Part shown: positions 1 to 64,000 of the stretch, in pieces
Layout: the number at the start of each line of letters is the position of its first letter
Position numbering within the stretch: the stretch's first letter is position 1
From: Girardia tigrina
Lineage: Eukaryota
Direction: 5' to 3'
Length of the DNA stretch: 64,000 nucleotides
Assembly: GCA_001938485.1 (NCBI GenBank)
Contig: MQRK01252658.1
Coordinates: forward strand, 1 to 64,000
Program-made: the position numbers and the translations under genes
The notes under the pieces: generated by a model
Told to the model about the DNA's origin: nothing
The model's input: the letters and a program-made list of their open reading frames with translations, nothing else
The model's database searches: none

Positions 1-246
1 CATTTCAGATGCATTCACTGAAATTGATGGAGATCGGAATTTGTGTCGTACTGTGTGTCAGAGTGTTTTGGACAGATATAGAGATTGTTGCAAGGTTGAA
101 GGTGGACATTTTGAGCACTCGAGAGATTAAATGTTCAATGTAAAATGTTTATTATGTAAATATAATGTATGTAAATAAATGTCTAAATTTCTAATAAAGA
201 TAAAATGTTTAAGTGTTAACTGTAACCCTACTTTTGGCCCACCCTG
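1..246 (+). mobile_element. Tc1/mariner-superfamily transposon, 3' end
   Basis: Frame reads ...CQSVLDRYRDCCKVEGGHFEH*, a typical Tc1/Tc3-like C-terminus. It ends in the TIR-like CCTACTTTTGGCCCACCCTG followed by TA (247-248). Confidence 0.75.
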
Positions 247-837
247 TATTTTAGAATATTCCCTCAACAATTGTGGGGGGCACAAAAATTTATGTTCCCA
301 TAAATCGTATAAAAATATACATAAAACGCGTGCAATTATACAATTGAACTTTGAGATGTTTTTCCTTCCATTGAGTTGTGAAACGAATGAATTTTGTTAA
401 TTTGGCGAATGAGGTTAAATTAACAATGATTTTTACCATTTAAAAATTATTCATATTAAATCGTTTCATAAAAAATTAAGTCTGAATAAGCAAATAATAT
501 TTATTGATTTTCAATTTATATTCAAAACTTTACATTTAATTCTGCGGGTTACCGCTTACAACATATTATTAAAACAAAACATCAATTTTTACAATTTAAA
601 TAAATAACTATTTTCCAATTCAATATTATATGTATATGCATATGTCATATATATAATTTTGATTGTAAAGTTTTTTATTTATTTATAATTTTTTTATTCA
701 AAACTTAACACTGTGTATTACAATTAATACTCAGCATTGACGCACAGGGTAGTGATTCATAGATTCTGTATCGGGTAGAAACCATTTGACAAATACAAGT
801 TTTCTGATCCTCTCACACGGCTTTGGATGCAAGAGTG

Positions 838-3692
838 CAGTGGCGTCGATCTGTTTTCATTATTGGGGTGGCGAGATATGCAGATCGCATTTTTAGTTTG
901 ATCAATTTCGCTTATTGAGATCCTCGTGCTTACAAAGTCATACAGTACGATTTTACCTACTGGGGCCCTGTAACTGAGCCGTAGATACGTACCACAATAT
1001 AAAAAAATACTAAAAATTTATTCTTCGTCCACAAATTTTTCCAGTAATTATTACAAACTTCTTGCGACAAAGATCATTTTTCTGAATAAATTCATTAATC
1101 AACTCAATTGTATGTTGTCCACCTCATCTGGATATGTTGCAAGGACGAGAAGGTGATTCGTTCTCTCTTGGAGCATGGTGCTTCTCCTGCGAGTTTTGAG
1201 AAGCTTCAGTTGGCTGAAGGAACGCTCACCGGTTGCAGTTGAGGCTGGGCAGATAAAATACAATTTTATGAGACGGACCACCTGCGGAATCATATGCGTC
1301 ACTTGGCTGCTACTAATTCGCTTAATGATCTGCATGGGGATGGTAGTGATATTTTCCAACCCAAGGAGCTCGGCGACCAATTGCTGCTTGTCGAATTCTT
1401 CTGCATAATTATGGCATACACAATCCAAGTCACATTGCTCCACAGTGTATCCCTGCCAGCTGTTCAGTAGAATTTTCTCTGTGGCTATCAAGATCGGCAT
1501 TGTATTGTTCTCTATTTTCTCATTCAGTTTACACAGAATGCAATCGAGTTAGTCGAAATAAGCCACGCGGTAATAGTCCATTGGGGTTGAAAAGTGATGT
1601 TGTTTACTTGACTGAAATTGTACAGGTGCCCGGGATTATCGAGGTATTTTGGATTTGTCTAAGGCAGACTGCCAATCAGTTGAGAATCGATCTTCCGTTC
1701 GATCCGAAGCCAGCTCCAAAGTGGCACAATGGAAAAACTGAAAGCCCGCACCGGCGGACGTTGCTTCACTTTGAAGACTGATGCTCAATCGATCGGTGAT
1801 TTCCAAAAACAGAGTTGCCAGAATCAGACCGAGAAAAGAACTCAAATTCTGTGTGTCGTCGTAAAAATCCACAGGCCTTAGAGTTCACAGATTTATCATT
1901 GGATTCGAGTGCTTCCACAATCACAAGCAGCATCTCATCAACACGTGCGATTGAGCGATATATCACTGTAAAACTTGTGGAACAGAGTGGACGCAGCTGG
2001 GTTTGAGGAGACCATATAGCCTCTGACACAAAACGAACCAAAGCACATCGTTTTGGTGATCCTCGCATAAACGTTATGAGTTCGTGAATGAGTTGAAGGA
2101 AGTCACGCATGAGGGGCCCTCTTGAGACACCAACCTACTCTGCCAGATTCATGCAGTATATTTAGCAGTGTGTTTTGACAACACTTGGAGATTTCTCTTG
2201 AATTCAATTAGCAACTCTGATTGGCTCACCTTGGAAATCTGCTGCGCCCTTAAAACACACAGCTTTATAATCCTTCATTTCCAAATTTAGTCGAAGTAAA
2301 ACATCTTTAATGGACCTGAAAATTAGTGGGCTATCACAATGATCAAGTGATTACATTCTTCCACATCAAAGTTGTCACTAACTGTTCGATGACATAGCGT
2401 GAGCTGCTCCTGCCTGCTGACGTTTGCTGTTTCCTTAGCAATGATGCCTAAATATTTTGTTTCCTTTGTTACTTTTGCGAAATGGCGAATTATGGTAAGG
2501 GGCATGCTCTGTAAAAGTTCTTCCTGAATTTCTATCGATGTCCATGTGGTCTTTCTATTCAACCAGAGAAGTGAATCACGTGAGTCACCGCATCGGAGCT
2601 TTATTATTTATTTGTCTTTTTGTCTTGAAATTGCTGTTCACATCTTAATGTCCACGAATAACGAGGCTTTGATGCACTAGAAACAGAAGTGAGGAAAACA
2701 CCTGCGTTAAATATTCTGTGGCCCTCTTTCTTTCAGCTTCATTTTGAAGATTAAATTGGTTCAGAACATTGCTGCCCTTCAAGAGATTCGAGAACTTGTA
2801 GGCAGATTGACAGTGCGAAAGACTTCTCGCATGATCCCTGAAATGCTGGGTTGCCTTCTTCCAATATGTGAAGCCCTTAGAATAGATGCGTAGAATATGT
2901 GGATCGTCTTTTGTCTTTTTGAAAGGAAGTTCTGTGACAATCTCTAACTTCTCGGTTGACTGACTTGAAGAACAGCTCGAAATCACCTCGTTTACGTCGT
3001 GAGTGTCCCCTGATGTTTAGTTTAGATGGGAGTCGAATGACCGGTTGTAGCACTCTTGAAAAAAGTGTCGATTTGGCGCATATTCTAAAAAATAAATTAA
3101 AGTAAATTCAAAATGTATGACGGTATCGGAATAGTTTTGAAAATCACTTAATTGCATCATAATAAATTAGAGTTATAAATCACAAGAACAGAAAATGATG
3201 AACTCTTTTAAAATTACACGAAATGAATTTTTTAACCATTCACAACATTTTAAACATTTTACATCAACAACAAAACCAATTTAAAGCGTTCAAAAAAAAG
3301 CAATTTTCGTTTTACATAGTAATAATTTTTAATAAAATACAGTTTTACATAAAATAATAATAATAATTTCACAAAAAATTTTCCTTTAAAATCTAAATTT
3401 GTTATATATATATATATACAATTACAGTTTTTATTAAGTTAAATTATTAATTTCCATCAATGATTCGCTTGCTCTTTTCATTTAATTTGCAAATGTTACC
3501 GACTTAACTAAATTACAAAACAGGACCGAATATGCTGTACTAAAGGGAAAGCCTATATTTAAAATGGTAAAATGAGTGATAATTCGAAAAGGTTATGCAA
3601 ATTATTTGGGGGGCCGAAAAGATACTCTCACCCCTTAAAATATTATTGGGGGTGTGCCGCCCCTTCGCTCCCCCCTAAGATCGACTCCACAG
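838..3692 (-). mobile_element. hAT DNA transposon (ZMYM1/THAP12-like transposase), decayed, both ends present
   Basis: TIRs CAGTGGCGTCGATC / GATCGACTCCACAG and a perfect 8-bp TSD CAAGAGTG (830-837, 3693-3700). ORF fragments: GFTYWKKA, LVIRGH, SIEIQEELL, QEQLTLCHR, SPKR, and the dimerisation motif PASTATGERSFSQLKLLKTRRRSTMLQER. Confidence 0.92.
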
Positions 3693-5321
3693 CAAGAGTG
3701 TGCGCCTTTAATGCACGGACACGCTTTGTTTTCCCTTTGAGAAATGATGATCATGTTCCTTCGTTTTATGATTCTGAAGACTTTTGACTGTATAAACGCA
3801 TTTAGCGCAACAGGAAATTGGTTCTGAAACACTCCCGTATCCGTGATATTATCCAGCCAAAAACTCAGAATCACAATGGGGATTACTCCTGGACAGTTCT
3901 CATCGATTTTATCATTTAATATTTCTACATAGACAGACAGTGGCATATAATGTTCAAAAGTCTAGTGCATATCTCTGTTTCTGCTTTTTTACTACTTGGA
4001 TGTGTATAATAAAAGTACCTTGGATTTGATGATCAATTAATGAATGCCATCAGTTTTGTAACTTTTGTGATAGTTATCCATAAAACATTTGAATGAACCA
4101 CCCCCTCTCTGTGTCGTCGACACCGTTACGAGATGCATATTCTTAATCGTGATCCGACTAATGCGCTCCGGCAAATGTGCACCGGCAAAAGCGCGCCACG
4201 ACAAATGCGCTAAAATAAATTTAATAAATGTTTCTGAAAATATGTTGATTTTATATTACTAATTCGTTATTACTAAAAACTTTTTTGAAATGCAAATTTT
4301 AAAAATGTATAAATTTATAAATATAAAAATTATTTTTTTATAAATATTAAAAAAAATTGTTTTAAATATCTACAAACAAAAAAATTAATTTTGAATATAA
4401 TGAATATCATCNNNNNNNNNNNNNNNNNNNNNNNNNNNNNNNNNNNNNNNNNNNNNNNNNNGCTGTACTAAAGGGAAAGCCTATATTTAAAATGGTAAAA
4501 TGAGTGATAATTCGAAAAGGTTATGCAAATTATTTGGGGGGCCGAAAAGATACTCTCACCCCTTAAAATATTATTGGGGGCGTGCCGCCCCTTCGCTCCC
4601 CCCTAAGATTGACGCCACAGCAAGAGTGTGCGCCTTTAATGCACGGACACGCTTTGTTTTCCCTTTGAGAAATGATGATCATGTTCCTTAGTTTTATGAT
4701 TCTGAAGACTTTTGACTGTATAAACGCATTTAGCGCAACAGGAAATTGGTACTGAAACACTCCCGTATCCGTGATATTATCCAGCCAAAAACTCAGAATC
4801 ACACTGGGGATTAGTCCTGGACAGTTCTCATCGATTTTACCGACAGACAGTGGCATATAATGTTCAAAAGTTTAGTGCATATCTCTGTTTCTGCTTTTTT
4901 ACTACTTGGATGTGTATAATACAAGTACCTTGGATTTGATGATCAATTAATGAATGCCATCAGTTTTGTAACTTTTGTGGCAGTTATCCATAAAACATTT
5001 GAATGAACCACCCCCTCTCTGTGTCGTCGGCACCGTTACGAGATGCATATTCTTAATCGTGATCCGACTAATGCGCTCCGGCAAATGTGCACTGGCAAAA
5101 GCGCGCCACGACAAATGCGATAAAATAAATTTAATAAATGTTTCTGAAAATATGTTGATTTTATATTCCTAATTCGTTATTACTAAAAACTTTTTTGAAA
5201 TACAAATTTTAAAAATGTATAAATTTATAAATATAAAAATTATTTTTTTATAAATATTAAAAAAAATTGTTTTAAATATCTACAAACAAAAAAATTAATT
5301 TTGAATATAATGAATATCATC
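3534..5321. repeat. Near-identical direct duplication (3534-4411 vs 4462-5321) flanking a 50-N gap
   Basis: Two ~870 bp copies differ by scattered SNPs and an 18-bp indel. Both abut the gap, which suggests uncollapsed haplotypes. Confidence 0.9.
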
Positions 5322-5750
5322 AGTTACAGAAAGGAAAGGATCAAATGATTTACGAATGTTACAGATATCATTATGGAAAGCGAAAACAAGATGGATCTTC
5401 ATGGAGATGTGTCAAACGAGAGTGTAACGGAAGACTGAGGAAATAAACAAATGGGACAGTAATGTATCAAATGTATGTTCCAGATAATTTTAAGAATGAA
5501 TCTGAATAAAATCAAATATACGTGAACGCGCTGTAAACTGCGTAACGACAAAAACTTAAAATTATATACAAAATGTTAATTGCACTAAACTTCTAAATTT
5601 ATTTTATCTCATTTGTCTAAATTATTAAATTTATATTTCAAATGTATTTTTAGTATTAACAAATTAATTGTAAAAAATCAACATATTTTTAAAAACATTT
5701 ATTAAATTTATTTTAGTGAATTTGTCGGTGTACTCTTTTGTAGGCGTATC
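5058..5750 (+). mobile_element. Mutator/MULE deletion derivative with FLYWCH remnant
   Basis: 9-bp TSD ATTCTTAAT (5049-5057, 5751-5759) and long imperfect terminal inverted repeats. Internal frame KGKDQMIYECYRYH..SWRCVKRECNGRL is a FLYWCH finger. Confidence 0.8.
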
Positions 5751-7144
5751 ATTCTTAATGTATTTTGTGAGATCCTTCTGCTTAGCAAAGTCTTTAAAGC
5801 CAAAAAGGAATGTGCAAGCTACTCGTTTGATACGCGACTGAAGCATTTTTGGATATTCTATCTAGTGCTGGACTACCTCTTTCCTTGCCTTCATCTCCCT
5901 TTGCAAAAAAATCTTTCTTTATTTTTATCTTGATGCACGGATGTTTACAAATCGAAGGAGAGTGCACAAAATAATTATTCAAAAGGGAAATTAATTAAAA
6001 TTCAGTGGAATAAAAATTGAAATACGTTAACACAAAAAATCAACATTCAAAACAACAATTTTCAAAAACTAAAAAAACCTTAAAATCACTATTGTAAATT
6101 CTTTCATTTCTCGTTTGTTTAAATTCGTCAATTAACATTTTTCAAAATTTCAACTCTTAAAATTAGTTAATAATGGGTACGAAGAAGACCAAGAAAAAAT
6201 TTACATAATAATGTACATATGTATGTGAATAAAATCTAAAATGAAAACATGTTGTCTATATACACCAAAATCATTTACAAACAGCATGGAAAATAAAGGC
6301 AAGGTTTTTAATTTTTTATTAATTGTTCTTTTGGTCAGGTGTTTAAATACCAAAATAAGTATCCTAACATTTTTTACCAGAAAATTGTTTTCTATGTTAA
6401 CTTAAGTTTTTTATTGTGTAAAATTAAATTAATAAAATTAGAATTTTTTGTTTATTTTAAAAGTATAGTAAGATTTAATCGAGATATTAAATAATCAAAA
6501 TTTATTAAAACTTATTACATTACATAAGGTACCAGGCTATCGGAATCGTTTTGCAACAAAATAATAAACTAAATACAAATTGATAAAATTGCATATAGTC
6601 TCTATGATAAAGTTTGACGAATATTCCATGAACTTAAAAAAAGGCAATTTGAAAGCAATACAATTTCTATGATAAAAATAAGTACAAAAAGTATAATAAT
6701 AAATTATTTTCATTTAAAGTGATCAAATTAACTTCATTGATTTGATAACAAATTTAAATTTTTTTTAATAATAAAACTGTCAAAATAAATTAAAAATATT
6801 TTTCATTGAAATTTTCTTTANTTTTTAACTAACTTTCTTTTTAATAAAATTAGATGCATCAATTAAAATAATTGTCGTCACAAAAATTGGCTTTATAATT
6901 CCAAGTCTTGATTGGCATCCTGCCATTTAAACGGAATATTCTGACAAAAAGGATTTTTAAATAATATTAACAATATTGGGTTTGACGGTTTAAAAATATC
7001 TTTTGTAAGAAATAGCTAGAAAACTAATAACGAATTATAAACGGAAAAGAACTAAAATTGAAGTTAATTATTTCCTTATTTATTCACTGGTTCTATAATA
7101 CGGATAATTAGAAAATGTGAAAAAAAAATTAAAAAATTCTATAT

Positions 7145-7360
7145 CCATGCATTATGCGGGCAGAGCTCTACTTGGCAAACTGAATTCTTTTTTATCTTTT
7201 GTAGAAGGGAAAATTTCATACAACAAATTTTGATTTACTATTTTGATCAAATTTTCACATTATCACTTATTGTTATCGAAAATGAGTAAGTGTGCAAAAT
7301 TTGCAGAAAATTGAATGGGTACAAAGCCTTTAAAAATATTTTTCTAAATTCTATGGAAAT
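7145..7360 (+). repeat. Dispersed repeat abutting (TA)n; inverted copy at ~57940-58212
   Basis: GCATTATGCGGGCAGAGCTCTACTT...CTAAATTCTATGGA(TA)n aligns by eye to the reverse complement of 57940-58212. Confidence 0.7.
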
Positions 7361-7539
7361 ATATATATATATTTATATATATAGAAAGCAATGGGACACT
7401 CTTTCAATGTTCCCATTCAACTATTTTAATTATTTCTACATCATAATTAAATAATTACCTTTACAACACCTGGGGGATGCTTATTACCAGGTAGAATAGG
7501 AAAGGAAATCACAAGATAAACAAGCGTTCTCTGCAAAGA

Positions 7540-7915
7540 GTGGTCAATTCTGCTTTCAACAAATGTATCTGCCCCAGGAACGTTTCAATAGTTAGTTGTC
7601 GAGAGTACTACAATATAATAAAAGGGACTCCTCAATATATTTAGATGACATCGTAATAGCGACAGAAACCAAGAAGGAACACTAAAAAATCTTGTGCTAA
7701 GTTTTTTGACGAATCAAAGAAGCTGGATTGAAAATAAAACAGTTTAAATGCAAATTCCTAAGAGAAGCTGTTAGGTTTTTGAGACACGTGGTAAGCAAAT
7801 GAGGTATTCACAAGATCAAAGCTATTGCTGACTTCTAGAGGCCAAACTGTGTGAAGGAAATGAGGTGTTTTCTCAGAATTTGCAACTATTATAGACTATT
7901 CATAAAAGAATAATT
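7540..7915 (+). mobile_element. Ty3/Gypsy reverse transcriptase remnant
   Basis: Motifs APGTFQ*, IYLDDIVIA, KCKFL, VRFLRHVVS and FLRICNYYRLFI, with stops. Confidence 0.8.
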
Positions 7916-8278
7916 CTAAAAAGAAAATTTAAAAAATAAAAATTTCCATCTGGATTGGAGAATCCTTATTCTAGATTCAAAATATTTAAATCAACATACT
8001 ACATTTACATACAATTTAAAATATTCATCACAGTGACTTTCTTATACAGATCATTATATACAATAAGCCACCCCAGTGCTNNNNNNNNNNNNNNNNNNNN
8101 NNNNNNNNNNNNNNNNNNNNNNNNNNNNNNNNNNNNNNNNNNNNNNNNNNNNNNNNNNNNNNNNNNNNNNNNCGACCCCTTTGATTATAAAGAATCGAAG
8201 TTTTTTTCGTGAGCTGAAGCGTTGCATATTAGTGAGGTAGAAATTAAAAATTTTAAATATTAAATGTAAATTAAATTA

Positions 8279-9543
8279 CAGTAGAATCAGCTTAACACAA
8301 AACGCTGAGAGCAACATTTTTAGTTCGTGTTAACAGGTTTTTGTGTGATCCGTATTGTACAATGTGTCCATGCATATATCAGATCACAATATTTAAAAAA
8401 TGTTGTAATTAGCCAACTCATTCTGTACACTATATTTCTGTTGAGTACCGAGATTTATAAATAATCAATTAATTAAGACTTTAAAATAAGTTATTTATTT
8501 CAAAATTTCTATAAAACCCCAATTTATTTAATAAAAAACAGGTTCTCATTATCGACTTCACGGTACATAGTGTATGTATAATAAACCATTAAATGAACAA
8601 TGAGTTTACAGTTAACAGAATATTTGCATCATAAATAGTCGTGCCGAAACCATCGTGAGAGAAGCAATCAGCAATCGTCGATGCTTAGATAGCAGATCAA
8701 ACGTTGTGAATGAGTAATAAAGCATCAAAGATGCTAACATCATGAAAAGCAAGCTGAAAATGAAATTGATAAGACCTAAATTAAAATGTCAAAGGGCGAT
8801 TTAAAGTTTATTATTTAAACAAAACGATAATTTTTTGTGTGATTGTTTTAATAAATAAAATTTTTAATATCTAACTACTATGGCACAAATTAATGCTTTT
8901 TTTGCTGAATTTCGAGTGTGTATGTTTTTGTGTAGTTTTTGCATGTTCAAATGTTGTATGTTGATTTGGGATTGTGGCTCTCCTAACCAGATGGATTATC
9001 AATATTTAATTTTTTATAATCTGAAACTAATTTATTTAAATTTAGATTTAATATTCAAATTTTTAATTTTTATTACTGCAACTTTTAAATAAGTTTATTG
9101 ATTTTATTTTTGTAAATTTTTAAATAATTAAAATCAAATTAATGTTTAAAAATGACTATAAAAATATTTTATTTCAGCCAATAAAATTTAAAGTAAATAT
9201 TTTTAAATAAAATAATCTTCTCAAGTATAGTTCAGATTATAATGGGAGATATTGAAAATTAATTGATGGATCTAAGTGAAAGCATTACTGTTGATCATCA
9301 TAAAGATGATAAAAATTGTGAATGTAATAAATGTTCTGTCAAATGTGTGAGTTCTCTTAACAGAGTGGTAAATGCATCTCTACGCTAAATTCCTTTGTGC
9401 GTAAACAAGTTTTTCGTGTTACTTGTTTCGGGTAAAAAAGATTTTTTATTAACAAATTCTCGATCATCTGGTGGGGTATCATTTGTCTTTTGTGCTAACA
9501 GAGTTTATGTGTTAAGAGTGTTCGTGTTAAGCAGATTCTAATG
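8279..9543. mobile_element. pogo/Tigger-type non-autonomous element carrying a nested LINE 3' UTR fragment
   Basis: TIR CAGTAGAATCAGCTTAACAC / GTGTTAAGCAGATTCTAATG, flanked by TA. Confidence 0.8.
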
Positions 9544-10321
9544 TAATTACAATAAATTAAAATTTACACGTGATTATTCAATTAAAACATAGCATTTTAT
9601 TAAATCACATTTATTTACACTGTAGATTTAATTTTTTGAATGTCTTTGAATCATATGCTATCTAAAATAATTGATTCAAATCGATAAAAAAGTCAATATT
9701 GTTTAAAATTCTGAATCTAATTTTTATCGTATTTACTCAGTCCCTCATATAATGGATAAACGGTTAAAATGTTAGTGGAAATTGAAGACAAATCTGCCGT
9801 GCATCAAAAAAAAAGAAATTCAATATAATGAATACCAAGTCTGTCAAAACGAAGAAAATTAGTGATTACTTATAATCACCAGAATTTAAAAATTTAATTT
9901 ACGTGGAATGAAGATGAAGAAATTTATATATATAAAATATATTATATATATAAAAATTTTCGTTATATATAATATATTTGTCTAAAATGTTTTTTGTCGG
10001 TCACGCTATGATGAAAATGTGAAATCGCAGAGGCACCCTTGCGAATCCACGTAAAAATGTGGTCAATCGGGATAGCCCACATCAAGACGGTTCTGGTTAT
10101 GCAGCGCCATCTTCGAAAGACGGTGAGAGCCAACTTAATTGAACGACTGTTAAATCAACACAGAATTCGAAACAATTAATAATAAGAAATTTAAAAAATA
10201 ATGGCAAATTTTTATTAAAATCAAGAAAGCCATTCAAATCAAATTTTATTTTATCTAAAGATGAATTGGATTTACTAAAATTTGGTCCAAAACATGGATT
10301 TCGAAAGAAATTAGATAGATT

Positions 10322-13300
10322 TGTTTTTAATAACAAATTACAAGCTTGAGAAGTAAAATAACCACTGTCTTTAAAGTTCGCGCCCGCAATCGACACGATA
10401 AAACAACGGTTCATAATTCCAGTTTATTCATCGTCATCACACGCCCCCGTGATCTCATCATCAAGCATTTAGTAATCACTGAACCATCTGGGCGGACGTC
10501 GAGCCCTCAGCGGTCTGGCTGGTGAATGAACGATCAACGCCGGTCGGATCATATCCTCATCTGCTTGTTCTCCGGTCGCGGCCTCCTCTTCGTCCTCACT
10601 TCTCGAAGTTGCTTCAACAGTCGAATGTGCCGACATTGGTCGCATGTGTCTCACATCAGCTGCGTGTCTTGGGACTCCATCTACTTCAACTGATGTTGCA
10701 GAGTTTACTCGCGAAACGACCCCTCGGCGCCAACGAGTGGTGCATCGCGCTCCACCCGGCTTAACGTAGACTTGATCACCAGGTGCAAAATCCTTTCCGT
10801 CATGCCGTCTTGCACTCGATTTCGCCATCGGGAAGCGCCATTCGTACATATAAATCCTGTTACTAGGAACTGATTAGTCGCTTGTCTCGTGTTTAGGTGT
10901 TACATTGTAGTAAAACACCATATCCATCACATCACCACCGGATCTTGCCGCCATTCACTTTATCGTGTGGTGATTCCGCTCAACAACGCCATTTCCAGAC
11001 GGTCTGTACGTGCAGCAATAAATGATGAATACGTTCCACGACTTGCACAGACTTTGCAATTTATCTGCTCTGAAACACTTCCCATTATCACACAGTAATT
11101 CGCTGGGCGATCCCCTTTCTCTGAATAACTCCAATAATGTTGCCGCCACAGATTCAGCAGTCTCGTCCATCAGTCGCTTCCAAATCGCAAAACGGCTTGA
11201 TTCGTAATCAACGCATGTGAAATAAGTCTCCCCTCCATAATGTGTTATGTCGCAACTAAGACAATGCCAATTTGTTGCTACCTCTAACTCTCATTTTGTC
11301 CACCACACTGCTGCAGGATCAATCGACCGACAACGGTCGCATTCGGATTTCACTCTGGTTACTTCGTCTTCGTTCACAGCTTCATACACCTTCTTAACCA
11401 CGAATACTGTCCTGTCTACTCTGAAATGATGCAGCGAGTGGATTTCTTTATTGTCTTTGACTGATGGCGCAACGCCAGACAGAGTCGTTAGTAGATATTT
11501 TTTGCGAGTGCTTCCACCAGTGTGCAGGAACTCTAGTCAACTCGTCGGTTTTATTCTCGGCTGATTTCACTAACGATATTTTCAACTAGACTTCATATTC
11601 TTGTATTAATTGCTCCAATAAAAACAAACATCTTTTTACCAATGCGTCGGAAAGTCCGTCCACGTGTTGATTCTTATTATTTTTGTAACAATTATTATTA
11701 ATACATTTATTACCATTCAAATTTCCTTCTAAAATTAATTCCGAATTCTCGCTAGCACTCGTTTATCACCCGTGACAACAGATTTCACCCACGAACATAC
11801 TGTAACCGAATCATACAATATCTCAATTTCCTTCACATCCCATGCTAATGCCACGTTCACCCCTTTCAACACTGCCTCTGATTCCGCTAAATTTATATGG
11901 CAGATATCGTCTTTTTTCCGCAACCAACAATTATCTTCCACGATTGAGTGGTTTAGCTCCAAATATACTCCAATAGCCAAACTGCTGGTGTCACACCACA
12001 TACGGCCTTTTTTCATCTTTTGGATGTCCCACACTCCACCCACCGGGTCATCAGCGTCCAGCCGCTTCGAAATGTCATTTAAAATATTCATACTTGTCTT
12101 ATCTATTTTCTCGTCCCACTTCCTCTCACTCACCATACGTTTCAAAAAACTACCGGCTGGTCTTAGCCAACCTGCAATCGGTAAATGCCCGGTCACTTAC
12201 CCGCACCACGAAAAAATCTCCCTTTTCGTCGACTCTGCACTCACTTCTTGTATCACATTGTCCCGTTTCCATCTCGTCACTCCGTTCTCTTCATATATCC
12301 GCAATCCTAGAACTTTGCATCCGCACAACTTCTCAGCTGGTTTTGCCAGTAGTCCAAAACTCTCAAGCACACTTAACACCTGTTGACTACTGACTCTGTT
12401 CAGATCTACTATGATTTCATCCACGTACAAATCCGTAGCCTCCCTAATGGATGGATCTCTCGCTAGCACGAATTTGATCACCTCCGACATTATCTTTGGT
12501 GCTACATTTAGGCCGAAACCAAGACGAGTTAACGCATACACCTTCCCCTTATAGTGAACAAGCTGAGATTTCCAGAACTCCGGATCCATGTGAAGCTGCA
12601 TGTACGCGGTTTTTAAATCAATCACACAAAGATTTGACCCCATTTGACGTAATCTCCGAAGTTTTCGATACAAATGTTACTGGTCGCAGAGTGGCTAGAA
12701 ACGTATCTATTCAGCTCCCGGAAATCCATCACCAGCCGAACTTTGCCTTTGTTGTGCTGAAGAACCACCATCAACAGAATGATCCTTTCCTCAGGCTCAT
12801 CACTCTCGATCAACCACCCTTCTTGAATCCACCTGTCTATTTCTGCTTCAAACTCTCCCTGCAAGTCTTTGTGAACTTGATAAAGAGAGACATTGTTCCT
12901 TAACACAACATCTCCACTCAATTTTAACAGTTGATACCTGTTGCCATCAAACACTACTTATTCCTTATCGACAAATTCCAACTGCTGTTCCACCTCACGA
13001 AATGGCGTGCTCCCGGTGACAACCTCTTCTTTTGCTTTACTAGTCACCATACCAATACTACACACATTCCCTGCGGTTAACAAACTCGATTCCGTTGCAA
13101 ATACAGCATCTCCATGTTTGTCGATGTGAACGTCTCCTAATCTTTGTATCCCATCAAACCAATAATCAAATCACACCCAGGTAAGGCGTCAATCACCAAA
13201 CAACTTAAAACAACTACCGTCCTCACATTAACATTTACTTCACACACGTGTGTACATCTGACGGATTCGCTATTCATCAGCATGATGTCTACTCGTGCCT

Positions 13301-14280
13301 TCCTGATTTTAGACGACTTGACAACGCCTCTAACTACGATTGAACAGCTGCAGCACGAATCTACAAACATGCTCACCATCACACCATTCACTTCCACAAC
13401 AAACCCTGGCAACTGCGCAGTCTTCGGCGGAGAAACAGCTGCGCATTTCTGTTACAGACTCGCCCCAAAGATCTGCAGAATTTGGCTATGGGCCCCACGG
13501 TATTACATTTAAAACATCGTCTTCTGTTCCGCAAGTTATGACTCACCTCATCGACTGATGCTCCTGGGGGTTCCAGTTCCTCTGTAACTCGACGTGACCG
13601 TGGAATTCTCACACGAAAATTTGACAGTAACTTCTGCGTTATCCCGACCAAATACGCCTCTGATTTAACGATTGACATTGCCATTACGATAATCTCGGCC
13701 AATTACAAATCTTCTATGAAACACGCAGATCTGATTTGCTACTTTGCAAAATCCGGCTAGCCTCGAATCAACACACTTTTTATGCATTCATCGCTTGACT
13801 TACAATCAATAATATGCACTAACCTCTTGATATCGGCAACGTATACATCTATTGGTTCAACGCCTGCGAATTTTCTGTGACAGAGTTCTTCAAACGCGAT
13901 AACTCGATCTATGCAAAATGCTTTTTCAAGTGCACCACTCAATCGTCAATGTCCGTTTTCTTCTCATCAACCAGTCCGTCATATACAAGAAATGCCCATT
14001 TGGATAAGAACAGTGGTAATATAGTATCCAAATCGGATAGCTTCTGCAAACGCGCTACCAACTCGAACTTGGAGATCCACTCTGAAAAATCCTCGATCCC
14101 GTCGTAGCATTTGACGATATTTCCTAATTTCACCGACATTTGCCGCGATAGCTTGTATTTAATAACAAATTACAGCTAGAGAGGTAAAATAACAACTGCC
14201 TTTAAAGTTCGCGCTCGCAATCAACTTAATGTGACAATAAAAAAACATTTCATAATTCCAGTTTATTCATCGTCATCACA
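10322..14280 (-). mobile_element. Compact full-length LTR retrotransposon (gag-PR-RT-RH-INT order, Ty3/Gypsy-like), frameshifted
   Basis: TG...CA LTRs at 10322-10441 and 14154-14280, and a 5-bp TSD AGATT (10317-10321, 14281-14285). gag starts at 14139 and has a degenerate zinc knuckle CFKCNTVGPIAKFC. Protease VDSC, RT DLKTAY / LGFGLNVAP / YVDEII, RNase H WCDTS / HINLAE, integrase CDNG / SGNGVVER. Confidence 0.93.
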
Positions 14281-16107
14281 AGATTTAAGTTCCAATCGTC
14301 TGTTGAATCTATTTATTTAAATTTTAATGAAATTATTAATATTGATTTTGATAATTTTAAAAACACGCTTTTTAAGAGTACATCAGATTATTTAAACAAA
14401 AATCAGAAACAGTGTCATAGAGATTTTTCTATTTAAAAAAACCTGTCAAAAAAGACATTATTGTTTGTAAATTTGATAAAGGTAATGGTTTAGTTGTGTT
14501 GGATAAATCTGGTTATCTTAATAAGCTTCATGAAGTGTAAGAAGGTCCACAATTCAAAAAATTAGATAATTTTCGTAAAAATGAGAAACTTCCCCCATTG
14601 AAAGATGAGGAATTTCTACGTTCTCTTTTAAGTAAACTTTTTAACAACGGTCACATGGATAAGGATGGTATTCCAATAAGACATGTTTTATCGATGATTC
14701 AAACATCTCAATACTGTATTGCAAAATTTTTGGATTCGAAATTAAAACGTTTGGTTTCCTCTGAGTGTAAGGATAGCTATGAATTTGTTGAATTTATTTC
14801 AAACTTTGATTTGGGTAATAAAATGAATTCATGGTATCTTTTGACATTGTAAGTCTCTTCACCAATGTCCCATTGATGGAAATAATTTATCCGTGTTGTG
14901 ATGTCTGGAAATGTAATAGTGGTGAGCATTATAGGTTTGATGAGTTTGCTTTTCGTGAATTACTTACTTTTGCAACATCAAATGTTCATTTTTTTGTTTA
15001 ACGATAATTGGTATAAACAGGTAGATGGTGTTGCCATGGGTTCTCCTTTGGCACTAACACTTGCATCCATTTTTCTATCTAACAGTGAAAATAAAATTCA
15101 TTTGTTTTCGGGTGTTATACCTTTAGCTTATTAAACGATATTTTGATGATATTTTTCTTGTTTTCAAAGAACGTGAAAATATGTTGCCGTTTTTAGCTTA
15201 TATGAATTCTCTTCATTATAATATTGTTTTCACGGTTGAGCTTGAGAAGAATGGTGTTTTACCATTTTTAGATTTGTTAATTGAGAGAAAAGGTAGTCGT
15301 TACGAGACAGAGATTTATAGAAAGGAAACAGATACAGGATTATATACTAATATCAAAAGTTTCTGTGAAAATAAGTATAATAGAAGTATGATAAAAGGTT
15401 TTTTATTTAGGTGTTGGTCTCTATCATCCACATATGAAAAAGCAGATGCAAGAATAGATAAACTAACGGAACTATTGCAGAACAAAAAGGGCTATTCGAA
15501 ATCATTTTTCGAGAAACTAACTAATGAGACGATAGATTGATTAATGAATAAAGAAAATGAGGGTAAATACGAATTAAAACCCGATAAATTATCGAATGAA
15601 AATTCTAATATTGGATATACACTAATCGTTCCTTATTCAGAAGGTTACAGAAAATTTAAAACGTCCATTTTAAAATCAATAGATAGTAAAAATTTGAATT
15701 TAAAATGTTTTTCTAAATCTTACAAAATTCAAAGTATGTTCATCAATAAATCTGGTTAATCAATTTTCGTGTAATGAGTGCAACGTCACATAGATTGGAG
15801 AGACGTCTCGTCATCTCTGTAAACGGATTCAATAGCATGGACGATCGGATAATGGTAGTAATATTGCTGGGCTCATGAAGATTTGTAGATCGGAGATGAA
15901 AACAACTAATTTTAAAATATCTTGCAGTAATTTTAAAAAAATATTGTGAGTTACTTGTGAGGTATTATTGATTAAATCACTCAATCCGTCCATTAATGTC
16001 CAAACAAGTCTCTGCCACTTTTTTGAAAATGTTTAATTAGTTATTATATAAGATGTTCGCATAATCATCAATTTGCTCTATATAATACAGTAAAATTGTT
16101 GTTAATT

Positions 16108-16152
16108 CAGCCTGAAGATGGTGGAAAATCCATCAAAATATATTGCGACAAT
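16108..16152 (+). ncRNA. Degenerate minimal hammerhead ribozyme at the Penelope 3' end
   Basis: CAGC-CTGAAGA-TGG..CCATC-aAAA-TATA-TT-GC, with core GAAA mutated to AAAA. It lies just downstream of the GIY-YIG stop, where Penelope pLTRs carry hammerheads. Confidence 0.6.
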
Positions 16153-16202
16153 AAAATTGATTTTAATAAATTATAATAATTACGATTTAAAAATTAAAAC
16201 AT

Positions 16203-16259
16203 AAACTTTTAAAGATGAAAATTCAGCTCACCCGTCATATATGACGGATCTTTTTCTAG
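16203..16259 (+). mobile_element. Helitron 3' terminus
   Basis: 16-bp palindrome CCGTCATATATGACGG (16232-16247), then CTAG|T 8 nt later. A near-identical copy lies at 35584-35640. Confidence 0.8.
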
Positions 16260-17288
16260 TTTTATGTTATAGTTAAGTAGAATATCAAGGAACAAATGAG
16301 AATCTAGAATCATGCAGATAATCCTCGCACCACGTAAGAATATTATCACTAAGCAATGTGATGAATAAAAGCAAAAACAATACTACACTAACTATATAAT
16401 AAAAACGCTAAATAACATCTAAATAAGAACGACATAAAATAAAAAAACCTGTTACAGAACACCCATATTGACTGTCACATCAGTAGCATCAAGCGAGTCT
16501 CTTCCATCATCAAACAGCAAACACCCGAATCGCGCCCCAACAAATACAAAAATCGCACAAAAAACATCAATAAAACAATAAATAATGAGGTCACATTCAT
16601 TATTGTTATATATTTATCAAACATACACTACAAATCGTTTCTATAATATATAAAAAACTCTTTCCTACACAATACTCAAATGGAATCTCTAAACAATGTT
16701 GTATTCTAGTCCGATAAATCTTCTTATATGATAATAATAGTAGAAGTTGTCAGTTGCAATCGAAAACAATTAACGACAAAAACAAACGCCATCAACAATA
16801 TCAATAAATATTGAAGCTAATAAAGGATGATAATTGAGAGAGTGAAGTCAGAGATCGGACGGGGAGCGCGCCTCTGACACAACAGATTGCTCCGTCCAAT
16901 TCAGAATTATCAACACTCACAGTCATCAACAATCATCAGTTTCACTGAGGCACTAACAAGGCTTGTCGATCCAGAACCGTGACTGTTTTGCCATTATCAT
17001 CACCATTGACATCATTATGATTATTGTTTGAAGAGAGAATATCGATTCATCAAATATATAATAAATGCATTCGAGAATAAACAATAGATAAATAATTTCA
17101 ACAATAATTAAAATAAAACACAAAATAACAGACTAGTGTTGATCAGCGAGCGACTAGAGCCAGAGAGACAGGTCACAAACAAATCTCAAACAACTATCAA
17201 GCTATTGTTAATATATTATTATTATTATTATTTGATATACTATCAGTTTATTTTTTGTATTTTTGTATTAATTGTTGATATATTTGAC

Positions 17289-17469
17289 TTAATCGACGAG
17301 CAATTCGAATTGGAGTAAATCACTCTGAAATTTCACGTTAATAAATGTACATTTCACCATTATCAACATGTTCTTCTTCGGAGTGACAAATTGGGCGGCC
17401 ACGATCGGGGACAGATAACCATCTTGTCCAATGTACGGATAGAAATTATGGTCGAAGAGGCCAGCATAT
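17289..17469 (-). CDS. ATP1B: Na+/K+-ATPase beta subunit, last exon
   Basis: Acceptor tttcAG; the exon starts with 1 nt completing a Gly codon. Encodes YAGLFDHNFYPYIGQDGYLSPIVAAQF...VKCTF...FELLVD*, containing the YPY / YLSP.VA.QF signature and the sixth Cys. Confidence 0.93.
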
Positions 17470-17844
17470 CTGAAAGATTCGGGATAAAACAACGACATCG
17501 ATTTGGAATATTTTCAAATGATTATATCAAGGTTAATTAAAATGGTAAATTATACATAATTGGGGAAAATAAAATGTATTTCAAAAAATATTTTAGCAAC
17601 AAGCCATTGAATGAAAATAAATTTAATTCATTTGATTTTAAAATTAAATTAATTTATATCATATGATCATAATTTGTCATATATTTTGATTTACTACACG
17701 AAGGAATGCTACTCGATGATGAAAATAATCTCTCGAAACGCATTGTCTTATTACTGTCAATATGTCAATAGTTTGGCACCCATCATCAGAACAAATTAAT
17801 ATTAAAAAGATAAGGGTTTAGTCAAGACATTAATTGTATAAATA

Positions 17845-19062
17845 CAGTAACTTCCGGATATAATAAAGTGCCTTTTGCAAGAAGAAAATTTATTATAACC
17901 GGATTTTATAATAGCCGATTTCCAGAAAATGGAACATACAATACAGTACTTAGTTAAATGTTACTCTCTAAAATAACCATTTAAACACGCAACTATATCG
18001 ACGAGCTGTCCAAATTACAATAATCACCTCACTCAATCAAACCAAAATACTAAGTGGCATACCGTACCTTTTATTTGTAAAATTTAGAGAACACTTAGAT
18101 GTGACACAAAATTGAGTAAAGAAAAATCGAAATCAGTGGTAGTTTGCGTTTTACTGTTGAATGCAGTGGTTGTGACAGAAAATCGCAGATTGTCTAAATT
18201 TCTGAAATAATCTATAGAGGAGAAATGCTTTAACAGATAGAGACGGACTTTATGTTTGAAGAGTTTCAGTGTTTGATGGGATTTGATCACTAGCATCACC
18301 GGAACTTTCATCATCAAAAAAATCACTCACGGTCTCACCCTTTAATGAAAACAGATAATGTGTTGTCGAATAAACCACATAAGTTTCTTAGTTAGAGCTT
18401 ACTTGGATTGTTTAAGTTTTAACATAACTGAAAGCATAACTGAGTGGCTAGCAACAAGCGACATGCAACACAGCAAATTTTATTTTGAATTTTTGATGTT
18501 TTGTGTTTGATTGTTGCATGTTGATTTATAATTGTGTCTCTCCTACCCAGATGGCTGATTAATATTTTAATTTTTATTATCTAAAAATATGCATTGTTTA
18601 AATTTATTTTTAATTTAAAATAATTGTAAAATTTTAAAAAGTCAATTAATTTTTACAATTTTTAATAAATAAATCAAATTAATATTTTTAAAATAATTAA
18701 TAGTCATTTTAAATTTTATCCAAAAAGTTTCGAGTAAATATTTTAATAAATTATTTATTTCTCCATTTGTTAAAAAAATAAAAATCAAGTCATTAATCAA
18801 TTTAGTTAGAATGTACTCGAACGAAAGTTTTGACAAAGATTATCTTAAGGACAATCAAACTTGTTATGTTAATAAAAGTATGAAAAGTCGAATTGGTGTT
18901 CTTAATAATAGCCGATCGCAATCATTTTTATTTTGGCTTCAGCAGACTGAAAAATATTTTATAACAACCGATTTTATATTAATCGATTAAAAGTACAAAC
19001 ATTTTTGGTGCCATGAAATAATTTTACTATATCCGACTTTTTATTATATCCGGAAGATACTG
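17845..19062. mobile_element. pogo/Tigger-type non-autonomous element with a nested LINE 3' UTR fragment
   Basis: TIR CAGTAACTTCCGGATATAATAAA / TTTATTATATCCGGAAGATACTG, flanked by TA. Confidence 0.82.
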
Positions 19063-19929
19063 TATCTTGTATATATCGCTTCGGTTATAAGACAAAAGTG
19101 CACAAAGCATTTTGACATGCAAATATATTTTTATATCCTCATCCGGAGTACTTAGGCTTTTTATTTGCCGAATGATATTTAAAAATATTTTTAATTTAAT
19201 ATTGACTAAAAATATCAAAAATATTGAAATCATCTAAAACGAATATACATCAAACTGACGTAAGTATTTGAAGTTATCCACTTCTTCATTATATATTTGT
19301 ACAAATACTGGTGACATATTCGAATATATTGACCTAATTTCGTTTATTCTTATCTCTGCAAGTCTTGTATCCATATATCAATTTATAACAGAAAATTCAT
19401 ATGTAAAGCACCAAGTAAAAACAATATTGGTGGATTATTACAGAGCATGTAATTAATCATTGAATCTTGATCATTTTCATATATACTTTTTAGGTTGGAC
19501 ATTTATATTTTCCTAATTATGCTTTTCATGTCTCCTGGAAATTTACATAAATTACGTAGTACGGTATAAAAGTGATATAAATTAAAAATGAAATTATTAT
19601 TAACATGTAAAATAATATTAATAAATTTTAATAATCATATCTAACAACGAAATTGATGAAATTAAATTTTATTGTAATTTTAATATATGCGAAGGATTTC
19701 GCAGCATTTCCAGACTTAATGAACGACAATTATGTTGTCTTATATTATTGAGTTACCATGAAAGTTTTGCATCTTTAGATATGAACACTTTTCATCGCAT
19801 TTTTCTTAATAAAATAATCCCTTAATAATTTTTTAAAATACCGTTTTATAGCAAGTTTATTGCTTTATTTGTGTGGCACTTTAATTTTTCAAAAACGTAA
19901 TTTTTTCGTGCTTTCTCAAAATTTTAAAA

Positions 19930-20180
19930 GAACAATTTCAGGCAATTTTGAGACCAAAGCGCTGCAAAGACGCCACGAAAAGATTAATACTGTTTATGGT
20001 ACCAATATTATCGACAAAACAACTGTGCAACGTTGGTTCCAAAAATTTCGTTCCGAAGATTTTTGGTCTTGAAGATGCACCACAGGTCGACCTACAGTTA
20101 TTGAAGATGACGAAATGAGAGCCTTTGTCGAAGCTGACTAATCTCAGATAGTTAGAGGTATTGTGGAAAAACTCCTCCCG
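19930..20180 (+). mobile_element. mariner transposase HTH fragment
   Basis: INTVYGTNIIDKTTVQRWFQKFRS..LEDAP.GRPTVIEDDEMRAFVEAD, resembling the Mos1/SETMAR N-terminus. Confidence 0.8.
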
Positions 20181-23000
20181 TGCAATATGGTTAGAAGCTT
20201 ATGTGCTTGAAATGCTTAAACGAAAACATTACTTTAAGTATTTCTGTAAAAATAAATTTGAATATTTTATAATATGTCAAAAGTTTATGTCTTCTATCTT
20301 ATTCTTCAGATAATTTCTGCTAGATGTACAGTTTTAATACTTTCAAAAATCAGTTTATTTTAAGTAAAAATTAGAAAATTTTCAACAATAATTCATTAAA
20401 ATGTTATTTTTTTGAAGTTTTCATAAGCAGAAGGGAGTTGATTAACTAATAAATATATGAAATCTAAATCAACCTGAGCGTATTGCTTCCATTAGAATCA
20501 AAACATTTAAACACAAAATAATCGATTTATTAATTATTATTTATAAAACATGAATTGTAGAGAGATAAAAAGCGTCTTATAAGACAGGCGTATAAAAGAA
20601 AGTAACAACAAGGTTTACTTCGAAGAAACTCATGCAAAATCAAACTAACTTGTATCAAACCAAAAGCTTCATCGGTCCTTAAGGACTAAAAATGCAGGTA
20701 ATATTTTAAATGTTATAATTTTAATGGCTGTCTATAAATTACATGTGTTAGGGTTTCGAAAAATACATATGAACACTTGATAAAATTTTATGTAGAAAAA
20801 TTTTTAAAATAATTCTTTTGGTAAAATTATTAATTTTAAACAAAATAATATTTAATTTAACAAAATTTGGAATTCAAAATTAAAAATATTTTAGTCTTTG
20901 TTTTATTTTATCAATTTTCAAGGCTGATGAAAACTACTATATAAACAACAGCAAATTTAGTTTAGTTTGCCCAAAAAATTCTCTCAACAAAACAAAAGTC
21001 AGGAAGTAAGTAAAATTATTATCAAGAATTATTTTTATTTATTATTCTTTTAAAATATACTTTCTTTTTTAAAAACCATAAGTATCCCGTATGGGAGAAC
21101 AAGGGTTTTTAAGTTTGTAATCAAATCGTCGTTCGTTTTGGAGATTCACAGTCTTTACTGTAATCTGTTAACTCGCACGAAATATTGACTTGTGTTTGTG
21201 TTCTGTCATCAAGAATTGAATTATTATTATTATTGTTGACTTGTTAATTTTTGTTATTTGAAATAAAGTTTCATAAAAGAATTTGTGTTCATTGTCTTTA
21301 TATTTATGTTGGAAGCCCTTTCTGAATAATTGGAGTCAGATTAAAGATTAAAGAATAAAGATTTTTGTTTAAAAAGTAAATATTTAGATTAAAGATTTGA
21401 ATACCCAACACATGTTCAGGAATAATGCTGTTACAAATTTGTACGACTAAAAATATAATTTATTATAATAATTTAACTTAAAATAATGCATAAATAGACA
21501 TGTAACCAACTAGAATATAATAAAATAATCTAATTTTCAAATGACATTAGCTAATTTTACGATACATTGTTAAAAGGAAATGTGTCTCTCGTTTTCGTAT
21601 AATAAAACAAAGCGACTGTTCAAAAGTAAAAAAAATAATTTCCCTATAATTCAAGCTGCTGTCAGCCGTACAGTCGGTTTCAGATTAAAATGTCACCATG
21701 TTTCTATATTCTGCTAATGTGAGACAGAGTTTTCCAACTTTTACCAAAACAAATTTCCCTGGTTTTGCTTAAACTGAAATAATTAAAACACATTCATTCT
21801 TTTTGTCACTGATAATTAGGCAAACAGTTTATATTAAATGAAAGGACTAAGAGCAATTTGCTAATATTTTCTATTAGAACAGTCTAAAAGATAATAAAAT
21901 GATCGTACGAAAAAAAATCAATAAATCTTCATATAAATGTAAAGTAGATTGTTTGAAAAAGCAGAAAATTCTAAATTTATCAAAAAAATCTATTTTTAAA
22001 TGTCTCTTTTTGCGATGTCGAGACAAATGTGGCATGAAAAACAATTACTCTATTATGTTTCAAGATTTACGCACAAGTTACTTTGTAGAAAATTCCCTTT
22101 AATTAATGTAGGAAGAGCCCATTAGTATGTGACCAGCGGTGATGATTCGCGGGGAATATTACTGGGCTCGTTACAAACATATTATTGCTTTTCTTTTAAG
22201 AATAGACTGTGGGATAATAAAACGATCAGCATACTCTTCGTGGAGCTTTTTGCAACAATATATTTCATTATTATATTATCTAAAAGTAATAATAATATAT
22301 TTGAATCTTTAATTCTAGCATATTAACATAATGTATTAATATTATTTTAGAAAAATATTCATCAAAATAATCGAAAACGTTAAGTAAGCTTAAAGATTTC
22401 TGTTTCCTTTTACTTTCTTTTATTTAGGTTCTAAAATCAAAACAGTCTAAAAGAATGTTCTCCCTTTCGATATTGAATCAATGTTGATCAGTTTGGTTAT
22501 CAACTGGTCATAAGAATAATTGAAAATCATATTTAAAATGTTTCCTTTTTAATATTTTGTTTTATTTCAGAAAATTTTAATTTTTTTAATAATTTCAAAG
22601 ATTAATTTGCTTAGCCAACTGAAAAAGACTATTTTAATAGAGATTAAAAGATTAAAATTTTCAAAAATACTAAAAATAGAAAATTTTTAAAATATTTTTT
22701 AAATATTTAAACCGATAAACTTCAAACAACCGTTATTCATTTAAAAATAATATTATATTTTATTAGTAATGAGTGAGTCGAAATATATAAAGGACTTAAA
22801 AATATTAGAACATGTTTTGATCTATGTTAACCATAGTATATAATATAATGGACTAAAAAAATTATTTGCACGTCACACTCAAAGGTTACTGAGACCAACT
22901 TTTTTAACGCTTTATTTTTGATTATTTTATAATTATTTTGAGTGTATATGTTGATGGGTTTTAGAATTTTTATTTACGGAAAAGAACAACATTTTTTCAG

Positions 23001-23039
<39 letters not shown>

Positions 23040-23042
<3 letters not shown>

Positions 23043-24180
23043 GCAAAAAAATTATCAGAAAGTCGCTGTAGGACGCAACATTGTAAATATGTTAATGCAG
23101 TCACTTAATGGTTTCGCAGATAGCAATCTCTGCCAGGTACTCTTAGTCAAAACCGAATTTCTTGAACAAATGAATAATACTACAGTGGCTTAGTTATTTG
23201 GTCGATAACTGACATGGACGTCGACTTTAACGACGTGATGGTATTCGTTTCAGACAACGCAGCGTATATGAAGAAAGGTTTTGCTGGCGATTCGAAAGGC
23301 ATTCTTTCGAACGCAGTTCATAAAATGCTTGACACATATTATGTTTCTGATCAGTGAGCAGTTTTGTGAACCCCTAAAATTAACAGACAATCTTTGGCAA
23401 CTGTAAAATCTCTTTTTCGAAGGCCCCTGTACGCTGGACTCAATACTTGTGCCATTTACGTCAACAACGAGTTGTTAACCTATCGATGCCTCCGAATCTT
23501 GTTGTCAGACGTTGGAATACTTGGTTTGAAGCAAAGCTGTACCATGGCGAGCATCTGGATTACTATGCTTCATTCGGATGAAGAAGTTCTCCAGTCTTTT
23601 GGAGAATTGGATTTTCTTGCGGTTTACCATGAGAGACTGATTTGTGTTTTGTAATCTCGGCAGTCAACAGAGGTCCAGGCTGTCAGCATATACAATGAAA
23701 TAACATATCTCTTGTCAAAGCTCCGCCACGTAGGATTTTCATACAACACAAAAATCTGCGAAGAAGCGATAGTGAATGTTGCAGCAAAGCTGTCCGAGTA
23801 CGTTGAATGTACTAAATAACCTGTCATCTACCTTTTCAAAAGCATTTGAATGTTTGAGCACAAACAACTGTCGTTGCTATTTCGTGAAATAAGCTACTTA
23901 AACATTATATTGCTGTTCGCAGCGGTAGACGAATGACAAATATATCTTGACGTGGTTGCTCGATAGGATTTATGTGAAGATGCGTTGTCTTTCTGGAATG
24001 TACTTGCAGATAGACTTCGGAAAATAATCGCATTGGCAGGAGTGTATCTGGTTATTCCAGTGTCGTCCGTAGACGTAGAACGCTTATTTACCAAGTAAGG
24101 CTTTGTTCTGAAGCCGTTGAGATTGTCATTGGCACGAGAGAACATGATGGTTTACTGTTCCGTATTTTATAACAATAGTT
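23040..24180 (+). mobile_element. hAT-family (CGGBP1/DUF659-like) transposase remnant
   Basis: Motifs FVSDNAAYMKK, RRWNTWFEA, LSFWNVL and IPVSSVDVERLF across frameshifts. It begins directly after a (TA)n run. Confidence 0.75.
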
Positions 24181-24278
24181 AGTCGACTTTAGCCTAATGT
24201 AATGTTTTGTTTATAGTTGATGACTCAACAATAATGATTAATGAAATTATGGGTGATAGATTGATTACTCATCTTTGA

Positions 24279-25380
24279 GGGATACAATATCTCTCGCCGG
24301 AAACTAGAGTCACCTTCTCTAGGCTAAATGAACGATGAAGCTTCTGGGACTAACCATTCTGTTCGCGGATTAACTCGTTTCTACTGAAACTCAAACAAGG
24401 AGTCTGGCAGGACTCGCAGTCAATAATCTCCCGACTGGTTCCGGTGACACAGGAACCAACCTCGGAAAACTGTAAATCAGCACGTGGAATGTGTGTGGGC
24501 TCAACGACTAAAAGATTGTATCTATTACATAAGCTCTGAGAAGAACAAAAACAGAGGCGTGCATCCTAAACGAGACGCACTGTCTGGGAAATGAAACGAC
24601 CGAATACGATGGCTAGAAAATACTCCACAGTGTCAGTACCACTAGGGCACGTAAAGAAATTCGGAGTCGCGCTAATGATAAAAGAAGATGATCTGATGAA
24701 AATAACATTCACACCTGTTATTGATCGAATTTTTGCTTGCAGGTACATACGGAAAACAAAAGGAGCTGAATAGACATCTTAAGTGGGATCACACGGAATC
24801 AACAGTAAGTATCTCGCTTCAGCTCCCACAAGATGAAAAACCGTTCAAATGTACCAAATGCAACAAAAGTTACAAAACGAAAGGATGGTTCTCGAGGCAT
24901 CTGAGTAAAGATCATCGAATAAAAGTGAGGGAGAATATCAATGAACATCCGACAGAATCATCAGCGCAATCCAACAGAAGAAGCGACAATCCAGACAGAG
25001 ACGAAGAACTCACACTCATCTAAACGACCGACTTTCACCTAGCAAGAGTCACCCCGATTATTTCAACGCTGGTGGAGCAAACGACTTATCCCGAAGATAC
25101 ACATTTGTCTTTTATGATCGCACATCCAAATGCGAGGGGAGAGTTCAAATGTTCTTTTCGCGGTTGAACCAAGTCCACCAATACAACCAAATGGATGCTC
25201 AATCGTGGTACCACAATCCATGATTGATCGGTTGCAACAGGGAAGCCCAAGAAATTTCGGAGACTGAAGCACTCCATCGCCGTAAGGGGCTATCGGGGGC
25301 CAGCTAGCACACTTTAGTTTGGGTGGACCCTCTAAAGAGCCTAGTGGCTCAATACCATTCGAAATAGATTGGAGGCTCAC
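24279..25380 (+). mobile_element. Internally deleted RTE-like LINE (5' UTR + APE start fused to zinc-finger tail + 3' end)
   Basis: 12-bp TSD ACTCATCTTTGA (24267-24278, 25381-25392). APE start STWNVCGLN and C2H2 finger KPFKCTKCNKSYKTKGWFSRHLSKDH. The 3' end is shared with 55087-55179. No RT is present. Confidence 0.85.
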
Positions 25381-28202
25381 ACTCATCTTTGATGACAGAT
25401 AAACTGAAATAAATGATGTTAAATGTTAATATTGTGTACAATTTGTTAGTAATTGTATTATTTGAAATATTTGATTCAGTTTTATGGTTTTTTTACTAGT
25501 AATTCGATGAAAAATAAATAAATTAATGAAAATGTGTCAATACGAGTGTTAAAAGTAAAATAATTTTTTTGCCGCAGAAAACAGAGGGCCCTGATAATAA
25601 GAGACGATACAAAGTGCGATGTATATAAATTTTCAAAAATATTATTTGATTAGAGAAAAGTCTCTTCAAAGAGGACTTAAAAAATTTTAGACGCAAAACA
25701 AAACAAGGCCTAATTTTGCACACAGATATGAGGTGGTGGAGTTTAAGTAAATGTTGACAAAGATCTAAAGATTTTCGGAACGACATTATTCATTTTTTGA
25801 ATTATTGTTGAATAAGATTTACAATTAAAAACTAAAAACGATAAACAATAAAAATTTTAATTTCTGAAATCGAAGTAAATATTAGAATTAATTCATTTCA
25901 TTTGTGTTCTCTTTCACAGACAAATTTTCGAGACAGAAAACCGCGCTCCGCAGTTCTCCTGTTTATCTAACTTTTAGTGTAAACAAACATTATATTGTAT
26001 ATGATCATACAATAGCGATAAATATTTTATATATTAAATTTAATAATAAAAAACAATTAAAACATATTTAAAAAGAAAATGTCTATTAAAATTATACATG
26101 GAATTTAAAATTGGATTAAATAAAACACAATTTACCAAAAAAGCATTGAACAAAAATAAAATTAATACATATTATTTTAACCCTAAAGTACCCATTGTCG
26201 TTCTTCGTGTACGTTTGAAAAAATACGGACAAATGTATTTTCCCGAAATGTTTCAGTCTCCACTTTAATTTTATCGTATTGCTGAGTGTTTTATCCATAA
26301 TGATGAACACTCATCTGAAAAATTATGATGTAACAAATGTTACAGTGTAGTCTTTTTCTTATTCAGAAAAAAAAGTTGGGCATTTTAGGGTTAAACTTAA
26401 ATAAAACTAGACCAACAACTATGATCAATCAAAATATCGTATGGTCATTTTAGTTTATCAACATTGATCGAATTCAAAATAGGTTTTAATTTTTTTGTGA
26501 TAAGAATAAAGGTTTTCGTTTCAGTGATTAAATACTGTGTGGTAGTTGTAATGACCACTGACTGTAAATAAAAAAATGTTTCAACCAACACCTTTATCAA
26601 AATCATAAACATAACCACACATGACATTAAGTAGCTCTCCATTTATCATCAGGCGGGGACTATTGTGATGACCTAAGAGTAGGGTGATAGTCTGCTCACA
26701 TCAATTCGTTTTTTTGTGTATTCATTTCATTAGTTTTTTTTATTTTGACTTGTATCACATTTTTTTTGTAACTGTCCTTCGCGGGTGTTAATTTTTTGTG
26801 TGGTGAGTGATTTTTGGCGTTTTATTTTTTTATACATGCTTCATATGTCTGTGGGTGTGAAAGAGGGTTTTGATTTGTTACGAAAGACGAATATTTAATG
26901 AAAGAATGAAAGTTGTTTTTGTTTTGAAAGACAAAAGAAATTAAAAGAAAAAAAGATAAAGATTTTGGTCGAGAAAGAAATTATTTTATGAAGAAAAAAG
27001 AAAAAGAGAAATAAAATAAATTATGTCTTGTGGATTAATTATACAATTTCAGATCCAAATTTTGAATTTGAATTTAAATTATATTGATTGACAGAAATAT
27101 AATTATCTGTCAGAATTATCATCATTAGAATTATCAGCATTAAAAAAACTGAAAGGCTGATTTGTATTTGTCTTTACGCGATTTGTGAACAACATTTTAT
27201 TACGATTATCTAAGAAAAAATTTTCCATTGTGACTGAATACTGATAACAAATTCCGACAAAAAATTTTTGACAATATTATATCGTTTGAAATATTGAATA
27301 TTATATCGTCCTATTCTCTAGTTAAATACGATACCACTTGTACGGTGATATTTTTTTATTAAAATTTGTTTGGTTTCATTACAGTATTTATTTAGAGTTT
27401 ATTTATTTTTGTTTATTATTCTAAAAGATTTTTAAAATTTCGATTTGAGTTACCTCCAGCAAGTCAGACATCTATAACATATCTTTGTAAACTGCACTGG
27501 TGGTAACTGGAATCGATATTCTTATTATCCAGAAAGGTCTAAATAACGAAATTTACTTGTTAAAACTCCCTCTTTGTTTTGCATCTGTTAGAGAGCAAAG
27601 AGTGAGCTTTACAGTAGTCAATTGTAATAATTATCGAATGTCTCAGATACCTTATCAAGTACAAAATGATTGAAAATACAAATTGTTTCCTCAGGTGGTT
27701 ACTGATATATAAATGGTTGGTAAATTAAAAGAGAATCGACCATAGTGTACTTTTATTTAATTTTAATAATAATTGAATTAATTTATTTTTATCCAATGGT
27801 TTACTGATAAATGGAAATAACCTGATGACGGAGATGAATAATTTCTCGTAACACGTATATTTAACTTTATTAAAAACAACTATTAGCAACATCACATTTT
27901 GCGTGAACACATTTATTTACAACACAAACAGAATCATTTTCAGTAGCGCTTTCTACGGAAAACATCGTTCTTGATTAATATGTTTTTTGTTTATATATTC
28001 CTTATATATTACCTTTGATTAATGAATGAGATTTTATTAATATTAACTTTTAATTTCTCAAAATTTTATTGGATAAAAATGCAATAAATAAATTTAATTT
28101 AATAAACATTAGTTTTTAAATTATATTAAATTCAATAAGTTAAATCGTTTACTAAAAAATATTATTAAAATTTATAATTAAAAAACTTTTAATTAATTAG
28201 TA

Positions 28203-28393
28203 CTGTATTTTCCGGTAGATAACGCTTGTATACCAAAATGTTAAATTTTGTCAAAATATGAACTGTGAATCCTGTACGGGTGATAACGATGTATACCTCT
28301 TAGGTGTACCACTATGCCTGCTATCTGCGTTATCTATACATGAAAAGGGATACCAAAAAGTAAGAGCTGCGCGTTATCTACCGGAAAATACGG
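28203..28393. mobile_element. MITE (pogo/Tigger-type)
   Basis: TIR CTGTATTTTCCGGTAGATAACGC / GCGTTATCTACCGGAAAATACGG, with a TA target. Confidence 0.88.
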
Positions 28394-29599
28394 TATTTAA
28401 AAATTAATCTCAATAAATTAATCTCATTTGATCTAAATAATTAATCAATAACATATTAATCCCATCTGAGTAAGAGAGTCACCAATCTAAACAGTATACA
28501 AACAACAAACTTACAACATTCCGAATTTTCCCTCACAATGTACATGAATTATTTTATAATTTTATATTAGTATATACTTTAAAAAATTACAAAAAAAACT
28601 TGATTTAACTAATTTGAGTTTTTAAACCTTCTTTCAAAGATTTATATTTTACTTTTATTGATTACTAATAATGATTTTAATAAAACGAAGAAGATGAATA
28701 CTGAGGTCGAATACCCCCCTAAAAGCAACAAAAAACTGTTTTTATAATTGAAAAACTCATTGTAAAAATAATCGTTTTTTGTACTATTTTTCGTCAGTCA
28801 TAGTTGGCATTGAATAAAAATTGAAATAAAATGCTAAAAATGTATTTGTAAAGATTTATTTTATGTCAAATATACGTATTTTCTTTTTCTTCTTGTATTT
28901 ATCAATTACACGAAAATCTTTTTTCATATTATTTAGATAGAAACTTTCAGGCAAATATGCATATTGTCAATGGACTGTAATTGCCGTTAGATGGATTTGC
29001 TTTTAATTATGTTAATTAAACATTGTTGGCAACACTTCCAATATATAAAATTAATTCCTGTTCGGGCTATCAAGACAAATTAGATACTATTTTAATTTTA
29101 ATGTTTCAAATATTTTAATATCGCAGTATCTGGCATTTAATTATTATTTATTTAGTTCAAAGTATTGAAAAATAAATTTAGTTGATCTGTGTTCTTTTTA
29201 TAATTATTAATATCCACAAAATAAACAAAACACAGTCAAATAGAATAAATAATAAATGTATTTTCATTTAAAATATTTTCAAAAGCTGTTATTTTTATGA
29301 AAACACCTGGCCACTTTGAAATATGTTAAAATATATTCTTATATTATTATTATATTAGTAAATCGAATTTCTAAAAAAAATTAAATACATTCCAATCTTA
29401 ATTGCAAAAAAATATTTAAAATGTTGAACGTATTTCCCTGAATTTCATAGCAATAAATATTGAGACCAAAAAAAATGGACGATTACATATATTTTGGATC
29501 ACTAATCTTTGGGTAAATAATCAGATTCAATCAAAAACATTAATAAAACGACATCAAAATATACGATTGATAGTTAAAACTCATGAGTGAGGCAATATA

Positions 29600-30240
29600 T
29601 ACTGGAAGAATAATCGCAGTATGAGGTTTACAACATTTATTAATATCACAAGCGCATTCACTATTTGATATCTCTCTGAGTTCAAACTAATTATTTTCAA
29701 TAAATAAAAATCTGTTAATTAAAATTATTAATTAAAAAGAATCTAATTTGTTGAAATTAAATCTAAACATTTTTTCAAAAAAGAACATATTAAATTAATA
29801 TATTAAAATTTTAAATTACATTAAAAAATAAATAATACATTCAATAATTATTTAAAATCTTTCTTTAAAATTAAATTAAATTATTTTTCATTAGTAGGAA
29901 TCAGAGAAAATATCAATCATCCATCTGTGCAGGAGAGGCACAATCCGAATCAACATACAACATGCACAATATCAACACACAATTCAAAACATTCCTCACA
30001 CGCAGCTTTCTTCTTTATACCTGTCTGACAACGCTCTTAACAATACGCATGGTGTATTATCACCCAAATAGTCTAATTAGTGTCGTTACCATAATACTAA
30101 ATCCCAAACTTTTATGTCTTACGACATCCAGAACAGATGATATCTTAATTCAATGCATACGTGGTCCTGTTTCCAAGTATGGCATTGATGATATGGTAAT
30201 AATGCTTGTTCTTAAACTTATAATCTTAGTCAATGATTAA
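29600..30240 (-). mobile_element. Non-LTR retrotransposon 3' end (C-terminal remnant + 3' UTR); related UTR copies at ~8880-9360, ~18480-18905 and 61558-62048
   Basis: All four copies share the box TGTTGYATGTTGATT..TCTCCYRCMCAGATGG (first part looser in the 61.6 kb copy) and a downstream TGT-N6-AATAAA. The upstream frame here reads KFKNKHYYHIINAILGNR..CSGC, reminiscent of a LINE C-terminal Cys motif. Confidence 0.5.
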
Positions 30241-32490
30241 CAGTATAAGAAAACTGATAAATTGAAAAAAAGGTACAATTTATAAACTTTCATTTTATAA
30301 ATAAAGAAATAAAATAAGCTAAGTTGAAATAAAAATACAATAAATACAGATTTAACTAAGAAACATAACGATAGTAAGTTTGATTTTTAACAAGAACTGA
30401 TCAGGACTGAAGGCAAATAAATTATTTGCCCGTCACAGAAATTATAGAAGAAATGGATACTGGAAATGGACTATTTATCACTCTTGGCTAACCACTCAAT
30501 TGTCTACTGTTGCAAAGGAAAATATTTTTTTTGTTCAAAAGAAACAATAATCATCTCGATTATTAAGATTCTCGCTAAGAACTCTATCGAAAAGGAATGT
30601 AAATACATCCGGATCGTTTTAAGAAGCACTGGGAAGACAAATCAACTAATGTGAATAGAAATCCTCTCGAAACAATCTTAAATCAAGAATAAAATATCCG
30701 AATTCCAAAGAAATCCGTTTTATCTTTCTTACATTTGTTTTCATTTTGAAATACAAATACAAGTTTATGTTACTTTTTTTAACAATGGAAGAAGTAATTA
30801 AAAGGTAAAACTCATAATAAATAAATAATATGTATATTTTAAAAAATAAAAAAATAATTAAGTTTTTTTCTACAATTAGCAGGTATCGTTAACTCTGGCT
30901 ATTAAGCTGTTAATAAATTGCAAAACAACCAAAAAGCTTTATTTTAATATTGTGGTAGAAACAAATTAATTAATTATTTCGAATTGGAAAACAAAGTAAT
31001 TTCAATAAGCAACATGTAACTCTTAAATATTTGCTTGGACAAATTAACAGAAATTACGAAACATCAAATGAACTAATTAATTTCCATACAAATTCACTCC
31101 TTATTTACAATTGCTAAAAAAAGTTTGTTGAAACATTAAATTTATTTTACATTAAAATATATATATATAGTAAACTTACATTATACTCTCATTGTGAAAT
31201 ATAAACTAGAGATTATTCCTTTCTCAATAGACATTGTCGTTATATTGAGCTCGTTGTGTGAGAGAAAGTTGCTTGCAAACAGGCGTATCCCTTACTCACA
31301 ATTTAATCTCAAATAAACAACGAAGACACGTTTATTTAAAATAAGACTATAAAAACTCAGTCTATTATTATCATTCAATAAAATGCATTTTATATATAAA
31401 ATATTTACAAAAGAAAGGAGATGAGGCACAATCTCTCGCATTCGAATGACATTCAGTTCTTCTTAGCAGGTGTAATAGAACAATTTATCCGATTCGCATC
31501 TTCGGTATCTTACATCTGTGTTTACCCAATATGTAATTGGAATAAATTGCAAATATATGACGAAAAAGAATTCTGTTTGGTTTGGTTATCACCGACAGTA
31601 CCAAATCAACTGTAAGGAAAATAATTCATAGAGGAATCACAGGAAACTTTTCCTCTACGCGACACGTTAGAATTTATATAAAAACATCGGTTCAAACATT
31701 AGTAATCTTTTATTGCAATGCAAATGTGAATCTGTCGAACGAATTACTTAGAATTGTATTTATTAACTTATTATTAAATCATATTTTATCAAATTTTAAA
31801 TACTTTAATTTTCAATTTTATAAGAAAAAATCTGTAGTTGTACTCGCTATAATTAAGATATACATTAAACTCCAAGAGAAAAGAAACTAATGACCCGTTT
31901 CAAGGGGATGGACTTATTAGAGCAAATCAGCCGGACTTGCTCAATCACTGATGAATAATTGATAAGTCACTTTAATAGGAACATATTCCATTTGCAATTA
32001 TTGTTGCATTCATTTTTAAAGAGTCTCTGTTGATCTCGAGGAATCACCTAGAACTTTATTTAATAGATTTTATATGTTCTTGCTCTGAGTTTTCTAGAAA
32101 TATTATCGATAGTAAATACTCATAAAAAATAATCAATAATCCATGGAACAATTAAACATTTTCTAAATATTTTAAAACTACATTAGGATCATTAACTAAT
32201 TCTTGAATTTCTCTTCACTTTTAAAAACAGTTTTAAAACTGATTATAGTAAAATATAATTATTTATATTTTTACATAAAATTAATATCTTTAACATTTCC
32301 TGCCTTTATAATTATAATTGTAAGTAGCATTTATGCCAATTTCATTATCAATAGTTTCAATGCTCATAACTCAACACCAAAATTTTTTTATAACACAACT
32401 ACAAATTTTCAAACAAATTTTCGTTTCGCCCCATAAATTTTATTCTACTTTAAATTTTATCAATTTAACTTTTTTTGAAATTTTATTTAA

Positions 32491-32680
32491 CCCCTTTACC
32501 GTGTGTCACGAGTTAACTCGTCTTCAAATATATAAAAGTCGTCTGTGTGCCGTGCGTCCCGAGTTAACTCGTCCTGATACAGAAAAAAGCATTGGAAATC
32601 AATAACAATGTAGAGGGAGGCTAAACTAACAGCCAATTCAACACAGTTTCCAAAAAAAATTTTTTTCCACGGTAAAGTGG
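32491..32680. mobile_element. piggyBac-type MITE
   Basis: TTAA|CCCCTTTACCGTG ... CACGGTAAAGTGG|TTAA, with two internal CGAGTTAACTCG palindromes. Confidence 0.88.
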
Positions 32681-34439
32681 TTAATCAAGCTTTTTATTAC
32701 TTTTTAAAATAAAATATATGACACATAAAATTAATTTATTCCATTTCTAATAAAATCTAATTAATTTGTAAAAAATATTTTTAACTTAAAAAGAATTTAT
32801 TATATTCGATAAACACATTTTTTCGATAAACGTTTTTTATTAATTCAAACTTTTTTTTTATTATTTTTAAAATGTGTTTATAAAATCATATCACCAATAA
32901 AATTAATTTATTCCATTTAAATAAAATGCTATGAATTTGAAAAACTTTAAAAAATATTTATTATTAAATCCATACTATTTTTTGAAATTTTTATTTAATC
33001 CAACTCTATTATGTATTTTTTTAAAATATGTTCTAAGCACAGTAAAATTAATTTTTCCATTTATATTAACATCTAATTTTAAAATTAATTTGTAAAAAAA
33101 CTATTTAATTTCTTAAAAATACTTTTGTAGTACCTTGATATTATAAATTTACGCAATAACTTTTATGTTATTATTTCTTTTAAAGTTCTTATTTTAAAAA
33201 TTTCTACTGAATATATCAACTTTCAGAATTTTTAGATTTTAAATTCTATTTTTGTCTTACATAATTATTTACTTTTTGCAAAATTTTAAATTATTCAGCG
33301 AATCGAAAATTATAACTAACACCTTAGTATAATAATTAAAAATATTTTTTTATTTTTTGTATATGATTTTTGAACCATTTTTCAATAAAATATTCTTCAA
33401 TGACATTAATATTTAAAAAGAAGTGTTGTGGATTGAAAGCCGAAATTAATATTAAAACGAAAAAAGGGTGAGTGTCGAAAGAATCGAAATTTCTTCAAAA
33501 ATATTATTAGATCGTACGTTCTCCAAAGGATTCACAATAAATAAATAAATAAATGTCAATGTTATTATTTTTTTGAATGTCGAATTAACCCCTTAAACGA
33601 ATGCCATAACTTTGAGAGACCCTGATCTAATTAATCCAAAAAAGTCATTCTATCGAATTTATACATGTCGCTAATTATAGATCCCCCTACTTTTTACAAA
33701 AATTATTCATATTACCAATACAATATGTTTGATAATATTATTTTAATGTCATTTGAAATTCTCGCGTGATACAGTAATTAAAAAAAATTATAAAATTCAA
33801 ATTTTTTTCCAGTCAATTTAGAAAATGCCAAAAGCATTTGGAAATTCCCGTTTTCCTGTCATTTAAAGAGAAATAAAACTGAAAACATAAATATTTTTAT
33901 AAATTAGTCTCTCAGGGAAAACTCAGTAAAAATGCAAATATTTTTCAAAAAAATATTTGAAATTAATTACTTCAAAAATCATTTGAATTCCGTTTGAAAT
34001 TTATTGAAAGATAAATTCAAATTGAAAATGCAAAATTTTTGTATAGATATCAATAATATCCAGAAAAAATAATGTTTTGGAAATCGTACAATATTGTTCT
34101 AATTTCCAAATCGTTCGTTTTAATATCCCGATTCCGTCAGTGTTTTTGATTTATTTACTTATCTTGTACAAAATATGTACATCAAAAAAATTAACATTTC
34201 AAAGGTTAAAGAAACAAAAATATATTTTATTTTTCTTCGCTCATTTATTCTATATTTATATAGTCTTAATTTATTTTCTACATTTTCAATCTAGTATATT
34301 GAATGATGTATTATTATGCTGTCTGTTTGGTGGTCTGCAAGTATTATTAATTCATTTCATATTTTTAAATACAGTTTTAAACTCAGATTTTTAACCTCAA
34401 AGAAATCAATCTCAACAGCAGAATAAAGATTACTAAGGC

Positions 34440-34580
34440 AATAAATCAGAATATCATGGATAGACTTAAAGCGTTTAAAAAATGAAGTGCTACAGGAATA
34501 TACTGAAGATCACGTGGAAAGAAAAGAAGACCAACGACTCTGTCTGGAGGAGAATGACAGAAATACCATAAACCTATCGA
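34440..34580 (+). mobile_element. RTE LINE C-terminal fragment
   Basis: RLKAF..LKITWKEKKTNDSVWRRM, matching the RTE motif L.I.W....TN..V. Confidence 0.55.
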
Positions 34581-35583
34581 CAACTTCATTCCTTATTTTC
34601 CTCTTGAGTTTGGAAAAAACGAATCAATTTAGTGCATATTAATTTACATTCTGTAAAAAAGTAATAAATCTAGAATAAATTATATCAGCTCTTTCCGAAA
34701 ATATACTGTACAAGTCTAAGTTAAGAAACTGATGGATAAAAATACAATATTCTTTTAAAAACTAAATAATAAAAAGTGTTATCATATTTTTAGATATTCA
34801 ATCACTTTTTTAAAAGCTTGGGGATAGATTTAAGATTACTGCAACTGGTGTTCATCTGGAAGTTGATATACTTTAAATATTAAAATAGTTAATATTAGGA
34901 CATATAATAGAACATATTTTACCAAATACGTATTTTGGAAAATAATTTATTTTAGAACTTGATAAAAACGATAAAGGACAAATTTTCTTCCACTTCTGAC
35001 TTTAAAGACTTGCTGATAGATTCTTGCAACAAATTAGTGTATAAATAACACGCTTTAATTGTAAAAAGTTATTTATATATTTTTATTTATACATTATTTA
35101 TACATTATTATTCATGATTTCGCTGTATTGAAAATTGGGTACTTCTGCAAAAAAGATTGTATTTATCAAGAGCTGAGGATAATAATAAAATATAATAATA
35201 TATAAAAGCCCAGAGTTTCATCTGCGTAACACCCAAAGTTTGCTGTGATCAAATTTTTTTCTTGCTTTAGCATGGCTAAATTTTTTAATTTTTTAATCAA
35301 TGCATAATAATTCCGGTTAATATGAAATTACAAGCCAAAAATAAGCAGCGTCTGCAGAACTGCTATATATGAATAAAATGATAGAACGATTGCAGACTTT
35401 TAAAATAGTATCTAACACATGCATATAATATATATTTATTTTAGAATAACATAAAATATCCGAAAGAACTTTTGGTTCACCCTAATGATTTATATGAATT
35501 ATTCAAAATTGTGAGTGAAACTCAAATTCAAATATTTTAGAATTTAAACATAAATTATAATTATGATTTTCAAATTAAAACAG

Positions 35584-35640
35584 AAACTTTCAAAGAAGAA
35601 AATTCAGCTCTGCCGTCATATATGACGGGTCTTTTTCTAG
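35584..35640 (+). mobile_element. Helitron 3' terminus
   Basis: CCGTCATATATGACGG hairpin (35613-35628) followed by CTAG|T. Confidence 0.8.
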
Positions 35641-37111
35641 TAAAATATAATTGAAATGTTTATTAAAGAAATCGAATGAAAGTATTAAGAATTTTCGATG
35701 CTATTACAAAACAATTGAAAAAAAGAAAATATCTACAAAGACGAAAACTAATGACATTTCAAGAAAAATTTCCAGCAAACACGATGAGAACATATGTTAA
35801 TGCCATCTATATGCCATCATAGACTGACAAAGCAATAAATATCCTAGAATATATTTATTTATTTTAATTTCCATCAATTATTTATCTAACAAATTCAGAT
35901 TATGAGAATCAAAAATATAAATTTTTAGAGAAACAAATATAATATTATCTCGAAATTTCGTCAAAATAGTAATAAATTATATAATACATTTATCTATTTT
36001 AATAGGATGTATCCTATTAAAGTTATTATATTAATGTTATGATACTAACGATTTGATGATTCCATTTATAAATTCCTAAAAATTAAAATCAGGGATATTC
36101 ATTATAGAAACATTATATATTTACATTTAATAACCGACGAATAATTAATTTACTTCTTGACCGATTTTTTTACCAAGAAATATAATCAGCTATATTTACC
36201 AAAGGAAAATTGAAAAAAAAAGATTTATTATTATTTTTTTATTTTATTATTATTGTTGTTGTTATGAATGTTATTATTATTAATTATTTTTATAATAATA
36301 ATAATTGTTCGATCACTGAGAAGTATTATCAGAGTCTTGAAATAAAATTAAAATAGCGATCAATGCAAACAAGCTGCTGTAAAATAATATGCAGAAATAC
36401 AGAAGTGCTCGACTGAAGCACGACTTCAATATTCTCAATGGCAAGTTACCCAACATAAAAGATAGTTCAAGACTCAATATTGATGTTTATTCGGCTGAGA
36501 ATATTATCGATGTAAAGAAATGATTAGGGGTGTGATCAAAAAGAAACTTTTGCGACGGATATGATGAAAATGTGTATATTTTGTGTGTTTGGGTTTTTTG
36601 TAGAGTATTTTTTATATATTTTGTTATTTTGTTGGTCAAAAGAAGAATTAAAAATTAAATAAGTTCTCATGAAAATTTGAATAAAAATAGTAAAGACAAT
36701 TAAGAAAAGAAAAGGTTATACAATGAAACGAGAATAATCGATAATGAGAATTTTACGAATTGGAAGGAATATTTTGATCGATTTATCGACACGTGTCGTT
36801 GAATGTAATCGACAATTTCACAAGTGAATACAAGAATGAGATCTCCGAACCCGAAGAACAGATGAGCAATTGTTTCAGGTTTGGATCGCGAATCGACACC
36901 ATGAGTCAAATGGAAAAGAAGTGTCGACAGGCTATTGGTAATTTTATTGAAAAACCCAGGGAACAACACCAACCGAGGTAGCACAAATTTTATAATTTCT
37001 ATACCACCCAGACACTCCAACCAACACCACCATGTCGCAACTGTGCACCCCCTGCTAACACCAGAAATAATAATAATAGTAGTAATTATAATTATGTAAA
37101 AATTCACAAAC

Positions 37112-37173
37112 CCAACAGTTCCGTTGTTTGGAAAATAATGAATTTCACCAATATTGTCCTTGTCAATGAGATT
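37112..37173 (-). CDS. ATP1B: Na+/K+-ATPase beta subunit, 62-nt exon
   Basis: tttAG|NLIDKDNIGEIHYFPNNGTV+GG|GTttgt. It matches the D.ENIG.I.YYP motif, and phase 2 fits the last exon. Confidence 0.9.
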
Positions 37174-37338
37174 CTAAAATAAGTAAGTGATAACAGGAAA
37201 ACACATAAATATATTAAATAAATAATCCATATGAAACATTAATATTAATAAAGCACAACATAAATATGATTAGATTTCTCTTGTTAAAAATACATTTTTC
37301 TATAATTCTTATTTTAAACGTGTAATAAAGCCTCTTAC

Positions 37339-37401
37339 TTGTCCTGAACATTGTACTGCTGGACTCTGGTTGTCGGTTGTGTCAGGTATCCATCCATAAA
37401 T
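37339..37401 (-). CDS. ATP1B: Na+/K+-ATPase beta subunit, 63-nt exon
   Basis: taAG|IYGWIPDTTDNQSPAVQCSGQ|GTaaga. It continues KMNK-IYGW.P and carries the fifth Cys. Confidence 0.92.
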
Positions 37402-38450
37402 CTTAAGAGAAACATCAATTATGCTAGAAAAATAAATAAGAAACTTTTGTATTTATTGAAAAGTTTATGATATAATTCTAAGATTTATGAAAATGCAATT
37501 ATATAATGATTATGAAACGTATGCTGTTGCACTATACTAAGAGAAATAGAAGTTGTCATTGAATCTCTAGTGAAGCAACATTGGTCATTTATAATGTATT
37601 GTGACTATATTGAATTGTAGAAAGTTTTGCGAATTTGTGAAATACATAGACCAAAATAACTGCTTCATACAAAAGAGATTGATCATAAAACTGGTACTCA
37701 CTGTTTTGTGCAGTGTTAAATACATTAAATCATACATTATCTTCCGAAATATTGAGACTAATGATTTAGGAATCGGAACAAAAATATCAAGCAATTTAGA
37801 AAATCATTCCAACAATAAATTAATAGATCATGTTATAATTGTTACGTTGCGCTGGATTGGTTATTGTAACGAAACGTTATAAAAAACTATAGTTTAAATT
37901 ATTGTTGTATAAGTCACACTTTTTAATTACAAGTATTGTTTTCTTATTTACTTACGGAATTCGAAGATCCAGTAAGGAAAAATGCTAAATAAATGACACG
38001 ATTCCACAAATCGTCTGCGACCTTTCAGTACTACATTTGGAAGATTTTTGCTTTTATAGCAAAAATGGACCACGTGTATTAAACCCTTTTTACAAGACAC
38101 TTTATAATACATTGTATCGTCATTAATAAAATATTATGTACTTTTATTTCATTTATTTAAATAATTCTAAAAATAAAAAGTTAATCCAACAGTAAATTAA
38201 TTCGTACTAGTTTAAATTATACATATTAATCTAATGAATATTTGTCTTTGGTTAACTGTGTTTTTAATAAATATAAAACGTCAAATAATTTTTTGAATAA
38301 TTTAATATACTTTAATTTGAATTATTTAATATAAATTATGTATAAGTTTCAGTAGCAAGTCATTCGCTTTAAAACATAATTTTTAATGATTATATATTTG
38401 GACATCACTGAAATTTGTAGAATAGATATTTTTAAAGTATTATAATCTAC

Positions 38451-38790
38451 GTTGTACATGTACCGATCACAATCCTTGCTTATCTTCAGCAACTTTATTG
38501 TGTCGTACTTTATTTTTATTATTATTTTTTTATTTTAATAATTTATTTAATTATTATAATATATATATATATATATGAAAATTATTTTTAAGAAAAATAA
38601 TAAAGTTCAATTTTATTGGTTAATATTTTATTTAAAGATATTTAATATTGAAGGTGCTTTACTTTTCCCATTTTGGATGTTAATCCCTGAGTTATAGTTT
38701 CTTATTTGCAATGATTCACTAAACAACCTCTCATAATGTGAACCAAAATTCTTCTGAAGAATATAAATTTCATCTTTTAAATTGGGTTCA
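38451..38790 (-). mobile_element. Penelope-like 3' fragment with degenerate hammerhead
   Basis: HYERLFSESLQIRNYNSGINIQNGKSK* is a GIY-YIG C-terminus. It is followed by GTTG-CTGAAGA-..-GGTA-CATG-TA-CAAC at 38493-38451. Confidence 0.75.
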
Positions 38791-38849
38791 TTAATTTCAT
38801 CATTAACGTCTTCGATATTAATTAGAATTTCATTATTTTCTAGTTGATC

Positions 38850-39140
38850 TTCGTCTTCAACGTGCACTGTACTTCCTGACTAGGGATAACGAGATCTTGT
38901 AACATTTTATCCATATACATACCATGGAGGATAATATCGAAGTCATCATGACTTCGATTGACAACACTAGATATTCCACAATGAAGGAATGATTCCTTAA
39001 TGTGTTCCTCTGAAATAGATGACCATGAATCACGAATCCCTTCTAAAATTTCATTCAAACGCGGACTTTGCATTTTTATCGAGATGGTGTATTCATGTTC
39101 ACTTTTTTCCACAATAGTATTGTGAGAGGATCTCATGTGG
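38850..39140 (-). mobile_element. pogo-family DDE transposase C-terminal fragment
   Basis: PRLNEILEGIRDSWSSISEEHIKESFLHCGIS, matching the pogo motif W..I....I..SF..CGIS. Confidence 0.7.
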
Positions 39141-40129
39141 TGTTTCTAATGATCGAATAAGGGTAAAAAACGCAAAAAAATAAAAAATTTAATATATAAA
39201 TTATAGGATTGACTTCAACTTTTAATTTTCTTACATACTTATTTACATCTCCAATTCCTATTCCGAATATATATGTATTGAAAGATTCCAGTATTGTAAC
39301 TTACAAGATAGATACTGGCCCTCAGATCAATAAACAATTTTCCAAAATCAATAAGCGAATCTACTAAATTTCTAGGTAAGATTTAGTTAGTATTGATGGG
39401 TCGTTGCTATCAAATCATGAGTCACTGTCAGTAAACACTGATTCATAAGTACATATATTATACCTCTTCATTGGTGAACAGATTAGTTTTATCCCAATAA
39501 ATTCACTATACTTTTGATTGTATTAAAAATTGTCAAAATTTTTGTAAAACAATTCACTGATACCAAATTTATTCATACCATAAATGATAAATGCATTAGA
39601 AGCTGGAGAACGATGTACAAAACAATATGAATAAAATGTTAAAAGACAAATCTCATAAATTGTGATAAGTAATGCTTAACATTACAAAAATTGAAACATT
39701 TTACATAGTATTGCCGGGCTCAAAACGCATTACAAGTGAAATTCGTTAATTCTTTCACAATTAAAATAAATTCTTAATTAATTTTAGAAATATGAAGGCA
39801 TAATTGATAAAAAATGATTAAATTAATTTACATCAAGACAGGAATCTCAACCATTTGGTCAGAAGTCCACAAATATTTGAATAAGTTATCATGATTTGCT
39901 TATAAAGAGGAGTACTTACTGATTTGAGATTTGGAAATGCAGTACCCGGTTAAAAGGAAACGCTAACACAAAAATGAAGTATTGATTTTGATTTTTATTC
40001 ATGTGTCGTATGCTGTTTTTGAGTCATGGCGTACATGTGCTGTTAATTTTTTATTCGTATGCAATAATTTATACTTTACGTCAAATATGTGCATGTTTTC
40101 AGTTAGATTTTATTGATGAGTAATTATTT

Positions 40130-41070
40130 ATATATGTTGGAAGAAGAACGGATGAGGATTGTGTTTATGATTGGCACATTTCATATCGAGTTGCAGCTGC
40201 CAAATTTGACATCACTATCAGTGCGATATCCAAAGTTGTTGCTAAATATACAAGGGTTGATATGGTAAAGGTTAAAGAACGTTGTTGTGGCCCAAGAAAA
40301 ACAACCAAAAGAGAGGACAGAATTCGTGATCAGATATCTTTGAAAAAAACATCGGCTTTCTGTGTCACGCCTATATTCCATGCTGTAAAATGAATTTGGT
40401 ATTAATCTTTGGGAGTGTACCATCTGAAAATGGTTTTATGAAATCACGAAATAACCACTTCTTTCAGGTGTTAACTTACGTTAAAGATTGTTCTTGCCAC
40501 GTACACATCAAGACTGGACTGTTTAAGACCGGAAAAATCATATTATTAAGAAATTAAAGTTCTTTCTAATTATTTTGTGGTGCAAAACGGGTATGTGTAA
40601 CTTCATGCAAGTGATAGACCAAAGATTGTTGTGTGCCAACTGTGAAGCACGGAGGTGGTACACTAATAGTCTGGGACTGCATGTCTGGGCTTGGTGTTGG
40701 TCAGTTATAGCGATAAGTAGGGCCTGTAAATCAAGACCAATACATTGATATACTTAAAGACTGCATGCTGCTTTCAGCAACAACTTCTTTTGGTTCCAGA
40801 AGTCAGTTTTTATTAAGGTAAGACAATGCATCTTATTACAAGGATAAAAGTAGATTGACATTCTGTTACATAAATGAGTATATGTTCTTGAATGACCAAT
40901 ACAGATCCCATCGAAAATCTTTGGGAACTACTTTTCGAAAAGCTCAGGGAAAGTAAAGCAACTAATTTTGATGACCTATGGACCAACTATGAATCAGAAT
41001 GGAAAAGTTTACAGCAAATTTCATTTGAAGCAATGACCAGTAGACTGAAATTTGATCATGATTTATGAAC
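40130..41070 (+). mobile_element. Tc1 transposase remnant
   Basis: Motifs PRKTTKREDR, PTVKHGGGTLIVWDCMSGLGVGQL, DNASYY and PIENLWELL, with stops and frameshifts. Confidence 0.85.
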
Positions 41071-41294
41071 TTGAAAGACTAGGAAGAAACTATACTATCA
41101 CCAATGTTCTAAAAATCTTATTTTCTAATCGAAGTATTGTTTGGTAAATGGTTACTTAATAATATTTGCTGTCTCTGAATCAATTGACATCTTCATGTAA
41201 ACATACATCAGTACAAACGAAATACTACTTTTTTTCTAAGATTTTCATATTTTACGATGGCTGTATATTTATTCGATATATCTAGACTTTTTAA

Positions 41295-41962
41295 CACACT
41301 GTAATCGGATCACGTATTAATACGTTTTTAGCAAATTAATGCTAGAGAGAGGATCACGTATTTATACGTTTTTGATAGATTGTTAGTGGAGTGCGGGTCA
41401 CGTTAAAATACGGGTTCCAATATACTTGAGTTTTATATATAGCGTCTGTAGGGTTGTAGCTATTGCAGGTAAAAACCTTTTGAGAACAATAGATTGGGTG
41501 TACGATGGGTATCGAAGTAGTGTTATTCATCACATAAATAGTCGAAGATAACGGTACATATAACGGTCTACATGCAACACTAAGACGAAGAATAATATTT
41601 TTTTTAGTTTATTTCACTACTCTTTGGTGGTCGGACGTTGCTAAAAGCTAAATATCGAGTACATAGATTTTTGTGTATAATTTGTAAAATAAAGGATGTT
41701 ATGTAAAACAAATATGATTTTTTCAAAACTTTCCTACTTTATGTGAAATTCTGCACTAGTTTAACGATGAAGAATACATTTCTAAATATAATAAAATAAA
41801 ATGTAATAAAATAAATAATTTGCAAAAAGAATTATTGAAATCAAACAAATATTTTTGAAGTTATCGCAATTTTTCTAGAGGTCTACGTTAGCGCGAAATT
41901 ACGCGAAAAATTACTCGTTACCAGCACTAGTACGCGGCCGAAAACTGCCCGATCACAATGTG
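41295..41962. mobile_element. piggyBac-type non-autonomous element
   Basis: TTAA|CACACTGTAATCGG ... CCGATCACAATGTG|TTAA, with subterminal GATCACGTATTWATACG repeats. Confidence 0.8.
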
Positions 41963-44900
41963 TTAAGAAGGCATTTAAGTTTATATTGGTAAATAATGCA
42001 CAAAAATATTGCGCGTAATTAATCCCGACAATTTGTTTCACTGACACATATCTAAGATGAGTAGGTTCACCATAACCATATTTATTAGTAATCATAAAAA
42101 GTAGCTCGATACAGAGTCTTTTAATTCATTGTTGGAGAAGAAATAGATTTGTGAAGAAAACTAAAACAAACTTTTATTATGGAAGATGATAAAAATAAAA
42201 GTTATAAAAATAGAAATTATGCAAAATAATCGATAACTATAACTCTTTCGACGAGAATACAAACAATTAAACAGTTCCAAAAGTAGTAATATTATCAAAT
42301 TTAAAAGAAAAAGATAAATTCTTATTTTGAAAAACAATTAATCGGAAATTTATTTATAGTTTAATAAATAAAAAATTTTGACTGAATAAAAAATAACTTC
42401 TCAAACTTCATGAATAGCGAAGAACATTAGGGATGGAAATTGCAATCATCAATTATCGGCAGTAGCACTGGCAGCACCGATATATCAATGGGGATCAAGC
42501 CAATCTATTTTGTCAAGTAAGTCAAATGTCGTAGAGCGGTTACCCAGTCTATCTAACCATCACTAGAGTAACAGCCAAATTCATCATCCGGAGGCTACAT
42601 TTAACCAATTTATAATTATTCTGTTTGTAAATAAATCTCAAATCGATTATTTCATCATTGAAAACATCACAATTTATTGACAAAACACAAATAAATATGA
42701 TTAAATGTAATTTGATGATAAAGAAATGCAAATAAAATATTGCCTTTTGCATTTGTTAGGGCAAACAATAACGAAATTTAGTTTAAATTTCAAAATAGAT
42801 AAAAGTTATTTAGCACGAGTTCACTAAAATTAAACATGAGAGATGTAAGAGATATTTGAATATGTGTGAATATGTTTATTGTACGCTTATTTTTGAGGCA
42901 TGATATCTCCACCTGGACAACAGGAATCAATTATTATCGAATTCAAAAGAAATTAGTATATAAATTATTATATAAAGAAAAGGATTTGTTATTTAACATA
43001 TAATAAAATATGCAATTGTTTTAATCTTAGGAAATTCGGTAATTATTTGAAAAATCCAAGAATTCAAAAGTCATGTCGCAGCTGCTAATTAATGATCATT
43101 TTTTCGTTAATAAATCTTTAAAGAAGACTCCGTCTTTGTTATATCCTGAATATAAGTTGTTAGGAATTAAAAATGCTATGAAAATTTTTGAAAGAAGGTT
43201 ATATTAAATATGTACAAATTAAAATTTTTATATAATTAAATATGTAACGTTTGAAAAAATAGAATTACTAAAATTAAGAATATCAATTAAATTGCTAATA
43301 ATGAAATTTTTTTGAGAAACTTTTAATATAATATAAAAAGTAAAATGTATAATTTTTATGTGGAACGATTTTAAAAAAAATTAATAAAATTAAATGAAAC
43401 AATTAAATATTTTAAAATGTTATCTTAATTTAAAATTGATTTATAAAAGTAATGAAAAATTCAAATATGGATATTTATAAGTATTTTTATTTATATCGGT
43501 TTAAGATTTATAAAACAAATTGTTTCTCAAAAAAAATAAGTTTGTTTAAATATTAGATTTAAAATTTTTTTGTGTGGTATAATAAAAGTTTGGATGTCAG
43601 AAATATATCATAGTAATAATTCCGACGATGTCCCTAGAACCTCTAACTCATTAATATCCCATTATAATTAATAAAAGTTTATCCTTTATAAATTTTTTTT
43701 CAACAACAAAATCCATTAATAAATTTTAACATTAATCATTTTTTCACCATTCACAAGTTTCACAATTCACAATCAATTTCACAATCTATAAAATTCAAAA
43801 AAACCTTATCACTAATATTTTTTCCCGTCACAATAAAGAATTTTATCAAATAATTCGATGAATACCAATACAAATGATCGAAACAAAAAGGTTGATAGAA
43901 AACAAGAGAACAACAAAAAAGGAAATTAATTAATTGCGAAAATTATGTATGGTAATGACATAAAATGCCGGTCTAATGTTTGTTTTAATAATCAATAAAC
44001 TTTTTATGACGATTTAAATTTTTGATTTCACGATATTTTGCGTATCATTCATAGATACTTTTTTTATATTTTAAATTCTCTTCTTTGCATTGAGCTAGTA
44101 ATGAATAAAGTCGAATTGAAGAACCCCGGTCCGGTTAGGCTAGATGATAGCCTGCATTATAATTTACAAATGCCATCATTCCGCGGTAACTATTTTAAGT
44201 TTACGATCAGTTATTGTCTCGACAGTATGCAGCACGGAACATGGCCAGTCGACCTAAGAGGCTCCTCAACTCAACAAGGGAGCTCATCACAAACCCACCC
44301 CTCCACACCCATAATAACATTATTTAAACAAATTTCAGGTTTTTTGAAATGTTGTGAATCTTTTTTATTGTAAATATCGATACGTATTTTAATATAATAC
44401 AGATTTTTTATTATTATTTTTAATTCATCCTTACAAAACAGACAACCATAAGTTTTTTTAAGATCTTCATAAAGAATATTCAAAATAACACTTAGTACTT
44501 AAAGATAAACATTTAATTCTTCTATTATCATGGAAAACTATAGGTTGCCAAAATCCGGAATTTTTTATTTTTGGATTATTGGAAAGGATATTGGTGAATT
44601 CCGGAATTCCGGAAAAATTTCCGGAATAATCTATACTTGAATATTTTAAATAAAAAGTTAAGAAAAACTAGGATTTTTATTTCAATTTACATGATGTGAT
44701 TTAAAATAACTTTTGAGAAAACACAAAGCATTTATACATTCACTTGTCAATTATGTCCTCTTTTTATTGACAAAGAAGCCGGCTGATGAAAAGACTTGTT
44801 CGCTTTGAGTCGATGTTCCTTCAACACTACTGAAAGCATCATGAAACAACTTGAGTTTTGGTGTCTTTTTCTTGTGCTTTCCATAGTACTGAAAATCTTT

Positions 44901-45266
44901 CTTAAAATCGTTTATATCATTTGAGCTCTTCTGAATATACTGGTAGTGTGAACGCTCTCAATAACAAATTTATATCGGTCATACATGCTTCTGGTTGAAG
45001 GTTCTTTCACTTGTAGTACTGTCGACTTGTCTTCAGCATTGTTTCCAAAGAGACGATACATTAGCTTTACACCAAGCTTCTCACCAGCAGATTTTGTTGA
45101 TAACGGCATTGGATAATCTTCGGTGAAAATATTTGGATTCCCGAAATACAATATCAAAGTGTTAAAAACTGAATCACGCCTGTCATCAATGAATTGAGAA
45201 GTTTCTTTACTAGCAATGACTCAGACATTTCGAGTACCTTCAAGATAAATTTCATTACTCCTTCAG

Positions 45267-47085
45267 TGTTAAAATCTTAAATAAAAGATTAATAAGATGG
45301 ATTATAAATATTTATTAACAATAAAACAATGTTTAAATAGTAATATTTAAACAACATATAAATTCCTATTTTTTTATTCATTTTTTAAAAATTATCATAA
45401 ATGATAATATAACATCCCCCTTTGGAAATCAACGATATTTTTGTGCTGGATTCCTGGTGCTTCTAATTGGGTATCTCGTCTTTCTGATAATTGATTCTTT
45501 CCTGGATATAAATGAAGTACTTGATTCATAATCTATTGGTGCGTTTAATTCCCCGTTATACTTTTTAACTGATTATAATTTCTTCTCATTACTTTCTGCG
45601 ATGTTTTATCTTGAAGAATATAAGTATACTTATTAAAATCTTTTGTATTGTATATGGTCCACTGTATATTGGTTTACCCAATCTTCTCTCTCCGTTTTCT
45701 TTAACCAGTACTTTGTCTCCGATACTTAATTGCTTATACCATGTGTTTCGATTATATATGTCAGCTGAGTAACCACAATCTGTTTTCATTTTGTCTATTA
45801 TCAATTTGTTTAGTTTTTCTTGTTCTCGTTTAAGCCACGTCACATAATCACTTATTGATCTTGTTGTACAATCATTGTTGGTTGTGGTTAAGACTATTGG
45901 CTTTCTACCATAAACAATTTCAAAAGGACTAAGGCATGTTGTCTTTTGATTTGAACATCGTAGTCCAAACTCAACCACTGTTAAAATGTCAGACCAGTCG
46001 CTTGTCCTGTTCGTCATCATACACGATCCCATTAACTCCTTTGCAGTTCGAAAAAGTCTTTCAACTAAACCATTTGATTGTGGGTAATAAGGTGAAGAGT
46101 GTGACTGTGTTATGTTCATACCTGAACAAAATCGTCGAAATTCCGACGTAAAATACGAGGCATTATCTGAATGAATCTTTTCTGGTTTTCCATATTTAGA
46201 GATCCATTGATCCCATAAGGACTTTATGATCGTATTCGAATCAATTTTCTTAATAGGAATTAAAGACAGATATTTTTAGAAGTAGTCAATGATGCCTAGT
46301 ACATAACGATGATCATCTTTAGTACACCGAAAAGTACCACAAATATCTATTCCAATCATTTGAAATGGTTGGTTTACGAAAAAGCTCTGAAGAGGAGCTT
46401 TATCACGACCATTTTTTCCTTTCGTTCTTGAGCATGCTTCACATTTTGTAACGAAATTATTTATATCTGTTGTCATATCTGGCCAATAAATTCAATTTTC
46501 ATTGCATTTAAAGTTCTTTCAATTCCAACATGACCTAACAATTTATACATTTTATGAATCATATTGATTCTGTCAGATTCCGGAACTATTAATCTGTATG
46601 CATCTTTGTCTAATAAATAAAGTACATTTCCTCTAAGGCGTAAATCTGGTAATTTAGACAATAAAGTTCTAAATCCTTTGTTTTCTTGAACATCTTTGTG
46701 TAGACTTTTTATATCTATTTCTTTTTTCAATATTTTTACGATCGATTCAATAATCAAGTCTGTAAATTGATTTTCATCACTAATAAAAAGCTTGCATATC
46801 AATTTTTCTATATTTGATTTATTTGAATCCTCATCGTTAAAAACTTTGACATTTCTTTTCTTAAGAGGTTCATTGTGTTTCAGTGTACATTGTTCACAGT
46901 AGCCTAACCTGGAAAGAGCATCGGCATTAACATGATCCTTTCCCTTCCGGTATTCTATAATCATATCGTAAAATTCCAGTTCAGATTTCCATACACAAAA
47001 TTGGGAAGTGTTCGGATTATCCCATTTAAGAACCCATTTTAAAGCTTCATGGTCAGTTCGAACTGTAAATTTTTGTCCTAATAAA
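45267..47085 (-). mobile_element. Ty3/Gypsy RNase H-integrase fragment with PPT and 3' LTR
   Basis: Motifs FTVRTDHEALKW, EYRKGKDHVNADALSR, GHVGIERT, CEAC, IGIDICG, HSDNA, YYPQSNGLVER and GPYTI. PPT AAAGGGGGA precedes a TG..CA segment at 45267-45414. Confidence 0.88.
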
Positions 47086-47089
47086 TAGC

Positions 47090-48330
47090 AGTCGCTTTGA
47101 AGAGCATAGACAGCGAAACAATTTACAGAATCTTTTTATCTACGTGGATCTGCCGTTTCGGAGCACCCAAACACATCATTACTGACCAAGGCAGACAGTT
47201 CGAGTCCGAATTGTTCAACAAACTGGTCGAAAATATTGGAGCCACTCGTATTCATACTACCGCATATCACCCACAATCTAATGGAGCAATCGAACGTTTC
47301 GACCGCACGTTCAAAACTTCACTCAAAATCTTAACTGATAGAGACAACCGTTGAGTAGACGCGATACCTTTTGTACTTTTCGGTTGGCGAAACACCCCAA
47401 ACACGACTACCGAAACGTCACCGACACAGGCTTTGTACGGCACGTCAATACGTTTTTTAACCGATCTCGCAGATTGCAATCCAACACCTTCTGACAGGGA
47501 TATTATGAATGCGAGAAAGCGATTTTTAGACCAAGACTCCGATAAATACTGCATGATACCGAACAGTTTTGAAGATTTCCTCCCTGCAAACTTTGGTTAA
47601 AAAACCATACCGCACATGGTTTCCAACCGACGTATACGGGACTTCACAAATTTATCGAATTGTTTTCACACAACGCCAAAGTGTTGAAAGATGGACAAGA
47701 AGTTATAGTACATTTGACCAACACTAAACCCGCTTTAATCATCGACGATTATTCTGATTCACATAACAACGTTGGAACCTTTTTCTAACAGATTTGTTCA
47801 ACACACCGGTCCCAGACAAATCAAATACTTTGCAATTACCGAACCAAAATAACAACAACGCAGACGTTGTAATTCAACACACAGACCACCACACAGTCCA
47901 ATGCATATCACCTACTTGACACATCACAATCCCCAGGTCCCTCTTTCAACGGTTTTGCCACGCTCAGAACTCACAGAAGCAGCCACGGATACCAACCACA
48001 GAGATTTTCCACCTGGATTCCAGTACGCACAGCCACTGGCACAACCCGCCTTCAGCGGAGAGACGATTGATATCCAGTTTTACTCGATTCTCTTCATTTA
48101 TTTTTTTTTCAAACGGGGGTGCTATGTTGTGTACCACAACAATTATGTTTATTGTACAGAGTTTTTGTAAAAAGTAAAGAAAACAGTTTTATTTTTTAAT
48201 GAAAAAAGAATTATTTGATAAGAAAAAATTAATTAATTTATGTAAAAAATGTGTTAATTATTTTTATTGGCATTTTGTTTAAATCATTAATTTCACTTTC
48301 AATTTCTCAAATAAAAAATTTTTTGGCGAA
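47090..48330 (+). mobile_element. Ty3/Gypsy integrase fragment with PPT and LTR start
   Basis: WICRFGAPKHIITDQGRQFES..TTAYHPQSNGAIER, then GGGGTGCTA|TGT at ~48116-48127. The end coordinate is approximate. Confidence 0.8.
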
Positions 48331-51300
48331 ATTTAGTCTTGTTTTTGATGCTATTGACTATGATTGAATTTAATTGTCGGAAGATCGTATTTTTCGTTTC
48401 CTCTGCGACCGTTTTTTTTGACGTTGCAACCACATATCCACTGCGCCCGCTCTCGCACCAGTATGGTTTAGACAAATCGCATATTCTGGGGATATTTCGT
48501 TGCCGAATCTACGCATAACAGCTACTCCATCACCAGTTACAGCTACCATATCATTTTGAGTTAATCCGAATCTCATTAAATGGTCGTTGAAAAGTTCCAC
48601 CATTTTATTAGCTGGTGCACTTTCTTTAATTTTCACAAGACCCAGGTTGAAGAATTTGGTTTGATCAGTATAAATAGAATAATGAAGATTTATGTTAAAG
48701 AAACGCACGTTCACTGGACTTGTCCATTCATCAACAGTAAGGGAAAATTTTTTCTCTTCTGTCTTCAAGCTCTGAATCCACCATCAATCGTTTTACACCG
48801 TTAACATGATGTGGCACATTTTTACTTGGGAACTTTTGTCTCAGCGCTTCTTGAATAAGCGATGTTGTGGAAATTTTGGAAAATAGTAATTCTGATCTAG
48901 CGGCTAGCCTGGCAACTTCTTCATCGGGGCTTTTACACTTAAAATAATCTGCAACTGTCTTCTGTTGAATTATTTTTTTGAAATTTTCAGTGCGATTGTT
49001 TTTGAAGTTAGAAACTATTCCGTGGGCCTTTTTTATATGATTAGAGAGTCCAGTCATTCCATTGGCGTAAGATAAAATGCTATTACAGTTTTTCACATTA
49101 CAATGTGCTTTCTTGCGTTGTTGATTTGATGTCGTGAAGTAATTCCAAAGAAACGACGGCATTTTTCTTGTACCTGGTAAAAATTCAATGCACAGATACT
49201 AATTGATATTAATTAGATATTATAAAACCTATAATTTATTGAAAAAAAATAATCATTAAAGGCTTTAATTAACAATATTAAATTACCAATATTTAAACAA
49301 ATTATTTATTCTAGATAAAATTATTTTATCCTAATCAACCTCCATCATATCCCCTCCACTCAACATACTAACTGACGGTCAAACAATTAAATAAAACACA
49401 CAATAATAATTTAGAATTGTATTAAAATTCCAACTTATTAATGCGTATTTCACTTAATTACTAAACCATCAGCAATTATATTAAATAGAAAAGATTTAAT
49501 AGAAATAGATTTAGTAAATTTTTAGTATGGAAAATTTTTTTAAATATTTCTGGGGGGGATTTGATCCCCGAATCCCCGTTTAGCTACGCGACTGATTAAA
49601 GCCTATTGTTTTATATGATGTGTATCAAATTGCTCTGCATTGTTTGCATCAAGCTAAAACTTTCCACAGCTAATTCCTTTTGGAGAATTGTACTTTTCAT
49701 TAAGGAGACATTTTACAAATAAACTACTATTAATAATGAATTTTTATTTTTATTTCTCTTAGAGTAAGAAATTATTATTATTGAATTTTTATGCTTTCTT
49801 CATTTGAAAAAAAGTGCGAAATTAAAACAAAAAATTTATTTTATTTCCGGAAATTTTCCAAAAAAATGGAATTTTGGAATGGATTTCTGGAGTGGATTAT
49901 CCGGAAAATGGAATGGAATTCCGGAATTGTCAACCTCTATGTAAAACAGTATTCATTTGTTTTAAATGTATCATATATTTAGTATTTGTTTTTTTAGCAC
50001 TTGTTTTGTTTTTTTTAATGAAAAACTCCGAGATCAATCAAAAAAGTACTGGTGATTAGTAATCACTGATAACATTAAATTTCTTTTGCTTGTCTGTTTT
50101 ACACAAGTTTATTACTAAGGACGAAAAGTGGATACTTTCCGAAAATATTTAAACGTTTACTAGAAACGTGGAAAGTCGACATCAAGTCTTGTGAACTAGA
50201 TATTAATCATAGAAAAATATTGCTCTGTTTACGTTGAAACCGAAGGGGTTAAATGTTGTAGAAATAATGGTAAACCCTCTTTGCGCATATGTACACCAAC
50301 CAGCTCGATAAACTACACGCAGCTATCAATAAAATACGAGAAATTCGCTTCATACCAAATCCATAGTTTTATTAATAAACGACCCAGATGACAAGGTTCA
50401 AGGAAAAAAGATATATAATAATTAGTAATAAAAAATCTTTATTTGTCATATATACATATATATAATTATTTATTTTCACATTTTAAAGAATCCTATAAAG
50501 CTTAAAATTTTATCTAAAATAAATCCAATATTAATAAAAATACCATACACGACTTTCCAGTAACATATGGTTTTCAAAAGAAACAAAATTCGATAAATGG
50601 AACATTTTCGGAACAACATGTTGATGTTTAATATATTTTTGTCATTTACAAAATACAATTTAAAAGCATAATACTATCAAAGTAATTTCTTGTGAATTCC
50701 CTATCAAAACAGAGAAACCCAACTATTGTTTCTATATCCCTTCAAAGGAAAGATAAATTGGTGTAGCATAATTTTTAGAGTCATCAACATATTCCTACAC
50801 AACAAACTAAGACTTTGTGATCTAATGCTTGGTATAATTGCATTTTTAAATTTTTTAATCGGATATGAGTGCAAAAACCTTCAAATTAGAAGGGAAGCTC
50901 TGTAATTGTATCAGTACCCCTTGTGATGATACTGATTATTCAAGTCAAATTTTCAAATTCCAAATTATATTGTAAAATATTTGTCAGAGATATAATTTCC
51001 TTTTTTCGAAAAAGGGAAACCCGATTCAATAATTATAACTATAACGAAGCCAGTAGACATCGTCACGTTTATGCAGGTTGTGTGATTAAATAACCGAATT
51101 ATCTCTCATTTGCAACAACAATAATTTCAGAAAATTAGATTAACAATTTAACCCTTACTTCTTATTTGATCAGGGGCAATTCGTCTTCTCTCAAAAAATA
51201 AGAAATTTTCTAAACACTACACCTAATTGTCTTTTCAAAGACACCCCCCTATTGAAAAACTCAAGTGGTTTCATTTTGAATTGAAACAAGTCTTCTGTTG

Positions 51301-51564
51301 TAACAAATAATACAAGAAAAATAAATCTTCAAGAGTAAGAATTTAGCCCATCTATTTCAACTGTGTTGCATTCCTTTTAATCTTACTCTACATAGAAAAA
51401 TACAGCAATTCATAATTATATAATTTGATGGACTTAAATAACAATAACCATGACTATAAAACTGTCATTATTCCATTCCCTCCAAAAACCAATGTAGTGG
51501 TGTTAACCCATTAATGCAGTGGTTTACAACCTTTTTGTACCCGCGCCCCCCTTTAAAAAACAAA

Positions 51565-52620
51565 TTGTTGATTCATTTTAATCAATTCTCGTTTCAGCTA
51601 CAATACATAAAGGGCTCTGAGAACATTGTTGCAGATTTCCTCTCAAGGACATCCGAGAACCCGGACGATCTGACCGAAATAACGATGATATCCAAATCTG
51701 ACCTCATCAATGAGCAAGAAAAAGAGAAAAATGATCTTCTCTCAAACAATGAACTAAAAGTCCGAACAGAGTGAGGAATTCTACTAGACGTAGCCAATGG
51801 ATAGAAACGAATCCTTTTACGCAGCATGTTTCACCCCTCTGAGTTTCAGCGACTCCATAACATCCACGTGCTAACGAAACCATTGACCTAATCCGAGCCC
51901 GCTATGTTTGGAAAAAGATGAAAGCAGACGTCCGGAAATGGACCCGAGAATGTCACAAGTGTCAATAAAAAAATAACCAGACACACCAAATCGAAACTTG
52001 GCAAACTTCCGGACAGAGGCAGATTCAAAGTGCTACATGTAAACAATGTCGGCCCACTGCCGATGGCAGAGGGTAAACGCTATTTATTGACATTCGTTGA
52101 CAGGCACTCCTCATGGACCGAATCGGTTCCCATCAATGATATAACATCCACAGTTGTTTGCAAAGCACTCACTATCTCTCGCTTTGGACCACTGATAATG
52201 GCAGACAATTTATCTCGAGCCAATTCAAAACCACATGTGAGAGATTCGGAATCGAGCACAGGTAAACCACCGCATATCACCCTCAGTGCAATGGGAAGAT
52301 TAAGCGATTCCCTCGCTCTCTTAAAAATGCGCTAAGAGCACACAGTGAAACCTACGAACAGACGTAGGTGCGCGATCTACCGATCGTTCTACTCGGATTA
52401 CGAAACTTTTGAGCTAAAGATCGATGGTTGCACAAAGAAGGTCTCAATAGACAGATTGAAGTCAACGTTTACTTGTTATGATACTCCGCATCTTATGCAG
52501 GGGCATATGTAAAGTGCATTTACTTAAATTAAAAATATTATTTTTAATTAATAAAAAAAAGATATTTTAAAATAACTATGTTGTTTTAATAATCAGAATT
52601 ATCAAATAATAATAAATTTT
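51565..52620 (+). mobile_element. Ty3/Gypsy integrase fragment with PPT and LTR start
   Basis: Motifs YIKGSENIVADFLSR, WTRECHKCQ, HVNNVGPLP..RYLLTFVDR, TTAYHPQCNG and VSIDRLK, then GCAGGGGCATA|TGT. Confidence 0.8.
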
Positions 52621-53494
52621 TTATAACCGTGTTTTCGTGCTATTAATAGTCGATAGATTAAATTTACAGAAGTTAAAAACTATATCAATCAAATATTCGA
52701 CAAAATAACTAAAGAATTCCTAACAACAAAAAAGGAAGTTTGTTAGATTGTGTTCTGAAATCCTTCCAACATTACTTCTTTTTAGTATGATTGGTTTAAA
52801 CAATTTTTAACTCCCTTCTGTGTTGGTTCGAATATATCCTATATGTTTTATATATCTTACTTTTATTAATATCTATTAGCACAAATCATCGTCTAGATAA
52901 AACCAAAATTAAAATAGAAAGATGAAAATGGATTCGATGACCATTAGCCTAAATCTCCCAATATTTTCCAAAGCGATGGGACAATTAGTATTCCATACTC
53001 TTTGGCCACAGACAATGAATGTAGAAGTACTGATATCATTATAATTGTTAATTTGAAGCTGAAGTAAAGTATGATCGTATATTAGACTTCAACAATTAAA
53101 ATCCCACCACTAAAAATTAAAATCACAAATTAGAGATCACACAACCATCAGAGATCAGAATCCACTGATATGTAACATATGCAAAATGGTTTAAGTACAA
53201 AGGGATTATTTAACACATGATAAAAGGTCAATACTACAGAAGATTGAAATGATAAAATACACGAATACATAAGAGAAAAAATCATAAGTAATAACACTTA
53301 TTTGAGGAAGTCTATGGTTGAACCCGAAAGAATGTTCAATTCAGCTTGACATCTGGGTTTCTGATCACCAATATTTCCACAAGATGAATATTTTACTACC
53401 TCTTTAGACGTTTTACCTAGCAAGTGAACACAGTAAATGTAACGCAAGACTGCGGTAGGTCCCTTGTCATTCCTTACAGGAAAGTCAAATAAAG

Positions 53495-55179
53495 GAGAAA
53501 AGATCATGGCCCGAATCATTGCAAATAGATTAATGCCACATCTTGAAAGGATACTGGACAACTGGCAATTTTGTTTTAGATCAAAAAGAAGCACGGCACA
53601 CGCAATAGGTATCATACGAAAGATACAAGAAGAGGCCAGATACCGGAATATAAATGTTTTTGCTATCTTTATCGACCTTGAAAAGGCATTCGACAGTGTA
53701 CCCAGGAAATTTCTCTGGGATTGCCTTCAAGGAATTGGAATACAGGATCGGATGCTGAGCATTATCATGAAGTTTCATGAAGGTTTCACGGGCAGCATAG
53801 GAAAGGATAAATTCAGAATGGACAAAGGAGTCCGCCAAGGTTGTGTATTAGGACCTCTATTATTCAATCTTGTCTTTGATCATGCAATTAAGACTGCAAT
53901 CAAAGAGGGACTATCAGGCGGTGTGAAACTGACCTACAATGGGGAAGAGCTGACCGTGAACAGGCTTGCTTATGCAGACGACCTGTGCTTACTGGACGAG
54001 GACTTTGGAAACATCGAAAGAAATCTCACGTGTCTCAACACTGCTTTCTCAAATATGGGGCTCAAAATCAACATTAGGAAAACGAAGATCCTGATTCTCA
54101 ATGGAGCAAAATACATTACGGCAAGGAATGAGTTGAATGCCGGAATTGAATGGGTGGACGAATTCTGCTTTCTGGGATCGATAATTGAGAGTGGGGGAAA
54201 CTCAGGTATGGACATCAAGGACAGGAGACTGCCCAGAGAACGTCAAACTGATCAGTGGATGCGAACTCATCGAAGGGAAGAAGATCAGCGGTCGGAGAAA
54301 GCAACATCTGGCAGAATGTCTCAGAGTGGATACGCACTGGCTCTTTGGAGCCGAGTACAGTTTCAGGGAATTGAAGAGAGACATTTTGCAGGAGAATCTA
54401 CTGAAGATGGATGGAAAGATCGAGAATATATTCTGACTGAGAAGAATTCAAAGGAGTGGGGACAAGAAAACACTGAGACTGGTGTTACCTTGTTTAAAAG
54501 AACACAGCTGCCCGATGGATGCCTGTCATAGACAGTATGCAGAAATGAAGGAATTGAAAAGACATCTCAGAAGAGATCATCACGATCCTCTAAGAGAGAT
54601 CATGATGGAGCAGACCCAATCCCGTGAAAACAAAGAGAAAAAAAAGCCCAGCCACGTCAGAAGAAAGAAAACTACCAATGCCAACATTGCCCGAAGGAAT
54701 ACAAAACTGCTGGATTCCTAAGGATTCACATTCAGAAGAATCACCAAGAACAGCCAACATCCAACGCCCAGAGAGAAGAGAACTTGGAAAGAGAGAACGA
54801 GGAAGAGCAGACATCAAACCAATCCAACTCTCAGTTGCCGGACGCAATTGTGAGTATGCTAAGGATACAGACAAATGAAGATACCGAAGAAGAGCCGCAC
54901 CTACAATACCGACTTCCAGTCGACTACTCGACAGTAAGAAGAGAATTCAAGTGCCCATTTCGCGGCTGTTACGCGTCCACCGTAACAGCCAAATGTATGT
55001 ATGGCCATGGTACCAAGTTCCATGGCTGGTCGTTTATAACTGGCAAACCGACTGCTCAGAGGCGGAAGGCCACTGACCCCGTAGGAGGCCTATCGGGGGG
55101 CCCTTAAGGACTTTAGTTTGGGTGGACCCTCTAAAGAACCTTAGGCTCAATACCATTGAAAGAGATGGGAGGCCCACAC
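53495..55179 (+). mobile_element. 5'-truncated RTE-like LINE (RT + tandem C2H2 fingers + structured 3' end)
   Basis: RT motifs QFCFRSKRST, FIDLEKAFDSV, GVRQGCVLGPLLF, LAYADDL, GLKINIRKTK and FCFLGS. Finger tails HSCPMDACHRQY..LKRHLRRDH and FKCPFRGC. The 3' end matches 25286-25380. Confidence 0.9.
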
Positions 55180-55415
55180 ATCGGAGAGACAAATCGTCAT
55201 TTCAAAACCTGGATTAGCGAGCACTCGCAAATGAGTCGATCGAGTAAGGTTCTTGATCATTGGTTATGTTGTAAGGATATAACCTCATCCATTTCAAAAG
55301 ATGAGTTTTCTGTTCTACAAAAGGGTTTTCATTCATATTACGAACGACAGTTTTGTGAATCTCTACTAATAAGACACTACAACCCATCAATTAACATTCA
55401 GAATTGGCAAAGTAA
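55180..55415 (+). mobile_element. Penelope-like GIY-YIG fragment
   Basis: IGETNRHFKTWISEH...YERQFCESLLIRHYNPSINIQN; homologous to 63680-63930 and 38630-38790. Confidence 0.85.
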
Positions 55416-55698
55416 GTGGTGGTGCGAGAGCAGGTGCAGCGTGGTGGCCGCGGCGTGCCGGTGATGGGAGGTGAGCCTTGGGTCGTGGGGGGTCAAAAAT
55501 CGACGCTCACCGGGGAAGTTAAGACTGGCATCAGGCGAGCCCCAACGTTTGTCGTCCGATGGTTTCGTCATTGTCGTTGGCTGTTCAGGATCCGATGAGG
55601 GTTTCATTTCGACTTTTTTCGTTTCGTTTTGTCTTTTCCCTTCTTTTTGGGCGACTTCTTTTCGTTTTTTTTATCTTCGTTGATTTTTTTACTCGACT

Positions 55699-56328
55699 GA
55701 CAATTTTTGGTTTATATTTTTTCATTTTATCCAACATGATCAAAGCTCCGGCTTTCATTTCTTTTCTCGAAATTTCTGCAATTCCTTTTGTCGGTCGACT
55801 ACAGACCTTCGTAAACCCAATTCCATAATCAACGATTCGAAAATCATCGTAACATGTTACGGTTTCGGGTACAAGACCGGCTTCTGTGATGCATGTCCAA
55901 AAATGATTCCCGTTTCCGGCATAATGGTGACCGACACACGCCGACGTCATACCCGGTTAATTCCCAACACAATTAAATCGAGATTTTCTTTCAAAAAATT
56001 CGGTAATGTTCGTTGAATGACTTCTTATTCTGATAATCCGTTATAACGATCGATATGACCTCGTGATTTCTTAATCGACGTCGCTTCGGGCTTGAGATTC
56101 GATGAGAGTATTTGTGACTCTTGAGTCTGATTATTACTTCTGATGGATTTATTATTACTATCGCTTGACGCTTCGATTTTCCACATCGGACTCACAGTGA
56201 CAATTTTTTTATTGATCGTTTGAATATATTGTATAATCGGTTGATTCGAATTCGAATTATTATAAGCAGTCGTTATGAAATTCGTTTTATTCGATTCAAA
56301 TTGTTGAGTTTCATTCACTAACAGACAT
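55699..56328 (-). pseudogene. TDG: G/T mismatch-specific thymine-DNA glycosylase (TDG/MUG family) pseudogene, intronless and 3'-truncated
   Basis: DRYNGLSE*EVIQRTLPNFLKENLDLIVLGIN[1-nt deletion]G-MTSACVGHHYAGNGNHFWTC..GIGFTKVCSRPTKG..KYKPKIV. It has an in-frame stop, a frameshift in the catalytic GINPG motif, and ends before the FNGK motif. Confidence 0.9.
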
Positions 56329-56669
56329 TAGTAATTTTCGTTTATTTGGCCAACGATAAAATTTTGTCTAAAATTCATAAAAAGTTTGCGAAAATTTGAA
56401 GACCGTGACGAAAAATATTTATTGACAATCAATTATAAAACATTACGGCAACCATAAACATTTATTTGATTGATTTAAACAATCCAAAAAAATATCATAT
56501 AAAACACTCAATTTTCGAGTAATTACATCGATTCAGAAATGTTTTCAAATTCAAAAGACACGCTTTTTTTCAATCATTATCGAATTTTCTAACTTTTAAT
56601 TTTCCGATTTATCGTCTTTGATTTTCACAGAAACAATTTAATTTCGATTGGAAATGGGAATGTTTTAAA

Positions 56670-56990
56670 GGAATTTAAACGAATCTTCCGAAATACCCCG
56701 TAATTGTTACTGATGAAATTTAACGTCTCAATCATGTCTAAAGAGACAAACTGTGAGAAATGATGATGCATGACTTATTAATGAATCATTTGCAAGACTT
56801 CAACGTTGAATTGAGAGTTTGTAATTTTCCCGATAACTTTATGCCCATTGATCTGCTGTAATGATTGGTGTCACGATCACAGTCTGTATTCACGTTTCGA
56901 TCACTGTCCCACCGTGAATCCGACACTAGAACTTCGATTGTTTTCTGACTTTTGCCTTTCATCTTTCACTCATTTCTAATTTTCATTTTC
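56670..56990 (-). mobile_element. Possible CR1/L2-type APE endonuclease remnant
   Basis: Decayed motifs LNSTLK, VCL..T*L and NYGVFRK. Confidence 0.35.
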
Positions 56991-57009
56991 TCCTCATTTT
57001 TACAATCAA

Positions 57010-57240
57010 ACAGTAAGGTTATTTTAATGCTTAAAATTTTTAATTAAAATATTATTTTTGCCATTATTACCCAATAATACTTTGATAAATAATAATAATT
57101 AATTTTTTGGTTACCTTTTAAAGTAAATATATCTATTAAAATTGTATTATTCAAACAATTCAATATTCATATACTAAATCTCCGAAAATTGCTGATGATT
57201 ATGTATGTAAACATCGAAACATGTCCAATAATTATATAAA
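57010..57240 (+). mobile_element. Penelope pseudo-LTR (3' tail) fragment
   Basis: AGTAAGGTTATTTT..TTTTTGCCATTATTACCCAATAATAC aligns with the ORF end and UTR of the Penelope piece at 63850-63930. It ends in a hammerhead. Confidence 0.7.
57188..57229 (+). ncRNA. Minimal type I hammerhead ribozyme, core intact
   Basis: Stem I ATTG/CAAT, core CTGATGA (57192-57198), stem II ATGT/ACAT, GAAA (57216-57219), palindromic stem III ACATGT, and predicted cleavage after GTC (57225). Confidence 0.75.
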
Positions 57241-57355
57241 TAATATTATTAATAAAAAAATTTTTTTATAAAAACAACCACGTTTTTCAAACATTACCAA
57301 TGCACTAAAAAGAGGAAAATAATTTTTTTCTAGATATGTGAGAAATTTTATACCT

Positions 57356-57875
57356 NNNNNNNNNNNNNNNNNNNNNNNNNNNNNNNNNNNNNNNNNNNNN
57401 NNNNNNNNNNNNNNNNNNNNNNNNNNNNNNNNNNNNNNNNNNNNNNNNNNNNNNNNNNNNNNNNNNNNNNNNNNNNNNNNNNNNNNNNNNNNNNNNNNNN
57501 NNNNNNNNNNNNNNNNNNNNNNNNNNNNNNNNNNNNNNNNNNNNNNNNNNNNNNNNNNNNNNNNNNNNNNNNNNNNNNNNNNNNNNNNNNNNNNNNNNNN
57601 NNNNNNNNNNNNNNNNNNNNNNNNNNNNNNNNNNNNNNNNNNNNNNNNNNNNNNNNNNNNNNNNNNNNNNNNNNNNNNNNNNNNNNNNNNNNNNNNNNNN
57701 NNNNNNNNNNNNNNNNNNNNNNNNNNNNNNNNNNNNNNNNNNNNNNNNNNNNNNNNNNNNNNNNNNNNNNNNNNNNNNNNNNNNNNNNNNNNNNNNNNNN
57801 NNNNNNNNNNNNNNNNNNNNNNNNNNNNNNNNNNNNNNNNNNNNNNNNNNNNNNNNNNNNNNNNNNNNNNNNNNN
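57356..57875. other. Assembly gap (others at 4412-4461, 8081-8172, 60962-61452)
   Basis: Runs of N. Confidence 0.99.
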
Positions 57876-58554
57876 AATAAAAACGTGGTAAAAAAAGCTT
57901 TAATCAAATTATATTTTCAATATATATATATATATATATCCATAGAATTTAGAAACATATTTATGAAGGCTTTTTGCTCAATCAACTTTCTCCAATCTTT
58001 GCACACTCACTCATTTTCGATTACAACAAATGATTGTGAAAATTTCATCTAAAAAAACTTTTTAGTTTCAAAAAGGGGAAAACGGAAAATTCTGAGCTCC
58101 AGAAAAATATTATTTGAAAAATTATAAGTAGTTTATATTACATTTTTATTGTTTTTTTAAATTATTACTAACTTTGTTGGCAAAGTAGAGTTCTGTCTGC
58201 ATAATGAATGGATGTAAAAATTTATTTTTTTGATTTATTAGTTTTATAAGTTGTTTAAAATAATTTAATAAAAAATTACCGATTTGAAGTTATCTATTAA
58301 TTATAATATAATTTATAGTAATTTATAATATTATAATGACAAACTAAATTTATATATCAAGTAACAATTAATTAATAATTAAAATAATTAACGAAAAATT
58401 CATTTTAATGGGCACTAAAAATTTTATTTTACAATTTACCAATTAAATTTATTTTTATTGACTAAAATACTTATATTCCATTACATTTTTATTATCGTTC
58501 TATATGATTTAACTAAATTTAATTATATATTAAATATTATTAATGAGAGCATAC

Positions 58555-58847
58555 CTTGTTCATCTTAATGAGCACACACGGTGTCCCTGTTTGGTATCCA
58601 AAATCATTATTAATATTGCAGTTACCGAGAAGTGACAGATCGTATCGACATATTTTATCCACTTCATCCGGAAATTTACCAGTCTTATTGCAGACAGCAA
58701 ATGAATCATTGCTCTTGATATTAATATCCTCGTATGGAGTCAGAAAGTTTCGAATATCCACCAAATATTGCTTATAAGACTGAGGTTCGGTCGTGGTAAA
58801 TCTAATGAGAGTCGTTGTGTGATCCGGCAGCGGTCTCATTCCAAGAC
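58555..58847 (-). CDS. ATP1B: Na+/K+-ATPase beta subunit, 293-nt exon
   Basis: taAG|(G)LGMRPLPD...YKQYLVDIRNFLTPY...CRYDLSLLGNC...FGYQTGTPCVLIKMNK|GTatgc. It carries four conserved Cys and the FGY..G.PCV.IK.NK signature. Confidence 0.95.
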
Positions 58848-59339
58848 CTTATTAAGGTTAAGTTAAACAAAAAATAAGAACCAGTTCTGTATTGCCTGTC
58901 GCCAAGAAATATTTTTTATCAAATTTTTGGCACTATCAGTTGTCAAAGTATTTTTCATTGTTTTTTTTATAAAAAATCCTTTCGGAAAATTTGTTCAAAT
59001 AAAATTTTCAAAATTTGAAAAGTAAAGGGAATAGTTTGTGCGAGTAGGTTACGAGTAGTTATGTAATAAATATTGTTTGTTACTAGCAGAAATAACTAAG
59101 ATTAATTATGTAATAATTATTGTGTGATTGCTGATGAAATTGATTGTGTAAAGTCAGTTGTGATGATACAATAAAATGGGATACTTGTCTGACGTTGAAT
59201 GTATGCTGAATGTATGATGATAGTATGTTTGTGTTTGAGAGTGTAAACCAATGAAAAGGCTTTGAAAATGTGAGTCATTATAACATCACTATTTTCCCCA
59301 TTAAATAGTCGAGATTATGGATATTGTGTTATAATTAAT

Positions 59340-60330
59340 AAATCTTAGAATCGGAATTAGTCATTTTATTTTAAATCAATAACAGATACATGAGATAGGG
59401 CGACAAGACAACGAACAGCGATATGTACATCTTTATTAGTTTCATATTCCACTTTCAGTCCAACCTCATGTACCATTCGTATTACTCTTTGGGCAAGATG
59501 GAAATAGCAGCCTGTAGTACGAGCATCAAGAAATTTTTCTTGAAATGCACCCATTACTGCCATTTCAAAATCGGTGAGAATAATTATTGGTGCTGCTCAC
59601 AGAATGAGATGCACTACTTCCTGGAGTAAATGGTCGTACGTGACACGTGTTTTCTTTGGTAAAAGAAAGTATAACGCAGCTGGATTGACGCCTTTGACAA
59701 ATTAAAAATGAATAGTGTAAAGCTGGAAAAGTAAATCTGGCACCGTCTTGAATGTACCATCTGCTAGCCACACGGACGCACGTGCCAAGCCATCGATGAG
59801 CTCGTGACATCCAAGTATAAAAATACGATCAACACCAGGATCCAAATCAAACTGAACGAAGTGACTAAAGCGTTCTGGTATCTCAATATTGCGATCGTTT
59901 GGAATCGGAGGCAGTGTTGTGTCTCCGTGGGCGTTCCATTTTTGTCTGTTTCTCCTTAGTGCTCTTGATAAAGTAGTTTTCTTTGGTAATGCGTACAAAA
60001 CATGATTAGTGATAGTTGAAGTGACTGAAGCTTGTGTTGCACCTGGTGTAGCTAGCGTATCCTCGAGCCTTCGTTTCATTTCTTCAACAGCTCTTCTTGT
60101 CAGACCGTAACTTATGTTACCTTCGTGTGAGTGTTGAGGAATCCTGTTTCAAACAATTACAAGATCACGTGCCACAATTTTAGCATTGCACATACAACTG
60201 CGATTCTTTGTACAGCGCCAAACGAGTGACCAATTTCTCAGTTCTCTATGAAACCAAAATTCATGACCGCGATACAATAACGTTTTATTGTTTTTTTTTG
60301 AACGTACTATATTCTCTAAGAGTCTCTATG
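59340..60330 (-). mobile_element. Mutator/MULE transposase remnant (FLYWCH + MULE DDE)
   Basis: Motifs LLYRGHEFW..WRCTK..C.A, WLADGTFKTVPDLLFQLYTIH and DFEMAVMGAF..GCYFHLAQ. Confidence 0.88.
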
Positions 60331-60378
60331 ATTTTGCCTTGTGTGGGCTAGAATCTAATATTTTAGTTGTTTTTAATA

Positions 60379-60650
60379 ATATAATTTTAAAATGTATATT
60401 AAATTTAAATGAAATAATTTTCGGAATATATTATAATTTATTAAAGTATTATTGAGTAGTAATGGCAAAAATATTTTAATTAAAAATTTTAAGTATTGAA
60501 GTAACCTTAATGAGCAAAGTAAAGTTATTTCAATACTTTAAATTTTTAATTAAAATATTTTTGCCATTATTACCAAATAATACTTTAATAAATTATAATA
60601 TATTCAGAAAATTATTCCATTTAACCTTAATATACATTTTAAAATCATAT
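60379..60650. repeat. ~130-bp-arm inverted repeat built from two Penelope 3' tails
   Basis: Left arm ..AGTAATGGCAAAAATATTTTAATTAAAAATTTTAAGTATTGAA, right arm TTCAATACTTTAAATTTTTAATTAAAATATTTTTGCCATTATT.., centre ~60510. The arm aligns to 57010-57090 and 63850-63930. Confidence 0.8.
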
Positions 60651-61474
60651 GTGGCGTCACACCCATTACATTTATATTGATAAACTAAATTGGAACATAA
60701 CCCAGTTGGAGTGACAGATTCACTACTAAACAAACTTCCTATCTTACATGATCTAGATACAATTTTTAAATTTAATAAATTATTTTCATCATGTTTAATA
60801 TAATTAAATATTAAATTATAATTAAATATAATTAAATCGATATAATTAAATCGGAAAATGAAAATGAAAAATCAAATACAATAAATAGCGACAAAAACAA
60901 AAATCAGATAAATAATAATTATGATAATATTGGTTTTGTTTTGACTGTTCCCTACTCTGAGNNNNNNNNNNNNNNNNNNNNNNNNNNNNNNNNNNNNNNN
61001 NNNNNNNNNNNNNNNNNNNNNNNNNNNNNNNNNNNNNNNNNNNNNNNNNNNNNNNNNNNNNNNNNNNNNNNNNNNNNNNNNNNNNNNNNNNNNNNNNNNN
61101 NNNNNNNNNNNNNNNNNNNNNNNNNNNNNNNNNNNNNNNNNNNNNNNNNNNNNNNNNNNNNNNNNNNNNNNNNNNNNNNNNNNNNNNNNNNNNNNNNNNN
61201 NNNNNNNNNNNNNNNNNNNNNNNNNNNNNNNNNNNNNNNNNNNNNNNNNNNNNNNNNNNNNNNNNNNNNNNNNNNNNNNNNNNNNNNNNNNNNNNNNNNN
61301 NNNNNNNNNNNNNNNNNNNNNNNNNNNNNNNNNNNNNNNNNNNNNNNNNNNNNNNNNNNNNNNNNNNNNNNNNNNNNNNNNNNNNNNNNNNNNNNNNNNN
61401 NNNNNNNNNNNNNNNNNNNNNNNNNNNNNNNNNNNNNNNNNNNNNNNNNNNNATATATATATATATATATATAT

Positions 61475-62085
61475 TGATAATTGTTGAATTGATAATACTT
61501 CTGCTGGGCACGTCGTTACTAATAATTCCCTCCAGGAAAACCATCATCATAGACATAGTGAGGAATATTTTAAATTTCGTATGTTGAGTTTAGTATTTGG
61601 AAATGTGTTTCTCCCACCCAGATGGAAAATTGATATTTTAGATGTTCACGATAAATAGTTATTCGAGCATAATTTGCATTTTAAATTACAGCAAAAGATA
61701 TTAAAAATTTTTTAGTATTAAATTGTTTCAAATATTAATATCAAAAATTTAAATAAAGTAAATAACTTTTAACTTGTTTTTAATTATAAGTAAATAAATG
61801 TTTTTTTCTTTAAATTAAATCATTTTTTAAATTAAATTAATATTTAGATAAAATTATTACCAAAATTATAAAAGTAGAATTTTTGAAAATAAAATCTGAA
61901 ATGATTTAAAATGAAAATTTGTTCGAATAATTGTTTATTAACAAAAAGTTATCAATTTAGAAACATGTCGATTTCTGAAAGCTTGGCTGAGAGTTGTTCA
62001 AAAGGCAATACAAATTGTAATCAAAATAAATGTTCGAAAGTGTTCTTAATAGACATAAAAAAGCCGTTAATGAACAAGAGTAAAT
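61475..62085 (-). pseudogene. Broken partial duplicate of the beta-subunit transmembrane exon
   Basis: 61501-61557 encodes MSMMMVFLEGIISNDVPSR and 62049-62085 resembles the CSLTAFF segment. Both are homologous to 62745-62830, and they are separated by an insertion with TSD ATAGACATA. Confidence 0.85.
61558..62048 (+). mobile_element. 5'-truncated non-LTR 3' UTR insertion with a 9-bp TSD
   Basis: TSD ATAGACATA (61549-61557, 62049-62057). It contains the TCTCCCACCCAGATGG box and an AATAAA about 25 nt before its end. Confidence 0.65.
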
Positions 62086-62710
62086 AGTAATCTTATTACG
62101 TAAAATTTGTCGAAAACTCTTAAAAAATTAATTGAGTGCCGTTTGATAACTAATTTTAGGATTACGAGACCTTATTAACAAAACTTCACACGAAAATCTC
62201 TCCCAATATTTTTTTTAAAATACTTGTATAGAATTTTTAAATGGAAACTCTTCCATACTTTGTAGAAAAATATTTTCAAAAATAAAAAATTATTACATTT
62301 TTCTAAGAACATTAGTTGTAATGTTCCTATACTTATCTGGTGTTTTTTAAAATTAATAATAAAAGTTAAAAAAAGATTAAAAAAAAGTATTATGTTGCTA
62401 ATTTTTTATGATAATTATTAATGATTTGCGGAAAACAGAATTTTTGTTATTATACCCCATACCCATTATTTCAGAATCAACATCAGATAGGTATAGGAGC
62501 ATTACTGCCATTGTTCTTAGAAGAAGATAATAATTTCATATTTTTAAAATGTTTATCCGTAGGAGTATGGAAAAGTTATCGAATTACCATTGTTTTCTTA
62601 TATTTATTCACGTAAATTTAATTGTTTTTTAATTTCATTGATTATTGTTGATAAAGTTATTTCCGGATGGGTCACAATAGGCAACACAGAACCGGCACAC
62701 ACAAACGCAC

Positions 62711-62854
62711 CTGGTTCTAATTTGAGCAAGCTGTGCGCCCCAGTTCTACTGGGCACGTCGTTACTAATCAGTCCCTCCAGGAACACCATCATCATGGACA
62801 TGAAAAAGGCCGTTAATGAGCAATAGTAAATGAGATAGAAAATTCCAATTTTGC
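62711..62854 (-). CDS. ATP1B: Na+/K+-ATPase beta subunit, transmembrane exon (upstream exon is outside the window)
   Basis: ttAG|..KIGIFYLIYYCSLTAFFMSMMMVFL..SLLKLEP-G|GTgcgt. It has the FY.IYY TM signature, and phase 1 joins to the next exon to give PGLGMRP. Confidence 0.95.
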
Positions 62855-62896
62855 CTAATTTTAATAATGACAATAATAGCGAAAAATAAGCGTTTC

Positions 62897-62931
<35 letters not shown>

Positions 62932-63455
62932 ATGCCGAATTCACGAACTAGTCAATTTTTGACAATTTCACTAACTATTTGAAAAACTTTCATTTTAAAA
63001 TGAAAATTTATCAATTTAATATGACAAAATAAATTAAATATGAAAAAAATTATGCAAAATAAACTCCAAATGTAAAATTTTTATTCATAATTATTTAAAC
63101 ATCTTCCTTGGTGGCAAGATGAATTGCAAACGTTTATATTTTAAAAAGCATTTTTTTCATATTAAATCGATATTTTTTCAAAATAAAACGATAATTTTTC
63201 ATATTGAATGAAATATTTCATATTAAATTGATATTTTTCATATAAAATTTACTTTTCATATGAAATTGATATTTTTTTCAAAATAAATCGATAATTTTTC
63301 ATATTGAATTGAAATTTTTCATATTAAATTGATATTTTTCGTATTAAATACAAAATTTTCATATTAAAATTTAATATCAATTTAATTATTGAATTACAAA
63401 ATTTTTTTAAAAAATTACCGAGTTCGTGAATTCGGCGATTTTACAAATTCGGCAT
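62932..63455. mobile_element. Foldback/MULE-like MITE inserted in (TA)n
   Basis: Inverted ends GCCGAATTCACGAACT / AGTTCGTGAATTCGGC, with internal ~21-bp TTTTCATATTAAATTGATAT subrepeats in both orientations. Confidence 0.75.
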
Positions 63456-63459
63456 AACT

Positions 63460-63497
<38 letters not shown>

Positions 63498-63679
63498 AAA
63501 TATTTTTTTGAAAAATAATTTTGTTCAAGTTTTTTTTTAAAAATCGAAGTTATAATCGAAGTTATTAGCTTTCAATCCAAAAATCGTTTTCAATTTATTC
63601 GAGAGTAAGCTTTGAATGTTATTGAAACAACTTTGATACTAATCATATTGTTATATTCAGATTAGTGAGTATTCACAAT

Positions 63680-63930
63680 CAATTCAATCGAGGTTCTTGA
63701 TCATTGGTTACATTATAAAAATAAAATCTCTTCTGTTTCGAAGGATGAGTTTTCTATTTTATAGCAGGGCTTTGATCCTCACTATGAGCGGCAGTTTTGT
63801 GAATCATTATTAATAAGACATTACAACCAATTAATAAACATTCAAAATGGACAAAGTAAAGCCGTTTCAAATCTTAAAATCTTTAATAAAAAAATTTTGA
63901 AACCTTTTGCCATTATTATCCAATAATATC
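63680..63930 (+). mobile_element. Penelope-like GIY-YIG C-terminal fragment + UTR
   Basis: VLDHWL..SKDEFSIL*QGFDPHYERQFCESLLIRHYNQLINIQNGQSK. Confidence 0.85.
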
Positions 63931-64000
63931 TTAAATTAAAATAAATAAGTAAAAAATTTGTTCGCATTTTTAAATAACTTTAAGAAAGTAACATTAAAAT

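Follow-up and report, generated by a model that had tools for sequence, protein, structure and literature searches.

What primes an LTR retrotransposon whose 5' LTR is not followed by a TGG-type site is the question raised by a decayed element in a stretch of Girardia tigrina DNA (contig MQRK01252658.1, 64,000 nucleotides, hereafter the window). The element occupies 14280–10322 of the minus strand (3,959 bp) and is an LTR retrotransposon, with direct TG...CA LTRs, a target-site duplication, a purine tract, gag-pol and a DDE integrase. A 2019 survey distinguishes three primer types for such elements: the tRNA 3' end, a half tRNA produced by cleavage in the anticodon stem, and a self-primer (PMC6317226). 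For this locus, the original prediction proposed a short 5' tRNA fragment cut in the D-arm.

The domains of the element are ordered gag-PR-RT-DUF7047-RNase H-IN, and its lineage has a length of about 4 kb. The inner end of the LTR is set by the 3' LTR, which diverges right past the same CA, and by the 5-bp duplication. The predicted succession of 5' LTR, 12-mer, AA and gag ATG proved exact to the nucleotide (Table 1), and TGG is absent from the next 33 nt. The gag frame opening at this ATG runs into a stop after 66 codons. DNA reads of one run display no alternative letter within the site at 10% or above, and ARAGORN detected no tRNA across the window. Three small, probably RNA runs bearing the same species label contained no match to 13700–14300 and are uninformative on expression. 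The LTR element is itself nested in a decayed, RT-bearing element on the plus strand (about 10200–10316 and 14286–15900), with Penelope-like motifs recognized by eye and no Pfam match; elsewhere, window 3534–5243 holds a tandem duplication of about 910–930 bp units that are 98% identical.

Table 1 Features of the LTR retrotransposon in the window
Feature	Position	Strand	Remarks
5' LTR	14154..14280	-	127 bp, TG...CA
Putative primer-binding site, 12 nt	14142..14153	-	complements nt 1-12 of host tRNA-Phe(GAA) exactly; no spacer between site and LTR
Leader remainder AA (14141-14140) and gag ATG (14139-14137)	14137..14141	-	
gag, with stops and frameshifts; C-terminal piece with decayed zinc knuckle	13388..14139	-	intact relatives: CCHC knuckle
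Aspartyl protease piece	13137..13451	-	Pfam PF13650, E 2.6e-4
Reverse transcriptase, split over two frames	12197..12957	-	
DUF7047 and RNase H piece	11735..12196	-	Pfam PF23088, E 4.3e-15; PF13456, E 1.5e-3
Integrase core and C-terminal pieces	10469..11290	-	Pfam PF00665, E 1.7e-12 for 10958-11290
Purine-rich tract preceding 3' LTR	10442..10456	-	
3' LTR	10322..10441	-	120 bp, 84% identical to 5' LTR
Target-site duplication, right copy, 5 bp	14281..14285	.	
Target-site duplication, left copy, 5 bp	10317..10321	.	

The caveat that the match came from a single decayed copy is superseded by the host genome assembly, which contains 1,122 exact copies of the Phe-type 12-mer versus 8 of a reversed control. 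The first 30 copies belong to many unrelated LTR families and are preceded by CA in 28 cases, and none of the 60 loci examined is a tRNA gene. RT identity between groups of host Phe-type families is as low as 34–43%, yet all of these share one common 12-mer. Within the window's own family, 14 of 30 copies carry the exact site and 16 contain substitutions or a 3-nt deletion. A TGG-type family consensus, named in the original prediction as an argument against it, did not emerge, as TGG-type sites were found in 0/30 of these copies and at 0/58 readable junctions of metagenomic relatives (see below).

A degenerate site search in the host genome yielded 3,036 matches compared with 888 for its control and exposed a second class, with 72 of the first 100 matches listed being the complement of nt 1–12 of host tRNA-Lys(UUU). 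The exact Lys-type 12-mer occurs 2,443 times versus 11 in the control, an upper figure that overcounts such sites because, among 20 fetched loci, three lie inside the RT coding region and one lacks the CA; 27 of 30 Lys-type loci resemble an LTR end followed by site and ATG. The copies inside the RT coding region represent one family (L285, L293, L294), whose tree neighbours L265 and L275 bear a Phe-type site at the LTR, and were excluded from labelled counts. Copies L268, L269, L270 and L277, in which 1.3–1.9 kb separate the repeat ends, are short forms that carry the 12-nt site and are either non-autonomous or have internal deletions. No third primer class was identified in the host genome: two further patterns gave 533 matches versus 1,120 in the control and 185 versus 230, the latter mostly decayed Phe sites. 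Host Lys-CTT, Thr and Ile-TAT tRNAs share the same layout and have no matching site class among the matches listed. The vertebrate-type Phe variant of the site, whose tRNA-Phe counterpart is verified by a primer for human tRNA-Phe (PMC10505166), is likewise absent among the 100 degenerate-search matches listed.

Pairing with tRNA-Phe nt 1–12, initially argued from a resemblance to metazoan tRNA-Phe 5' ends, was borne out in the host itself, as its tRNA-Phe(GAA), read from interrupted copies only, starts with the exact complement of the 12-mer. This complement extended into the D-loop was located at four places in the host genome, and a T-arm pattern retrieved six 3' pieces. Locus L082 carries a tRNA-Phe 5' piece (89–119) and, 1.8 kb further downstream, a 3' piece that shares a 16-bp duplicated overlap with it; relaxed ARAGORN, which makes many spurious calls and of which only the Phe call spanning L082 was used, joins both into one tRNA-Phe(GAA) with fully complementary acceptor strands. 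No intact tRNA-Phe gene was found among 62 Rfam matches (27 loci scanned), and no other GCC-starting tRNA-Phe among 100 matches (28 loci assessed by scanning, the others by their 15-mer); three matches with a vertebrate-type tRNA-Phe start turned out not to be tRNAs. The intact host tRNA-Phe arrays are probably collapsed in the assembly. Host tRNA-Lys(UUU) is intact there. All assembled tRNA-Phe(GAA) copies found (L082–L086; C181207, C56195, C241992, C250656, C250815) are split in the region of the D-arm and anticodon stem by mutually related inserts of about 1.8 kb in L082 and 5.6 kb in L083, which lie within a short tandem unit, contain ORFs and possibly represent a tRNA-Phe-targeting mobile element. 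Three near-identical contigs (L065, L067, L068) carry a tRNA-Phe 3' piece with a terminal CCA that apparently arose by retroposition of the mature tRNA.

The borders of the site are sharp. Its spacer to the LTR is zero in the window copy and in L269, L272, L277, L289, L291, L129, L135 and L170, with the junctions of L268 and L270 aligned to within 1–2 nt. Just 12 of the 1,122 Phe-type matches extend to the C at tRNA nt 13, and four of these are tRNA pieces. At the opposite border, the position after the 12-mer (+13) holds 0.27 bits across 66 non-redundant sites, a profile in which the 2.0-bit columns are fixed by the search patterns; with this position nearly free, the paired stretch does not go beyond nt 1 of the mature tRNA. 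For the 12-bp duplex of site and tRNA, an energy of -22.7 kcal/mol is predicted. An LTR-end hairpin overlapping the site, noticed by eye in the window family, does not form in the computed fold and is not common to other families, and a Pol III A-box was dismissed with only 5 of its letters present.

Relatives of the element are widespread. Of 7,991 scored candidates, 898 are protein matches to the lineage; its named members, identified from proteins and not primer sites, come from Hydra, Trichuris, Pomphorhynchus, Petrolisthes and Macrosteles. A metagenome set of 79 loci was derived from the best 80 of 105 confirmed, and the LTR-gag junction is readable in 58 of these, 21 being without junction. 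Such a 12-mer is present at 51 of the 58 junctions, a one-change version at six and a partial one at the remaining junction. It takes the form AGCTA-NNNN-GGC, once CGCTA, after a CA-type LTR end, and the middle letters of the 51 sites (TCGC 12, TCTA 11, TTTC 10, TCAC 8, TCCC 3, TCCG 2, five singletons; rows include near-copies, with 44 left after collapsing by flanks) appear to vary as tRNA 5' ends do. The L187 site begins with C, as required by nt 12 of elongator tRNA-Met type, and is one letter off the complement of the host elongator tRNA-Met start (nt 12 = G). In phage contigs, complements of the TCAC, TCGC, TCCC and TCTA variants begin real tRNA genes at 54/145 loci, Phe included, which is a weak parallel given that these are not the hosts and that the pattern was built tRNA-like. 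Viral contigs gave nine pattern matches to the RT and no confirmed relative.

The RT tree, built on 91 of 94 rows after removal of three that were too short, places the own-genome Phe-type families in separate branches that share one 12-mer, and for three of these families the best outside matches (56–58%) carry other site variants. These observations suggest that the site follows the host, through selection or recopying. Within the metagenome set, the variants are in addition grouped by lineage, with 20 changes for 61 labelled rows, a count made without shuffle control. Of the conservation and covariation that the original prediction called for, conservation is seen across copies and relatives, and host-by-host covariation of site and tRNA is shown for one genome only.

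The domain order PR-RT-RH-IN is of Ty3/gypsy (Metaviridae) type, and placement in this group rests on that order only. Pfam families PF17917 and PF17919 are unmatched in 43/43 members and RVT_1 scores are weak; DUF7047 is present in all 43 and a chromodomain in none. RNase H acidic residues D364, E400, D424 and D483 are kept in 42–43 of the 43 relatives. The PDB matches listed include no solved Ty3 RT, the Ty3 match being confined to the integrase, and RT clusters from the atlas comparison are unnamed. The RT and RNase H motifs of the lineage (window 11735–12957) appear closer to those of DIRS than of gypsy elements, despite direct LTRs and DDE integrase. Troyka elements (Repbase) generate a 3-bp target-site duplication, unlike the 5 bp found in the window copy, L269, L289 and L291.

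In LTR replication, the 3' end of the primer defines the inner end of the LTR. The first base of the site faces tRNA nt 12 and the primer 3'-OH has to adjoin the terminal CA, so nt 12 must be the last nucleotide of the primer. Judging from the sites and their borders, minus-strand DNA synthesis probably starts from a 12-nt 5' piece of a host tRNA ending at nt 12, a reading to which we assign a probability of roughly 0.8. The larger part of this estimate falls to cleavage by the element's own RNase H, a smaller one to a host-made primer and a sliver to other routes. The 12-nt 5' tRNA primer that we infer is thus in keeping with the original prediction, and the D-arm cut it invoked becomes one of two routes. 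In the route we prefer, tentatively and at slightly under even odds, the whole tRNA would be packaged, the Gag zinc knuckle would bring about annealing of its 5' end with the site, and element RNase H would nick the annealed tRNA between nt 12 and 13, adopting the geometry of Tf1 in trans. The fixed 12-nt length across tRNAs suits a ruler set by the element. RNase H is said to be required in Tf1 self-priming, in work by Levin from 1996. Tf1 is primed by an RNA 5' end that pairs with the site (PMC4600332, PMC10085805), and it requires a three-duplex structure (PMC10085805), of which no equivalent was found in the present elements. Retroviruses recopy their primer, whereas Ty1 and Ty3 do not (PMC7472051). 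A broader version of the preferred route, in which the deep and widespread DUF7047 lineage nicks intact tRNA at 12/13 with its own RNase H and recopies the 12 nt in each cycle, so that the site tracks the host tRNA, would constitute a fourth mode that bridges Tf1 self-priming and tRNA priming and is immune to 3'-tRF silencing; taken as a whole, we hold this to be conceivable but somewhat short of an even chance.

The host-made route, which corresponds to the original prediction and counts toward the probability given above, would have a longer 5' tRNA fragment, arising from a D-loop or anticodon cut, anneal by nt 1–12, with a host exonuclease trimming its tail to nt 12. Such a fragment could anneal without unfolding of the L-shaped tRNA, 5'-tRFs and halves are common (PMC7515703, PMC9904238), and copia-type elements employ a host-cut half tRNA (PMC6317226). 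However, in many samples, and irrespective of whether the tRNA is of Phe, Lys or Met type, the length stays at 12 nt, and just two of several host tRNAs of the same layout are used; we regard this route as rather unlikely. Lengths of 16–35 nt are described for tRFs (PMC7515703), and the 3' termini of 5'-tRFs fall within the D-loop or close to the anticodon loop (PMC9904238), as opposed to the implied primer end at nt 12, within a stem. A smaller chance goes to a positioning or packaging clamp, where an intact tRNA is bound by its 5' end and synthesis starts beside it de novo, protein-primed, or from the freed, unpaired 3' CCA. The divergence of the RT described above would leave room for an unusual start, but a missing spacer and a match that stops exactly at nt 12 are predicted for a primer end, CCA has nothing to pair with where TGG is lacking, and a second tRNA-Lys-pairing site does not exceed shuffled levels in 10/10 Lys-type elements.

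Two further readings dispense with a tRNA primer altogether. The site might be a sense relic derived from a tRNA 3' acceptor strand, it might serve 5' tRNA fragments as a regulatory target, or it might act as a translational signal ahead of the gag ATG; its last 7 nt are identical to the 3' acceptor strand of tRNA-Phe, and an ATG follows within 0–26 nt at 62/66 sites. Yet the acceptor stem of host tRNA-Lys contains a G-U pair at which the Lys-type site shows Watson-Crick complementarity to the 5' strand and does not match the 3' strand, ruling out a sense relic of the tRNA 3' end, and the first 5 nt of the site match nt 8–12, not the T-stem. Moreover, the distance to the ATG is variable where that to the LTR is constant, and the elements are without any other primer site, making a non-primer role highly improbable. 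Self-priming from the element's own transcript in the manner of Tf1 and sushi, an alternative already raised in the original prediction, would agree with the length and position of the 12-nt site, which resemble those of Tf1. The longest pairing between LTR and site is nevertheless distributed as in shuffled sequence across 133 sites, just one of them reaching 10 nt, the site complement is absent from the entire window element, one site is common to unrelated LTRs, and transcripts are not expected to begin upstream of the LTR. Self-priming is therefore refuted at the sequence level and retains hardly any weight.

The site is real, lineage-wide and well bounded, and it is apparently undescribed; the mechanism is what we infer from it. 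A search of the open literature, with Repbase outside its scope, returned no description of a site against tRNA nt 1–12, and we see a one-in-four chance of a prior note in subscription papers or Repbase Reports. The accessible parts of PMC4558846, PMC6934838, PMC3286476, PMC13524379, PMC3601003, PMC5055719 and PMC5445492 contain no matching description, and sequence-string searches yielded tRNA probes and primers or unrelated work, with no retrotransposon study among the matches listed. Surveys that search tRNA 3' ends only (e.g., PMC13524379) would score such elements as having no primer site. If true, priming from the tRNA 5' end would add a fourth LTR primer type with thousands of copies in one genome, reveal a new substrate for RNase H or a new job for 5' tRNA fragments, and link self-priming to tRNA priming; it also predicts escape from 3'-tRF control.

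The proposed mode shares features with several known systems. Ty1 and Ty3 possess bipartite primer sites, the second of which pairs with another tRNA arm, unlike the present lineage, where no second site above the shuffled maximum was detected in 10 Lys-type elements. Half-tRNA priming is employed by copia and Ty5. Osser, Bryco, Gymco-II and Bianca are further half-tRNA-primed Ty1/copia elements (PMC6317226), and the likeness to this mode extends to a 5' host tRNA fragment as the putative primer, a site beside the 5' LTR, and a missing TGG. There, however, the cut lies in the anticodon stem and its use is reported for copia lineages only, whereas the present lineage matches nt 1–12 of Phe, Lys and Met-type tRNAs with an implied end in the D-stem, and has its integrase after RNase H, not before RT as in copia. 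As in Tf1, Tf2, Tj1 and sushi, the extreme 5' end of an RNA would pair with a short, LTR-abutting site and a cut would be needed at the duplex edge (PMC4600332, PMC10085805); unlike in these elements, the RNA would be a host tRNA acting in trans, with no complement in the LTR and no chromodomain in the 43 members. Canonical 3'-CCA priming, as in retroviruses, Ty3 and most gypsy elements, involves the same two tRNA species at the same position, with tRNA-Phe used by IAP and tRNA-Lys-UUU by HIV and MusD (PMC7472051), but the present lineage, devoid of TGG, would exploit the opposite end of the tRNA and require it to be cut.
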